Of a DNA stretch of 56,658 nucleotides, positions 1-56,658 are shown one piece after another. Below the pieces are notes generated by a model, which ran no database searches, was not told where the DNA came from, and was given only the letters and a program-made list of their open reading frames with translations. The stretch is from Rickettsiales bacterium. GTDB taxonomy: Bacteria > Pseudomonadota > Alphaproteobacteria > Rickettsiales > JABIRX01. Made by a program: the position numbers and the translations under genes. Location of the stretch: contig CBFHSE010000004.1 in assembly GCA_965658435.1 (NCBI GenBank), positions 1 to 56,658 of the forward strand. Direction: 5' to 3'. Every line of letters begins with the position of its first letter. Position 1 is the stretch's first letter.

Positions 1-1941
1 GACCGTTTATCAATAGCTGGAAATTGTAGAATGTGTTTAGTTGAGCTAAGCGTTGGACCTCCTAAGCCTCAAGCTTCTTGTGCAACTCAAGTTTTTGATG
101 GGTTAGAAGTAAAAACTAAATCTGATATGGTTAAAAAAGCTCGCGAAGGTGCAATGGAGTTTTTACTTGCTAATCATCCATTAGATTGTCCAATTTGTGA
201 TCAAGGTGGCGAATGTGACCTTCAAGATCAAGCAATGTTTTATGGCTGCTCGGAAAGCAGGTTTCTAGAAGATAAAAGAGCTGTACCAGAAAAATCCTTT
301 GGGCCGCTAGTTAAAACTCACATGACTAGATGTATACATTGTACAAGGTGTGTTAGATTTTCAACAGAAGTTGCAGGAGTAGAAGAATTAGGAGCGGTAG
401 GTCGAGGAGAATCTATGGAGATTTCTACTTATGTTGAAAAAACATTATCATCAGAATTATCTGGAAATATCATTGATTTATGCCCTGTAGGAGCATTAAC
501 CTCAAAGCCATATGCTTTTACTGCAAGGCCATGGGAATTAACAAAAACTGAATCAATCGATATTCATGACGCAGTAGGAAGCAACATAATAATTGATGCA
601 AAAGGCTCAAAAGTAATGCGAATTCTGCCAAGATTAAACGAAGATATCAATGAAGAATGGATAAGTGATAAAACAAGATTTGCCTGTGATGGATTAAATA
701 TGCAAAGAATTGATCAGCCATATATCCGCAAATCTGGCAAGTTAGTACCTGCAAGCTTTAAAGAAGCAATTAATTTAATTGCTAAAAAAATAGAGCAGAC
801 TCAACTTCTTCACAAAGAAGTAGCGGCCTTAGCTGGTGATTTAGCAGATATAGAATCACTTTATATTTTAAAAGAGTTTCTAGATGAGATAGGTTGTAAA
901 AATTATGATGCTAGACCATATGGCTCGGTCATGAAAAGCGAAAAAAGAGCAGATTACTTATTTAACAGTAAAATAAGCAATATAGAAGAAGCTGACTTAT
1001 GCTTAATTATTAGCGCTAATCCACGTAAAGAAGCTACGATATTAAATTCTAGGATTAGAAAACAATATGTTACAAATAAGAATTTTATCGTTGCCAATAT
1101 AGGAGTTGAAAATGATTTAAGCTATCCATATGAGCAATTAGGTAATACAGGAAAAATTTTAGAAGACATATTATATGGTAAAAATGATTTTGCTAAAAAA
1201 TTAAAATCTGCGAAAAAGCCTTTAATTATAATAGGTGAAGCATTATTTTGCAGAGATGATGCAGAAAGCTGCCTTAATATAATTCAAGAAATTTGCAAAA
1301 AATATAATGTTGTAACATCTGATTGGAATGGTTATAATATTCTGCATAATTCAGCATCTAGAGTAGGTGCTCTTGATATAAATTTTGTTCCAGCTGAAGG
1401 TGGAAAAAGCACAAAAGAAATTTATAAAGCCATTGAAAATGAAAAAATAAATCTTTTATTTTTATTAGGTTATGATGCAGAAAATATAGCGCAGGTAAAA
1501 AATAGTTTTAACATATATATTGGTACACATGGTGATAGAGCTGTGAAATATGCAGATATAATTTTACCAAGTGCTTGTTACACTGAAAAACATGCTCATT
1601 TCACAAATTTAGAAGGGGTGATGCAAAATACTAATAAAGCAGTAAAAGCCCCTGGTTTGGCAATGGAAGATTGGCAAATTATAAACGAGCTCAAGAAAGC
1701 TATGCAGTTAAAAATTTATAAATCATATAAAATTCTATATGAAGAAATGCTAGAAAAAAATCCTAAATTAACAGAATCTGCAAATGATAATAAATTAACA
1801 GAATATAATTCTGGCATTATGACTGCAAAAGGATTTAATAATTATATTGATAATTTTTATCAAACAAATGTTATTGCTAGAGCCTCAGTTACAATGGGAA
1901 AATGTGTTAATGAAATAGAAAATAAAAATAACAATGGCTGA
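1..1941 (+). CDS. nuoG: NADH-quinone oxidoreductase subunit G (5' truncated by window edge)
   Basis: Frame open from base 1 ([15 protein letters not shown]); Fe-S motifs [17 protein letters not shown] and [10 protein letters not shown]; followed by nuoH-N. Confidence 0.97.
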
Positions 1942-2947
1942 AGCAAGTTTCTTAAATGATTTAACATTAATAATTGAAATTATAACTAAAATTATCTTGT
2001 TAGTTGGCCCACTTATTGGTTGTGTAGCTTTCTTAACTTTATTCGAAAGAAAAATAATTGCAGCAATGCAACTAAGAAAAGGTCCTAACATAGTTGGGCC
2101 ATTTGGCTTATTTCAGCCACTAGCCGATGGGTTAAAGTTAATGTTAAAAGAGCCAATTATTCCAATTGGTGCAAATAAAATTATCTTTCTACTTGCCCCA
2201 GTAATAACTTATAGCTTAGCTTTAATTGCCTGGGCTGTAATACCAATTAGCGATAATTTTGTAATTGCTGATGTTAATCTCGGTTTGCTTTATCTAATAG
2301 CAATATCTTCATTAGGGGTATATGGCATAATAATGGCTGGCTGGGCAAGTAATTCAAAATATGCATTTCTTGGAGCAATAAGATCATCAGCTCAAATGAT
2401 TTCATATGAAGTGTCTATGGGAATAATAATAGTTTGTATTTTATTATTAACTGGGAGTTTAAATTTAAAGGAGATAGTTTTATCGCAACAAGATGGTTGG
2501 TATATATGGCCATTATTTCCAATATTTATAATATTTTTTATATCCATACTTGCCGAGACTAATCGCCATCCATTTGATCTTCCAGAAGCTGAAGCAGAAT
2601 TAGTTGCTGGATATAATGTAGAATATTCATCAATGCCATTTGCTTTATTCTTCCTTGGTGAATATGCAAATATGATATTAATGTCAGCATTAACTACAAT
2701 TTTATTTTTAGGGGGTTGGCTAGCACCATTTAATATTGAATGGTTAAATATTATTCCAGGTCAAATCTGGTTTATTTTAAAAGTAACATTTTTATTGTTT
2801 TTGTTTATTTGGGTAAGAGCTACTTTACCAAGATATCGCTATGATCAATTAATGCGCCTAGGTTGGAAAATATTTTTACCAATCACTCTGCTTTGGTTAA
2901 TAGGGCAAGCTTCCTTTTTATATATATTTGATAAATTACCCACATAA
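1934..2947 (+). CDS. nuoH: NADH-quinone oxidoreductase subunit H
   Basis: [51 protein letters not shown] motifs. Confidence 0.98.
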
Positions 2948-2950
2948 ATT

Positions 2951-3439
2951 ATGACTAAAATTATATCATTAATCAAAAGTTTCTTTTTAATAGAAATTAT
3001 CAAAGGTTTAGCAAAAACTCTAAAATTTATGTTTAAACCTAAAGTTACCATAAATTACCCTTATGAAAAAGGTCCTATTAGTCAAAGATTCAGAGGGGAG
3101 CATGCTTTAAGAAGATATCCTAATGGTGAAGAAAGATGCATTGCGTGCAAGTTATGTGAAGCAATATGCCCAGCTCAAGCTATTACAATAGAAGCAGAAG
3201 AAAGAGAAGATGGTCAAAGAAAAACAACGCAATATGACATAGATATGACCAAATGTATTTATTGTGGTTACTGTCAGGAAGCATGCCCAGTTGATGCAAT
3301 TGTTGAGGGTCCAAATTTTGAATTTGCTACCGAAACAAGATCTGAATTAATGTATAATAAAGAAAAATTACTAGAAAACGGAGATAGATGGGAAGACGCA
3401 TTATTTAGTAATATAGAAGAAGAAAACACATATAAATAA
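2951..3439 (+). CDS. nuoI: NADH-quinone oxidoreductase subunit I
   Basis: Two 4Fe-4S motifs [12 protein letters not shown] and [12 protein letters not shown]. Confidence 0.98.
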
Positions 3440-3440
3440 A

Positions 3441-4043
3441 ATGAATTTAATAGCCTTTTACATATTCTCATTTTTATTAATTAGCTCAAGCTTATTTGTT
3501 ATTACTGCAAGAAACCCTGTTCATTCAGTTTTATTTCTTATTTTTGCATTTTTTAATTCTGCAGGTTTATTTTTACTGCAAGGTGCAGAGTTTTTAGCTT
3601 TAATATTAGTAATAATATATGTAGGAGCAGTTGCGATATTATTCTTATTTGTAGTGATGATGTTAAATATTGAAATTAAATCAATAAAAAAAGAGCTTCT
3701 AAAGATATTGCCATTTACACTTATAATATCCTCAATAATTTTTGCAGAGATTTACTTTGCCACTACAATTTCACTTAATTCATTAAGCCAAAATATTAAA
3801 GTATCATATCCAACTACAGAAGGAGAGGCTGATATCTATAGCCTTGGTAAAATATTATATACAGAATTTTTCTTTCATTTTCAAATAGCTGGGCTTATTT
3901 TATTGGTCGCAATGATGGGAGCAGTTATTTTAACATTAAGACAAAGAGAAAATGTTAAAAAACAGAAAATATCAGAGCAAGTATTACGAAGCAGAAAAGA
4001 TTCAGTAAAGCTAGTAAAAGTTTTAACAGGAAAAGGAGTATAA
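3441..4043 (+). CDS. nuoJ: NADH-quinone oxidoreductase subunit J
   Basis: RNPVHSVLFL, YVGAVAILFLFVVMML; operon position. Confidence 0.97.
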   Translation: MNLIAFYIFSFLLISSSLFVITARNPVHSVLFLIFAFFNSAGLFLLQGAEFLALILVIIYVGAVAILFLFVVMMLNIEIKSIKKELLKILPFTLIISSIIFAEIYFATTISLNSLSQNIKVSYPTTEGEADIYSLGKILYTEFFFHFQIAGLILLVAMMGAVILTLRQRENVKKQKISEQVLRSRKDSVKLVKVLTGKGV

Positions 4044-4044
4044 A

Positions 4045-4371
4045 ATGGAATTATTTACTTATCAGGAAATACCAACTCAATATTTTATTACGATTTCAGC
4101 AGCAATATTTGTGATAGGCTTTTCAGGAATATTGATTAATCGTAAATCAATAATAAATTTTTTAATGTCACTAGAGTTAATTTTGCTAGCTGCAAATATT
4201 AATTTTGTTACTTTTTCAGCCATGCTACAAGATCTTATAGGTCAAGTATTTGTAATGTTCATATTAACGGTTGCCGCAGCAGAAGTGGCCATAGGAATTG
4301 CCATATTAGTTATATATTTTCGCCAAAAAGGAAATATTAATGTTGCAGAAATTAATATCATGAAAGGTTAG
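4045..4371 (+). CDS. nuoK: NADH-quinone oxidoreductase subunit K
   Basis: LMSLELILLA, GQVFVMFILTVAAAEVAIG. Confidence 0.97.
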   Translation: MELFTYQEIPTQYFITISAAIFVIGFSGILINRKSIINFLMSLELILLAANINFVTFSAMLQDLIGQVFVMFILTVAAAEVAIGIAILVIYFRQKGNINVAEINIMKG

Positions 4372-4372
4372 A

Positions 4373-6298
4373 ATGTTAGAAGCAAAATTAGCAATATTTC
4401 TTCCTTTAATATCTACTCTTATTAGTAGTTTTTTTGTAAGAGCGGAAAATAGCAAAATAATTCAATATTTATGCAGCACATTAATTGCAGTTTCTGCAGC
4501 TTATTCTTTAATTTTATACAGCCAAATTATAAATAGTGACGTTGTTATTATAAGCAAAATTTTAAATTGGATAAATATTACAGATCTAAAAATTAATTGG
4601 GAAATACAAATAGACAGCTTATCAGCTACCATGTTGGTAGTGATTAATTTAGTATCAGCTATAGTACATTTTTATTCAATAGGCTATATGGAGGGAGAAA
4701 AAAGAGTTAACAGATTTATTTGTTACCTATCATTATTTACATTCTTTATGATAATATTAGTAACCGCTGCAAATTTATTACAATTATTTGTAGGCTGGGA
4801 AGGTGTTGGTTTATGTTCCTATTTGTTAATTGGATATTGGTTTAAAAAAGAATCTGCAAATAAAGCAAGTTTAAAAGCATTCATTACAAACCGTATTGGA
4901 GATTTTGCTTTTATCATAGGAATGTTCGGCATATATAGCCTTTTTGGTTCTCTAAATTTTCTAGATATTTTAGCGCAAACAGAAAATCTAGCTCCTGCAG
5001 AAATTAACATATTTGGTGCAAATTTTAACTATATAGATTTCATAGCAATGACGCTATTCATAGGTTGTATGGGTAAGTCCGCTCAAATTGGTTTACATAT
5101 CTGGCTTCCAGATGCAATGGAAGGGCCAACACCTGTATCTGCATTAATTCATGCAGCAACAATGGTTACAGCAGGAATATTTTTAGTGGTTAGGTTATCT
5201 GGAGTTTTTGAGTTATCTCCATTTACTTTAAATTTTATGACAATTATTGGAGCAATAACATGTATTTTTGCGGCAACTATAGCTATTACCCAAAATGACA
5301 TAAAAAAAGTAATAGCATATTCTACTTGTTCCCAATTAGGTTATATGTTTTTTGCTTGCGGAGTATCGGCTTATGCAGCAGGAATGTTCCACCTAGTAAC
5401 TCATGCCTTCTTTAAGGCATTATTATTCCTAGCGGCTGGTAATGTAATAATTGCGACCCATCATGAACAAGATATGCGCAAAATGGGAGGATTATGGAAA
5501 AAAATACCGTTAACCTATATATTAGTATGGTTTGGTTCATTGGCAATAGCTGGGATACCTCCATTTGCAGGTTATTTTTCCAAAGATGTTATTCTAGAAT
5601 CAGCTTTTATGGCTCATAGTAAATATGGTAATTTTGCCTATATAGTAGGAATTACAGCAGCATTTTTAACAGCTTTTTACTCATGGCGCTTATTATATTT
5701 AACGTTTCATGGCAAGCCAGAACATGAAAAAATACACAAAGTTCCAGCAATAATGAGTTACCCTTTAATCATTCTTGGATGCGGAGCTGTTATTACAGGT
5801 TATTTTGGCTATAAAATATTAGAAATAGTAGATCCAATTTCATATTATTGGGGTAATGCAATTCAGAATTTCCAAGAAGTAAATATATTAAGTAAAATTC
5901 ATCATACTCCACCTCTTATAAAATATTTACCACTAATTTTATCATTATCTGCTATTATTACTGCAACATGTTTTTATATTATTAAACCAGGTTTAGCAAA
6001 AACATGCAAAAATCAATTTCATAAAATTTATCAATTATTTCTTAATAAATGGTATGTCGATGAAATATATCAAAAATACATAATAAACCCATATTTAAAA
6101 TTCGCTGAATTTTCATCGAAAATATTAGATAAAAAAATCATTGATGGTTCATTACCTAATGGTTCAGCTGCAATAACTAGATCGTTATCTAAACTTACAA
6201 GTAAATCTCAAACAGGATTTATATATCACTATGCCTTCACATTTATTATTGGTTTAGTAATATTATTAACTTGGATTATAATTAAAAATATAAGCTAA
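4373..6298 (+). CDS. nuoL: NADH-quinone oxidoreductase subunit L
   Basis: GKSAQIGLHIWLPDAMEGPTPVSALIHAATMV, HAFFKALLFL. Confidence 0.98.
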   Translation: MLEAKLAIFLPLISTLISSFFVRAENSKIIQYLCSTLIAVSAAYSLILYSQIINSDVVIISKILNWINITDLKINWEIQIDSLSATMLVVINLVSAIVHFYSIGYMEGEKRVNRFICYLSLFTFFMIILVTAANLLQLFVGWEGVGLCSYLLIGYWFKKESANKASLKAFITNRIGDFAFIIGMFGIYSLFGSLNFLDILAQTENLAPAEINIFGANFNYIDFIAMTLFIGCMGKSAQIGLHIWLPDAMEGPTPVSALIHAATMVTAGIFLVVRLSGVFELSPFTLNFMTIIGAITCIFAATIAITQNDIKKVIAYSTCSQLGYMFFACGVSAYAAGMFHLVTHAFFKALLFLAAGNVIIATHHEQDMRKMGGLWKKIPLTYILVWFGSLAIAGIPPFAGYFSKDVILESAFMAHSKYGNFAYIVGITAAFLTAFYSWRLLYLTFHGKPEHEKIHKVPAIMSYPLIILGCGAVITGYFGYKILEIVDPISYYWGNAIQNFQEVNILSKIHHTPPLIKYLPLILSLSAIITATCFYIIKPGLAKTCKNQFHKIYQLFLNKWYVDEIYQKYIINPYLKFAEFSSKILDKKIIDGSLPNGSAAITRSLSKLTSKSQTGFIYHYAFTFIIGLVILLTWIIIKNIS

Positions 6299-6299
6299 A

Positions 6300-7799
6300 A
6301 TGAGTTTAAATTTTCCTTTTCTAACAACATTAATTTTAATCCCTGCATTAAGTGCATTATTTATTTTATTATTTATTAAAAATGATTCTGAATATTCAGT
6401 AAATAATATTAACACAATGGGTTTTTGGGCTACATTGCTTAATTTTGCTATTTCATTGGTAATATTATTTAAATTTGATTTTCAAGATACCTCCTTTCAA
6501 TTTAATGAATCATATTTATGGATAACAAATTTAGATATAGGTTATAGAGTAGGTGTGGATAGTATATCTCTTTTGCTTGTAATACTTACTACATCAATCA
6601 TGCCCCTTTGTATGATATTTTCCAAAAATTCTATAAAATTTAAACAAAAAGAATATGTAATATCATTTCTATTGCTTGAAAGCTTTATAATAGGAACCTT
6701 TATTGCAACTGATTTACTACTTTTTTACATATTCTTTGAAACAACTTTAATTCCAATGTTTATAATAATAGGTATTTGGGGAGGTAAAGATAAAATCTAT
6801 GCAGCATATAAATTTTTTCTTTATACTTTCTTTGGTTCAATTTTATTTTTACTAGCAATAATAACCATTATTATATCTGCTAAAACATCAAACCTAATAA
6901 TGCTATATGAAATTGTGCCAAATATGTTTCAGGGTCAAACAGCACATTATTTATGGTTTGCATTATTTATGGCATTTGCAATTAAAATTCCTATGTTCCC
7001 TTTTCATACATGGTTACCAGATGCGCATGTTCAAGCGCCAACATCTGGTTCGGTAATATTAGCGGCAATTTTACTTAAAATGGGAGCTTATGGTTTAATA
7101 AGATTCTCTTTGCCCTTCTTTCCAGAATCTTCATTCTTATTTAAAGATCTGGTATATTACCTGAGCATAATTGCAATAATATATACCTCAATAATTGCCT
7201 GCAGCCAGAATGATATAAAAAAATTAATCGCATATTCATCAATTGCCCATATGGGATATGTGACATTAGGTATATTTACATTTGATAATACAGGTATGAT
7301 AGGGGCAATTTTTCAAATGATTAGCCATGGAATTATCTCTGGTGCCATGTTTTTTATGATTGGTATGATCTATGACAGATTGCATACAAGAGATATCAAA
7401 AAATTAGGTGGGTTAGCCAATATAATGCCAAATTACAGCATATTTTTTATGATCTTAACATTTGGTTCAATAGCATTACCAGCAACAAGTGGTTTTATCG
7501 GTGAGTTTTTAATATTATTAGCAGCCTATAAAGTAAGTCCAGCGATAATGATATTTGCTGCATTTGGTGTGGTCTTAGGGGCGGTATATATGTTAAGGCT
7601 TGCAAAATCAGCAATAATGGGTGAAGCAGAAAATAAAGAAATATTATCATTGAAAGACATAAGTAAAGATGAATTTATAATATTACTACCATTTGCTATT
7701 TTAGTAATATTACTAGGAATTTACCCAGCATTAATAAATGATATCCTAAACCCCGCAATTAGTGATTATTTCCAAGAATTAATACCGAATAAAATATAA
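6300..7799 (+). CDS. nuoM: NADH-quinone oxidoreductase subunit M
   Basis: KIPMFPFHTWLPDAHVQAP, KKLIAYSSIAHMG. Confidence 0.98.
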   Translation: MSLNFPFLTTLILIPALSALFILLFIKNDSEYSVNNINTMGFWATLLNFAISLVILFKFDFQDTSFQFNESYLWITNLDIGYRVGVDSISLLLVILTTSIMPLCMIFSKNSIKFKQKEYVISFLLLESFIIGTFIATDLLLFYIFFETTLIPMFIIIGIWGGKDKIYAAYKFFLYTFFGSILFLLAIITIIISAKTSNLIMLYEIVPNMFQGQTAHYLWFALFMAFAIKIPMFPFHTWLPDAHVQAPTSGSVILAAILLKMGAYGLIRFSLPFFPESSFLFKDLVYYLSIIAIIYTSIIACSQNDIKKLIAYSSIAHMGYVTLGIFTFDNTGMIGAIFQMISHGIISGAMFFMIGMIYDRLHTRDIKKLGGLANIMPNYSIFFMILTFGSIALPATSGFIGEFLILLAAYKVSPAIMIFAAFGVVLGAVYMLRLAKSAIMGEAENKEILSLKDISKDEFIILLPFAILVILLGIYPALINDILNPAISDYFQELIPNKI

Positions 7800-7801
7800 A
7801 A

Positions 7802-9280
7802 ATGATTGAAAGCCAAACAATTAACCAATTATTGCAATATACAGAATTACCAGAAATATTTTTAGCTATTTCATCATTATTATTAATTGTTATAGGAGTT
7901 GCAAAAGGCAATAAATTTACAGCAAAATTAACAATATTTTCGATAATAATACTAGCTATTTCATTCTTTTTACTTTTAGGAATAACTGATCAGCATCTCA
8001 AATATTTGGATTTATTTTATCATGATGATGGCTTTACGAAATTAGTAAAAATCATTATTATAATATCCGCTATAATTGCTCTTATTTTATATGTAGGTCA
8101 TCTCGAATATAACATAGTTAATTCAAGATTTGAGTTTCCAATATTATTAATATTTTCTGTTGTAGGAATGATGATAATGGTTTCTGCAAAAGATTTTTTA
8201 ACTCTTTATATGGGATTAGAATTACAAAGCCTTGCAATATATATATTGGTTTCAATTAATTCAAACAGCATCAAATCATCAGAAGCAGGATTTAAATATT
8301 TCATATTAGGAGCATTAAGTTCAGCTATACTTCTTTATGGAGTGAGCTTAATTTATGGTTTTACAGCTTCAATAAATTTTGCAGATATAGCCTTAATAGT
8401 TAAAGAAAATGAAAGAAATTTAGGAATTATACTAGCATTAGTATTTATCTTTATTTCTCTAGCATTTAAAGTTTCTGCGGTACCATTTCACATGTGGACA
8501 CCAGATGTATATGAGGGTGCTCCAACACCAGTAACTTTATTTCTTGGAACAGCGCCAAAATTAGCAGCATTTATTGCCTTATTTAGAGTGTTAGGAGAAG
8601 CATTCCCTAATCTATATAAAGATTGGCATTCATTAATAAATATAATTGCAGTGGCATCATTATTTATAGGTGCTTTTGGAGCAATAATGCAGCAAAATTT
8701 TAAAAGATTATTAGCATATAGTAGTATTAACCATGTTGGTTTCATATTATTGGCTATATCAGTATTTAACAGCGAGGCAATTGAAGCAATGTTGTTTTAT
8801 ATTATCATTTACATAACTCTTATATTTGCCTCATTTGCATTTTTAATGATTGTAAAACAAAGTCATTCCTCTGCTGATACTGCAGATAAAAAGCCATTAG
8901 AAGAAATTCATGCATATTCAGGCATAGCCAAAACCATGCCAATAACTGCATTAGGGATGATGATAATCTTATTATCAATGACAGGAATTCCTCCATTTGC
9001 TGGTTTTTTTGCAAAATTTTATTTATTTAAAGCAATTCTTGCTGGAGGGCATTATAATTTAGCGATTCTTGCCGCAATATCAGCAGTTATTGCAACATTT
9101 TATTATTTAAAAATTATTAAAATTATGTTTTTTGATGAGTTAAACGAAACCTATAATAAAAAACCAACTCTAGCAACTACATTAATATTCACCTTAATGT
9201 TGATAATTAATTTATTATATTTTGTAAAACCTACAATTATAAAAGAAGTTACGGAGCAAGCTGTACAAACATTATTTTAA
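7802..9280 (+). CDS. nuoN: NADH-quinone oxidoreductase subunit N
   Basis: FKVSAVPFHMWTPDVYEGAP, KRLLAYSSINHVG. Confidence 0.98.
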   Translation: MIESQTINQLLQYTELPEIFLAISSLLLIVIGVAKGNKFTAKLTIFSIIILAISFFLLLGITDQHLKYLDLFYHDDGFTKLVKIIIIISAIIALILYVGHLEYNIVNSRFEFPILLIFSVVGMMIMVSAKDFLTLYMGLELQSLAIYILVSINSNSIKSSEAGFKYFILGALSSAILLYGVSLIYGFTASINFADIALIVKENERNLGIILALVFIFISLAFKVSAVPFHMWTPDVYEGAPTPVTLFLGTAPKLAAFIALFRVLGEAFPNLYKDWHSLINIIAVASLFIGAFGAIMQQNFKRLLAYSSINHVGFILLAISVFNSEAIEAMLFYIIIYITLIFASFAFLMIVKQSHSSADTADKKPLEEIHAYSGIAKTMPITALGMMIILLSMTGIPPFAGFFAKFYLFKAILAGGHYNLAILAAISAVIATFYYLKIIKIMFFDELNETYNKKPTLATTLIFTLMLIINLLYFVKPTIIKEVTEQAVQTLF

Positions 9281-9291
9281 CATTTTATTGA

Positions 9292-10052
9292 ATGTCACAA
9301 TTCTTTGATCCATTTGATCCCAATATATTAGTTTTTGATAAATTAGATTCTACATCATTAGAAGCAAAAAGAATAATAGATGCTGGTAATGCTGAACATG
9401 GTCTAATAATCTGGGCAAAAGAGCAAATAAAAGGCAAAGGAAGAGGTGATAAAATATGGCATAGCTATAATGGTAATCTAACTATGTCAGTAATAATTAA
9501 ACTTACCAAAAATTTTGCTAATTATTCTCTCTATCCTTTTATTATTGCGATTGCAATAAAGGAAGCTCTAGAAAAAGAAGGTGTGGATGGATTAAAGTTC
9601 AAATGGCCTAATGACATATTGCTTAATCATAAAAAAATAGCAGGCATACTTTTAGAGAGTAAAATAAAATGGTCAGAAGAAAATTTTCTGATTTGTGGCA
9701 TTGGCTTAAATATAGCTAATTATCCAAAAGAAATAAAAAATGCTACTTGCCTAGAAAAGGAAAAATATAAGATAGATGATATAGGAAAAATTCTATTTTT
9801 AATAATAGCAAATATTGGAAATCACTTGGATAAAATAGATCAAGAAAAATATCATAAATATATTTATGAAGAATGGTTGAAATCTGCTTATAATTTAGGA
9901 AAAGAAATTACACTATTGACCGCGGTAATCTAATTTTAAAAAATGCAGATAAAAAACATATTATTTCAACAGGAGAAGTGTTTTTTAAAGATGAGAATTC
10001 TGAAACTGATAATGACAATGATAACATCTCCTATCTTAATAGAGATAAATAA
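9292..10052 (+). pseudogene. birA: Biotin-protein ligase, frameshifted near 9912 (ORF stops at 9933; native C-terminus continues in another frame to 10052)
   Basis: Catalytic motifs QIKGKGRG, KWPNDILLNHKKIAGIL, GIGLN; alternate frame TIDRGNLILKNADKKHIISTGEVFF...DK* ends TAA at 10050-10052 overlapping the coaX ATG. Confidence 0.8.
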
Positions 10053-10819
10053 TGATTTTAACAATTGATATAGGAAATAGTAATATCTTAATAGGAACCT
10101 TTAATAAGAAGTTAATAGCAAGCAAAAGATATGCAACAAAACAAGATATTACAGAAAAAGAAATTGTTAATAAAACCACTGAATTTCTGAATGAATATTC
10201 AATTAAAACAGAAAATATTTCTGCAATAATTATCGCATCTGTTGTACCTGATTTAAATAAAATTTATGCGATAACAATTGAAAAATTGTTTAATAAAAAA
10301 TGTTATTTTTTAAAAGATTTTATTAATGATTTTCCTCTAAAAATATCTATAGATAATAAAAATGAGGTTGGAGATGATAGGCTTGCAAATTCATTGGCTG
10401 CCATAGAAATCTATCAAGATAATGTAATAGTAATAGATTTTGGCACAGCCATAACATTTGATGTTGTAACTAAAAAAGAGGGCTATATTGGAGGGGTTAT
10501 TTTTCCAGGGGTAAGGCTTGCTTTAAAATATTTATGTAATGATACAGCTCAATTAACAAAGGTTGATATTACAAAAATAGAAAATATTACTGGTAAAAAT
10601 ACGAATGATGCTATAAAAAGTGGAATGTTTAATGGTTATTTAGCCATGCTTGAAGGCGTTACAGCAAAAATTATCAAGGAGCATAATCTAAATTTCAAGA
10701 TCATTATCACTGGAGGAATTGGCAAAATTTTTGCCGATAATACTATATTAAAAAATGAGTATGATGAAAATTTAACATTAACCGGATTAAAAATATTATA
10801 TCATAAAAAGTGTCAGTAA
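10052..10819 (+). CDS. coaX: Type III pantothenate kinase
   Basis: IDIGNSN, VGDDRLAN, VIDFGTAITFD, IITGG; birA-coaX-rnj synteny. Confidence 0.95.
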   Translation: MILTIDIGNSNILIGTFNKKLIASKRYATKQDITEKEIVNKTTEFLNEYSIKTENISAIIIASVVPDLNKIYAITIEKLFNKKCYFLKDFINDFPLKISIDNKNEVGDDRLANSLAAIEIYQDNVIVIDFGTAITFDVVTKKEGYIGGVIFPGVRLALKYLCNDTAQLTKVDITKIENITGKNTNDAIKSGMFNGYLAMLEGVTAKIIKEHNLNFKIIITGGIGKIFADNTILKNEYDENLTLTGLKILYHKKCQ

Positions 10820-12495
10820 ATTTAAGAAAATATCAAGATAAAGTAATTTTTATACCTCTAGGAGGTGCAGAAGAAATTGGTCTAAATTTTAACCTCTATC
10901 AATATGACGGCAAATGGATAATATTTGATTTAGGGATAGGCTTTTGTAATGAAGTTCCTGGTATTGATGTAATGGTACCAGATATTAGCTTCTTATCCGA
11001 AATCAAAAAAGACATATTAGCCTTAATAGTAACACATGCCCATGAAGATCATCTGGGTGCCATTCAATATTTATGGGAAAATATTCAAGTTCCAATCTAT
11101 ACATCTAAATTTACAGGAACATTTTTACGTGAAAAGCTAAAAGAATATAAATTAGACAAAACAGTACCAATTCATATAAAGGAACAAAAAAAACCTTTTA
11201 AATTGGGTAGTTTTACTATTGAGTTTTTTGAAATAAGTCACTCAGTTCCTGAAATGAATGCTGCTATAATAAGCACAAAAATCGGCAATATAGTTCATAC
11301 AGGAGATTGGAAGTTTGATAATAATCCAGTAATTGGCAAGCCAGATGATTATAATTTTTTAGAGCAGGTTGGTAAAAGAAAAATATTGGCATTAGTAGGC
11401 GACTCTACAAATGTATTTAGTGAAGGTAATTCTGGATCAGAAGGTGATTTACAAAAAAACCTCATAAAATTAGTAAAAGAGCAAAATAACTTAATAGTTA
11501 TAGCAACATTTGCTTCAAATTTAGCTAGAGTTCTATCAATAACTGAAGCTGCTAAGCAAGCTAAAAGAAAAATAGTAGTTTGTGGCAGAGCATTAGAAAG
11601 GATAATAAGGATAGGTGTTGAGCTAGGCTACATTAAAGATATGGATAATTTTATTCATCGTTCCCAAATAAAAAAACATCCTCGCAATAAATTATTAATA
11701 TTAGCAACAGGTTGCCAAGGTGAAGAAAGAGCCGCAGTAAGAAGAATAGCCTATGACATATATCCACAGGTTAAGTTACAAAAAAATGACACTGTGATAT
11801 TATCATCTAAAATAATTCCTGGCAATGAATTAAAAATTGGGAAAGTTCTTAATCAACTTGCAAAAAAGCAGGTGAATATTTTAACGGAAAGAGATCAATT
11901 TGTTCATGTTTCAGGTCATCCGCACCGAGAGGAGTTAAAAAAAATGTATAGCCTTATCAAGCCTAAAATTTCAATTCCAGTACATGGAGAAATTATGCAT
12001 ATAAATGAACATGCAAATTTTGTTAGTAATCTAGGTGTAAAAGAAACAATAAGAGTAAAAAATGGCTCTATTGTAATTTTAGATAATAATAATTCACAAA
12101 TTATAGGAGAGGTTCCAACTGGATATTTGGGAGTAGATGGTAATAGCCTAATAGATATAGAAAGTAATGTTTTTAAAGAAAGAAAAATTATATCAGAAAA
12201 TGGCATAATTATTATTCAATTAAATTTTGACAAAAATGCTAAGCTAAAAGAAAGCCCTAATATATATGGTCCAGGTTTATTTGATCATCAGCAAGATCAA
12301 GAAATTATCACATATTTAAGTGAAATGATAGAAGGAAAAATAAAATCATCTGAAAAATATTACACTGAAAGCAAAGATAAAAAAGTAAAATTAAAAGAAA
12401 AAGCTCTAAGTAATGATATTAGCATTTATCTAAAAAAATTATTATATGATAGCTTGCAAAAAAATCCTATTATTCAACTAATTGTAAATAGTTAG
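10810..12495 (+). CDS. rnj: Ribonuclease J
   Basis: PLGGAEEIGLN, THAHEDHLGA, HTGDWK, HVSGH, PVHGE; GTG start. Confidence 0.95.
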   Translation: MSVNLRKYQDKVIFIPLGGAEEIGLNFNLYQYDGKWIIFDLGIGFCNEVPGIDVMVPDISFLSEIKKDILALIVTHAHEDHLGAIQYLWENIQVPIYTSKFTGTFLREKLKEYKLDKTVPIHIKEQKKPFKLGSFTIEFFEISHSVPEMNAAIISTKIGNIVHTGDWKFDNNPVIGKPDDYNFLEQVGKRKILALVGDSTNVFSEGNSGSEGDLQKNLIKLVKEQNNLIVIATFASNLARVLSITEAAKQAKRKIVVCGRALERIIRIGVELGYIKDMDNFIHRSQIKKHPRNKLLILATGCQGEERAAVRRIAYDIYPQVKLQKNDTVILSSKIIPGNELKIGKVLNQLAKKQVNILTERDQFVHVSGHPHREELKKMYSLIKPKISIPVHGEIMHINEHANFVSNLGVKETIRVKNGSIVILDNNNSQIIGEVPTGYLGVDGNSLIDIESNVFKERKIISENGIIIIQLNFDKNAKLKESPNIYGPGLFDHQQDQEIITYLSEMIEGKIKSSEKYYTESKDKKVKLKEKALSNDISIYLKKLLYDSLQKNPIIQLIVNS

Positions 12496-12594
12496 TAGTA
12501 GTAAGGATAGCATATTAAAAAAAGGTTGATAGTTTAGGATTAATTAGTATTATCCTTCTCCTTTACAAATATTAATAAATTAAAAATTAAAATT

Positions 12595-12927
12595 ATGGCT
12601 TTATACGAGTCTACATTCATATCAAATCAAGAGTTAACTGAAAAGCAAGTTGACGGTTTAGTTCAAGATTTTGCTGATTTACTAAAACATCAAGGTGGTA
12701 AATTAGTTAAAAAAGAATATTGGGGCATTAGAAATTTTGCTTATGAAATTAAAAAGCAAAAAAAAGGACATTATGTTATGATGTGTCTTGATGTATCTGC
12801 TGAAGCATTAGCTACATTAGAAAAAAAGCTAAAATCACAAGAAGAAGTTCTTAAATATTTTAACATAAAAGTTAATAGCTTTGCAGAAAAAACATCAATG
12901 CTAGAAAAAACAGAAGACGATAATTAG
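12595..12927 (+). CDS. rpsF: 30S ribosomal protein S6
   Basis: MALYES..., [14 protein letters not shown]; rpsF-rpsR-rplI order. Confidence 0.96.
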
Positions 12928-12934
12928 AGGTTAC

Positions 12935-13237
12935 ATGAGTAATATAACAGAAGATAAAAAGCCAGCTGAAAGTATAAAATTAATAAATAACGCAGCGAAT
13001 ATTCTTTACATGAGAAAAAATAATTTCTCAGCTAAAAAGAGAATATGCCCATTAGAAGGTGTTTCTGATAGTATTATTGACTATAAAAACATAAAATTAT
13101 TAGAGCAATTTATTTCAGAAAGAGGAAAAATTCTTCCTAGTAGGATAACCGGATTAAAAGCAAAAAGACAAAGATTATTAAAAACTGCAATAAAAAGAGC
13201 TAGAGTATTAGCACTGCTTCCTTTTGAAAATATATAG
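12935..13237 (+). CDS. rpsR: 30S ribosomal protein S18
   Basis: [26 protein letters not shown]...[13 protein letters not shown]. Confidence 0.97.
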
Positions 13238-13244
13238 GTAAAAA

Positions 13245-13826
13245 ATGGAAATTATTTTAACTGAAAAAATAGAAAAGCTTGGTGATATAGGTGATTTAGT
13301 AAAAGTTAAAAATGGTTATGCCAGAAATTTTCTTTTGCCAAATGAAAAAGCGTTAAGAGCAACTGAAGAAAATAAAAAATTATTTGAAGAACAAAAAAAA
13401 GAAATTATTGCTAAAAACGACACAATTAAAAAGCAAGCAAAAGCTATTTTTGATAAAGTTAACAGCAAAGAAACATTAATAATTGTCCAAGCAAGTGATG
13501 AAGGGCGTTTATATGGATCAGTAATGCCAAAAGATATAGCAAAAAGAATCAGTGATAATTTTAAGGTAGAAATAAAGAAAAGCCAAATAATTCTTAACTC
13601 AGCCATTAGAGAAATAGGCCTATACAATATTAAAGCAAGAATTCATGCAGATTTTCTTGCAGATATATCAATCAATATAGCAAGAAGTGAGGCTGAAGCA
13701 AAAGAAAATCATAAAAAATCAAAGCAGCAATCAGTTGAAGCTACAGAAAGCAAGGCAGAATCTGGTGTTTCTTTTAATTCCGAAAATGATAATCAAGCTC
13801 CTATAAAAGAGCCAGCATCTAAATAA
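13245..13826 (+). CDS. rplI: 50S ribosomal protein L9
   Basis: LGDIGDLVKVKNGYARNFLLP, GRLYGSV. Confidence 0.97.
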   Translation: MEIILTEKIEKLGDIGDLVKVKNGYARNFLLPNEKALRATEENKKLFEEQKKEIIAKNDTIKKQAKAIFDKVNSKETLIIVQASDEGRLYGSVMPKDIAKRISDNFKVEIKKSQIILNSAIREIGLYNIKARIHADFLADISINIARSEAEAKENHKKSKQQSVEATESKAESGVSFNSENDNQAPIKEPASK

Positions 13827-14176
13827 GCTTAGTTTTTTTTATTATATAATATCAAAAATATATTCAATAGAATCAATAAAATTAATTTTTATTAATGGCT
13901 AGATATTAGTAAAAGATAGACTTCTTTTAATATAATTGTCCTCTTTCTTTAATTTTTATTAAATAATTTTCATTCATTCTGCTTTATATATTGTAAATAT
14001 AGACTAATGAACTTCTTTTTATAAGAAGCATTTAAAATAAATTTAAGTTTTAATTGTTTTTTATCTATTATAGCTAAGTAAAAACATAAAAACTCTACAA
14101 ATGAATTTTAAATATCAGCTTTAGCTAAAATAGCATAGTTTATTAAAAGGATGCCAATACTAAATTAAAAAATAAA

Positions 14177-14935
14177 TTACATATTAGGTTCATATATAAT
14201 AATGCAGTTTTGATCCTCTGAGTTAAAATTGTTATAGGAACATGTAATTGGAGTAGAATTATCAAATTTCATTGTAATCCTTCCATAATTTTGATCTCCA
14301 TCATCAAATTTTTTATCAAATAAATATGCTTGGCTATTTGATATCATATTTTCCGATTCTAGTCCTGATAATCCTGTTGATCTACTATTTATTTTAACAT
14401 TACCAATAACAAATAAATTAATTTGCTTACTATAAATATTGGATATGTTATTTTGAAAGAAACTATTAAAATTATTATTGCTACTAGAAAGTTCTGAATA
14501 AGAATTTAAATATAAAAGATAAGAATTAAATGGTAATTTATCATAGTAATAATCTAATTCATCTATCCTAGAATTATAGCTGTCATCAATAAACTCTGCT
14601 AAACTAAGATGTAGCATAACATTACTTACTTCATCTCCAAAGCTGTTGCTTCTTGAAGCTTCCTCTTTATATTCAACCATCCTATCACCGTCGCCATTTC
14701 TTACATTAGAACCAAAATATGCTAGAGCATCATTAAAATCGCCAGGCAATGCATCATATGAGTGATTAAATGCAACAATAGAGCTATCTAAAGAATTTAT
14801 TGCGACCATTAATTTTGATATTTTAGACGATTCAATAATTTTTCTTGCACCAGATAAACCAACAAATAATAATCCGATAATTACAACTACTATAGATAGT
14901 TCTATTAGTGAGAAGGCATTTCTATTTGTAAACAT
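14177..14935 (-). CDS. Type IV pilin-like protein (prepilin cleavage/methylation domain), copy 1
   Basis: Class III signal RNA|FSLIE with Glu+5, hydrophobic helix, LPGD, NGDGD, DKKFDDG, C-terminal Cys pair. Confidence 0.88.
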   Translation of the reverse strand: MFTNRNAFSLIELSIVVVIIGLLFVGLSGARKIIESSKISKLMVAINSLDSSIVAFNHSYDALPGDFNDALAYFGSNVRNGDGDRMVEYKEEASRSNSFGDEVSNVMLHLSLAEFIDDSYNSRIDELDYYYDKLPFNSYLLYLNSYSELSSSNNNFNSFFQNNISNIYSKQINLFVIGNVKINSRSTGLSGLESENMISNSQAYLFDKKFDDGDQNYGRITMKFDNSTPITCSYNNFNSEDQNCIIIYEPNM

Positions 14936-14958
14936 TGTAGTAAGTAAAAAGGGAAATA

Positions 14959-14991
14959 AAAAAGGAGCTTTAAATATTAAAGCTCCTTTTT
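14959..14991. terminator. Bidirectional intrinsic terminator between pilin copies 2 and 1
   Basis: Perfect inverted repeat AAAAAGGAGCTTTAA-ata-TTAAAGCTCCTTTTT, U-tract on both strands. Confidence 0.85.
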
Positions 14992-15012
14992 AACATGACA
15001 AATATAAAATTA

Positions 15013-15780
15013 TTATTTTACAGTGTAAATTAAATTACATCCTAAAGATTCTGAATTAGCTCCTGAAGATAAGTATGCATCAGCTCCATCAGTACATGTA
15101 GAAGCTGTAACATTACCAGTGGCAGAAGTTTCATCTCTAAAAGTTATTCTACCAGATTTAGGTAAGCTATCATCATATTTTTTGTCAATAGTGTAAGCTT
15201 CACGTGGTGTTAAAAAAGCTGAATTAACTCCAGGATCATCTGTAGATCTTGAATTGCTAATATCCTTAGCAACTATAATTACATTTTTATCATTTATAGT
15301 AGGGCTTTGAAAACCAGTTAAAGCTGTTGCTGATGAATCTTTTTGGTTAGAAATCAATAAATGTGCATTTAACTCTGTTTTATAGGCGTATCTTGATTGA
15401 TCAATTTGAGCACTATAATTACCATCAATAAATTCACCACTTTGCATGTGTATTAAAACATTACTAACTTCGTCTCCTAGAGGGTCAGATGAAGTAGCTG
15501 TTGAAGTAATTTCTACCTTACCATCACCATCTCCATTAGCTATCCCTGTGTTTCCCCAAAATGATTGAGCATCATTAAAGTCACCCGGATATGAATCATA
15601 AGCTTGGAAAAAAGCTAAAAAACTTGAATCTATACTAGAAACCTCAGACATAATCTTATTAAGTTTTGCAGCTTGAATTAATTTACCACCGCTAGAAACA
15701 CCAACAAATAGCAAGCCTATTATTATTAAAACTATCGATAATTCAACTAGTGAAAAACCTGATTTATTTTTTTTTGACAT
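15013..15780 (-). CDS. Type IV pilin-like protein, copy 2
   Basis: KSG|FSLVE, YPGDF, NGDGDG, IDKKYDD, C-terminal Cys pair; SD TGAGGT 7 nt upstream. Confidence 0.9.
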   Translation of the reverse strand: MSKKNKSGFSLVELSIVLIIIGLLFVGVSSGGKLIQAAKLNKIMSEVSSIDSSFLAFFQAYDSYPGDFNDAQSFWGNTGIANGDGDGKVEITSTATSSDPLGDEVSNVLIHMQSGEFIDGNYSAQIDQSRYAYKTELNAHLLISNQKDSSATALTGFQSPTINDKNVIIVAKDISNSRSTDDPGVNSAFLTPREAYTIDKKYDDSLPKSGRITFRDETSATGNVTASTCTDGADAYLSSGANSESLGCNLIYTVK

Positions 15781-15817
15781 GATTAATACCTCATCATAAT
15801 TTTAAACATATTTTTTA

Positions 15818-15846
15818 ACTATAACATAGAAATTTAGTTAATGCAA
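15818..15846 (-). promoter_or_regulatory. Putative sigma70 promoter of pilin copy 2
   Basis: TTGCAT-N17-TATAGT with extended -10 TG; TTAACTA-N13-TAGTTAA inverted repeat at 15815-15841 overlaps it. Confidence 0.6.
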
Positions 15847-16600
15847 CTATGAATAATAAAAAACAAATATTATGAAGAAAACTAATATAATCTAGTTGAG
15901 TTAAATAGAAATTTTTAATTATTAGATATATTATAAAAAAGTTATTAAATCCTCTTAGATAATAATTATATACTTATAAAACATGAATTAGAAATAACCT
16001 ATGCAAATATGTTTTTATTAAATCTAATAAATTATATATAAATATAAAATTATATCACTAAAATATAATTAGCTGGCTGATAAAATGAATATATATCTAC
16101 TTTTAATTTAGTAGAGATAAAACAATAATATAAGATTTTCTGTTACAAATTATTAAAAAGCATTACTTTCCAATATTTGATGATATTTAATCAATAATAA
16201 ACAAATTTATTTAAAATATATTAGTATAAATAATTTATCATCAAATGATTTGTACTAAATAAAGTCTTAACCTTATTTTTATCATAATCTTATTGCTGAA
16301 CTTCACAAATATATGATAAGATATCAAATCTTATAAAAGTAAAATTTCCTGAAAAACAATAATCAATGATATATACAAATAGCAGCTGAGAAGGATCTAG
16401 GAAAAGATAAAATATTTCTATAATCAGCATATATAAAATAGTGATTTACTAAAAATATATTTAATATCAAGGTCTATAGATAAAAAATAAAATTTTAATA
16501 TTTTATCAAAAATTGGAATAAAGAAAATTTAATAGAGATCTTAAAAATATATAATAAATTTATAATCTTATTTAAAATATTAAAGTAAAATAATTATATA

Positions 16601-17359
16601 TTATATTTTAATCTTGTGAACTAAGTTACATCCATCATCTTCTGAGGATACATAAATACCAGTAGCTGCATCTGCACAGCTAGAAGGTTCTACATTGCCG
16701 CCAATAGCAGATTCATCTCTAAATGATATTTTTCCAGATATGCCATTTCCATCATCAAATTTATTATCTAAGCTATACATATCTCTTGGTGAAATAAATG
16801 CATTAATTGCACCAGTATCTCCTGTATATCTGGATGATGATACTTCAATGCCCAACATAATCACATTTTTTGATGAAAAAATAGAAGAAAAGCCACCGAG
16901 GGAAGTTCCTGTTGAATCTAACTCATTTAATAAGATCATATTTGAATTCAGCTCACCCTTGAATGCATAATTAGCTGATGATATTGTGGAATCAAAAGTT
17001 CCTTCTATAAGCTCTGCTTTTTGTAAATGAAGCATTGCATTAGAAACTTCGTCATTTGTTGTTGAGCTGGTATTAAGCTCGATTCTTCCATCGCCATCAC
17101 CGTTAGCTAAGCCCGTTGTGCCCCAAAATAAGGTGGCATCTTTAAAATCACCAGGATATGCATCATATGCTTGAAGAAAAGCAAGGATAGAAGTGTCAGT
17201 TGATGATATATCACGCATAATCTTGCTTAATTTTGCTGATTTTATAAGCTTGCTTCCTCCTGAAACACCAGCAAATAATAGTCCAATAATTATTATTACA
17301 ATTGATAATTCTACAAGAGAGAAAGCTGATTTATTACTTATTTTCATTTTGATGTGCAT
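16601..17359 (-). CDS. Type IV pilin-like protein, copy 3 (start may be ATG at 17347)
   Basis: KSA|FSLVE, YPGDF, NGDGDG, LDNKFDDG, C-terminal Cys pair. Confidence 0.9.
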   Translation of the reverse strand: MHIKMKISNKSAFSLVELSIVIIIIGLLFAGVSGGSKLIKSAKLSKIMRDISSTDTSILAFLQAYDAYPGDFKDATLFWGTTGLANGDGDGRIELNTSSTTNDEVSNAMLHLQKAELIEGTFDSTISSANYAFKGELNSNMILLNELDSTGTSLGGFSSIFSSKNVIMLGIEVSSSRYTGDTGAINAFISPRDMYSLDNKFDDGNGISGKISFRDESAIGGNVEPSSCADAATGIYVSSEDDGCNLVHKIKI

Positions 17360-17402
17360 AGAATTTTATTAATGAAAATTAAGATTACGCTCATATAATA
17401 TA

Positions 17403-18152
17403 TTAACGTATTCTCATTTTGTAAGCTAAATTGCATCCATCATTTTCAGAGGCTACATAAACACCTGTTGATGCATCTGAACAAGTAGAAGGTGTTACAT
17501 TACCAGATGCGCTAGTTTCATCTCTAAATGATATTTTTCCAGAAACGCCATTTCCATCATCAAACTTGTTATCAAGGCTATACATGTCACGTGGTGATAT
17601 GAATGCATTAGTTGACCCAGCATCTGTTGCTGATCTAGCAGTAGAAACAGTTCTAGCAAGAAAGATAACATTTTTTCCTGATAAATTAGAAGCAAAACCA
17701 CCAAGAGACGTACCGGTTGAATTAGATTCATTAAGAATCACTAAATTTGAGTTAAGCTCGCTTTTAGAAGCGTAATTTGCATTTGCTATTGTGATATCAA
17801 ATGTACCGTCAATTAATTCTGATTTTTGCAAGTGTAGTAATGCATTAGAAACTTCATCATTTGTAGTTGAAGCGCCATCAATTTCAATTTTTCCATCTCC
17901 ATCTCCATTAGCAACACCTGTTGTCCCCCAATATGATTGCGCGTCTTTAAAGTCACCTGGATAGGAATCATAAGCTTGAAAAAAAGCTAGGAAAGAAGTG
18001 TCCACAGCAGAGATATCACGCATAATCTTGTTAAGCTTTGCGGATTTTATTAGCTTACTTCCTCCGGATACTCCTACAAATAGAAGACCTATTATTATTA
18101 TTACTATCGAAAGCTCTACTAATGAGAAACCTGATTTTTTGTTTTTAGACAT
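17403..18152 (-). CDS. Type IV pilin-like protein, copy 4
   Basis: KSG|FSLVE, YPGDF, NGDGDG, LDNKFDDG, C-terminal Cys pair; SD TGAGGT upstream. Confidence 0.9.
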   Translation of the reverse strand: MSKNKKSGFSLVELSIVIIIIGLLFVGVSGGSKLIKSAKLNKIMRDISAVDTSFLAFFQAYDSYPGDFKDAQSYWGTTGVANGDGDGKIEIDGASTTNDEVSNALLHLQKSELIDGTFDITIANANYASKSELNSNLVILNESNSTGTSLGGFASNLSGKNVIFLARTVSTARSATDAGSTNAFISPRDMYSLDNKFDDGNGVSGKISFRDETSASGNVTPSTCSDASTGVYVASENDGCNLAYKMRIR

Positions 18153-18189
18153 AGTTATAACCTCATCACAATTTAAAACATATAATCAT

Positions 18190-18218
18190 ATTGTAACATG
18201 GTTACACATATAAATCAA
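18190..18218 (-). promoter_or_regulatory. Putative sigma70 promoter of pilin copy 4
   Basis: TTGATT-N17-TACAAT with extended -10 TG; palindrome TGTAAC-ATG-GTTACA at 18192-18206. Confidence 0.6.
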
Positions 18219-18316
18219 CATAATATTCTAAATTTTTACCAATATATCAACCAAAGGTTGTATTTATGTTTTTATCTTGCGCTAAGAAAATATTCTAAAT
18301 TAGCTAAAAAGCTAAT

Positions 18317-19009
18317 CTAACATGCTGAAAAACCTGCCTTCTCGTTAATATTGATTTTTCTTGAGTTAATATGTGGTTTTTTGATTAACTCCCCTCTTTT
18401 AAGTAAGAAAATGCCATATTTAGCGAATAAATTATTAAAAAAATTATTAAATTTTAAAATATTAAAGAAAGGTAATTCGTCATTTATATATATTTCCTTT
18501 TCTATAATAAAATCTAATTCCTTGCTTAAATTTTTAAAATCCTTAATTGTGCAAAAATGGATATTTGGTGTATTATACCATTCATAAGATAAAGTTTTAG
18601 TAACGGGCATTTTTCCTCTAAAAGCAAGAAAAGCTCTATTTTCATAGTAACCAAAATTTGGAACAGATACCAAAACAAATTTAGCTATTCTCTTTAGCTC
18701 CTTAAGTACTAAGTGAGGAGATTTTGTAACCTGTAATGTCTGGCTTAGAATAACATAATCAAAACTATTGGATGGATAATGCTCTAAATCATTATCAGCA
18801 TCACCTTGCATTACAGCGAGGCCCCTTTTAAGAGCTTGCGATACTAAGTGGTTATCAATTTCAATCCCTCTGCCAAAAATGTTTTTATATGTTTTAAGGT
18901 GTTGTAAGAGCTCTCCAGAGCCGCATCCAACATCAAGAACTTTGCTGTTTTCTTTTATTAGATCAGCTAATATTAATGATACGGCTGTTAGTTTGTTATC
19001 TTTTTTCAT
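18317..19009 (-). CDS. metW: Methionine biosynthesis protein MetW
   Basis: VLDVGCGSGELL SAM motif, FDYVILSQTLQ, WYNTPNIHFCTIKDF; overlaps end of metX. Confidence 0.93.
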   Translation of the reverse strand: MKKDNKLTAVSLILADLIKENSKVLDVGCGSGELLQHLKTYKNIFGRGIEIDNHLVSQALKRGLAVMQGDADNDLEHYPSNSFDYVILSQTLQVTKSPHLVLKELKRIAKFVLVSVPNFGYYENRAFLAFRGKMPVTKTLSYEWYNTPNIHFCTIKDFKNLSKELDFIIEKEIYINDELPFFNILKFNNFFNNLFAKYGIFLLKRGELIKKPHINSRKININEKAGFSAC

Positions 19010-20153
19010 CGATACCTAAGATAAAATTTTCTAGTAAGTTATAAAGATTTTTATTTTTAACTAAAAATGAATCATGGCCCCTGTTGCTTTTGATTTCAGC
19101 AAAGCTTGCTTCAGCACCAAGATTATTAAGCGATCTAAGAATTACTCGAGATTCACTAGTTGGGAATAGCCAGTCATCAGAAAATGAAATTAAGCAAAAT
19201 TTAACATTTAAAGAGTTTTTGAAAGCAGATTCTAATGATCCGTATTTTGCCTCAATATCAAAATAATCCATCGCCTTAGTTATATAAAGATATGAGTTAG
19301 GGTCAAACCTATCAACAAAATTTATTCCTTGATGGTGAAGATAGCTTTCAATTTGAAAATCTATATCAAAATTAAATGAAAGATTTTTTTTCTCTTGCAA
19401 ATTACGGCCAAATTTCTCTGATAAAGCATTTTCAGACAAATAAGTTACATGTGCGGCCATTCTTGCAACAGCAAGGCCTTTTGAAGGGAACGTTTTGTCA
19501 GTTATGTAATTTCCCTTGTTCCAATCTTTATCTGACATAATAGCCTGTCTTCCAACTTCGTGGAACGCAATATTCTGTGCTGTATGTCTTGCAGCAGAAG
19601 CAATAACTATTGCTGATCTAACCATTTTGGGATAGCTAATAGACCACTCTAAAGCTTGCATTCCTCCCATAGATCCACCGATAACAGCATATAATTTATT
19701 AAGAGAAAATATTTCTTCTATAAATTTTTTTTGTACTCTCACCATATCTTCTATGGTAATAACTGGAAAAGATAAATTATAAGGCTTGTTAGTTTCTTTG
19801 TTAATTTCTTTAGGTCCAAAACTGCCCATGCAGCTCCCTAGGCTATTTATAGAAATAATAAAAAATTTATTAATATCAATTGCTTTGCCTTCTCCAACAA
19901 TATGACTCCACCAGCCATCTTTTTGAGTTACAGGGTTTTTGCTTGCCACATATTGGTCTCCCGTAAGAGCATGGCAAATTAGAATAGCATTATCCTTATT
20001 ATTATTAAGTTTGCCATAAGTTTGGTAAGCTACAGGAAAATCACTGATAAATTGCCCTGAGTCAAGCAGAATAGGGTTTGATGTAGCAATATTTACTATA
20101 TTGCCAATTTTATATTTTTGATAATTTTTCCCAAAAAAAGATTCTCTTAACAA
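18996..20153 (-). CDS. metX: Homoserine O-acyltransferase (MetX family)
   Basis: ICHALTGD, GGSMGGMQALEW, RFDPNSYLYITKAMDYFD, GHDSFL; TTG start. Confidence 0.94.
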   Translation of the reverse strand: MLRESFFGKNYQKYKIGNIVNIATSNPILLDSGQFISDFPVAYQTYGKLNNNKDNAILICHALTGDQYVASKNPVTQKDGWWSHIVGEGKAIDINKFFIISINSLGSCMGSFGPKEINKETNKPYNLSFPVITIEDMVRVQKKFIEEIFSLNKLYAVIGGSMGGMQALEWSISYPKMVRSAIVIASAARHTAQNIAFHEVGRQAIMSDKDWNKGNYITDKTFPSKGLAVARMAAHVTYLSENALSEKFGRNLQEKKNLSFNFDIDFQIESYLHHQGINFVDRFDPNSYLYITKAMDYFDIEAKYGSLESAFKNSLNVKFCLISFSDDWLFPTSESRVILRSLNNLGAEASFAEIKSNRGHDSFLVKNKNLYNLLENFILGIDEKR

Positions 20154-20254
20154 ATTCCAATATTTAATTACATTAATATATATGATAATATCATAAATAA
20201 AAAAAACTAGACACAGAAATATTAATAAATTTAATATTAATCTATATTTACCTG

Positions 20255-20998
20255 ATGACTATGCAAATTAAACTAAAAAAAATTAGACAAAAAATAGATC
20301 AAATTGACAAAGATTTAATATTCTTATTAGAAAATAGAATGGCTCTTGTAAAAAAGGTGTCAGAGATTAAAAAAGATAACCCCAATATATGCTTTGTAAA
20401 AGCTGTTAGAGAGGCAGAGATGGTAAATAATCTTATGAATTCTACAAATAAAATCTCCAAAATAACAATTTTTCAAATATGGAGGCAGATAATTTCACTT
20501 TCATTACAAACTGAAAGATCATTTAGCGTAAATTTATTTTTAGATAGCAAAACAATTGAAAAAGATAAAAGATTAGTAAGAGAATATTTTTCAGCTCTAA
20601 GTAAAATAAATATATTTGATACCAAATATTTGGAAAAAAACACACATAAAGTAGAAGATATAATTATTTGCGATAGATCAAATTTAGATCAATTTAAATT
20701 CTTATTAAAAAACCCTAATTATAAAATCTTTGCAAGATTGCCAGACATTGATCCTGATAATTCTCAAACAAGCAATTTAAATGCAATTGCAAAGGTTGAA
20801 GATCATCTAGAAGATTTAGAGAGAGTCATCATAAGTAGTAAGGAAAAAATTAATATAAATAACAAAACTAAATTCATAAAAATTAGCTATGATAATAGCG
20901 ATTATTATGTTTATGAATTAGGTCAAAAAGAATATTTAAATATAAAAGATAAGTACCAAATATTAATATTTGGTGGATTTACAGAAGTTTTTACTTGA
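20255..20998 (+). CDS. Chorismate mutase (AroQ type) with divergent C-terminal domain
   Basis: LKKIRQKIDQIDKDLIFLLENRMALVKKVSEIK...REAEM...IWRQII. Confidence 0.8.
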   Translation: MTMQIKLKKIRQKIDQIDKDLIFLLENRMALVKKVSEIKKDNPNICFVKAVREAEMVNNLMNSTNKISKITIFQIWRQIISLSLQTERSFSVNLFLDSKTIEKDKRLVREYFSALSKINIFDTKYLEKNTHKVEDIIICDRSNLDQFKFLLKNPNYKIFARLPDIDPDNSQTSNLNAIAKVEDHLEDLERVIISSKEKININNKTKFIKISYDNSDYYVYELGQKEYLNIKDKYQILIFGGFTEVFT

Positions 20999-21059
20999 TC
21001 ATCTAAAATATTCAATATATAAAAATAAGCTTTGAAAACATTTTAAAAGGGTAAAAATT

Positions 21060-22040
21060 ATGCCAAAATACTTAGTTTTACTTTCATTTCTAGCCACATC
21101 AATTATATTTTTATCGGCAGAAAATACTCAAGCAAACAATAAATTCGTAACCATAGGAACAGGAGGTGTAACAGGAGTTTATTACCCAGCTGGCGGAGCA
21201 ATTTGTAGGCTTGTCAACAGACAGAGAAAAACACATGGCATCAGATGCTCAGTAGAGTCAACTGGAGGGTCAATTTATAATTTAAATGCTCTAGAGCAAG
21301 GTAACCTAGATTTAGGGGTTGTTCAATCTGATTGGCAGTTTCATGCATATAATGGTACAGGTCCTTTTGAAGGCAAGCCTAGAAAAAACCTGCGCACATT
21401 ATTCTCTCTTCATACAGAAATTTTTACAATTGCAACTAGAGAGGGCGCTAATATTAACAATCTTGATGATTTAGTTAATAAAAGAGTAAATATTGGAAAT
21501 CCTGGTTCTGGTCAAAGAGCTACAATGGATGTAATAATGAAAGCAAAAGGTTGGACTAAAGACACCTTTAAGCTTGCCTCAGAACTCAAAGCTTCTGAAC
21601 AACCCCAGGCTGTATGTGATAATAAAATTGACGCAATGATTTTCGCATCTGGGCACCCGAATGGTGTAATTCAAGAAGTAACAACTTCATGCAATGCAAA
21701 ATTAATTAATGTGGGCGGTAAAGAAGTTGAAGAAATCGTCAAAGATAACAGCTTCTACGCTAAAGCAGATATTCCAGGCGGTATGTATGTTGGTAATGCA
21801 GAAAATATTAAGTCATTTGGTGTAAAAGCAACTTTTGTAGCAACTGATGATTTAGATGCAGATGTTGCTTACGAAATTGTAAAGGCTGTATATGATAATT
21901 TTGATAGCTTTAGAACCTTACATCCAGTATTTCAAACGCTAAATCCTAAAGATTTAATATATGGGGGTAATACAGCTCCTCTACATGAAGGTGCTAGAAG
22001 ATATTTTTACGAGAAAGGTTTAATTACTGCTAAAAATTAA
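21060..22040 (+). CDS. TAXI-family TRAP transporter solute-binding protein
   Basis: Signal peptide; IGTGGVTGVYYPAGG, STGGSIYN, PLHEGARRYF. Confidence 0.95.
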   Translation: MPKYLVLLSFLATSIIFLSAENTQANNKFVTIGTGGVTGVYYPAGGAICRLVNRQRKTHGIRCSVESTGGSIYNLNALEQGNLDLGVVQSDWQFHAYNGTGPFEGKPRKNLRTLFSLHTEIFTIATREGANINNLDDLVNKRVNIGNPGSGQRATMDVIMKAKGWTKDTFKLASELKASEQPQAVCDNKIDAMIFASGHPNGVIQEVTTSCNAKLINVGGKEVEEIVKDNSFYAKADIPGGMYVGNAENIKSFGVKATFVATDDLDADVAYEIVKAVYDNFDSFRTLHPVFQTLNPKDLIYGGNTAPLHEGARRYFYEKGLITAKN

Positions 22041-22057
22041 AGTAAATTAAATCTTAA

Positions 22058-24643
22058 ATGACTGAGAAAAACTTAAAAGAACTCCAAGACATAGTTCTTG
22101 ATAGCGATACAGGAGGAAGAAGGCCAACAGGCATAAGCCTAAAAATTATACTAGGTTTAGCATTTTCTTGGTCTATATTTCAAATCTGGATAGCTTCTCC
22201 ACTACCCTTCTTCTTAGCAGAAAATATAAAATTATTTAAATATTTAGTAATTGATTCAACAAAAGCCCGCTATATTCATTTAGCATTCGCTTTATCTCTC
22301 GTATATTTGAGCTATCCTGCAACAAATAAATCTGCCAAGAATAAGATTCCAAAAATAGATTGGATATTATGCTCAATTGCTCTATTCAGCTCCTTATATT
22401 TATTAATATTCTATAATGAACTATCGCAAAGAGCAGGGATGGCTACTAAATCAGATGTTATTATCTCAATAATAGGGCTTATATTACTATTAGAAGCAAC
22501 TAGAAGAGCATTAGGCCCACCACTTACAATAATTGCTTCACTTTTCCTACTATACACATATTTTGGGCCATATATGCCTGAAGTGTTAATTCATAAAGGT
22601 CATAATTTAACTAAAATAGCGTCACATCATTGGCTCGCTACAGAAGGAGTTTTTGGCATTGCATTAGGTGTGTCAACAAATTTTGTTTTCCTTTTTGTAT
22701 TATTTGGTGCATTGCTAGAAAAAGCTGGAGCAGGAAATTATTTTATAAAAGTAGCATTTGCCTTACTAGGTCACTTAAAAGGTGGGCCAGCAAAAGCAGC
22801 AGTTTTATCATCAGGAATGACAGGTTTAATTTCTGGTTCATCAATAGCAAATGTAGTAACTACAGGAACATTCACATTACCATTAATGAAAAAAGTAGGT
22901 TTCTCTAGAGAAAAAGCTGGATCTGTTGAAGTTGCTTCATCTGTAAATGGCCAAATAATGCCTCCTGTTATGGGAGCGGCAGCATTTTTAATGGTTGAGT
23001 ATATAGGAATACCATATACTCAAGTTATAAAGCATGCTTTTATTCCTGCTATCATATCATATATTGCTCTATTATATATAGTGCATTTAGAGGCTCTTAA
23101 AAATAATATGAAGACATTGCCAAAAAAAGGTAATTCAACTATTAAAGAATCACTAATAAGAACAGGAATAATAATTAGTTCATTATTAATAATATCAGCA
23201 ACTTGTTATCACTTATTTAACTTTCTTAAAGGTAATTTTGCTTTTCTAGGACTCACAATAATTATCACTATTCTTGCAGCAATATACATATATCTTATAA
23301 AAATAAAAGCAGGATATAAAGATTTAGAAAATGATACCGAAAAAGAAATAACTGAATTACCTGAAGTTGGTTCAACTGTAAAATCAGGATTACATTTTCT
23401 ATTACCAATTGCTGTTTTAATTTGGTGCTTAATGATAGAAAGATTATCACCAGGATTATCAGCATATTGGGCAACATTTATAATGATCCTAATAATGGTT
23501 ACCCAAAGACCATTAACAAATTATTTTAGAAATGAGTCAGAATATAAAATAAGCTTTAAAGAAGGCTTATCAGAACTATGCGACGGCTTGATAGCAGGAG
23601 CAAAAAATATGGCAGGAATAGGTGTTGCAACAGCAGCAGCTGGAATAATAGTAGGAGCAGTTACTCAAACAGGAGTTGGAAATAAAATGACAGAATTTGT
23701 GGCAATAATATCCGGTAATTCAGTAATGCTCATGCTGTTATTTACAGCATTAATATGTATTATTCTCGGAATGGGCCTGCCTACAACTGCAAATTACATA
23801 GTAGTATCAAGCTTGATGGCAAGTGTAATAGTTGAACTTGGAAAGCAAAATGGCTTGATAATTCCATTAGTAGCAGTGCATTTTTTTGTTTTTTATTTTG
23901 GTATAATGGCAGATGTAACGCCGCCAGTAGGTCTTGCATCATTCGCAGCAGCAGCAGTGTCTGGGGGAAATCCAATTAAAACTAGCTTTCAGGCATTTAT
24001 ATATAGTATGAGAACGATGATTCTGCCATTTATCTTTATATTTGATAATAAGCTCTTACTTATAGGAGTAGAATCAATACAGGAAATGATAACCATCTTC
24101 GTCAAATCAACAATTGCAATATTAGTATTTACAGCTGGAACTCAAGGTTATTTTATTATTAAAAATAAATTATATGAATCAATAGCATTAATAATAATTT
24201 CATTTAGCTTATTTTTACCAACCATTTGGATGGATAGAATAATTCCTCCATATTCAAGTTATGAAGCAACAAAAATTTATGATATATTAGATAAAGATAA
24301 TAAAAATATAAGATTAGAAATATTAGGTATAGATTTCCTTGGTGATGAAAAGAAATTTTTTCTTGATGTTAATTTTGATTCTGAAGGTAAAGCCTCAGAA
24401 AAACTACAAAATTATGGTCTAAATCTATATGAAGAAGATGAAAAGCTATATGTTTCTACCGTAAAATTTGGTAGTAAAGCATATAATGATGGTTTAGAAA
24501 TGGATTTTGAAATATTAAATATAAGAATAGAAAATAAACAACCAAGTAATATGTGGGTTTATATTCCAACACTTATTTTATTAGTTTTAATTTATAATCG
24601 TCAAAAAAAACAAAAAAATATTCTTGAGGCTAAAAATGTATAA
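22058..24643 (+). CDS. TRAP transporter fused 4TM/12TM permease
   Basis: GGPAKAAV, SGSSIANV, GQIMPPVMGAAAF, GMGLPTTANY, ADVTPPVGLA. Confidence 0.95.
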   Translation: MTEKNLKELQDIVLDSDTGGRRPTGISLKIILGLAFSWSIFQIWIASPLPFFLAENIKLFKYLVIDSTKARYIHLAFALSLVYLSYPATNKSAKNKIPKIDWILCSIALFSSLYLLIFYNELSQRAGMATKSDVIISIIGLILLLEATRRALGPPLTIIASLFLLYTYFGPYMPEVLIHKGHNLTKIASHHWLATEGVFGIALGVSTNFVFLFVLFGALLEKAGAGNYFIKVAFALLGHLKGGPAKAAVLSSGMTGLISGSSIANVVTTGTFTLPLMKKVGFSREKAGSVEVASSVNGQIMPPVMGAAAFLMVEYIGIPYTQVIKHAFIPAIISYIALLYIVHLEALKNNMKTLPKKGNSTIKESLIRTGIIISSLLIISATCYHLFNFLKGNFAFLGLTIIITILAAIYIYLIKIKAGYKDLENDTEKEITELPEVGSTVKSGLHFLLPIAVLIWCLMIERLSPGLSAYWATFIMILIMVTQRPLTNYFRNESEYKISFKEGLSELCDGLIAGAKNMAGIGVATAAAGIIVGAVTQTGVGNKMTEFVAIISGNSVMLMLLFTALICIILGMGLPTTANYIVVSSLMASVIVELGKQNGLIIPLVAVHFFVFYFGIMADVTPPVGLASFAAAAVSGGNPIKTSFQAFIYSMRTMILPFIFIFDNKLLLIGVESIQEMITIFVKSTIAILVFTAGTQGYFIIKNKLYESIALIIISFSLFLPTIWMDRIIPPYSSYEATKIYDILDKDNKNIRLEILGIDFLGDEKKFFLDVNFDSEGKASEKLQNYGLNLYEEDEKLYVSTVKFGSKAYNDGLEMDFEILNIRIENKQPSNMWVYIPTLILLVLIYNRQKKQKNILEAKNV

Positions 24644-25070
24644 TAATATTCTCTATCCAATTGATATATATGAAGAATCATCATACCATCAATCACTTCC
24701 AATTGTGCTTGAATATGCAGAAGCATTTAATGCAACAATTCATGTAATGACAGTTATACCAGATTATGGAATGGCTATTGTATCCCAATATTTCCCTAAA
24801 TCATCAGTAGAAAAAGTAGTAGAAAGTACAAAAGATGCGCTTCATGAATTTGTAGATAGCAAGCTTAAAATAACCAAGGCAGAAATAGGAAATATAATTG
24901 TTAAAAAAGGGGGGTCAGTTTATCAAGCAATTATTAACACTTCTGAAACTATCAATGCAGATTTAATAATTGTTTCTGCACACAGACCTGAACTTAAAGA
25001 TTACTTATTAGGACCAAATGCTGCAAAAGTAGTTAGGCATTCAACTAAACCAGTATTAGTTGTAAGATAA
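24636..25070 (+). CDS. Universal stress protein
   Basis: MYNNILYPID...ADLIIVSAH...LLGPNAAKVVRHSTKPVLVVR; GAGG upstream of ATG 24636; usual TAXI-TRAP partner. Confidence 0.92.
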   Translation: MYNNILYPIDIYEESSYHQSLPIVLEYAEAFNATIHVMTVIPDYGMAIVSQYFPKSSVEKVVESTKDALHEFVDSKLKITKAEIGNIIVKKGGSVYQAIINTSETINADLIIVSAHRPELKDYLLGPNAAKVVRHSTKPVLVVR

Positions 25071-25074
25071 TTAC

Positions 25075-25977
25075 ATGAGTGATGATTACTCAAAAATTAT
25101 CAAAAAAGATATAACCATCATAGCAGAAAAAGTTAGAGAAGAAATAAAATTACAGCTTGAAAATGCTAATAATAAAAAATCTAGGGATTTAATTTCAATA
25201 TTAAAATATTCTGCATTAGCTCCTGGCAAAATGATTAGATCCTACCTTGTTTATAATTTTGCCAAAATAGCTAAATCTACAGAAAAGCAATTCTTAATAA
25301 TTTCCTCTGCAATCGAAATAATCCATACATATTCACTAATTCATGATGATTTACCAGCAATGGATAATAGTAAAAAAAGAAGAGGTAAAGATAGCTGTCA
25401 TATTAAATATGGTGAAGATATGGCAATATTAGCAGGAGATGCATTACAGACATTAGCATTTAAAATTCTTGCAAATAATTTATTAGCAAAAGACGCTAAT
25501 AAAATTATAGAGTTAATAAATATTATGGCTGATTTTATAGGGTGTAATGGCATGGTATTGGGGCAATATTTTGATATAATGAAAAATGATAAAACAGAAG
25601 AAGAAATAAAAAGAACAGAGCAATTAAAAACAGGCAAACTAATAGAATTATCCTGCATTTCTCCATTTATAATTGCAGATAATTACAATGAAAATGAATA
25701 TTTAGCCGCTAAAAATTATGGCACGATTATTGGAATGGCTTATCAAATAAAAGATGATCTTCTTGATATTGATGGTAAAAAAAGCAATATAGGTAAAGAT
25801 ATAAGACAAGATATAAACAATAATAAATTTAATCTAGTAAATTTAATAGGAAAAGATAAGGCGCAGAAAAAGTTGCTAGAATTAACAGATGAAGCAAAAA
25901 CACATTTAAATATTTTTTCAGATAAAGCTATAAAATTAAAAAAATTCACAGATTATTTAGCTTATAGAAATAACTAA
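25075..25977 (+). CDS. ispA: Polyprenyl (farnesyl) diphosphate synthase
   Basis: HTYSLIHDDLPAMD..RRG, AILAGDAL, YQIKDDLLD. Confidence 0.88.
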   Translation: MSDDYSKIIKKDITIIAEKVREEIKLQLENANNKKSRDLISILKYSALAPGKMIRSYLVYNFAKIAKSTEKQFLIISSAIEIIHTYSLIHDDLPAMDNSKKRRGKDSCHIKYGEDMAILAGDALQTLAFKILANNLLAKDANKIIELINIMADFIGCNGMVLGQYFDIMKNDKTEEEIKRTEQLKTGKLIELSCISPFIIADNYNENEYLAAKNYGTIIGMAYQIKDDLLDIDGKKSNIGKDIRQDINNNKFNLVNLIGKDKAQKKLLELTDEAKTHLNIFSDKAIKLKKFTDYLAYRNN

Positions 25978-25982
25978 CTATT

Positions 25983-26378
25983 ATGAGTTTAGAAGAATTA
26001 ATTTGGTTTATTTTTAGCGATGAATTAGTAGGGGCATTAATAGTTCCCGTAAATCATAAATATGCACTAAAATCTGCTATTTTATTCAATAATAATATAA
26101 TAATATATATTGCAGCTTTTGTCGGTTCACTTGCAGGATTAACGTTAAATTTCATCTTAGCAAAAATAATAAAAAACGGCTTAAATGCTAAGATATTAAT
26201 TTTTGATAAAAAGAAAAAATTTATTAAATTTTTATTAATAATGATTCCTATAGATATTTTTGGCGCAGCAGCAAGTTTTTTAGTGGCTTTTGTAGGAATA
26301 AAATTAAAATTATATCTAGGCTTATCGTCTCTAATTTATCTTATTTATTACAGTTTTAAAATGATAACAAATCTATGA
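25983..26378 (+). CDS. Small membrane protein, possibly YqaA/DedA-like
   Basis: Hydrophobic segments, GSLAGLTLNF; operon spacing after ispA. Confidence 0.5.
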   Translation: MSLEELIWFIFSDELVGALIVPVNHKYALKSAILFNNNIIIYIAAFVGSLAGLTLNFILAKIIKNGLNAKILIFDKKKKFIKFLLIMIPIDIFGAAASFLVAFVGIKLKLYLGLSSLIYLIYYSFKMITNL

Positions 26379-28886
26379 CTCTATTGATTTTAATCTTTCA
26401 TCTCTTAAATTACTAATTTTGCTGGCAACTCTTTTTTGCTCTTCTTTTCTTGCAGCATTTTCATAATTAAATTCTTCTTCTTCCTCAGAAGAGTCATAAA
26501 CCATCTCTTCATTTTCTTCTAATAATTCTTCTACAACTTCTCTAAATATACGCACCCATTCTTTTGGATCATTTCCAGTTTTATTTTTAATTTTATTCAT
26601 TATTTCTAGTCCTATATCGGTTGTAGAAAGAACCATCATAATATCTTCCAAAAGGCTCATATCTGTCTCTGCAATAATAGCATCATTACCATGTTTTATT
26701 AATACATGACGATCATTCTTAGAAATATTACTTAAAAGCTTAACTTCATTTCTATTAAGCTTAAAAATATTTTGGAACTCAATACCTATCCTATCTTGCG
26801 GCAGATAAATTTGAGTAGGAACTTCATTGATTAAAAATCCAGTTATGCTACTTTTTATGGCGTCTTCAATGGATTCAGATGCCATAATTACAATGGCATT
26901 ATTTTCCTTTAGAGATATTAAGTAATTATTTAAATAATTTGCTAGTAAAGGATTATCTAGCAATTTAAAAGCCTCATCAATAACTAATATGGTAGGAGAG
27001 CCATCAAGAGTTTTCTCTAGATAACTCATAATATAATAAGTTATAGGAATTTGGAGATTGTTATAGCTAGCTATTTCTGAAAAATCTATGGCTGTGATTT
27101 TTGAAGATGCTAAAATATCATCATCATTATCAAAAATATTTGCTAATATATTATTACCTACCCAGATATCAAATATTTTTTTAAATTTATGATTTACAAA
27201 AAAATGAGATAATTCAGATAATTTATTATATTTACCAGATTCTATTTCTTTAATAATTATGTTAATTAATTTAGTTTTTTCTGGGTTTTGTTGGTATTTA
27301 TTTTCTGATAACTCAGATTTTTGAATTAATAGGTAAGATAAAAATTTAGCTAATATATCAGGATATTTTCGTAAAGTTTTCAAAGGAGAGAATAATTGGT
27401 ACTGACTATTTTTTTGAACCTTATAATATTTTCCACCTAAGGCATTAATGAAAATCTCTGCGCTATTACTAAAATCTATATATAAAATTCGTGGGTTAAA
27501 TTTTTGCGCTTGAGCTAATAAAAAATTTAACAACACTGTTTTACCATGTCCATATGGACCAATAATCAATGTGTGACCGTTATCTCCTAGGTGAAAATTA
27601 AAGAAATATGGAGTGTTGTTATGAGTATTAAAGCAAGTAAGAGCATCTCCCCATTTATTATTATAAGCTTTACCTGTAGGAAAATTAGATAAAGATGCTA
27701 AACCAGCATATGATGAGCTATTAATAGGCTTTCTTCTACAAATATAATAGAAATTACCAGGAAGTTGAGACCAGAAGCAATTTTCCATTGCAATATCTTC
27801 TCTGTAAATAACTAAACCATAGCTGAGCAACACATCACATGCTTTTTGAATATTTTTTTCCAAAACATTAATACTATCAGCAATAAACATAATAGTAGTT
27901 TGTTGTTCACCAAATGCTGTGATACCATCAGTATCTTCTTCAAACAGCTTAGTTAATTCTGAGTTTTTCATAAATTCATTATCACCACCAATCTGAGCAA
28001 TCTCATTTTGGAAATTATAATTTTCTAAAGTCTCCTCTGAATTTAAAAAATCAATAGTCTGCGTTACTATAAACTCCATTGGTAAAAATAAAAATTTATC
28101 AATAGAATTAAGAGATAATTCACTATATTCTTTTACAGATAATATTGCAGCAAAATGCTTTCTGTCATCATCTAAAACCTCTAAACTATTCTTCGCAAAT
28201 ACAATCTTGCAATATGGTAAGGATTCAGAAATATCTGCATTAATAAGAGGTACTTCTTTTTCTTCGAGATTGATAATTTTGCCAAGAAAACGCAATATCT
28301 CTGAGTAATATTTACCATTATTCTTAAATATAGAAAGTTTTCTTGCTCCAAAATCATTAAGTTCAGTAATAAAATTATCAGTAATATTATTTAATTCTTC
28401 ATATTTTTTATCTAAAAACTTATTTTCATAGACTTTAAAGACAGTAAAATTTAAAGTTTTTAAAATATCCTTAAAATTTGTTAATTTATAATATCTTGAT
28501 TCAGTTATAATTGTTACAAATAATTCATTAACATATTTGTCAGACCAATCATGTAGGCTATTCCAGCCTTTATCAAGATCATTACAAAAATCACTAGAAT
28601 ATTCACCATTAAGAGATAAATCTTTTTTTCTTCTAATAGTATGTGTCCATAAAGCAAAAGAATCGCTATTTAAATGATTTTTGATAGCAGCTCTTATGGA
28701 GTCTCTAATTGATGCATGTTTTTTGTCAAATATCTCAAAAGCAAAACCAGTAATCTTTATAACTTGAATAAGATTTCCAGATTTTGTAATTAAGCTATCC
28801 TCTGTAAAATGAGCCGCATAAGGAATAAAATCAGGTTCAACTTCAGAAAATTTCAAGCTATTACTAGAAAGCTTTTTATTGAGCAT
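26373..28886 (-). CDS. virB4: VirB4-family T4SS ATPase (likely the rickettsial second paralog) with acidic C-terminal extension
   Basis: FIPYAAH, FWSQLPGN, TPYFFNFH, Walker A GPYGHGKT, Walker B VIDEA; downstream of virB2. Confidence 0.92.
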   Translation of the reverse strand: MLNKKLSSNSLKFSEVEPDFIPYAAHFTEDSLITKSGNLIQVIKITGFAFEIFDKKHASIRDSIRAAIKNHLNSDSFALWTHTIRRKKDLSLNGEYSSDFCNDLDKGWNSLHDWSDKYVNELFVTIITESRYYKLTNFKDILKTLNFTVFKVYENKFLDKKYEELNNITDNFITELNDFGARKLSIFKNNGKYYSEILRFLGKIINLEEKEVPLINADISESLPYCKIVFAKNSLEVLDDDRKHFAAILSVKEYSELSLNSIDKFLFLPMEFIVTQTIDFLNSEETLENYNFQNEIAQIGGDNEFMKNSELTKLFEEDTDGITAFGEQQTTIMFIADSINVLEKNIQKACDVLLSYGLVIYREDIAMENCFWSQLPGNFYYICRRKPINSSSYAGLASLSNFPTGKAYNNKWGDALTCFNTHNNTPYFFNFHLGDNGHTLIIGPYGHGKTVLLNFLLAQAQKFNPRILYIDFSNSAEIFINALGGKYYKVQKNSQYQLFSPLKTLRKYPDILAKFLSYLLIQKSELSENKYQQNPEKTKLINIIIKEIESGKYNKLSELSHFFVNHKFKKIFDIWVGNNILANIFDNDDDILASSKITAIDFSEIASYNNLQIPITYYIMSYLEKTLDGSPTILVIDEAFKLLDNPLLANYLNNYLISLKENNAIVIMASESIEDAIKSSITGFLINEVPTQIYLPQDRIGIEFQNIFKLNRNEVKLLSNISKNDRHVLIKHGNDAIIAETDMSLLEDIMMVLSTTDIGLEIMNKIKNKTGNDPKEWVRIFREVVEELLEENEEMVYDSSEEEEEFNYENAARKEEQKRVASKISNLRDERLKSIES

Positions 28887-28976
28887 CTTTAAACAAAATT
28901 ACAAAGTTTTTATCATAATAAACAACAATAAAATTTTAGCTAGGCAAAATTAAAGAAATATTTTGGTATGGTAAAA

Positions 28977-29012
28977 ATAAAAAAGCCAGCGATAATTTGC
29001 TGGCTTTTTTAT
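28977..29012. terminator. Intrinsic terminator between virB2 and virB4
   Basis: 14-bp inverted repeat ATAAAAAAGCCAGC-gataattt-GCTGGCTTTTTTAT. Confidence 0.85.
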
Positions 29013-29036
29013 CTGCTTGTAATAAAAAAGATTTTA

Positions 29037-29393
29037 TTAACCAGCAGGAGCAGTAGCACTAGTATCTTTGCAAGTACTAGTATTTATTGCTCCTCCTTCG
29101 CTCGCGCTTCCACCTAGTGTTTCCACTAGCTGAGGAGCTCCAAATATAGTAGCTACACCAAGGGCTGTAGATATTGCAAGACCCCAAGAAACTTTTCCTA
29201 AAAATAATGATATTCCTAAAAATACTAATGCAAATGCTGCAATAGCTTTACCTATGTTACCAGTTAGGAATCCCAATATGGTACATAATGTTGCCTCAAG
29301 CTGAGTCTCAGCAGCAGCAAAAGCTTGCGACGGGTTAAGAGCTATAACCAAAGCAAAAAAACTAAAAAGAAAAAAATATGATTTATTATTCAT
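29037..29393 (-). CDS. virB2: TrbC/VirB2-family T4SS pilin
   Basis: Signal peptide (AFA), LC..LTGNIGKAIA..LGISLFLGKVSW..IFGA; SD GGAGGT. Confidence 0.9.
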   Translation of the reverse strand: MNNKSYFFLFSFFALVIALNPSQAFAAAETQLEATLCTILGFLTGNIGKAIAAFALVFLGISLFLGKVSWGLAISTALGVATIFGAPQLVETLGGSASEGGAINTSTCKDTSATAPAG

Positions 29394-29430
29394 TTAATAA
29401 CCTCCAAAAATTTATTAAGATATATCCTTA

Positions 29431-29440
29431 ATTGTAACAT
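29431..29440 (-). promoter_or_regulatory. Putative extended -10 element of virB2 promoter (ATGTTACAAT)
   Basis: Identical 10-mer to 18190-18199, same 38-nt offset from ATG; no good -35 at 17 nt. Confidence 0.45.
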
Positions 29441-29532
29441 TTTATATGTCAAATGAAAAGTTTTTTTTATCAAACTTTACCATAGCAAAATTTATGCTAT
29501 TTTAACAGATTAAATTATTAAAAGTAATATTA

Positions 29533-30726
29533 GTGAAATATAATAATAAAAATTTACCTAAAAATTTACATATACAAACAAATCTAGTAAGAGCTGGTAG
29601 TAAAAGAAGCAATTATGGCGAAACTAGTGAAGCCTTGTTTCTTAATTCTGGTTTTTGCTATAATAACGCAGAGATTGCTGAATCAAGATTTAATGGTGAA
29701 GATCCTGGTTTTGTTTATTCTCGCTATGTAAATCCTAATTTAAAATCTTTAGAGCATAAGTTAGTAACTTTAGAAAAGGGAGCTGAGGCTGCTTGTGTGG
29801 TTTCCAGCGGTATGGCTGCAGTATTTGCAGCTATAATGTGTCAGATTAAAGCTGGAGATCATATTATAGCAAATAAAGTTTTATTTGGTTCATGCTATCA
29901 CATTATGGCAAATATATTACCCAATTATAATATATCGGTTGATTTTGTAGATGGTAAAGATAATGAAGCTTGGCAAAAAGCAATTAAAAAAAATACTAAA
30001 TTAATATTTATAGAGAGTCCTGCTAATCCTAATTTAGAATTGGTTGATATAAAATATTTAGCAAATATATGTAAAAAAAATAATATATTTTTATTAGTAG
30101 ATAATATTTTTGCAACTCCATTATCCCAGTCACCTCTTGAATTAGGAGCAAGTGCAGTTATATATTCTACTACAAAACATATGGATGGTCAGGGGAGGAC
30201 ATTGGGAGGAGCGGTAATTGGTTCTAAAAATTTTATTAATGAAAAATTACAGCCTTTCTATCGTCATACTGGTCCGGCTCTTAGCCCTTTTAATGCTTGG
30301 GTTGTACAAAAATCTTTAGAAACATTTGCTATAAGATATGATTATCACGTAAAAAATGCAGAAAAAATAGCTGTTTTTCTTGAGTCTCGTTCTAAAATTG
30401 AGCAAGTAATTTATCCTGGTTTAAAATCTCATCCTCAATATAATTTAGCAAAAAAACAAATGATTTCAGGGGGGTCGTTAATTGCCTTCAAAATTAAAGG
30501 GGATAAAAAAACAGCTTTTAAATTTATGAATAATTTAAAAATTATTGATATTTCTAATAATCTTGGAGACGGTAGAACGTTAATTACTCATCCAGCATCA
30601 ACCACTCATTCAAATATAGATAAGAGTGAGCAGGTTAAAATTGGTATTACCGAAAATCTTCTCAGAATTTCGGTAGGTATTGAGCATATTGATGATTTAT
30701 TAAATGATATCAAGCAAGCGCTATAA
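29533..30726 (+). CDS. metZ: O-acylhomoserine sulfhydrylase (PLP)
   Basis: YSRYVNPN, SSGMAAV, YSTTKHMDGQGRTLGG, ITHPASTTH; GTG start. Confidence 0.9.
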   Translation: MKYNNKNLPKNLHIQTNLVRAGSKRSNYGETSEALFLNSGFCYNNAEIAESRFNGEDPGFVYSRYVNPNLKSLEHKLVTLEKGAEAACVVSSGMAAVFAAIMCQIKAGDHIIANKVLFGSCYHIMANILPNYNISVDFVDGKDNEAWQKAIKKNTKLIFIESPANPNLELVDIKYLANICKKNNIFLLVDNIFATPLSQSPLELGASAVIYSTTKHMDGQGRTLGGAVIGSKNFINEKLQPFYRHTGPALSPFNAWVVQKSLETFAIRYDYHVKNAEKIAVFLESRSKIEQVIYPGLKSHPQYNLAKKQMISGGSLIAFKIKGDKKTAFKFMNNLKIIDISNNLGDGRTLITHPASTTHSNIDKSEQVKIGITENLLRISVGIEHIDDLLNDIKQAL

Positions 30727-30744
30727 AATTAAATAAGAAATAAA

Positions 30745-31458
30745 ATGGCAGGGCATTCAAAATTTGCAAATATTAAACATAGAAAAGCAGCTCAAGATTC
30801 AAAAAGAGCCAAAATATTTACGCGCCTTATCCGTGAAATTACTGTAGCTGCTAAATCAGGAGATCTAGACCCTGAAAGCAACCCCAGATTAAGAGCTGCA
30901 ATTATTGCGGCAAAATCTGCAAATATGCCTAAAGATAAAATTAATAATGCAATAGATAAAGCATCATCTGACAATTCAGCTGATAATTATGAAGAATTAA
31001 GATATGAAGGATATGGGCCAGCTAAAACAGCTATAATAGTCGAGGCTTTCACAGATAATAGAAATAGAACTGCTTCAGCTGTTAGAACCATTTTTAACAA
31101 AAATGGTGGTCAGTTAGCTGAATCAGGCAGTGTTTCTTTTATGTTTGATAGAAAAGGGATAATAAGATTTGCCAAAGAAGATATTAATGAAGAGGAATTA
31201 TTTGAGCTTGCGGTTGAGGCTGGAGCTGAGTCAATTGAAAGTAATTCTGAATTTTATGAAGTTATTACATCCCTTAACGAGTTTTCAATGGTAAGAGATG
31301 AAATTTTAAAAAAATATGACAACCCTACAAATATGGGTCTTGAATGGTTGCCTAAAAATTTAATAGAAATAGATGATGAGCAGCAAGAATCAATTGCAAG
31401 ATTAGTTGAGGCTCTAGAAAATGATGATGATGTACAAAATATTTATGTTAATATTTAA
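30745..31458 (+). CDS. yebC: YebC/PmpR family protein
   Basis: MAGHSKFANIKHRK, YEGYGP, TDNRNRT, DDDVQNIY; precedes ruvC. Confidence 0.95.
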   Translation: MAGHSKFANIKHRKAAQDSKRAKIFTRLIREITVAAKSGDLDPESNPRLRAAIIAAKSANMPKDKINNAIDKASSDNSADNYEELRYEGYGPAKTAIIVEAFTDNRNRTASAVRTIFNKNGGQLAESGSVSFMFDRKGIIRFAKEDINEEELFELAVEAGAESIESNSEFYEVITSLNEFSMVRDEILKKYDNPTNMGLEWLPKNLIEIDDEQQESIARLVEALENDDDVQNIYVNI

Positions 31459-31467
31459 CTTATAAAA

Positions 31468-31965
31468 GTGATTATTTTTGCCATTGATCCTGCTTTAAAT
31501 AAAATAGGCTACGCAGCAATAGAAATATTAGCTGATAATTCTATTAAATATATTGAATCAGATATTATTAATGCTAGTAAAGAAGAATCACTTACCGCAA
31601 AGCTATCTTTAATTATTAATAATATTTCATTTTTGTTAACAAAAATTAAGCCAGATCATATTGCAATTGAAGAAAGTTTTGTTAATAAAAACCCTGCAAG
31701 CTCTTTGAAATTAGGTCATGCTAGAGGAGCAATTATTGCTGCAGCACTGAAATATAGTGATAAAATTTTTGAATATAGCCCAACTCAAATAAAAAAATCC
31801 ATAACTGGTAATGGTAGAGCGGATAAGGAGCAAGTTCAAAAGATGGTAAAATTTATGTTACCAAAAGCTGTAATGAAGCATTATGATGAATCTGATGCAT
31901 TAGCAATTGCTTTAACTCATTTTTATATTTACAGAACAGAATCTAAAATTATATTTAATAGTTAA
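31468..31965 (+). CDS. ruvC: Holliday junction resolvase
   Basis: AIDP, IEESF, LKLGHARG, ITGNGRADKEQV, DESDALAIA. Confidence 0.96.
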   Translation: MIIFAIDPALNKIGYAAIEILADNSIKYIESDIINASKEESLTAKLSLIINNISFLLTKIKPDHIAIEESFVNKNPASSLKLGHARGAIIAAALKYSDKIFEYSPTQIKKSITGNGRADKEQVQKMVKFMLPKAVMKHYDESDALAIALTHFYIYRTESKIIFNS

Positions 31966-31967
31966 AA

Positions 31968-32393
31968 TTAAGCCGCCAAGAATTTAGACCATTCTTTTTT
32001 ATTTGCAGAATTAAGTTTTTTATCTAACTCAATAGCTTTTTTTATTATATTTTCTGCCTGATTTGTAGGGTCATAAGCGATAATAGGCATTTCGTAGAAG
32101 TTATCAGACATTATTATTTTAATACGTTTTTTAAGATATTTTTCTAGTTCAGATGAAGATATTGCCAATTTTTTTAGCAGAAATTCAGAAAAAATATCAA
32201 ATTCTTCATGTGGTAGATTAACAGATATCTCTCCTATTAACGCATGAACAGCATAAGGGTTTAATTCGTTATATTTTTTAAAAAAAGATTCCAAGGTAGA
32301 TTTAAGTTTGGGATAATTTTTGCTTTTTATCAAATGCAAAGAAACTCTGTATAAAGCAGTAGCTTCCTTAAATGATATTCTCTCCTTTAACAT
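31968..32393 (-). CDS. Hypothetical protein
   Basis: 141-aa ORF filling the gap between ruvC and fumC; no motif recognised. Confidence 0.6.
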   Translation of the reverse strand: MLKERISFKEATALYRVSLHLIKSKNYPKLKSTLESFFKKYNELNPYAVHALIGEISVNLPHEEFDIFSEFLLKKLAISSSELEKYLKKRIKIIMSDNFYEMPIIAYDPTNQAENIIKKAIELDKKLNSANKKEWSKFLAA

Positions 32394-32565
32394 ATCAAAT
32401 AAATAAAGTTTATATCATATCTATAGGTAGATTTCTAAAAAACAATAAATTTATCATTTTATCTATTTGCTTTCTTCTAATTTTTTTATTAGAAAGAGTA
32501 GGGATATAAATGTCAGATATTTAAGGCATTAAAATTACTATATTAATAAAATTATTGAGGAGTAA

Positions 32566-33960
32566 ATGTCACAGCATAGAATCGAGACTGACTCTATTGG
32601 CGAAATTAAAGTTGATAGCAGCAAATATTGGGGGGCTCAAACAGAAAGATCCATAGAAAATTTTAAAATAGGCACTGAAAAAATGCCTAAAACTCTTATT
32701 AAAGCATTAGCAATTTTAAAAAAATCTGCTGCTTTAGTTAATTTAAAAAACAATAAATTAGAGCAAGAAAAAGCAGAAGCTATCATAAAAGCTGCCGATG
32801 AGATAATTTCAGGGTCTTTAGCTGATAATTTTCCATTAGTTGTCTGGCAAACAGGCTCTGGTACGCAAACCAATATGAATATTAATGAAGTAATATCGAA
32901 CAGAGCTATAGAAATATTGGGTGGAGAATTAGGTAGCAAAGACCCTGTTCATCCTAATGATCATGTTAATATGGGGCAATCCTCAAATGATACTTTCCCA
33001 ACTGCTATGCATATAGCGGCAGCATTAGATATAAATGAAAATTTATTGCCTGCATTAGAAAAATTGCATGCATCACTACTAGAAAAGCAAAATAAATTTA
33101 AAGACATAATAAAAATTGGTAGAACTCACTTACAAGATGCAACTCCATTAACATTAGGGCAAGAATTCTCTGGTTATGCTACCCAAATAAAATATTCTAT
33201 AGCAAGAGTGAAAAATACATTACCAAATATATATCAGTTAGCTCAAGGTGGTACAGCGGTTGGAACAGGTTTAAACTCATATGCCTCTTTTGCTAAAGAG
33301 TTTGCTGAGCAAGTTCAAAAATTAACAAATTTACCATTTATTACAGCTGAAAATAAATTTGAAGCATTAGCAGCTCATGATGCTATAGTAGAAACTAGTG
33401 GAGCCTTAAATAATATAGCGGTAAGCTTGATGAAAATAGCTAATGATATTAGGCTGCTTGGCTCTGGCCCAAGATCAGGCTTAGGTGAAATATCATTGCC
33501 TGCAAATGAGCCTGGTTCATCAATCATGCCTGGTAAGGTTAATCCTACGCAATGTGAGGCTTTAACAATGGTTTGCAGTCAAGTTATGGGTAACCATACT
33601 ACTATTTCTATAGCTGGTTCGAATGGTCATTTTGAATTAAATGTTTTTAAACCAGTAATGATTTATAACTTATTGCAATCAATAAATTTAATAGCAGATG
33701 GCGTGAATAGTTTTAATGATAAGGCTGTGATAGGCATTACTGCCAATGAAGATAATATTAAAGAGTTAATGGAAAAATCATTAATGTTAGTGACAGCATT
33801 AAATCCACATATTGGTTATGATAATGCTGCTAAAATAGCAAAATATGCTCATGAAAAATCATTAACTCTTAAACAAGCAGCATTAGAGTTAAATTTATTA
33901 ACAGAAAGCGAGTTTGATTCTTATATCAAGCCTCATGAAATGATTAAACCAAAAGCATAA
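32566..33960 (+). CDS. fumC: Class II fumarate hydratase
   Basis: [34 protein letters not shown]; SD GAGGAG. Confidence 0.98.
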
Positions 33961-33961
33961 A

Positions 33962-34555
33962 ATGATCGGTTCTCTTAGAGGAAAAATTATAAATATTTTT
34001 GATAATTCAATATTGCTTGAAGTAAATAATACTGGTTATCAAGTTAATATAGGTGCTAGGAACCTTGCCAATATTCAAAAAAATGATGAATTATTTGTGT
34101 ATATTCATACAGCGGTAAGAGAAGATGATATATCCTTATTTGGCTTTTTTGATATTGCTGATAAAGAAATTTTTTTAAAGCTTAATAAAGTAAGTGGTAT
34201 TGGCGCAAAAACAGCTCTAAATATTATAGGGGTATTAGACGCTAGAGCTATAATAGATGCTATTTTATTTGAAAATAAAGCTGCTTTTACACAAGTAAGC
34301 GGCATAGGCGCTAAAGCTGCAGCTAGGATAATAAATGATCTAAAAGATAAAGTAGAAAATAACATAAGTAACATTATCTCTATATCACAAGATAATAGCC
34401 AAAAGGATAATAATTTACTAAAAGATTCCTTGTCAGCATTAGAAAATTTAGGTTATCAAAGATCTCAAATATTAAATATAGTTAAAGACATAGTTGCAGA
34501 TGAAAATGATTTATCTCAAATAATTACCAAATCATTGCAAAAATTAGCAAAATGA
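33962..34555 (+). CDS. ruvA: Holliday junction branch migration protein RuvA
   Basis: [18 protein letters not shown], HhH motifs VSGIGAK x2, ALENLGY. Confidence 0.96.
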
Positions 34556-35568
34556 AAGATTCGCGTATCATAAATCCAGAAGAATCAGTTGAAGAAATAG
34601 GCAATATTTTAAGGCCAGATTTTTTAAATGAATTTATTGGCCAAAAAAACATCAAAAATAATCTTGCTGTTTATATAAATGCTGCAAAAAAATTAGAAAC
34701 TAATCTTGATCATATTTTATTTTATGGCCCTCCTGGTTTAGGTAAAACAACTCTTGCAGGTATAATAGCCAAAGAATTACAGGTAAATTTCAAGGCAACA
34801 ACTGGTCCAATTCTTAGTAAATCTGGTGATTTAGCAGCTATTTTATCTAATTTATCTGCAAATGATATTTTATTTATTGATGAAATTCATAGAATGAATA
34901 CCCAAGTAGAAGAAGTTTTATATTCTGCTATGGAAGATTTTAAATTAGATATCATAATAGGGGAAGGACCCGCAGCAAGAACGGTAAGAATTGATTTACC
35001 TAAATTCACCTTGATTGGAGCAACAACAAGAATGGGTTTAATTTCTAACCCGCTTCGAGATAGGTTTGGTATACCTTTGCGTTTAAATTTTTATCATATT
35101 TCTGAACTTACAGCAGTAATAATAAGAGGTGCTAAAATATTAGATTTTTCAATATCAGAAGATGCGGCAAATGAGATAGCTACAAGGTCAAGAGGCACAC
35201 CTCGTATAGCATTAAGATTACTTAAAAGAGTAAGAGATTTTGCAATATATGAAGATTTAAAAGAAATTAATGCTAAAATTGCAAAAAAATCATTGGATAT
35301 TTTAGAGGTAGATAATTTTGGTTTAGATTCACTAGATAGAAAATATTTAAATTATATTAATGAAAATTACCAGGGTGGTCCAGTTGGTATTGAAACTATT
35401 GCTGCTGGCTTATCCGAACAAAAAGATTCAATAGAAGAGACAATTGAGCCTTATTTATTACAGCAAGGGTTAATAAGTAAAACTCCAAGAGGCAGGGTAA
35501 TAACTGAAAAAGCTTGTCTCCATCTAGGAATAGAATACCCCAAAAAATTAATTGATTTAATGTCATGA
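34552..35568 (+). CDS. ruvB: Holliday junction helicase RuvB
   Basis: [37 protein letters not shown]. Confidence 0.98.
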
Positions 35569-35966
35569 TTTCAAGTGATAATTTTAGAATATATTATGAA
35601 GATACTGATGCAGGAGGTGTTGTTTATTACGGTAATTATTTAAAATATGCTGAACGCTCACGTACAGAGTTTTTAAGAAAATTAGGAATAACGCATAAAA
35701 CTATTTTGGCAAAACACAAAATTTTATTTGTAATAAAAAATGTAGAAATGGAACTGTTAAAACCTGCAAGATTAGATGATTTAATTACTGTAAAAACAAA
35801 TATTTCAGAAATTGGGGGGGCGCAATTATGGATGGAGCAAAATATATATCTGGAAAATACAAAAATATGTTTTATAAAAGTTAGAGTAGTGATAGTTAAT
35901 GAAACATTAAGGCCGTCACCTATACCATTAGAAATTAAAACTTTATTGCATAAATGCTTAGATTAA
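35565..35966 (+). CDS. ybgC: YbgC-family acyl-CoA thioesterase
   Basis: [28 protein letters not shown]; follows ruvB. Confidence 0.9.
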
Positions 35967-37027
35967 TAATTATCATATCTATCAGTTTTATTAGCATTTT
36001 TAATGCTAAAGCAAATAAAGACACTAATATTGATCATGAAAAATTTACAGTTAAAAATATATCTGTAAATGAAGTAGGTTTAACCTCTGAAGAGGCAAGA
36101 AAAAAAGCAATAAATTATGCTCAAAAAACAGCTTTCAAGATTATGCTTGAAAGATTTTTTTCGGATCTAAAAGACCAAGAGTTTGAATTTGATCAAATTT
36201 TAAATATTGTTGAATCCATTGAATATAAAAGTGAAATTATAACTAACCAAAGCTATAAAGCATTACTAGATGTTAGCTTTGCACCAGAGCAAACTAAATT
36301 TTTTATAAATAATCATCTTTTGAATAAGAAAATAGGAAAATTATCAATATTAGTTATCCCTCTTTATGATGAAAATGGCATGATCAAACTATGGCAACAG
36401 GGAAATATTTGGTATGATGCTTGGCTAAGAGTAAAGCCAAGTCAGATTATAGATATAAAAACACTCACAGGTGATATAGATGATATGATGAATTTTAAAG
36501 TAAGTGAGTTAGATGGTATGAGCAAAGAAAAAATCGCAGAATTAGCAGAAAATTACCAAGTAGATGAAATAATTGTAGCGGATCTTAAATATTACTATCA
36601 AACCTTATCAGAAGAAGTTGAATTTAAAGCTTACCTTAAACAATTAGGTAATAAAGATAACACTATTCTAGTTGCAAAATCTGAAGGTATTAAAAATGAA
36701 AATCACAATAAACACCTAGATTACTTAGCAAAACGCATCACTGAAAATATTGAAAATGGCTGGATGAAATATAATGAAGAAACAGAGTCAGCAAATAAAC
36801 AAGTTTTTATTGTAAAGGTTAGTAATTTAGAGCAATTGCAAGAAATGCAGGAAAAACTTGAAAAATTAGATATTGTCTCAAATTTTAGAATAGATGCTTT
36901 TTCGGCTAGATATGCAAAAATAACAGTAGAATTCTTCGACAAACCTCTAGAAGTTATAGATTATCTTCAACAATTTGGTTTTAAAATAAGCAGAGAAAAA
37001 GAATTTGTAATTTTACAATTAAGGTAA
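35954..37027 (+). CDS. Exported protein, DUF2066-like
   Basis: Signal peptide, VKNISV..EARKKAI..AQ, LVIPL..LW..WYDAW; adjacent to AI-2E transporter. Confidence 0.65.
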   Translation: MLRLIIIISISFISIFNAKANKDTNIDHEKFTVKNISVNEVGLTSEEARKKAINYAQKTAFKIMLERFFSDLKDQEFEFDQILNIVESIEYKSEIITNQSYKALLDVSFAPEQTKFFINNHLLNKKIGKLSILVIPLYDENGMIKLWQQGNIWYDAWLRVKPSQIIDIKTLTGDIDDMMNFKVSELDGMSKEKIAELAENYQVDEIIVADLKYYYQTLSEEVEFKAYLKQLGNKDNTILVAKSEGIKNENHNKHLDYLAKRITENIENGWMKYNEETESANKQVFIVKVSNLEQLQEMQEKLEKLDIVSNFRIDAFSARYAKITVEFFDKPLEVIDYLQQFGFKISREKEFVILQLR

Positions 37028-37030
37028 AAA

Positions 37031-38083
37031 ATGAGCATAATCGTAAAGATTATATCAATATTAACAATTTTATTAGTAACAATTTTATTTCTTAATGAAA
37101 TAAGCAATATTTTATTGCCATTTATAATAGGCATAATTATTGCTTATTTTCTTGATCCTGCTGCAGAAAAATTAGAAAAACTAAAATTTAGCAGAACGAG
37201 TGCAACTCTTGTTATATTATGTATATTTATATTCATAATATCATTATTTGCCTACATTATAGGACCGGTCTTATATTTGCAGACCAAAGCATTAATAGCT
37301 AAAATGCCTGATTACATTAATGGCATTGATCAAATTACAAAGCCATATTTAAATGATTTCTATAATAAAATAGGGTATAAAGAAGGAGGTAATTTTGGTT
37401 TATTAAAAGAAATATCTGAATTTAGTATTAAATTTTCTACAAATATTTTTAGTAATATATGGCAATCATCATTAAAATTTATTAACTTATTTGTTCTTAT
37501 TTTTATTGCTCCAATTGTCACATTTTATCTTTTAAGAGACTGGAATAAAATTGTTGTTAATATTGCTAATTTAATTCCAAAAAAAATAAAAAAAGAGACA
37601 TTTAAACAATTTAAGGAAATAGATAAAGTGCTATCTGGCTATATAAGAGGTCAAACAAATGTATGTATTATTTTAGGTATTTTTTATGCGATTTCATTGA
37701 CCGCTTTGGGGCTTAATTATGGTTTTCTAATAGGGTTTTTAACAGGAATATTTTCATTTATACCATATTTTGGTGTTTTTCTAGGGATGTTTATAGGTGT
37801 TGTTGTCGCGATTTTTCAATTTAACAGTCTAATACAAATATTAATAATATTATCAGTTTTTATAATTGGGCAATTTATTGAAGGTAATTTTATCACTCCA
37901 AAATTAGTTGGTAATAAAGTAGGTGTACACCCAGCTATTATTATTTTTGCATTGCTTTCTGGAGGAAGTCTTTTTGGTTTTATAGGAATATTATTTGCAA
38001 TTCCTGCCGTTGCAGTTATTGGTGTTTTAATAAGATTTGTTATAAAAAAATATTTACAATCAAAATATTTTTTAAATAAATAA
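37031..38083 (+). CDS. AI-2E (PerM) family transporter
   Basis: IAYFLDP, YIRGQ, FIPYFG, IEGNFITPKLVG..VHP. Confidence 0.92.
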   Translation: MSIIVKIISILTILLVTILFLNEISNILLPFIIGIIIAYFLDPAAEKLEKLKFSRTSATLVILCIFIFIISLFAYIIGPVLYLQTKALIAKMPDYINGIDQITKPYLNDFYNKIGYKEGGNFGLLKEISEFSIKFSTNIFSNIWQSSLKFINLFVLIFIAPIVTFYLLRDWNKIVVNIANLIPKKIKKETFKQFKEIDKVLSGYIRGQTNVCIILGIFYAISLTALGLNYGFLIGFLTGIFSFIPYFGVFLGMFIGVVVAIFQFNSLIQILIILSVFIIGQFIEGNFITPKLVGNKVGVHPAIIIFALLSGGSLFGFIGILFAIPAVAVIGVLIRFVIKKYLQSKYFLNK

Positions 38084-38108
38084 AATAATAATTAAATTTT
38101 GGTCTTTT

Positions 38109-38546
38109 ATGCAAAGAAAACTTATTCTAATATTTTTAATAGCTACATCATTAACTAATTGTACAAATTATTTAGCTAAAAAGCAGGAAATAACTAAGAA
38201 AAAAGAAGATTTAGTAGAATTTCCATTTGATTATAATGAATTGTCATATCCAATTGAACAGGTTTATACAATTGAAATTAGCTCTGAAAACTTGACAAGT
38301 TACAATGAACAACTTAATAAAATCCTTGAAAATGAATTTGACGGTAAGAAAATTAGTTATAAATCCAAAGATCAAAAGCTCAAATCAGAATTTGAACTTA
38401 AAGATTCTTTTAAAGTGATTGCTAAAAACTTATATTGCAGAGAATATTTTCAAACAGTAAGTTATAATGATGAAGAATTTGCTCACAATGGTGTTGCATG
38501 TAGAGTGGCACCAAAAATATGGAAAAATTTAACAAGTAAAAATTAA
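38109..38546 (+). CDS. Lipoprotein with 17-kDa surface antigen-like C-terminal domain
   Basis: Lipobox LTNC; YCREYFQTV...GVACR...W. Confidence 0.7.
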   Translation: MQRKLILIFLIATSLTNCTNYLAKKQEITKKKEDLVEFPFDYNELSYPIEQVYTIEISSENLTSYNEQLNKILENEFDGKKISYKSKDQKLKSEFELKDSFKVIAKNLYCREYFQTVSYNDEEFAHNGVACRVAPKIWKNLTSKN

Positions 38547-38557
38547 AAGGTTATCTT

Positions 38558-39397
38558 ATGTCATTACAGGATGAAAAAATTTTTAAAGGAGACATCTTAA
38601 AAGGAAAAAAAGGACTAATAATGGGGGTAGCAAATGATAAATCAATTGCTTGGGGTATTGCAAAAGCAGCTCACGCCCAAGGAGCAGAATTAGCTTTCTC
38701 TTATCAAGGTGAAGTTTTAGAAAAAAGAGTTAAACCATTAGCTGAATCTATAAATTCTAAATTATTAGTTGAATGTGATGTAACAAATCAAGATTCCATA
38801 GATGCATTATTTGAAAAATTAAAATCTGAATGGGGATCAATTGATTTTGTAGTTCATGCAATAGCATATTCAGATAAAAACGAGTTAAAAGGCAGATATG
38901 TAGATACTAGTTTAGATAATTTTATGAAAACTATGCATATCTCATGTTTTTCTTTTACTGCAATTTCTAAAAAAGCATCTGAAATTATGAATAAAGGAGG
39001 AAGTTTGCTTACTCTAAGCTATTACGGAGCAGAAAAAGTTATGCCGCATTACAACGTAATGGGTGTAGCAAAATCAGCTTTAGAATCTAGCGTTAGATAT
39101 TTAGCTGCTGATCTTGGAAGAGATGATATAAGAGTAAATGCAATTTCTGCCGGACCTTTAAGAACATTAGCTGCAGCAGGAATAGGAGATTTTAGATATA
39201 TGTTAAAATGGAATGAGTATAACTCTCCCTTAAAAAGAAACGTAACTATAGCTGACGTTGGCAGAAGTGGTTTATATTTAATAAGTGAACTAAGTAGCGG
39301 AGTTACAGGAGAAATAATTTATGTTGATTCAGGATTTCATGTTGTTGGAATGAAAGCAATTGATGCTCCTGATTTAACTATTGTAAAAGATGAGTAA
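38558..39397 (+). CDS. fabI: Enoyl-ACP reductase
   Basis: GVANDKSIAWGIA, YNVMGVAKSALE, VNAISAGPLRTLAA. Confidence 0.97.
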   Translation: MSLQDEKIFKGDILKGKKGLIMGVANDKSIAWGIAKAAHAQGAELAFSYQGEVLEKRVKPLAESINSKLLVECDVTNQDSIDALFEKLKSEWGSIDFVVHAIAYSDKNELKGRYVDTSLDNFMKTMHISCFSFTAISKKASEIMNKGGSLLTLSYYGAEKVMPHYNVMGVAKSALESSVRYLAADLGRDDIRVNAISAGPLRTLAAAGIGDFRYMLKWNEYNSPLKRNVTIADVGRSGLYLISELSSGVTGEIIYVDSGFHVVGMKAIDAPDLTIVKDE

Positions 39398-40298
39398 AGA
39401 TAAAAATTTTACAAAATATAACAATCATATTTTCAGAATATTTTATTCTTTTTTCAAACCTGAATTTTATCAATATGTCGCTTATCAGCAAAAAGGCTAT
39501 GGCCTAAAAACAATTATTTTAATATTATTTTTCTCATTTTTTATTCCAACATTAATAATTTATAAGTCATTTTCTACATTTGACTTTGTCAATAGTAAGA
39601 ATGAGAAAGTGATTCAAATTAGAGATTCGTTATCTAATTTTCCGAAGATAAAAATAATATCAGGTAAATTAGATAATAAAGAAAACCCAATATTACCTAT
39701 AGTTATTAATGGTGCACAAGAAGATAAAAATCTTATTACACTTGATCCAGATAAAAACTCATTAATAGCAACAAATTCTTTGATTTTATTTTCTAAAGAG
39801 GGAGTATTTTTTGATAGTATAGAAATAATATCATATCTACTAAGTGTTTTTGGTTATAATAATATTCCAATAAATAGAATGAATATTGAGGCAAGCTTTA
39901 TAAATTATAGTAAAGAAAATATTACAATTGATAATAATTCAGTTGAAAACACTATACAACTCTATGTGAATAATTTAGGTAGAAATTTACTATTTTCAGT
40001 TCTACCTATAACATTTATAATAAGTATTTTATTAAAAGTAATTGAGATACTTGCTCTCTCATTAGTTACAAGCATATTATTAAAAAGAAAAAAGCTAGCA
40101 TATTCATATAAAAAAATATTTGCCATAACTACTGCTGCTCTAATCCCAACATTATTTCTAAAGTCAATAGATGCTGTTAGCATGTGGTCTTCAAATATAA
40201 TAGGCAATTCTGAATATGGAGGTTTAATGATTTTAGCAATTAATTTTTACTTTATTTATTTTGCAGTATCATCAATTGCAAAAGTAAAATCTAATTAA
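39390..40298 (+). CDS. Membrane protein, possibly DUF1189-like
   Basis: N-terminal TM, soluble middle, three C-terminal TM segments. Confidence 0.55.
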   Translation: MSKDKNFTKYNNHIFRIFYSFFKPEFYQYVAYQQKGYGLKTIILILFFSFFIPTLIIYKSFSTFDFVNSKNEKVIQIRDSLSNFPKIKIISGKLDNKENPILPIVINGAQEDKNLITLDPDKNSLIATNSLILFSKEGVFFDSIEIISYLLSVFGYNNIPINRMNIEASFINYSKENITIDNNSVENTIQLYVNNLGRNLLFSVLPITFIISILLKVIEILALSLVTSILLKRKKLAYSYKKIFAITTAALIPTLFLKSIDAVSMWSSNIIGNSEYGGLMILAINFYFIYFAVSSIAKVKSN

Positions 40299-41377
40299 TA
40301 ATAAGAACTGAATTAATAATCTCGTCAATATCACCATCTAAAACAGCTTGTATATTTGAGGTTTCGTAATTTGAACGTAAATCTTTTACCATTTGATATG
40401 GCTGTAATATGTAAGATCTAATTTGATTACCCCAGCCAATATCAGTTTTTGCAGAATTTTGCTTTTCTTCATCCTGTTGTTTTTTTCTTATTTCTAGCTC
40501 ATAAAGTCGAGATTTAAGCATTTTAAATGCCTCCTCTCGATTTTTATGTTGTGAACGTGAATTTTGGCATTGAACAACAATATTTGTTGGTAAATGAGTT
40601 ATTCTTATAGCAGAATCTGTTTTATTAACATGTTGTCCTCCAGCTCCTGAAGATCTGTAAGTATCTATTCTAAGATCTTTATCAGCTATTTCTATTTTTA
40701 TTTCCTCATCAATCTCTGGATAGACCCAAACACTTGCAAAGCTCGTCATTCTTTTGCCATTTGAGTTAAAAGGGGATATTCTTACTAATCTATGTACACC
40801 AGATTCATTTTTTAAAAAACCATATGCGTTAAGAGCTGAGATTTTAATGGTAACAGATTTAATGCCAACCTCATCTCCTTTTTGCTCATCAAGTATTTCA
40901 GTTTTAAAACCACGAAGATCTGCAAATCTTATATACATTCTAAGGAGCATTTCTGCCCAATCATGACTTTCTGTTCCTCCAGCTCCTGGGTGTATCTCAA
41001 GAAAACAATTATTAGAATCCGCATCACCAGAGAAAAGTGCTTCAATTTTGAATAAAACACTATCTTTTAGAATAATTTTAAACTGTTTTTCTATTTCTAT
41101 TAGGCTATCAGGGTCTGAATCACCCTTTGATAGTTCATATAATTCTTTATAATCAGTAAAATTACTCTCTAAACTTAATAATCTATTTAGTTTTTTTGAA
41201 ATATTATCTTTATTTTGCAGAGTTTTTTTTGCAAAATCATGGTTATCCCATAAATGAGATTCCGATATTGTTTTTTCTAATTGATCCAATTCTTTTTTTA
41301 AGGTTTCGGGGTCAAAGATACCCTCTTAAAATTTTAAGATTACTGCTTATTTCTTCAATTATTTCTGATATATTCAT
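40291..41377 (-). CDS. prfB: Peptide chain release factor 2, programmed +1 frameshift
   Basis: ORF1 ATG 41377 MNISEIIEEISSNLKILRGYL*, site AGAGGG-TAT-CTT-TGA-C; ORF2 has SPF and GGQ motifs. Confidence 0.97.
41311..41326 (-). promoter_or_regulatory. prfB autoregulatory frameshift site (internal SD + CTT TGA C)
   Basis: Minus strand AGAGGGTATCTTTGAC matches the canonical RF2 site. Confidence 0.93.
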
Positions 41378-41405
41378 AAAAAACCATCATTGCAGATAAA
41401 TGAAA

Positions 41406-41481
<76 letters not shown>

Positions 41482-41504
41482 ATTTCAAAAAAAGTTAGGA
41501 GGCC

Positions 41505-41533
41505 TTTATAAAAATTATACCTCTGTTTGTCAA
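41505..41533 (-). promoter_or_regulatory. Sigma70 promoter for tRNA-Ile(-prfB)
   Basis: TTGACA-N17-TATAAA followed by GC-rich discriminator GGCCTCC. Confidence 0.75.
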
Positions 41534-41535
41534 GG

Positions 41536-41565
41536 TTGACATTTATTTTATATTTTTAATAATCT
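41536..41565 (+). promoter_or_regulatory. Putative sigma70 promoter for lipoprotein cluster
   Basis: TTGACA-N18-TAATCT (or N16-AATAAT). Confidence 0.5.
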
Positions 41566-41585
41566 AAATAAATAATGGTAGATTT

Positions 41586-42149
41586 ATGAAAAACTTAACA
41601 ATCCTTGCTTTATTAATTATTTTTTCAGCATGCAGCAAGCCAACAATACAAGAAAAAACACAGTTGGATCTTCCAAGCTGGGTAATTAATCCAAATATTG
41701 AAGGTAAAATTTCTGCAGTAGGTATTGCACCAAAAAGCAAAGGGGGATTACAAATACAGATACCTCAAGCTGAAGCAGATGCAAGAGCTAATATCGCTGC
41801 AATAATACAAACCGAAGTATCAAGAATAACTAAAAATGCTATTAGATCGGCAAAAATATCAGATATTGAAGAATTTGATAATATATTCAGTCAAGCTACT
41901 AGAAATCTTGTTAAAAAATTCCCTTTATCTGGAAGCAAAAGAGTTAACATGTATAAAGATAATAACGATGGAAGTCTTTATATTCAGATGGCTCTGGATA
42001 GAGCTTTAGTAAAAAACTATTTTAATGAAAATCAGAAAATATTAGAAGAGCAAATTAAAAAAGCTTCTTCCAAACAAGACTATATTAATAAAGCGTCAAA
42101 AGCTGTAGAAAAATTATATAATGATTTAGATAAGCAGATAGATGATTAA
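41586..42149 (+). CDS. LPP20-like lipoprotein
   Basis: Lipobox FSAC; LPSWVINP..ISAVGIA..AEADARANIA. Confidence 0.8.
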   Translation: MKNLTILALLIIFSACSKPTIQEKTQLDLPSWVINPNIEGKISAVGIAPKSKGGLQIQIPQAEADARANIAAIIQTEVSRITKNAIRSAKISDIEEFDNIFSQATRNLVKKFPLSGSKRVNMYKDNNDGSLYIQMALDRALVKNYFNENQKILEEQIKKASSKQDYINKASKAVEKLYNDLDKQIDD

Positions 42150-42282
42150 TAAAATTTTTTACTTAATATTCCCTTTTTTATTAGCGTGCACACCGAATAA
42201 TAAAGATAATTACAAGGAAATTCATAAACAAAAAATTAAACAAGAATTTAAAGATTTATATAAGGAATTAGATGAAAATTAA
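42142..42282 (+). CDS. 46-aa small lipoprotein (below ORF-track cutoff)
   Basis: MINKIFYLIFPFLLAC-TPNNKDNYKEIHKQKIKQEFKDLYKELDEN*; lipobox LLAC; overlaps both neighbours. Confidence 0.7.
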   Translation: MINKIFYLIFPFLLACTPNNKDNYKEIHKQKIKQEFKDLYKELDEN

Positions 42283-42466
42283 AAAAGCAAACTTACTATT
42301 TTTAATAGTGTTTTTTCTGCTTTCTAATTGCAGTTTTGGTAATAAAAATATTATTTTAACTTCAAATAACCAAGTTAAAACAAAATATTTTACAAATAAT
42401 AACCCTATAGAAAACAAATATTTTATTGATTCTAAATCTTTAATTGAAAATCTGATAATTAATTAG
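42272..42466 (+). CDS. Small putative lipoprotein
   Basis: Basic N-terminus, hydrophobic core, LSNC lipobox-like. Confidence 0.5.
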   Translation: MKIKKANLLFLIVFFLLSNCSFGNKNIILTSNNQVKTKYFTNNNPIENKYFIDSKSLIENLIIN

Positions 42467-43265
42467 ATTTATTAGCAAAATTCATAAAATTTTTAATTAT
42501 AAACATAGTTAATCTAACATTATGAACTCTAATATAATCACAATTATCATAAATTTTGGAGGCCATTATCGCGGTTAAGCTATCTCTATCTACTTCATTC
42601 ATTGGCTCAAATTCATTTAAAAATGATTTTCTGGAATGACCTACATAGATTTTATGGTCAATATCTTTAAATTCCTCCAGCCTACTCAATATCTCAAGAG
42701 ATTGCTTAGCATCTTTACCAAATCCAATTCCTACATCAAATATAATGTTATTCTTTTTAATCCCACAAGACATTAATAAATCTGATTTTTTAGCTAACCA
42801 TCCCTTTAAATTTTCAATAACATCTATAGCTTTAGGAAGTATAATGTTTTTATCTGCTGGTATGCCTAAATTGTGCGAAATAATAATTGGTAAATTAGCG
42901 TTGGCAACTATATTAATTATTTCAGGATCGCTCTCACAAGCTGAAACATCATTGATATAATCAACACCAAGTTCAATGGCTTTTTTAGCAGTTAAAGAGT
43001 TTCTAGTATCAATACTTACCTTCTTTTTTTTCCCATGAATTAATTTAATTAATTTAGGTAAAATATAATTAAGCCTATCCCATTCTTGCTTTTGTGAAAT
43101 TGCCTTAGCGTTTGGTCTTGTTGATTCAGCACCTATATCAATTATATCTGCTCCATCTGCAATTAAGGTGATAGCTTGAGTAAATGCAGAATCTATATTT
43201 ACATATCTTCCTCCATCTGAAAATGAATCAGGGGTAATGTTAAGTATTCCTACTATTTTTGCCAT
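42459..43265 (-). CDS. folP: Dihydropteroate synthase
   Basis: GILNITPDSFSDGG, IDIGAESTRP, DVGIGFGK, GHSRKSF, RVHNV. Confidence 0.96.
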   Translation of the reverse strand: MAKIVGILNITPDSFSDGGRYVNIDSAFTQAITLIADGADIIDIGAESTRPNAKAISQKQEWDRLNYILPKLIKLIHGKKKKVSIDTRNSLTAKKAIELGVDYINDVSACESDPEIINIVANANLPIIISHNLGIPADKNIILPKAIDVIENLKGWLAKKSDLLMSCGIKKNNIIFDVGIGFGKDAKQSLEILSRLEEFKDIDHKIYVGHSRKSFLNEFEPMNEVDRDSLTAIMASKIYDNCDYIRVHNVRLTMFIIKNFMNFANKSN

Positions 43266-43802
43266 TTAGGTTATATCGTCAATTTTATAATTAGTTTTTT
43301 TAATTTTATTTTTCATAATATCTACCTCTAGAATTATTTCTTCAAGTTTTTTTTGAAAAAATAATCCTTGCACAGGATAATTCCAGTCAGGATATATTTC
43401 TAATGCTGGTATGAGGGCAAAATCTCTTTTTAAAAATTCACTATGAGGAATGGTAAGTTCTTGTGAGCAAGTTACAACATCGCCAAATGCAAGTATATCA
43501 ATGTCAATTTCTCTAGGTGACCATATACCTCTATCCTTTCTACCAATGTTACTTTCTATAATTTTAATTTCTTTTAGAAGATCTTCAGGCTTTAAGGAGC
43601 ATAATCCAGTTATAGCAATATTTAAAAATTTTTTTTGCCAATCATCAGGTGCCCCGTTAGGAATTAAAGCTTCTGATTCATATATTGAAGATATTGTAAT
43701 ATTCGTAATTAATGAGCGTGACGTTAATAATTTAATTGCATTTTGCAAATAACAAATTCTATCACCTAGATTGGTACCTATTCCAAGAATAATTTTATGC
43801 AC
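43266..43802 (-). CDS. folK: 2-amino-4-hydroxy-6-hydroxymethyldihydropteridine diphosphokinase
   Basis: LGIGTNLGDR, WSPREIDIDIL, LTIPH. Confidence 0.96.
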   Translation of the reverse strand: MHKIILGIGTNLGDRICYLQNAIKLLTSRSLITNITISSIYESEALIPNGAPDDWQKKFLNIAITGLCSLKPEDLLKEIKIIESNIGRKDRGIWSPREIDIDILAFGDVVTCSQELTIPHSEFLKRDFALIPALEIYPDWNYPVQGLFFQKKLEEIILEVDIMKNKIKKTNYKIDDIT

Positions 43803-43872
43803 TTTATTTTTGCTTTTTTAATAATAATTTTGTAACCTTAATATATTGTTTATCTACAAATAGAAAGTTAAT

Positions 43873-44949
43873 ATGGCAAGTAATTCATTTGGTGATTTTT
43901 TTAAATATACAAGCTGGGGCGAAAGTCATGGAAAAGCAATAGGATGTGTCATTGATGGAGTGCCACCTCTAATCTCCATTAATAAGGATGATATACAGAA
44001 TTATTTAGATTTAAGAAAGCCAGGGCAATCAAAATTTACCACTCAAAGAAAAGAAAGTGATGAAATTGAAATTTTATCTGGTGTTTTTGAAGGTAAAACC
44101 ACTGGATCTCCTATATCGCTAATTATTTACAATCAAGACCAAAAATCAAAAGATTATAGTGATATAAAAGACAAATTTAGGCCAGGTCATGCAGATTATA
44201 CTTACCAAATGAAATATGGTATTAGAGATTACAGGGGTGGAGGAAGATCATCTGCAAGAGAGACAGCGATGCGCGTAGCAGCAGGAGCAATTGCAAGAAA
44301 AATTATCCCAGATAACATAGAAATTATGGCTTCTATAATAGAAATGGGAGAGGTGAAAATTAGCAAAGATAATTGGGACTATGAAACAATAATTAGCAAT
44401 CCATTTTTTATAGCAGATGAAAAAAAAATAAAGGAATGTGAAAAATATCTAAGCAAAATAAGAAAAGAAGGTAATTCAGTAGGTGCAAAAATTGAGTTAA
44501 GAATAATTAATGTTCCCACAGGTCTTGGTGATCCTATATATGATAAATTAGACAGTAAACTTGCAGCAGCAATTATGAGTATTAATGCAGTTAAATCAGT
44601 TGAAATTGGTGCTGGAGATAATGTTGCAAAAATTACCGGTTCTGAAAATGCAGATGAAATATTCATAAATAATAAGGAGGTAGAATTTCAAACTAATAAT
44701 GCTGGAGGAATTTTAGGAGGTATTTCATCAGGACAGGATATTATAATTCGTTTTGCTATAAAGCCTACTAGCTCAATATTAATTGCTAAAAAAACTATTA
44801 ATATGACTAAAGAAAATACAGAAATATTAACAAAGGGGAGACATGATCCATGCGTTGGAATTCGAGCTGTACCAGTTGCAGAAGCAATGGCTGCTTGTGT
44901 TTTAGCTGATTCTCATTTAAAAAATATAGCGTTAACTAGTAAAAGATGA
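43873..44949 (+). CDS. aroC: Chorismate synthase
   Basis: [31 protein letters not shown]. Confidence 0.98.
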
Positions 44950-45929
44950 ATAAATTAATATTATTATTTATAACTGCGATAATAACTGCTTGTACAACTA
45001 AAATAGAAAAAGGAGATGTACCAAAATGGTATTTATTACCTCCTCAAGATAATATAGAAAAGCTATATGGAGTTGGAGTAGGAAGTAAAGAGCAAGCTAT
45101 TAAGATTGCCCTAAATAATATTTCAGAAAAAATACTGGTTACAATATCTTCTGATTATTCCCAAAAGGTTACTGAGGCAAAAATTAACGAACTAAGTGAA
45201 TATGAATCAAGGGTAAATCAAGAAATAACAACTAACACATTGCCTATTGAATATAATGGTTATCACATTGAAAAAATAGAACGAAATTTAGATAATAACT
45301 ATTTATTATTAAGCGTAGACAGGCAAGATCTAGCTAACAAATATCTCTTAGATATAAAAAATCAACATAAAGAAATAGAGAATTTATATAACTCTAGCAA
45401 AAATATCTCGGCAATTAAAAAATTAATTGCTTTAAATAAAACTAAGCCTCTTATAGCAGAACAAAAATTAAAAATTAAAATCCTTAATAGTCTTACTAAA
45501 AATAATAATTCTACAGATAAATATATTGATTTTTATCAAGAAATAAAATTAAAAGAGGAGGAAAGCAAAAAAAAATCTATTATCCAAATTATAGCTAAAG
45601 CTTCAGACTCAAGAATTGCTAATGCCCTTAGTAATTCTCTTAACAAATCAGGTTTCAATGTTAAATATGATTCAACTCAAAGCTCCAACAATAATATTAT
45701 TTTAAGAATATCTACAAAGACATTACATAAAGAAATTTATGGATCACATGTAGTAAAAATAAATCTTAATTTAAAATTAATTGAGAATTTTGGCAAACAA
45801 ATCGCCGCAAATAATATAGAAATATCAGGTTCATCAAGGTTAAACTCTTCTGCAGCTATAGATTCAGCAATAAAAGATCTTAATAATAAAATTAGCGATA
45901 ATAACATATTTAAAATATTAGGAATATAA
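44946..45929 (+). CDS. LPP20-like lipoprotein, long form
   Basis: Lipobox ITAC; [24 protein letters not shown]. Confidence 0.75.
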
Positions 45930-45932
45930 AAT

Positions 45933-46958
45933 ATGCAAGTAAAATTATTAATATTATTAGGTTTTATAGCAATAATATCATGTACGCCAATTATCAAAGA
46001 TTTAGCTAAATATGATAGACAGCCAATCTTAAAATCTCAATTTGTTAATAAAGATGAGTTAAAAAAAAATATGGCATCAGTAGTTGTTTTGCCATTGAGT
46101 AGTAAAGTTCACAATAATAAAGCTAATAATGAATTAGGCCATTCAATAGCAGTAAATATAGAAAATATTCTAGCTGAAAATAAGTTAGCTAAATTACAAG
46201 ATCGTAAAGCTTTTAAAAAATTAGAAGAAGAGATAATTCTCTCAGAATTAACAGATACAGCAAAAAAATATAATGGTCCTTCCAAAGCGGACTTAGCAGT
46301 TTCAGGAGAAATTAGTGAGGCTTCATTTAGTCATCAATTTATTTCTGCTAAATATGTCTATGATAGTAGCTCATCTTTACCTTATAGAGTGCCGCCAAAA
46401 CACAAATATACGGCAAATTTTTCTGGAAACATCAAAATATATCAATTACCAGATTTAACAGTTAAAGAAATAATTCCTCTTAAAGCTGATACAACTATTT
46501 ATGAAGATGCTGTAGAAGAAAAATCATGGCTTATAAATAGAAAAGTTGATACTTCAACATTAAAAAAAGAAAATAACTCTTTAATTCAAGAAGCAGCATT
46601 TAAAGCTCTAAAAAAGAAACAGCATATTTTAAAAAACATTTTTTCAAATCACAGAAAATCATATATTATTGACAAAAGATATAACGGTAAAAAGCATATT
46701 TTTAAGATTTCTACAGGAAAAGACTTTCGTTTGAAGCATGGTCAAAAAGTTAAAATATTTCAAAAAACAGAAGTCATAAACCCCCTGACTGATGAGAAGC
46801 TAATAGAAACAAACCAGTTAGGAATAGGAGTTGTTAGTAATATTATTAATGACAAATCAGCATGGATAATAGTGAAGGAAAAAAATCTAGCAAATAAATT
46901 GAGGTTAGGAGATTTTGTCACGGTTATTTATCCTAGATCATTTGCCAGCTATTTGTAA
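45933..46958 (+). CDS. Lipoprotein with CsgG/HfaB-like core and FlgT-like C-terminal domain
   Basis: Lipobox IISC; VVVLP..LQDR..LEEEI..ADLAVSGEI; C-terminal G..GQKVKIF..INPLT..RLGD. Confidence 0.55.
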   Translation: MQVKLLILLGFIAIISCTPIIKDLAKYDRQPILKSQFVNKDELKKNMASVVVLPLSSKVHNNKANNELGHSIAVNIENILAENKLAKLQDRKAFKKLEEEIILSELTDTAKKYNGPSKADLAVSGEISEASFSHQFISAKYVYDSSSSLPYRVPPKHKYTANFSGNIKIYQLPDLTVKEIIPLKADTTIYEDAVEEKSWLINRKVDTSTLKKENNSLIQEAAFKALKKKQHILKNIFSNHRKSYIIDKRYNGKKHIFKISTGKDFRLKHGQKVKIFQKTEVINPLTDEKLIETNQLGIGVVSNIINDKSAWIIVKEKNLANKLRLGDFVTVIYPRSFASYL

Positions 46959-46960
46959 AA

Positions 46961-48055
46961 ATGATACTTTATAACTATCTCGCATTTAAATATTTTAAAT
47001 TATTTTCTTTAACTACAATAGTAATAACTATTCTTATTTTATTAATTGATTTTATAGAATTATTAAGAAGATTTGCCAAAAAAAATATAGATATAAGTAA
47101 AATATTTGAGGTTTCTTTATTAAAACAAATTCCAATTTTAGTTGAGATTTTGCCATTTGTAATTTTAATTTCAGCTATATTTTTTTTCACAAGACTTAGT
47201 AGTAATTCAGAAATTACCATAATTAAATCTTCCTCTTTAAATAGTAAAAAAATATTTGCATATCCGTTATTAATAATTTTATTAATTGCTCTTTCAGATA
47301 TTACAATCTTAAGAATTATTTCTAAAGAGACTAAAGAAAAATATGAACATATATTACAAAATGATTTTGGTGTATATAATAGCACACAAACAAAGCATTT
47401 ATGGTTCAAAGAAGAATCAAATCCCCCCTATTTTTTTGGGGCAAAAAAAATAGAATTCTTAGATCAAATTAATTTTAAAGACTTAATAATAATTAATCAT
47501 AAAGATCAGCAAAACAAGATCATTAAAGCAGATAAAGCAACTTTAGATAATAAATTAATAAAAATGTCAGGTGTCAAACTTATTAATTCAAACAATAATA
47601 TCGAAAATATCCAGCAGCTAAATATGCAAATGGAGATAGACCCCAATATTATAAAAGCAAGATTTAACAATGAAGCTATAAAAATAGAAAGTCACTATTC
47701 AGCTTATGAATTATTAAAAAAAATTAAACAGAATGATATTTATGGTAATGGAAAAATAAAATATAAAATATTATTAAATAATATGTTTGCTAAAATTCTT
47801 TATTATATTTTTCTATTTCTTCTTGCGGCCTATTTTTGTGTTTTTCCTCCACGCTATAGCAAAAAATTAATTAATATCATTGTGACAGTTACTCTGGCTT
47901 TCATAACATTTTTTATCTTAAATATATTATTCACATTAACATATGCAGGTAAAATAAATCTTTATTATGGAATATGGCTACCAAATATTATTTTATTATT
48001 AATAATTATAAATCTAAATTTACAAGCTGAATTAGGAAAGAAAATATGGAGTTAA
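46961..48055 (+). CDS. LptF/LptG family LPS export permease
   Basis: YL..YF, ILPFVILISA..LSSNSEITIIKSS, WLPNII; TM-periplasmic-TM layout. Confidence 0.85.
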   Translation: MILYNYLAFKYFKLFSLTTIVITILILLIDFIELLRRFAKKNIDISKIFEVSLLKQIPILVEILPFVILISAIFFFTRLSSNSEITIIKSSSLNSKKIFAYPLLIILLIALSDITILRIISKETKEKYEHILQNDFGVYNSTQTKHLWFKEESNPPYFFGAKKIEFLDQINFKDLIIINHKDQQNKIIKADKATLDNKLIKMSGVKLINSNNNIENIQQLNMQMEIDPNIIKARFNNEAIKIESHYSAYELLKKIKQNDIYGNGKIKYKILLNNMFAKILYYIFLFLLAAYFCVFPPRYSKKLINIIVTVTLAFITFFILNILFTLTYAGKINLYYGIWLPNIILLLIIINLNLQAELGKKIWS

Positions 48056-48879
48056 CAAAAAAGCAAAACCTAGCTACTAATTGGTTTAAAAATCTACGTG
48101 ATAATATTTGCTTAGAATTTGAAAAGATAGAAGAAGAGTTTTCTACAAAGAATGCTGGCAAATTCAGATATAAAAAATGGAATAGAGAAGGAGGAGGTGG
48201 TGGTGAAATGGGTATTATGTATGGTAATGTTTTTGAAAAAGTAGGGGTCAATATATCAACTGTTTATGGGAAATTTTCTGAAGAATTTAAAAATAAAATT
48301 CCAGGAACTGATAAATTGGCAAATTTTTGGGCAAGTGGGATATCTCTGGTTGCGCATATGAAATCACCTTTAGTACCTGCAATACATATGAATACAAGAT
48401 TCATTAATACAGAAAAAACATGGTTTGGAGGTGGAACAGATTTAAATCCTGCTATTGAAAACAAAATTGATACTAAAGATTTTCATTTTGCACTAAAAAA
48501 ATGCTGTGATAAATTTGATAAGAGTTATTATGAAAAATATAAAAAATGGTGTGATGAGTATTTTTATATCAAACATAGAAAACAAGCTAGAGGTGTTGGC
48601 GGGATATTTTATGATTATTTAGATAGTGGAGACTTTGAAAAAGATTTTGCCTTTACAAAATCTGTTGGTACGACTTTTTTAGATATTTTTCCAAAATTAG
48701 TTAGAAGAAATATGGGCAAAGAATATAATATACAGCAAAAAGAAATTCAGTTAATCAAACGAGGATTATATGCAGAATTTAATCTTATATATGATCGTGG
48801 CACAAAATTTGGTCTTATGACAGATGGTAACATAGAAGCAATTCTAATGTCGCTACCTCCAATAGCTAAGTGGCCATAA
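48046..48879 (+). CDS. hemF: Oxygen-dependent coproporphyrinogen III oxidase
   Basis: FEKVGVNIS, WFGGGTDL, RGVGGIFYD, EFNLIYDRGTKFGL, ILMSLPP. Confidence 0.97.
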   Translation: MELTKKQNLATNWFKNLRDNICLEFEKIEEEFSTKNAGKFRYKKWNREGGGGGEMGIMYGNVFEKVGVNISTVYGKFSEEFKNKIPGTDKLANFWASGISLVAHMKSPLVPAIHMNTRFINTEKTWFGGGTDLNPAIENKIDTKDFHFALKKCCDKFDKSYYEKYKKWCDEYFYIKHRKQARGVGGIFYDYLDSGDFEKDFAFTKSVGTTFLDIFPKLVRRNMGKEYNIQQKEIQLIKRGLYAEFNLIYDRGTKFGLMTDGNIEAILMSLPPIAKWP

Positions 48880-48949
48880 TTTATAATTTAAAATACTGTA
48901 CAATTTCTTATGATAATGATAATAAAACTACAAACCAGGTGATGTAGTT

Positions 48950-50239
48950 ATGAAAAATAATTATATAATTTTATTTTCATTATTTGCTATTTTTATTGTT
49001 TTTGGCCTCGATATTTCTTTTGTAAAAAAAGTTAAAGCCTCAAATGAGTTAAGTGATATTCCCGATATTAACTTAGAAGTAGAAAAAGTTAATAATGTCA
49101 AAAAAGATGAAATTACAGATCAAAATAATATAATTATTACTGATCAAGAAGAACAAGTGAAAATTGAACAAAAGAATAATAATTTTACAGTTGGTTCAGA
49201 ATTTTTTGAAAATGATCAAACAAATTTTTCTAATATAGATAATATTAAGGACAAAGAAATATTAGAAAAGAAAGAAGGACAGAATAATTTGGTCAATATA
49301 AATAATGATTCTAATCAAGATACAGCAGATAAGGAGTTAAATATCATATCTGATTCACAATCTAATGACCAAGAATTTGAACGTCTTGTATCAGAGGCTT
49401 TAGAGGAAGATGATGTTGATAAAAAACAAGATAAAGATCAAAAGAAAATTTTTAACAAGGCAGAAATAAAAGAGGAAACTGATATTAACCAATTAGATAA
49501 AGATGAATTTGATATAGAGATTATTGAAAAAATAATCCCTAAATCAGAACGGAAACAAATAATAAATAACAAAAAATTAGTTGGTAATAAAGAAGAAAAT
49601 TTACAAAAAGAAAACAAGATCGATAATATAACAAAATTAAGCCAAGAAGAAAATCAGGAGCAAATCCTATCTAGTAAAGCTCAGCAAATTTTAGCGATTG
49701 AGAGTAAAAAGAAATTCTCATTACCTTATTTAAGTCATACTAATCATCCTTTATTCTCGCCAGCTGAGTATAACCCAGAAAATCCTCATTTAAACCCTTT
49801 AATATATCAAGAAGAAATATATCAAATATTATATACAGCAATTATACAAAAAAATATTGATGTAATAGAAGCTGTTACTAAGAAGATAGGTGTTAATAAA
49901 GATATTGCAGTAAATGGTATGCCACCAATTGCTTTCGCAGTAAATGAAGGGGATATTCATATATTAAGCAAATTATTATCATTAGGATATTCGCCAAATA
50001 TTTATGATGATAATGGTAATAGTCCCTTACATATGGCAATTTTTAATGATAGGTCAGATATGATTGTTGAGTTAATAAGGTTTGGTGCAGATATTACAGC
50101 TGCAAATGCCGTTAAAATGAGGCCTCTCAACCTTGCTTACAATCTAGGTAGAGAAGATATAATATATATATTAGAAAAAATAGGAGCAAGAAATATAGGA
50201 GATTACAGATCTTTAAATAGTTTTATATTAGAAAACTAA
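48950..50239 (+). CDS. Exported ankyrin-repeat protein with long acidic low-complexity region
   Basis: N-terminal hydrophobic segment; D/E/K/N/Q-rich middle; GMPPIAFAV, GNSPLHMAI, RPLNLA repeats. Confidence 0.8.
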   Translation: MKNNYIILFSLFAIFIVFGLDISFVKKVKASNELSDIPDINLEVEKVNNVKKDEITDQNNIIITDQEEQVKIEQKNNNFTVGSEFFENDQTNFSNIDNIKDKEILEKKEGQNNLVNINNDSNQDTADKELNIISDSQSNDQEFERLVSEALEEDDVDKKQDKDQKKIFNKAEIKEETDINQLDKDEFDIEIIEKIIPKSERKQIINNKKLVGNKEENLQKENKIDNITKLSQEENQEQILSSKAQQILAIESKKKFSLPYLSHTNHPLFSPAEYNPENPHLNPLIYQEEIYQILYTAIIQKNIDVIEAVTKKIGVNKDIAVNGMPPIAFAVNEGDIHILSKLLSLGYSPNIYDDNGNSPLHMAIFNDRSDMIVELIRFGADITAANAVKMRPLNLAYNLGREDIIYILEKIGARNIGDYRSLNSFILEN

Positions 50240-50335
50240 AATAATATCTTATATATTTGGGTTACTAGGCTTTATATTATATTTAAAAATCCTAATTTAC
50301 TTAGTTAAATAAAAAAAGTCGCAAATATATGAGTT

Positions 50336-50794
50336 TTAACGCTTAGAAAATTGAAATGATTTTCTTGCTTTTTTGCGTCCATATTTTTTTCTCTCAACAG
50401 TTCTAGAGTCTCTTGTTAATAGACCAGATTTTCTAAGTAATGAACGAAAAGCTGTTTCATTGATTTCTGCTAAAGCTTTGCTTATAGCATGTCTTAATGC
50501 TTGTACTTGGCCACTAGGTCCTCCTCCTTTCACAGATGAATAAACATCATATTTATTTAATGAGTCTGTAATAGAAAAGGGTTGATTGGCTATCGCCTCT
50601 GCGCTTTCATCACTAAAATAATTTTTGAAATCTTTTTTATTAACAATTATTTTTCCTTTACCCTTTTCTAACCACACTCTGGCAATTGATGTTTTTCTTT
50701 TGCCTGTTGCATAGGCACGCCCATCTGATAATTTTTTCTTTTCTGGGGTTTGTTTTGTATCAGCTTGTTGTTGTACTTCTAAGTTAATTTCCAT
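50336..50794 (-). CDS. rpsI: 30S ribosomal protein S9
   Basis: ATGKRKTSIARV, LLTRDSRTVERKKYG..FSKR. Confidence 0.98.
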   Translation of the reverse strand: MEINLEVQQQADTKQTPEKKKLSDGRAYATGKRKTSIARVWLEKGKGKIIVNKKDFKNYFSDESAEAIANQPFSITDSLNKYDVYSSVKGGGPSGQVQALRHAISKALAEINETAFRSLLRKSGLLTRDSRTVERKKYGRKKARKSFQFSKR

Positions 50795-50803
50795 GATTAG
50801 AGG

Positions 50804-51256
50804 TTATTTGTTTTTTTTATTAAAATTTGCAAAATCTATTTTTTCAGGTTTTTGCGCTTCATGTGGGTGGTTTTCTCCTTCGTAAATATATAGATTAGAA
50901 AGCTGCTTTCTTCCTAAAGGTCCATTTGCTAACATACCTTTTACTGCTTTATAGAAAAGCTTTTCCGGGCTTTTTTCAAGTAACTTTTTAGCACTGATAT
51001 CTTTAATACCACCTGGATATCCAGTATGCCAATAATAAATTTTATCGGTAAGTTTTTTACCTTTTAGTTGAATTTTTGCTGCATTAATAACAATTAAATT
51101 GTCACCGCAATCAAGAAAAGGTGTATAATCTGCTTTGTTTTTACCTTTTAATATTAGTGCAACATAAGAGGCTGCCCTTCCAAGAACAACATCTTGTAGA
51201 TCAACTATATACCATTTTTTATTTAAATCTGCTAACTTAGTGAATGTTGTAGCCAT
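50804..51256 (-). CDS. rplM: 50S ribosomal protein L13
   Basis: WYIVD..LGRAAS, YTPFLDCGD, HTGYPGGIK. Confidence 0.98.
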   Translation of the reverse strand: MATTFTKLADLNKKWYIVDLQDVVLGRAASYVALILKGKNKADYTPFLDCGDNLIVINAAKIQLKGKKLTDKIYYWHTGYPGGIKDISAKKLLEKSPEKLFYKAVKGMLANGPLGRKQLSNLYIYEGENHPHEAQKPEKIDFANFNKKNK

Positions 51257-51365
51257 TATTTACTATTTTAAAAATTGCAAGATGCGGATTATAGGTGGAT
51301 AAAAATTAATAAGCAACTAAAAAAAGTTGTTCACATTTAAGATTTTTTGGTTAAAAACTATATCT

Positions 51366-51512
51366 ATGTTAAAAAAAATATCTCTATTATTTTCTATTAT
51401 TATTTTAGTATCATGTTCTGGTGGTAAAGAAGAAAATCTCAAAAGCCCATGTGTTGGAGTTGAAAAAAGTCCATGTGGCCCAAAAAAACCAGTTAACTCT
51501 TGGATATCTTAA
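51366..51512 (+). CDS. Small Cys-containing lipoprotein, DUF2706/VirB7-like
   Basis: ATG 51366; lipobox LVSC; KSPCV....SPC....PVN. Confidence 0.65.
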   Translation: MLKKISLLFSIIILVSCSGGKEENLKSPCVGVEKSPCGPKKPVNSWIS

Positions 51513-51521
51513 AATCAACAC

Positions 51522-52076
51522 ATGAATATTGGCATACTTGGAGGTTCTTTTAATCCATGTCATAACGGGCATATTTATATTTCAAAAAATGCCATAAAAG
51601 AATTAAAGCTTGATGAAATTTGGTGGGTGATAACCCCTTTAAATCCTTTGAAGAAAAAAACTGATCTAGCTAGCGTAAAAAATAGAGTTTTAAATGCTAA
51701 AAAAATTCAAAAGCCAGATTTCATAAAAGTAAAATTATTTGAAAAGCAAAACGAACAGAATTATTCAATCGATTTAATTAGAAATATTAAAGAAAAAAAC
51801 AATTCTGATAGGTTTATTTGGTTGATGGGAGCTGATAATCTTGTAAATTTTGCTAGATGGAAATCATATCAAGATATTATAAAAGAAATTAATATAGCTG
51901 TTTTTCCAAGAGAAAATTATTTAGAAAAAGAAAATATTCTGAATAGAGATTACAATAATTACTTTTTAGAATCTAAATTTGCCTCTTTACTAAAAGATAA
52001 AAATCCACCATATTGGACAATAATTAAAATGGATAAAATAGATATCTCTGCAACTGAAATTAGAAATAAAAAATGA
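51522..52076 (+). CDS. nadD: Nicotinate-nucleotide adenylyltransferase
   Basis: GGSFNPCHNGH, WLMGADNL, ISATEIR. Confidence 0.93.
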   Translation: MNIGILGGSFNPCHNGHIYISKNAIKELKLDEIWWVITPLNPLKKKTDLASVKNRVLNAKKIQKPDFIKVKLFEKQNEQNYSIDLIRNIKEKNNSDRFIWLMGADNLVNFARWKSYQDIIKEINIAVFPRENYLEKENILNRDYNNYFLESKFASLLKDKNPPYWTIIKMDKIDISATEIRNKK

Positions 52077-52735
52077 TAAGCACAATAGACATAATCTCTT
52101 TAATTGTTTTTTTTAGCTGTTGGTTTGGTTACTCAATATTAATTTCATTAAAGGAAAAAGATTCTGCCAGTCTTTTTAGTATTATGTATAAGCATAGGTT
52201 AAAATGGATGACAGAAGCTTTAAAAAGAGAGGATAAATCTGTAGATGTAATAACTCTTGGAAATTTAATGAAATCAGTAAGTTTTTTTGCTTCAACTTCA
52301 ATATTAATCATAGCAGGGTTGATACCATTATTTGGTTATGGAGAAAAAATTAATAATTTTGCAGGAAAGCTCCCCTTTGTAATTAGCTCGACCTCTCCTA
52401 TGTATGAAATAAAAATAATTCTATTAATTAATATATTTATTTACGCATTTTTTAAATATACTTGGGCTTTACGCCAATATAATTATGCCTCTGTGCTAAT
52501 TTTAGCCTCTAATAAAGAGCAGTCTAATAATGAAGAATTAGCAATTAGAAATGCCCAGATTCTTGCTAATGCTGCCAAACATTTTTCAATGGGGGTAAGG
52601 GGTTATTATCTTGGTATTGCTGTTTTAAGTTGGTTCTTAAATCCTTATCTCTTTATTGCAGTGTCAATATTAATTATGTTTGTAAATTACCGCAGAGAGT
52701 TCCTATCAAAAGCCCTTGATATAATAAAGCTATAA
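52073..52735 (+). CDS. DUF599-family membrane protein
   Basis: R..WM, SFFASTSILI, YAFFKYTWALRQYNY, F..G.RGYY. Confidence 0.85.
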   Translation: MISTIDIISLIVFFSCWFGYSILISLKEKDSASLFSIMYKHRLKWMTEALKREDKSVDVITLGNLMKSVSFFASTSILIIAGLIPLFGYGEKINNFAGKLPFVISSTSPMYEIKIILLINIFIYAFFKYTWALRQYNYASVLILASNKEQSNNEELAIRNAQILANAAKHFSMGVRGYYLGIAVLSWFLNPYLFIAVSILIMFVNYRREFLSKALDIIKL

Positions 52736-53863
52736 TTAATTTTCAGGAAAAATTACTTTGCCATTTTTAATTTTGATAGTCACTTCGCCATTTAATATAT
52801 TTGCAGCAAATTTTCCAAAAATATTATAACGCCATCCTGACATAAATCTAGTTTTTTTACCTTTTACAAGATCTTTTAAATCAGCTGAATTAGCAATGTT
52901 TTTAACAGCGATATTATGATTTTTAGCAATATATTTTAAATAAATCTTTAAAATATCAATAATTTCTTCTTTGTTATTTGCTTCTCTGTTTTTTTTGTCA
53001 GAAATAAGCTCTTTTTTTTCAAGGGCAACTTCTTGTGCTACCTCAATAATATTATCTATTAATTTCTTATCTATGGATCTTTTTAAGATTCTATCATTAG
53101 TGATGTCTTCAGGTTTTTTAGGTTTTAATTTCGCTAAAGTTACAATAAGTTCATCCTTTATAATAAATCTTCTAGGTCTATTTTCCTTTGCAGCTAAATT
53201 TTCGCGCAATTTTGCAAAGCCGCGTAGATAATTTAAAAAATATGGTGATTCGCTATTATGGGATATTCTTTGCCATGCTAAATTTGGCTCTTGATAATAA
53301 TTATCCTTTTTGTAAATAATTTCAGATTCTTCTAAAAACCATTCTTTTCTTCTTAAATCTTGTAACTCTATTTCTAATTTTTCTTCTAATAAAAATAAAT
53401 ATTTTACATCATTAACTGCGTAATTAATTTGATCTGTCTTAAGTGGTCTTAATTTCCAATTAGTTAGTTTGTTTTCTTTATTAATTAATTTTTTAGTTAT
53501 TTTTCTAACTAATTTAGCATAAGAAATTGCATCACCATAACCAACAAAGCTTGCAGCTATTTGAGTATCAAAAATAGGATAGGGTATCACATCAAAATTT
53601 TTATAAAATACATCAATATCTTGATCACAGCTATGCATAATTTTTAAAATATTAACATCCTGTAAGATTTCTAGCAATGGAGTAATATCAATATTTAATG
53701 GATCTATGATGTAGATTTCATCATCTGTTGCAATTTGTATTAAACATAAGATAGGAACAAAGCTTGTCTCTCTGATAAATTCACAATCAAAAGCAATTTT
53801 ATCTTTTAGTTTAATTTGTTTAATAGATTCTATAAATATATTTTGCTTATTAATAAAAATCAT
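52736..53863 (-). CDS. rnd: Ribonuclease D
   Basis: AFDCEFIRE, LCLIQIA, FDTQIAA, W..RPL...QINYA.NDV, HRDC region, GWR. Confidence 0.93.
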   Translation of the reverse strand: MIFINKQNIFIESIKQIKLKDKIAFDCEFIRETSFVPILCLIQIATDDEIYIIDPLNIDITPLLEILQDVNILKIMHSCDQDIDVFYKNFDVIPYPIFDTQIAASFVGYGDAISYAKLVRKITKKLINKENKLTNWKLRPLKTDQINYAVNDVKYLFLLEEKLEIELQDLRRKEWFLEESEIIYKKDNYYQEPNLAWQRISHNSESPYFLNYLRGFAKLRENLAAKENRPRRFIIKDELIVTLAKLKPKKPEDITNDRILKRSIDKKLIDNIIEVAQEVALEKKELISDKKNREANNKEEIIDILKIYLKYIAKNHNIAVKNIANSADLKDLVKGKKTRFMSGWRYNIFGKFAANILNGEVTIKIKNGKVIFPEN

Positions 53864-54582
53864 GAGGGTATAATTTTGTCGGTAAAAAAACCATCAACAC
53901 CAATTTTTTTATAATCAGAAATTAGATTTTCCTGATTTAAAGTAAAGGCCAAAACCCACAAATCCATATTTTCCTTAATAGCATTAGCAAAACCATTTTT
54001 TGCTTTTTCAAGAGACATGCTTACAGCATAGCAAGCATTATTTTTCAAAAAATCAATTATTTCATTATTAGTTGCTTCAGTTTTATATGTGGCAAAAATT
54101 ATCTTGGAAATACCCAAGCTTTTAATATGTTGATATTCAGCAAAAGAATATATTTGAATAATTAAATTATCTTTTAATTTAGGAGATTTTTTTAATATAT
54201 ACTGACATAATTCAATTATATCAGCATCTTTACTATCAGTAACGATATAACAGTCATTATGATCTTCAAACCATGCAATAATATCATCAAGCGATAATTG
54301 CTGATATCCTCCTATCATTTTATCACTCATAAATTCAGAAAAATTACATTTTCCCTTTTTGCCAAATAATTTATATCTAGTTTCTTCAAAATCATGTAAT
54401 AATATAAATTTGCCATCTTTTGTTTGGCTAATATCAAATTCAATAAAACGAAAGCCATGTTTATAGCTGTTATTTAGAGCTTCTTTGGAATTGCTATAGA
54501 CAAGTTTGTCAATTTGACCGCAAGCATGAGCTATTAAATATGGTTGCATATTAATATTTAATGTTAATTTACTGATAGACAA
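53860..54582 (-). CDS. Glycerophosphodiester phosphodiesterase family protein
   Basis: IAHA.G, NSKEAL, IEFDI..TKDG..LLHD, GVDGFFTD. Confidence 0.85.
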   Translation of the reverse strand: MSISKLTLNINMQPYLIAHACGQIDKLVYSNSKEALNNSYKHGFRFIEFDISQTKDGKFILLHDFEETRYKLFGKKGKCNFSEFMSDKMIGGYQQLSLDDIIAWFEDHNDCYIVTDSKDADIIELCQYILKKSPKLKDNLIIQIYSFAEYQHIKSLGISKIIFATYKTEATNNEIIDFLKNNACYAVSMSLEKAKNGFANAIKENMDLWVLAFTLNQENLISDYKKIGVDGFFTDKIIPS

Positions 54583-54630
54583 TAATGTAATTTTTTTTAT
54601 GATTAAAGTAATTTAATCAATATTTAAGCA

Positions 54631-55629
54631 ATGAAGCAAGTGAATATAGAATTTTCAGATGAATATAAAAAAGATGGTAATTTAAATAGAAATTTTGCTC
54701 TTGAGGCAGTAAGAGTAACTGAATTTGCTGCGTTAAGCTGTAGTAGTTGGATAGGTAAAGGAGAAAAAGAAGCGGCAGATCAGGCGGCAGTAAACGCAAT
54801 GCGTGATTCCTTAAACACTATGGATATAGATGGTACAATAGTAATTGGTGAAGGTGAAAGAGATAAAGCTCCAATGCTTTATATTGGAGAAAAAGTTGGC
54901 ACAGGTAACGGGCCTGCAATAGATATCGCTCTTGATCCTTTAGAAGGGACAGATTTATGTGCAACTGGAAGCCCAAACTCACTTACAGTAATTGCATTTG
55001 CACAAAAAGGTTGTTTTTTACATGCCCCAGATGTTTACATGGATAAAATTGCGGTTGGTAATGGTTTGCCTGAAGGAGTAATAGATTTAGATAATTCCCC
55101 AGAAAAAAATCTAAAAAACTTAGCAAAAGCAAGAAATTGCGAAATATCTGATTTAACAGCAGTTATTTTGAATAGAAAAAGACATGAAGCATTAATAGCA
55201 AAAGTAAGAGAGGCTGGAGCAAGAATAAACCTTATAGCTGATGGAGATGTAGCAGGAATAATATCTACAGCTATACCAAACCCAACAGCTGATATTTATT
55301 TTGGCACAGGTGGTGCGCCAGAAGGAGTATTGGCAGCGGCAGCTCTTCGAGCAACAGGGGGGCAAATGCAAGGAAGGTTAATATTTAATAATGATCAAGC
55401 TCAAATTGATAGAGCAAAAAAAATGGGTATAATCGACTTATCAAAAAAATATGCTCACACAGAAATGGCAAAAGGCGATGTAATGTTTGCTGCAACAGGT
55501 GTAACAGATGGTTTTATGCTTCAAGGTGTAAAGCATAGAAAAGGTAGAAATATTACCCATTCTATAGTTATGCGCTCAGCTACAAGGACTGTTCGTCAAA
55601 TAACTACCGAACAAAACCTAAAAAGCTAA
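54631..55629 (+). CDS. glpX: Class II fructose-1,6-bisphosphatase
   Basis: VIGEGERDKAPML, DPLEGT, GGAPEGVLAA, FAATGVT. Confidence 0.97.
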   Translation: MKQVNIEFSDEYKKDGNLNRNFALEAVRVTEFAALSCSSWIGKGEKEAADQAAVNAMRDSLNTMDIDGTIVIGEGERDKAPMLYIGEKVGTGNGPAIDIALDPLEGTDLCATGSPNSLTVIAFAQKGCFLHAPDVYMDKIAVGNGLPEGVIDLDNSPEKNLKNLAKARNCEISDLTAVILNRKRHEALIAKVREAGARINLIADGDVAGIISTAIPNPTADIYFGTGGAPEGVLAAAALRATGGQMQGRLIFNNDQAQIDRAKKMGIIDLSKKYAHTEMAKGDVMFAATGVTDGFMLQGVKHRKGRNITHSIVMRSATRTVRQITTEQNLKS

Positions 55630-55648
55630 TATTTTATTTAACATTCCC

Positions 55649-55760
55649 TATTTAATAAAACTAAAGCAAGTTTGCATTATTCTTAAAAAAAGTTTGCATT
55701 ATTCTTAAAAAAAGAGTAATATAAAAATATGATGTTTTTTTGAGGTATAAAGCAAGATGA
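55649..55760 (+). repeat. Pilin promoter/leader repeat, copy A (contains an internal 22-bp tandem duplication at 55669-55712)
   Basis: Matches 56569-56658 except for one extra AGTTTGCATTATTCTTAAAAAA unit and one C/T change. Confidence 0.95.
55694..55722 (+). promoter_or_regulatory. Putative sigma70 promoter of pilin copy 5
   Basis: TTGCAT-N17 (contains A7)-TAATAT; SD TGAGGT at 55741. Confidence 0.65.
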
Positions 55761-56545
55761 AAAGAGGATTTAGCTTAGTAGAGTTATCAATAGTAATTAT
55801 AATAATTGGCTTGTTATTTGTTGGAGTTAGCGCGGGCTCTTCGCTTATTCAACAGGCTAAGCTTCGTACAATTATGAATGAAATGAAAAAGATAGAAACT
55901 GCTATTAAAACTTTTGTAGTAGCTTATGATTATTTACCTGGTGATATGCCAAATGCCTATAATATATGGGGAGATGATTGTGGTCCAAATTCATTAGCAG
56001 GAGAAGGATGTAATGGTAATGGTAATGGTAAGATAGGTATAACTGCTGCAAATGGTGCGAAGCCGTCACAAACAGAAAGATATAGATTTTGGCAACATAT
56101 GAGATTAGCTGAAGTAATTGATGGAAGCTTTACAGGTTCAGAAAGTGATGCATGTTTTGAATCTACTACTATTCCTTGTCATAACTCTAATAATAGTTTT
56201 GAATCTAAATTTAGTGATGATGTATTATTTATGTTATTTGATTTTAGTTTTTTTACATCTTATCCAGACTCTTGGAGTACCACTAATATATTTGTTATTG
56301 ATCGAAATAGTGCAAGTCATAATTTGAATGACTCTCCAGCATTTACACCTAAAGAATTATATGATATTGATCAAAAGTTTGATGATGGTTTACCCGAAAA
56401 AGGTACTATTCAATCAGGGAGTAGACAAACTCCTAGTGGTGGATTTGATATGGGATGTAAAACTTTGGATGGTTTAAGTTATATCTTAGATGATTCAGAG
56501 AAACAATGTACGTTATGGTGGATTGATAAAAGGTTATTTAACTAA
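55757..56545 (+). CDS. Type IV pilin-like protein, copy 5
   Basis: MKRG|FSLVE, LPGDM, NGNGNG, FWQHM, IDQKFDDG.P..G; six Cys. Confidence 0.9.
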   Translation: MKRGFSLVELSIVIIIIGLLFVGVSAGSSLIQQAKLRTIMNEMKKIETAIKTFVVAYDYLPGDMPNAYNIWGDDCGPNSLAGEGCNGNGNGKIGITAANGAKPSQTERYRFWQHMRLAEVIDGSFTGSESDACFESTTIPCHNSNNSFESKFSDDVLFMLFDFSFFTSYPDSWSTTNIFVIDRNSASHNLNDSPAFTPKELYDIDQKFDDGLPEKGTIQSGSRQTPSGGFDMGCKTLDGLSYILDDSEKQCTLWWIDKRLFN

Positions 56546-56568
56546 CAACCCTTAAAATTTCGAAAAAA

Positions 56569-56658
56569 TATTTAATAAAACTAAAGCAAGTTTGCATTAT
56601 TTTTAAAAAAAGAGTAATATAAAAATATGATGTTTTTTTGAGGTATAAAGCAAGATGA
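56569..56658 (+). repeat. Pilin promoter/leader repeat, copy B, ending in an ATG (56655) of a probable sixth pilin-like gene cut by the window edge
   Basis: TATTTAATAAAACTAAAGCAAGTTTGCATTATTTTTAAAAAAAGAGTAATAT...TGAGGTATAAAGCAAGATGA. Confidence 0.93.

Follow-up and report, generated by a model that had tools for sequence, protein, structure and literature searches.

Organization of the locus

The window analysed here, i.e., the whole stretch of 56,658 nt, represents an entire contig (C4) of the studied genome G000, and thus the end of the sequence is also the end of the contig. G000 is a metagenome bin of 1.38 Mb in 57 contigs with a contig G+C content of 25–34%, and the runs carrying the stretch are marine metagenomes. 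Close to the end of the window, the gene glpX is followed by a non-coding block, a gene for a type IV pilin-like protein and a second block cut by the contig end. The following features were delineated (L137 and L138 are independent contigs described below; a and b denote their units):

54631–55629, plus strand: glpX, class II fructose-1,6-bisphosphatase, left flank (Pfam PF03320 FBPase_glpX, E 1.1e-133)
55649–55760, plus strand: block 1, non-coding upstream module and start codon of unit 1 (direct reading, repeat search)
55694–55722, plus strand: promoter-like hexamers TTGCAT, 17 nt, TAATAT, a putative promoter (kept in seven blocks)
55757–56545, plus strand: gene of unit 1, encoding a 262-aa type IV pilin-like protein (PF07963, TIGR02532, AF2 model)
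55757–55870, plus strand: shared 5' coding module of about 37 codons, near-identical across body types (L137 unit a versus b)
56200–56510, plus strand: hypervariable 3' third of the unit 1 gene, C-terminal globular part including Cys234 and Cys251 (allele comparison)
56511–56568, plus strand: conserved gene end (TGGATTGATAAAAG.TTATTTAA.TAA) and 23-nt spacer (shared by G000, L137_a and the first L138 gene)
56569–56658, plus strand: block 2, upstream module and start codon (56655–56657) of the following unit, truncated at the contig end (repeat search)
56603–56658, plus strand: exact 56-nt repeat, the assembly-break point (copy of 55705–55760)

Block 1 starts 19 nt past the glpX stop and contains TTGCAT (55694–55699), followed after 17 nt by TAATAT (55717–55722), and then TGAGGT (55741–55746), in which GAGG sits 11 nt upstream of the ATG at 55757. 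A 22-nt tandem duplication inside this block (55671–55692 / 55693–55714) doubles the TTGCAT box, the duplicate copy of which is located at 55672–55677. Block 2 starts 23 nt past the stop of unit 1 and has TTGCAT at 56592–56597, 17 nt, TAATAT at 56615–56620 and ATG at 56655–56657, so that the last base of the contig is A 56658. When the 22-nt duplication is set aside, the two blocks differ in one base (C 55704 versus T 56602). These coordinates match a sequence-only reading of the window, which had placed a block about 20 nt after the glpX stop, a pilin-like gene behind it, and a recurrence of the block about 23 nt past the pilin stop, with one mismatch apart from the 22-bp duplication and with ATGA at its end. 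The search of the block against the assembly, suggested together with that reading, was performed with a 112-nt query; in the 1.38-Mb genome it returned only the two C4 sites and one 47-nt match (81%) on another contig, and because the query matches essentially only these two sites, the repeat is far beyond chance.

Seven complete blocks and a partial eighth sequence (from the sister genome G001), originating from four sources, could be aligned. The 22-nt duplication is unique to block 1 among them, and it is likewise missing from a Logan contig of run X1, which has a loose end at 55692. The hexamers TTGCA[T/C] and TAATAT are kept in 7/7 blocks, and the spacer between them varies (16–17 nt). 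Conservation of hexamers with a varying spacer fits a promoter, and on this pattern we infer a promoter function for the block. Beyond this conservation, the earlier proposal that the block acts as a promoter received no support: TTGCAT/TAATAT match only 7/12 consensus positions, the pair is absent from the list of a promoter scan, which gives instead TTAAAA, 17 nt, TATGAT at 55705–55733, and promoter-like sites show no excess over shuffled sequences (7 versus 6.6). The absence of a terminator between the units was borne out, with no terminator-like site in 55500–56658 (shuffle mean 0.3). Rfam likewise gave no match at E up to 1 in this interval, and the RNA fold of the spacer and block 2 (z -1.97, mostly A-U pairs) makes no case for a structured leader. 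Inverted repeats in 54000–56658 are weak (73–88%).

Properties of the unit 1 protein

The unit 1 protein starts with the prepilin signature MKRG / FSLVELSIV: the leader is short and basic with Gly at its end (-1), the mature protein begins with Phe (+1), and its fifth residue is Glu. It is only just over the cut-off of PF07963 (21.8 bits versus 21.2) and clearly over that of TIGR02532 (25.6 bits versus 16.3). Among 97 homologues, F5, L7 and E9 are invariant or nearly so, and Cys234 and Cys251 are invariant. The AF2 model built from these homologues (pLDDT 89.1, pTM 0.85) comprises a helix at residues 7–57 and then an alpha/beta head. The top four matches in the VIA structural search are type IV pilins, namely C. 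difficile PilA1, the ETEC type IVb pilin, TcpA and S. Typhi PilS, with Z of 5.4–5.9 (3.6 in the next row); Z below 8 is middling, and such scores can reflect a common arrangement alone, so that the fold assignment rests on the sequence motif and the model together. The top rows of Foldseek are also type IV pilins, with weak scores (best E 0.021, to PilA1), and no match at E 0.001 or below was found in the PDB. The identity to solved pilins is 8–11%, the head domain has no Pfam family match, and the Atlas search with residues 60–262 yielded unnamed clusters only.

The class III signal, the AF2 model and the middling structural matches uphold the previous call of a pilin-like gene. Judged from sequence and model, the proteins appear to have the testable attributes of type IV pilins: the signal, the helix with a head and the presence of the machinery in the genome. 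The unit 1 protein may not be the major pilin, and most of its paralogues cannot be, because there are about 20 of them per genome.

Pilus machinery and the paralogue family

The genome encodes a prepilin peptidase (PF01478, Peptidase_A24) and a secretin (PF00263), both on contig C45, as well as a PilC-like platform protein with PF00482 (T2SSF) twice in one 413-aa frame and a PilB-like ATPase (583 aa, PF00437), both on C39. A PilT-like ATPase (354 aa, PF00437) is located on C12, and three T2SSE ATPases in the genome lie above the cut-off. The array sits apart from these genes, between glpX and ilv genes.

About 20 matches to the unit 1 protein were found in G000. Four of them stand in tandem on the minus strand within the window itself (14180–18185), two lie together on C9, and further copies on C6 and C18 are interrupted by in-frame stops. 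When 81 genomes of the same order were sampled, a profile built from seven paralogues matched 65 of them, counting G000, and gave up to 36 matches in a single genome. Apart from the locus at glpX, G000 has pilin arrays at 14180–18185 and on C9, which consist of ordinary repeats with 66–86% identity and have no near-identical upstream block; therefore, the block architecture is not general to this pilin family. Two further scans gave no relatives: a pilin pattern scan of the genome contigs produced 45 pattern matches and 0 confirmed relatives, the peptide patterns being too specific, and an HMM of 15 G000 paralogues had 0 matches in the 11 loci around glpX of relatives (L026–L036), for ORFs of 50 aa or more.

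Type 4 pili have been recorded in basal Rickettsiales lineages in the main texts of two studies (PMC9352585, PMC10847448), where they are scored only as present or absent and the word "pilin" does not occur. Within the literature searched, which included these main texts, no description of this family expansion or of such an array was found.

The contig end as an assembly break

The last 56 nt of C4 (56603–56658) are an exact copy of 55705–55760, the longest exact repeated suffix of the contig, and this repeat begins one base after the sole mismatch between the two blocks. Since a k-mer assembler stops at such a repeat, the end of C4 is an assembly break, and the final ATGA is a property of the assembly and has no biological cause. 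G001 is broken at the same module (two contigs with a 114-nt overlap). Thus, the suspicion that the sequence ends at a repeat was correct, but the multicopy element that it brought to mind is not a large one: the block occurs twice in the assembly, and its core pattern was found on only one other contig in the species-representative genome collection.

None of the G000 contigs starts with a pilin body able to follow block 2. The smallest contig of the bin measures 2,114 nt, and a body enclosed by two repeats would assemble into a much shorter one. The only candidate for the downstream contig is C42, the pilin gene of which has no block, lacks about 43 codons at its 5' end and is frameshifted. 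This gene contains G9 where G001 and L137 have G8; the difference shifts the frame, and the run, which is the only G/C run of at least 9 in the genome, could be a homopolymer error. Searches with the first 106 nt of C42 ended in chance-level matches only, both in G000 and in 12 relatives.

The Logan contigs of run X1 provide some information on this region. An exact 401-nt contig extends from 56192 through the stop and the spacer to the block start at 56592. Two sequence variants are present at 56074–56195, and contigs both with and without the 22-nt duplication occur. The depth is 18.9 over 55705–56003, 7–8 in the remainder of the gene and 15.4 in block 2; this is a weak hint that about 300 nt of unit 1 recur in the next unit, bearing in mind that Logan contig depths are not copy numbers and that uncovered parts in runs X2–X4 say nothing on absence.

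The locus in relatives

In the neighbouring genus g3 (G003 and G007), glpX directly abuts ilv genes, with no pilin gene between them. Downstream of glpX, these genomes carry, on the opposite strand, orthologues of the first complete genes of C42, one for the small subunit of acetolactate synthase and one for a large TPP enzyme. The loci of G005, G008 and G010 have other neighbours at glpX. The sister genome G001 is 95% identical to G000 over glpX; in one of its contigs, the sequence reaches 31 codons past the block that follows glpX and stops there, and another contig starts in the leader, 29 nt upstream of the ATG, and has the same N-terminus followed by a C42-type body.

The 18-kb contig L137, which comes from a JGI metagenome and belongs to a close relative (glpX 94.5% identical to that of G000 at the nucleotide level), spans the whole locus. 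Its order is glpX, block, a pilin gene (P0003, the product of which is 68% identical to the unit 1 protein), block, a complete divergent C42-type pilin gene, and a convergent pair of ilv genes. From nt 107 of C42 onwards, L137 and C42 share 97% nucleotide identity, which ties the C4 end to the beginning of C42. Judging by the sequences, the arrangement of G000 past block 2 differs from that of L137. In L138, the 3' end of a pilin gene is followed by the spacer, a block, a complete pilin gene, a short spacer, another block and the contig end, a layout that implies at least three units. The order of gene, spacer and block is the same in both independent contigs.

The layouts of L137 and L138, together with the rarity of the block pattern, indicate that the array is real and short and that its length varies between strains. 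They also bear out the idea of an array with a shared block, a shared N-terminal start and variable bodies, with two complete units in L137 and at least three units, one of them with a complete gene, in L138. The comparison of downstream bodies that had been proposed with this idea showed the second unit of L137 to be a divergent pilin, the body of which is about 55% identical.

Signs of recombination between units

In units a and b of L137, the first ~110 nt of the coding sequence are 96–98% identical, after which the identity falls to windows of 55–65%, with the bodies being about 55% identical; their blocks differ at 4/76 positions. The G000 paralogues with a near-identical N-terminal peptide have only 82–92% nucleotide identity there. 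Selection at the protein level cannot account for the likeness of the non-coding blocks.

The two blocks of one strain differ at 1 (G000), 4 (L137) and 5 (L138) of 76 positions, compared to 6–13 between lineages, a comparison that covers three strains and has two exceptions (L137_b versus L138_b, 6; L138_b versus G001_C7end, 8). The blocks of G001 and L137 differ by 1–3 and apparently belong to one lineage. Moreover, strain-specific block variants are common to both blocks of a strain.

The alleles of unit 1 (G000, L137_a, L138) are 85–98% identical over the first ~450 nt and 33–85%, mostly 40–73%, over the last ~300 nt. After this hypervariable part the gene end is conserved again, as is the spacer in three of the four sequences compared; the second L138 gene has kept the gene end and has a much shorter spacer. 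The flanks are 94.5% identical on the glpX side and 97% on the ilv side, and the C42-type unit is 97–98% conserved between strains. A hybrid gene, P0005, on a 61-kb contig combines the N-terminal half of the first unit with a C-terminal half of the C42 type, joined at the conserved RFWQHM segment; it may have arisen by deletion during unequal crossing-over or may be a chimera made by the assembler. In addition, contig C42 of G001 and a contig of run X2 have the shared start joined to a C42-type body, and a contig of run X4 has 184 nt of a different body joined to 56519–56568.

Expansion and swapping of units, as envisaged in the sequence-only reading, are thus supported indirectly as far as recombination itself is concerned (by the blocks, the step from 96–98% to 55%, P0005 and the unit number), but not as active swapping, of which no case was seen within one clone.

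Discussion

According to our analysis, the pilin genes of the locus form a short tandem array that evolves in concert, and not a large multicopy element. The reading that we prefer, with a probability of about 0.7, is that it consists of complete type IV pilin-like genes, the 5' modules of which are kept alike by recombination, while their C-terminal surfaces diverge. The array, which numbers two units in L137 and three or more in L138, lies between glpX and the convergent ilvH-ilvB-ilvC in one genus of uncultured marine bacteria labelled Rickettsiales by submitters. Each unit starts with a block of ~90 nt, probably a promoter, a leader and a ribosome-binding site, followed by ~37 shared N-terminal codons that cover the prepilin leader and a hydrophobic helix, the presumed core of the filament. 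A variable body follows, and units of the first type also end in a conserved tail and the spacer. Gene conversion or unequal crossing-over may keep the 5' modules alike within a genome, and the surface-exposed C-terminal third would diverge, or be replaced by recombination, between strains. Processing of the subunits would fall to the prepilin peptidase, and their assembly to the PilB, PilC and secretin proteins encoded elsewhere. The likely effect would be pilus subunits with different exposed surfaces, which may determine attachment specificity or allow escape from phages or grazers.

An alternative is that the second block is a misassembly or reflects a strain mixture, with a single pilin gene at this place in the genome. 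It is true that G000 is a metagenome bin and that the run X1 contains variants at 56074–56195 and versions with and without the 22-nt duplication; however, L137 and L138 independently carry the gene, the spacer and the block in the same order, the exact 401-nt X1 contig spans 56192 to the block start at 56592, and G001 shows the same break. These observations largely refute a misassembled second block, which we consider hardly credible. The assignment of the proteins to pilus subunits deserves more caution. They might use the class III signal for export or anchoring only, as pseudopilins or surface binding proteins, in which case the array would diversify a binding domain. About 20 paralogues in G000 and up to 36 matches per genome in relatives are far above the needs of a pilus, the C-terminal domain belongs to no Pfam family and falls into unnamed Atlas clusters, TIGR01710 (GspG) has a weak N-terminal match (23.5 bits versus a cut-off of 88.85), and the source annotation of one homologue reads type II secretion system protein. 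Nevertheless, the structural search ranks filament-forming type IV pilins first and PulG below them (Z 3.6), a conserved C-terminal pair of Cys is typical of pilins, and the genome encodes the 354-aa PilT-like ATPase. PilT is a signature of retractile type IVa pili, and type II secretion systems lack it, according to passages of PMC6060248. On balance, a role outside the pilus seems to us unlikely, although it is the strongest of the alternatives.

Somewhat less likely still is a system of programmed surface variation resembling Neisseria pilE/pilS or Anaplasma msp2, in which full expressed units, each under a promoter of its own, and truncated donors would frequently swap their variable 3' thirds within a clone. 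Homologous recombination anchored in the conserved 5' module and gene end would drive the exchange, unequal crossing-over would alter the number of units, and the G8/G9 tract would turn one unit on or off; this would make it a contingency locus of a free-living or episymbiotic marine relative of the Rickettsiales. Several features would suit such a locus: the conserved ends flank a hypervariable segment of 300 nt, the junction of P0005 lies at the internal conserved RFWQHM segment, C42 carries a 5'-truncated copy with no block, the number of units differs between strains, run X4 contains a different body on the same gene end, and the G9 of G000, as opposed to G8 in two relatives, is the only G/C run of at least 9 in the genome. 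Against this, all differences were seen between strains or samples and none within one clone, only one truncated copy is present and it has no 5' homology, the units are complete genes with their own block, unlike silent cassettes, there is no G4 motif near the locus, the G9 run may be a homopolymer error, and the C42-type unit is conserved (97–98%) between strains. We therefore regard programmed variation as improbable here and return to a tandem array of complete pilin-like genes under concerted evolution.

This uncultured marine lineage labelled Rickettsiales keeps a hypervariable, probably recombining pilin locus and ~20 pilin-like paralogues in 1.38 Mb, which suggests that the cell surface, probably in attachment to partners or in escape from phages or grazers, is a major investment of these small genomes. 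The locus is also a clean example of how repeats strip biology from metagenome bins: pilin bodies between identical modules drop out of G000 and G001 and show up only in a longer metagenome contig, and hence the pilin repertoires of such bins are undercounted. Furthermore, the sharp boundary from 96–98% to 55% identity is usable as a marker of gene conversion in natural populations.

Comparison with known systems

Integron cassettes as a rule have no upstream blocks of their own, whereas the units of this array carry them. In the pilA groups of Pseudomonas aeruginosa, pilin alleles occupy a fixed chromosomal locus; conserved flanks, a conserved 5' part and 3' parts that diverge between strains are common to those groups and to the array, but there one gene is accompanied by accessory genes, and here several units lie in tandem. 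With type IV pilins, especially the larger ones such as PilA1, ETEC CofA (type IVb), TcpA and PilS, the unit 1 protein shares the same leader, Phe at +1, Glu at +5, the long helix, the alpha/beta head, the Cys pair and the presence of the machinery in the genome. The mature protein, with ~258 aa, is larger than classical type IVa pilins, and its leader is short like theirs. Its head has no Pfam family, the sequence is 8–11% identical to solved pilins, and the family has ~20 copies in 1.38 Mb.

The pilE/pilS system of Neisseria comprises one expressed gene, promoterless 5'-truncated silent copies and a G-quadruplex-forming sequence near the expressed gene. The array resembles it in the neighbouring pilin sequences, the conserved 5' and variable 3' parts, the signs of recombination (P0005) and the one 5'-truncated copy. 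However, the units here are complete ORFs, each with its own block and ATG, a single truncated copy is known, and a G4 pattern search (four G or C runs of at least 3) found nothing in C4 54001–56658, C42 1–1500, L137 5801–9000 or L138. By its layout, the locus is not a pilE/pilS system of the kind that underlies antigenic variation in Neisseria (a subject of PMC4023411 and PMC2188307), just as the sequence-only reading had maintained with regard to pilS.

The locus resembles the tandem pilA paralogues of other bacteria, for instance those of Stigmatella aurantiaca, which are called unusual in a passage of PMC6060248. They too are complete head-to-tail pilin genes, two or more in number, with conserved N-termini and divergent C-terminal domains. 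In the array studied here, by contrast, the upstream region and the first ~110 nt are 96–98% identical and the bodies ~55%, the unit number varies between close strains, and the array is located away from the machinery genes. This locus adds to such systems the concerted evolution of a 5' module that includes a non-coding region.

Distribution of the pilin-like family across the order

The expansion of the pilin-like family, the paralogues of the type IV pilin-like gene beside glpX, is uneven across the order. Of the 81 genomes sampled (G000, the bin that holds the window, plus genomes from G004–G087), 65 carried members, with up to 36 matches per genome in carriers of 1.1–3.3 Mb, and the family was not found in several complete 1.2–2.0-Mb genomes of the same order. 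No mention of this unevenness was found in the portions consulted of two Rickettsiales papers (PMC9352585, PMC10847448).

Interrupted and truncated members

Two paralogues in G000 are interrupted and are likely pseudogenes or assembly errors:

G000:C6:8124-8879, paralogue with one in-frame TAA
G000:C18:20051-20806, paralogue with one in-frame TAA

The truncated pilin gene of contig C42 (locus L139), which represents a second, divergent pilin body, contains a G9 tract at G000:C42:558. The matching position is G8 in two relatives, the sister-genome counterpart (L038:605) and an 18-kb metagenome contig (L137, at ~8471), and the extra G shifts the frame. This tract, the sole G/C homopolymer of at least nine in the whole 1.38-Mb genome, might serve as a slipped-strand switch, or it might be a homopolymer error; the three other G/C runs of 8 lie in frame within housekeeping-like ORFs. 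The 106 nt 5' of this 5'-truncated gene (G000:C42:1-106) had no match in G000 or 12 relatives. Their frame 1 reads KLTIST and then a stop, possibly the last codons of a further pilin-like gene upstream that was not assembled.

Upstream modules and tandem arrays

A 22-nt duplication at window positions 55671-55714 doubles the TTGCAT box of the first upstream block at the glpX locus. Since it is missing from all other blocks and from one assembled (Logan) contig of the marine metagenome run X1, the duplication appears to be polymorphic.

A tandem pilin pair on G000:C9 lies directly downstream of a 79-nt repeat with inverted ends (GTGATT...AAATCAC), present in three copies at L006:863-1294 (~5668-6100 of C9) with spacings of 163 and 190 nt; one copy is partly N.

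The window itself holds a second tandem array, of the same family as the glpX-locus gene:

14180-18185, minus strand, four tandem paralogues
~14180-14935, minus strand, ORF
~15016-15780, minus strand, ORF
~16604-17347, minus strand, ORF
~17406-18152, minus strand, ORF

Repeats among these four share 66–83% nucleotide identity. Unlike the glpX-locus array, in which the units carry a near-identical upstream block, this array is built without one.
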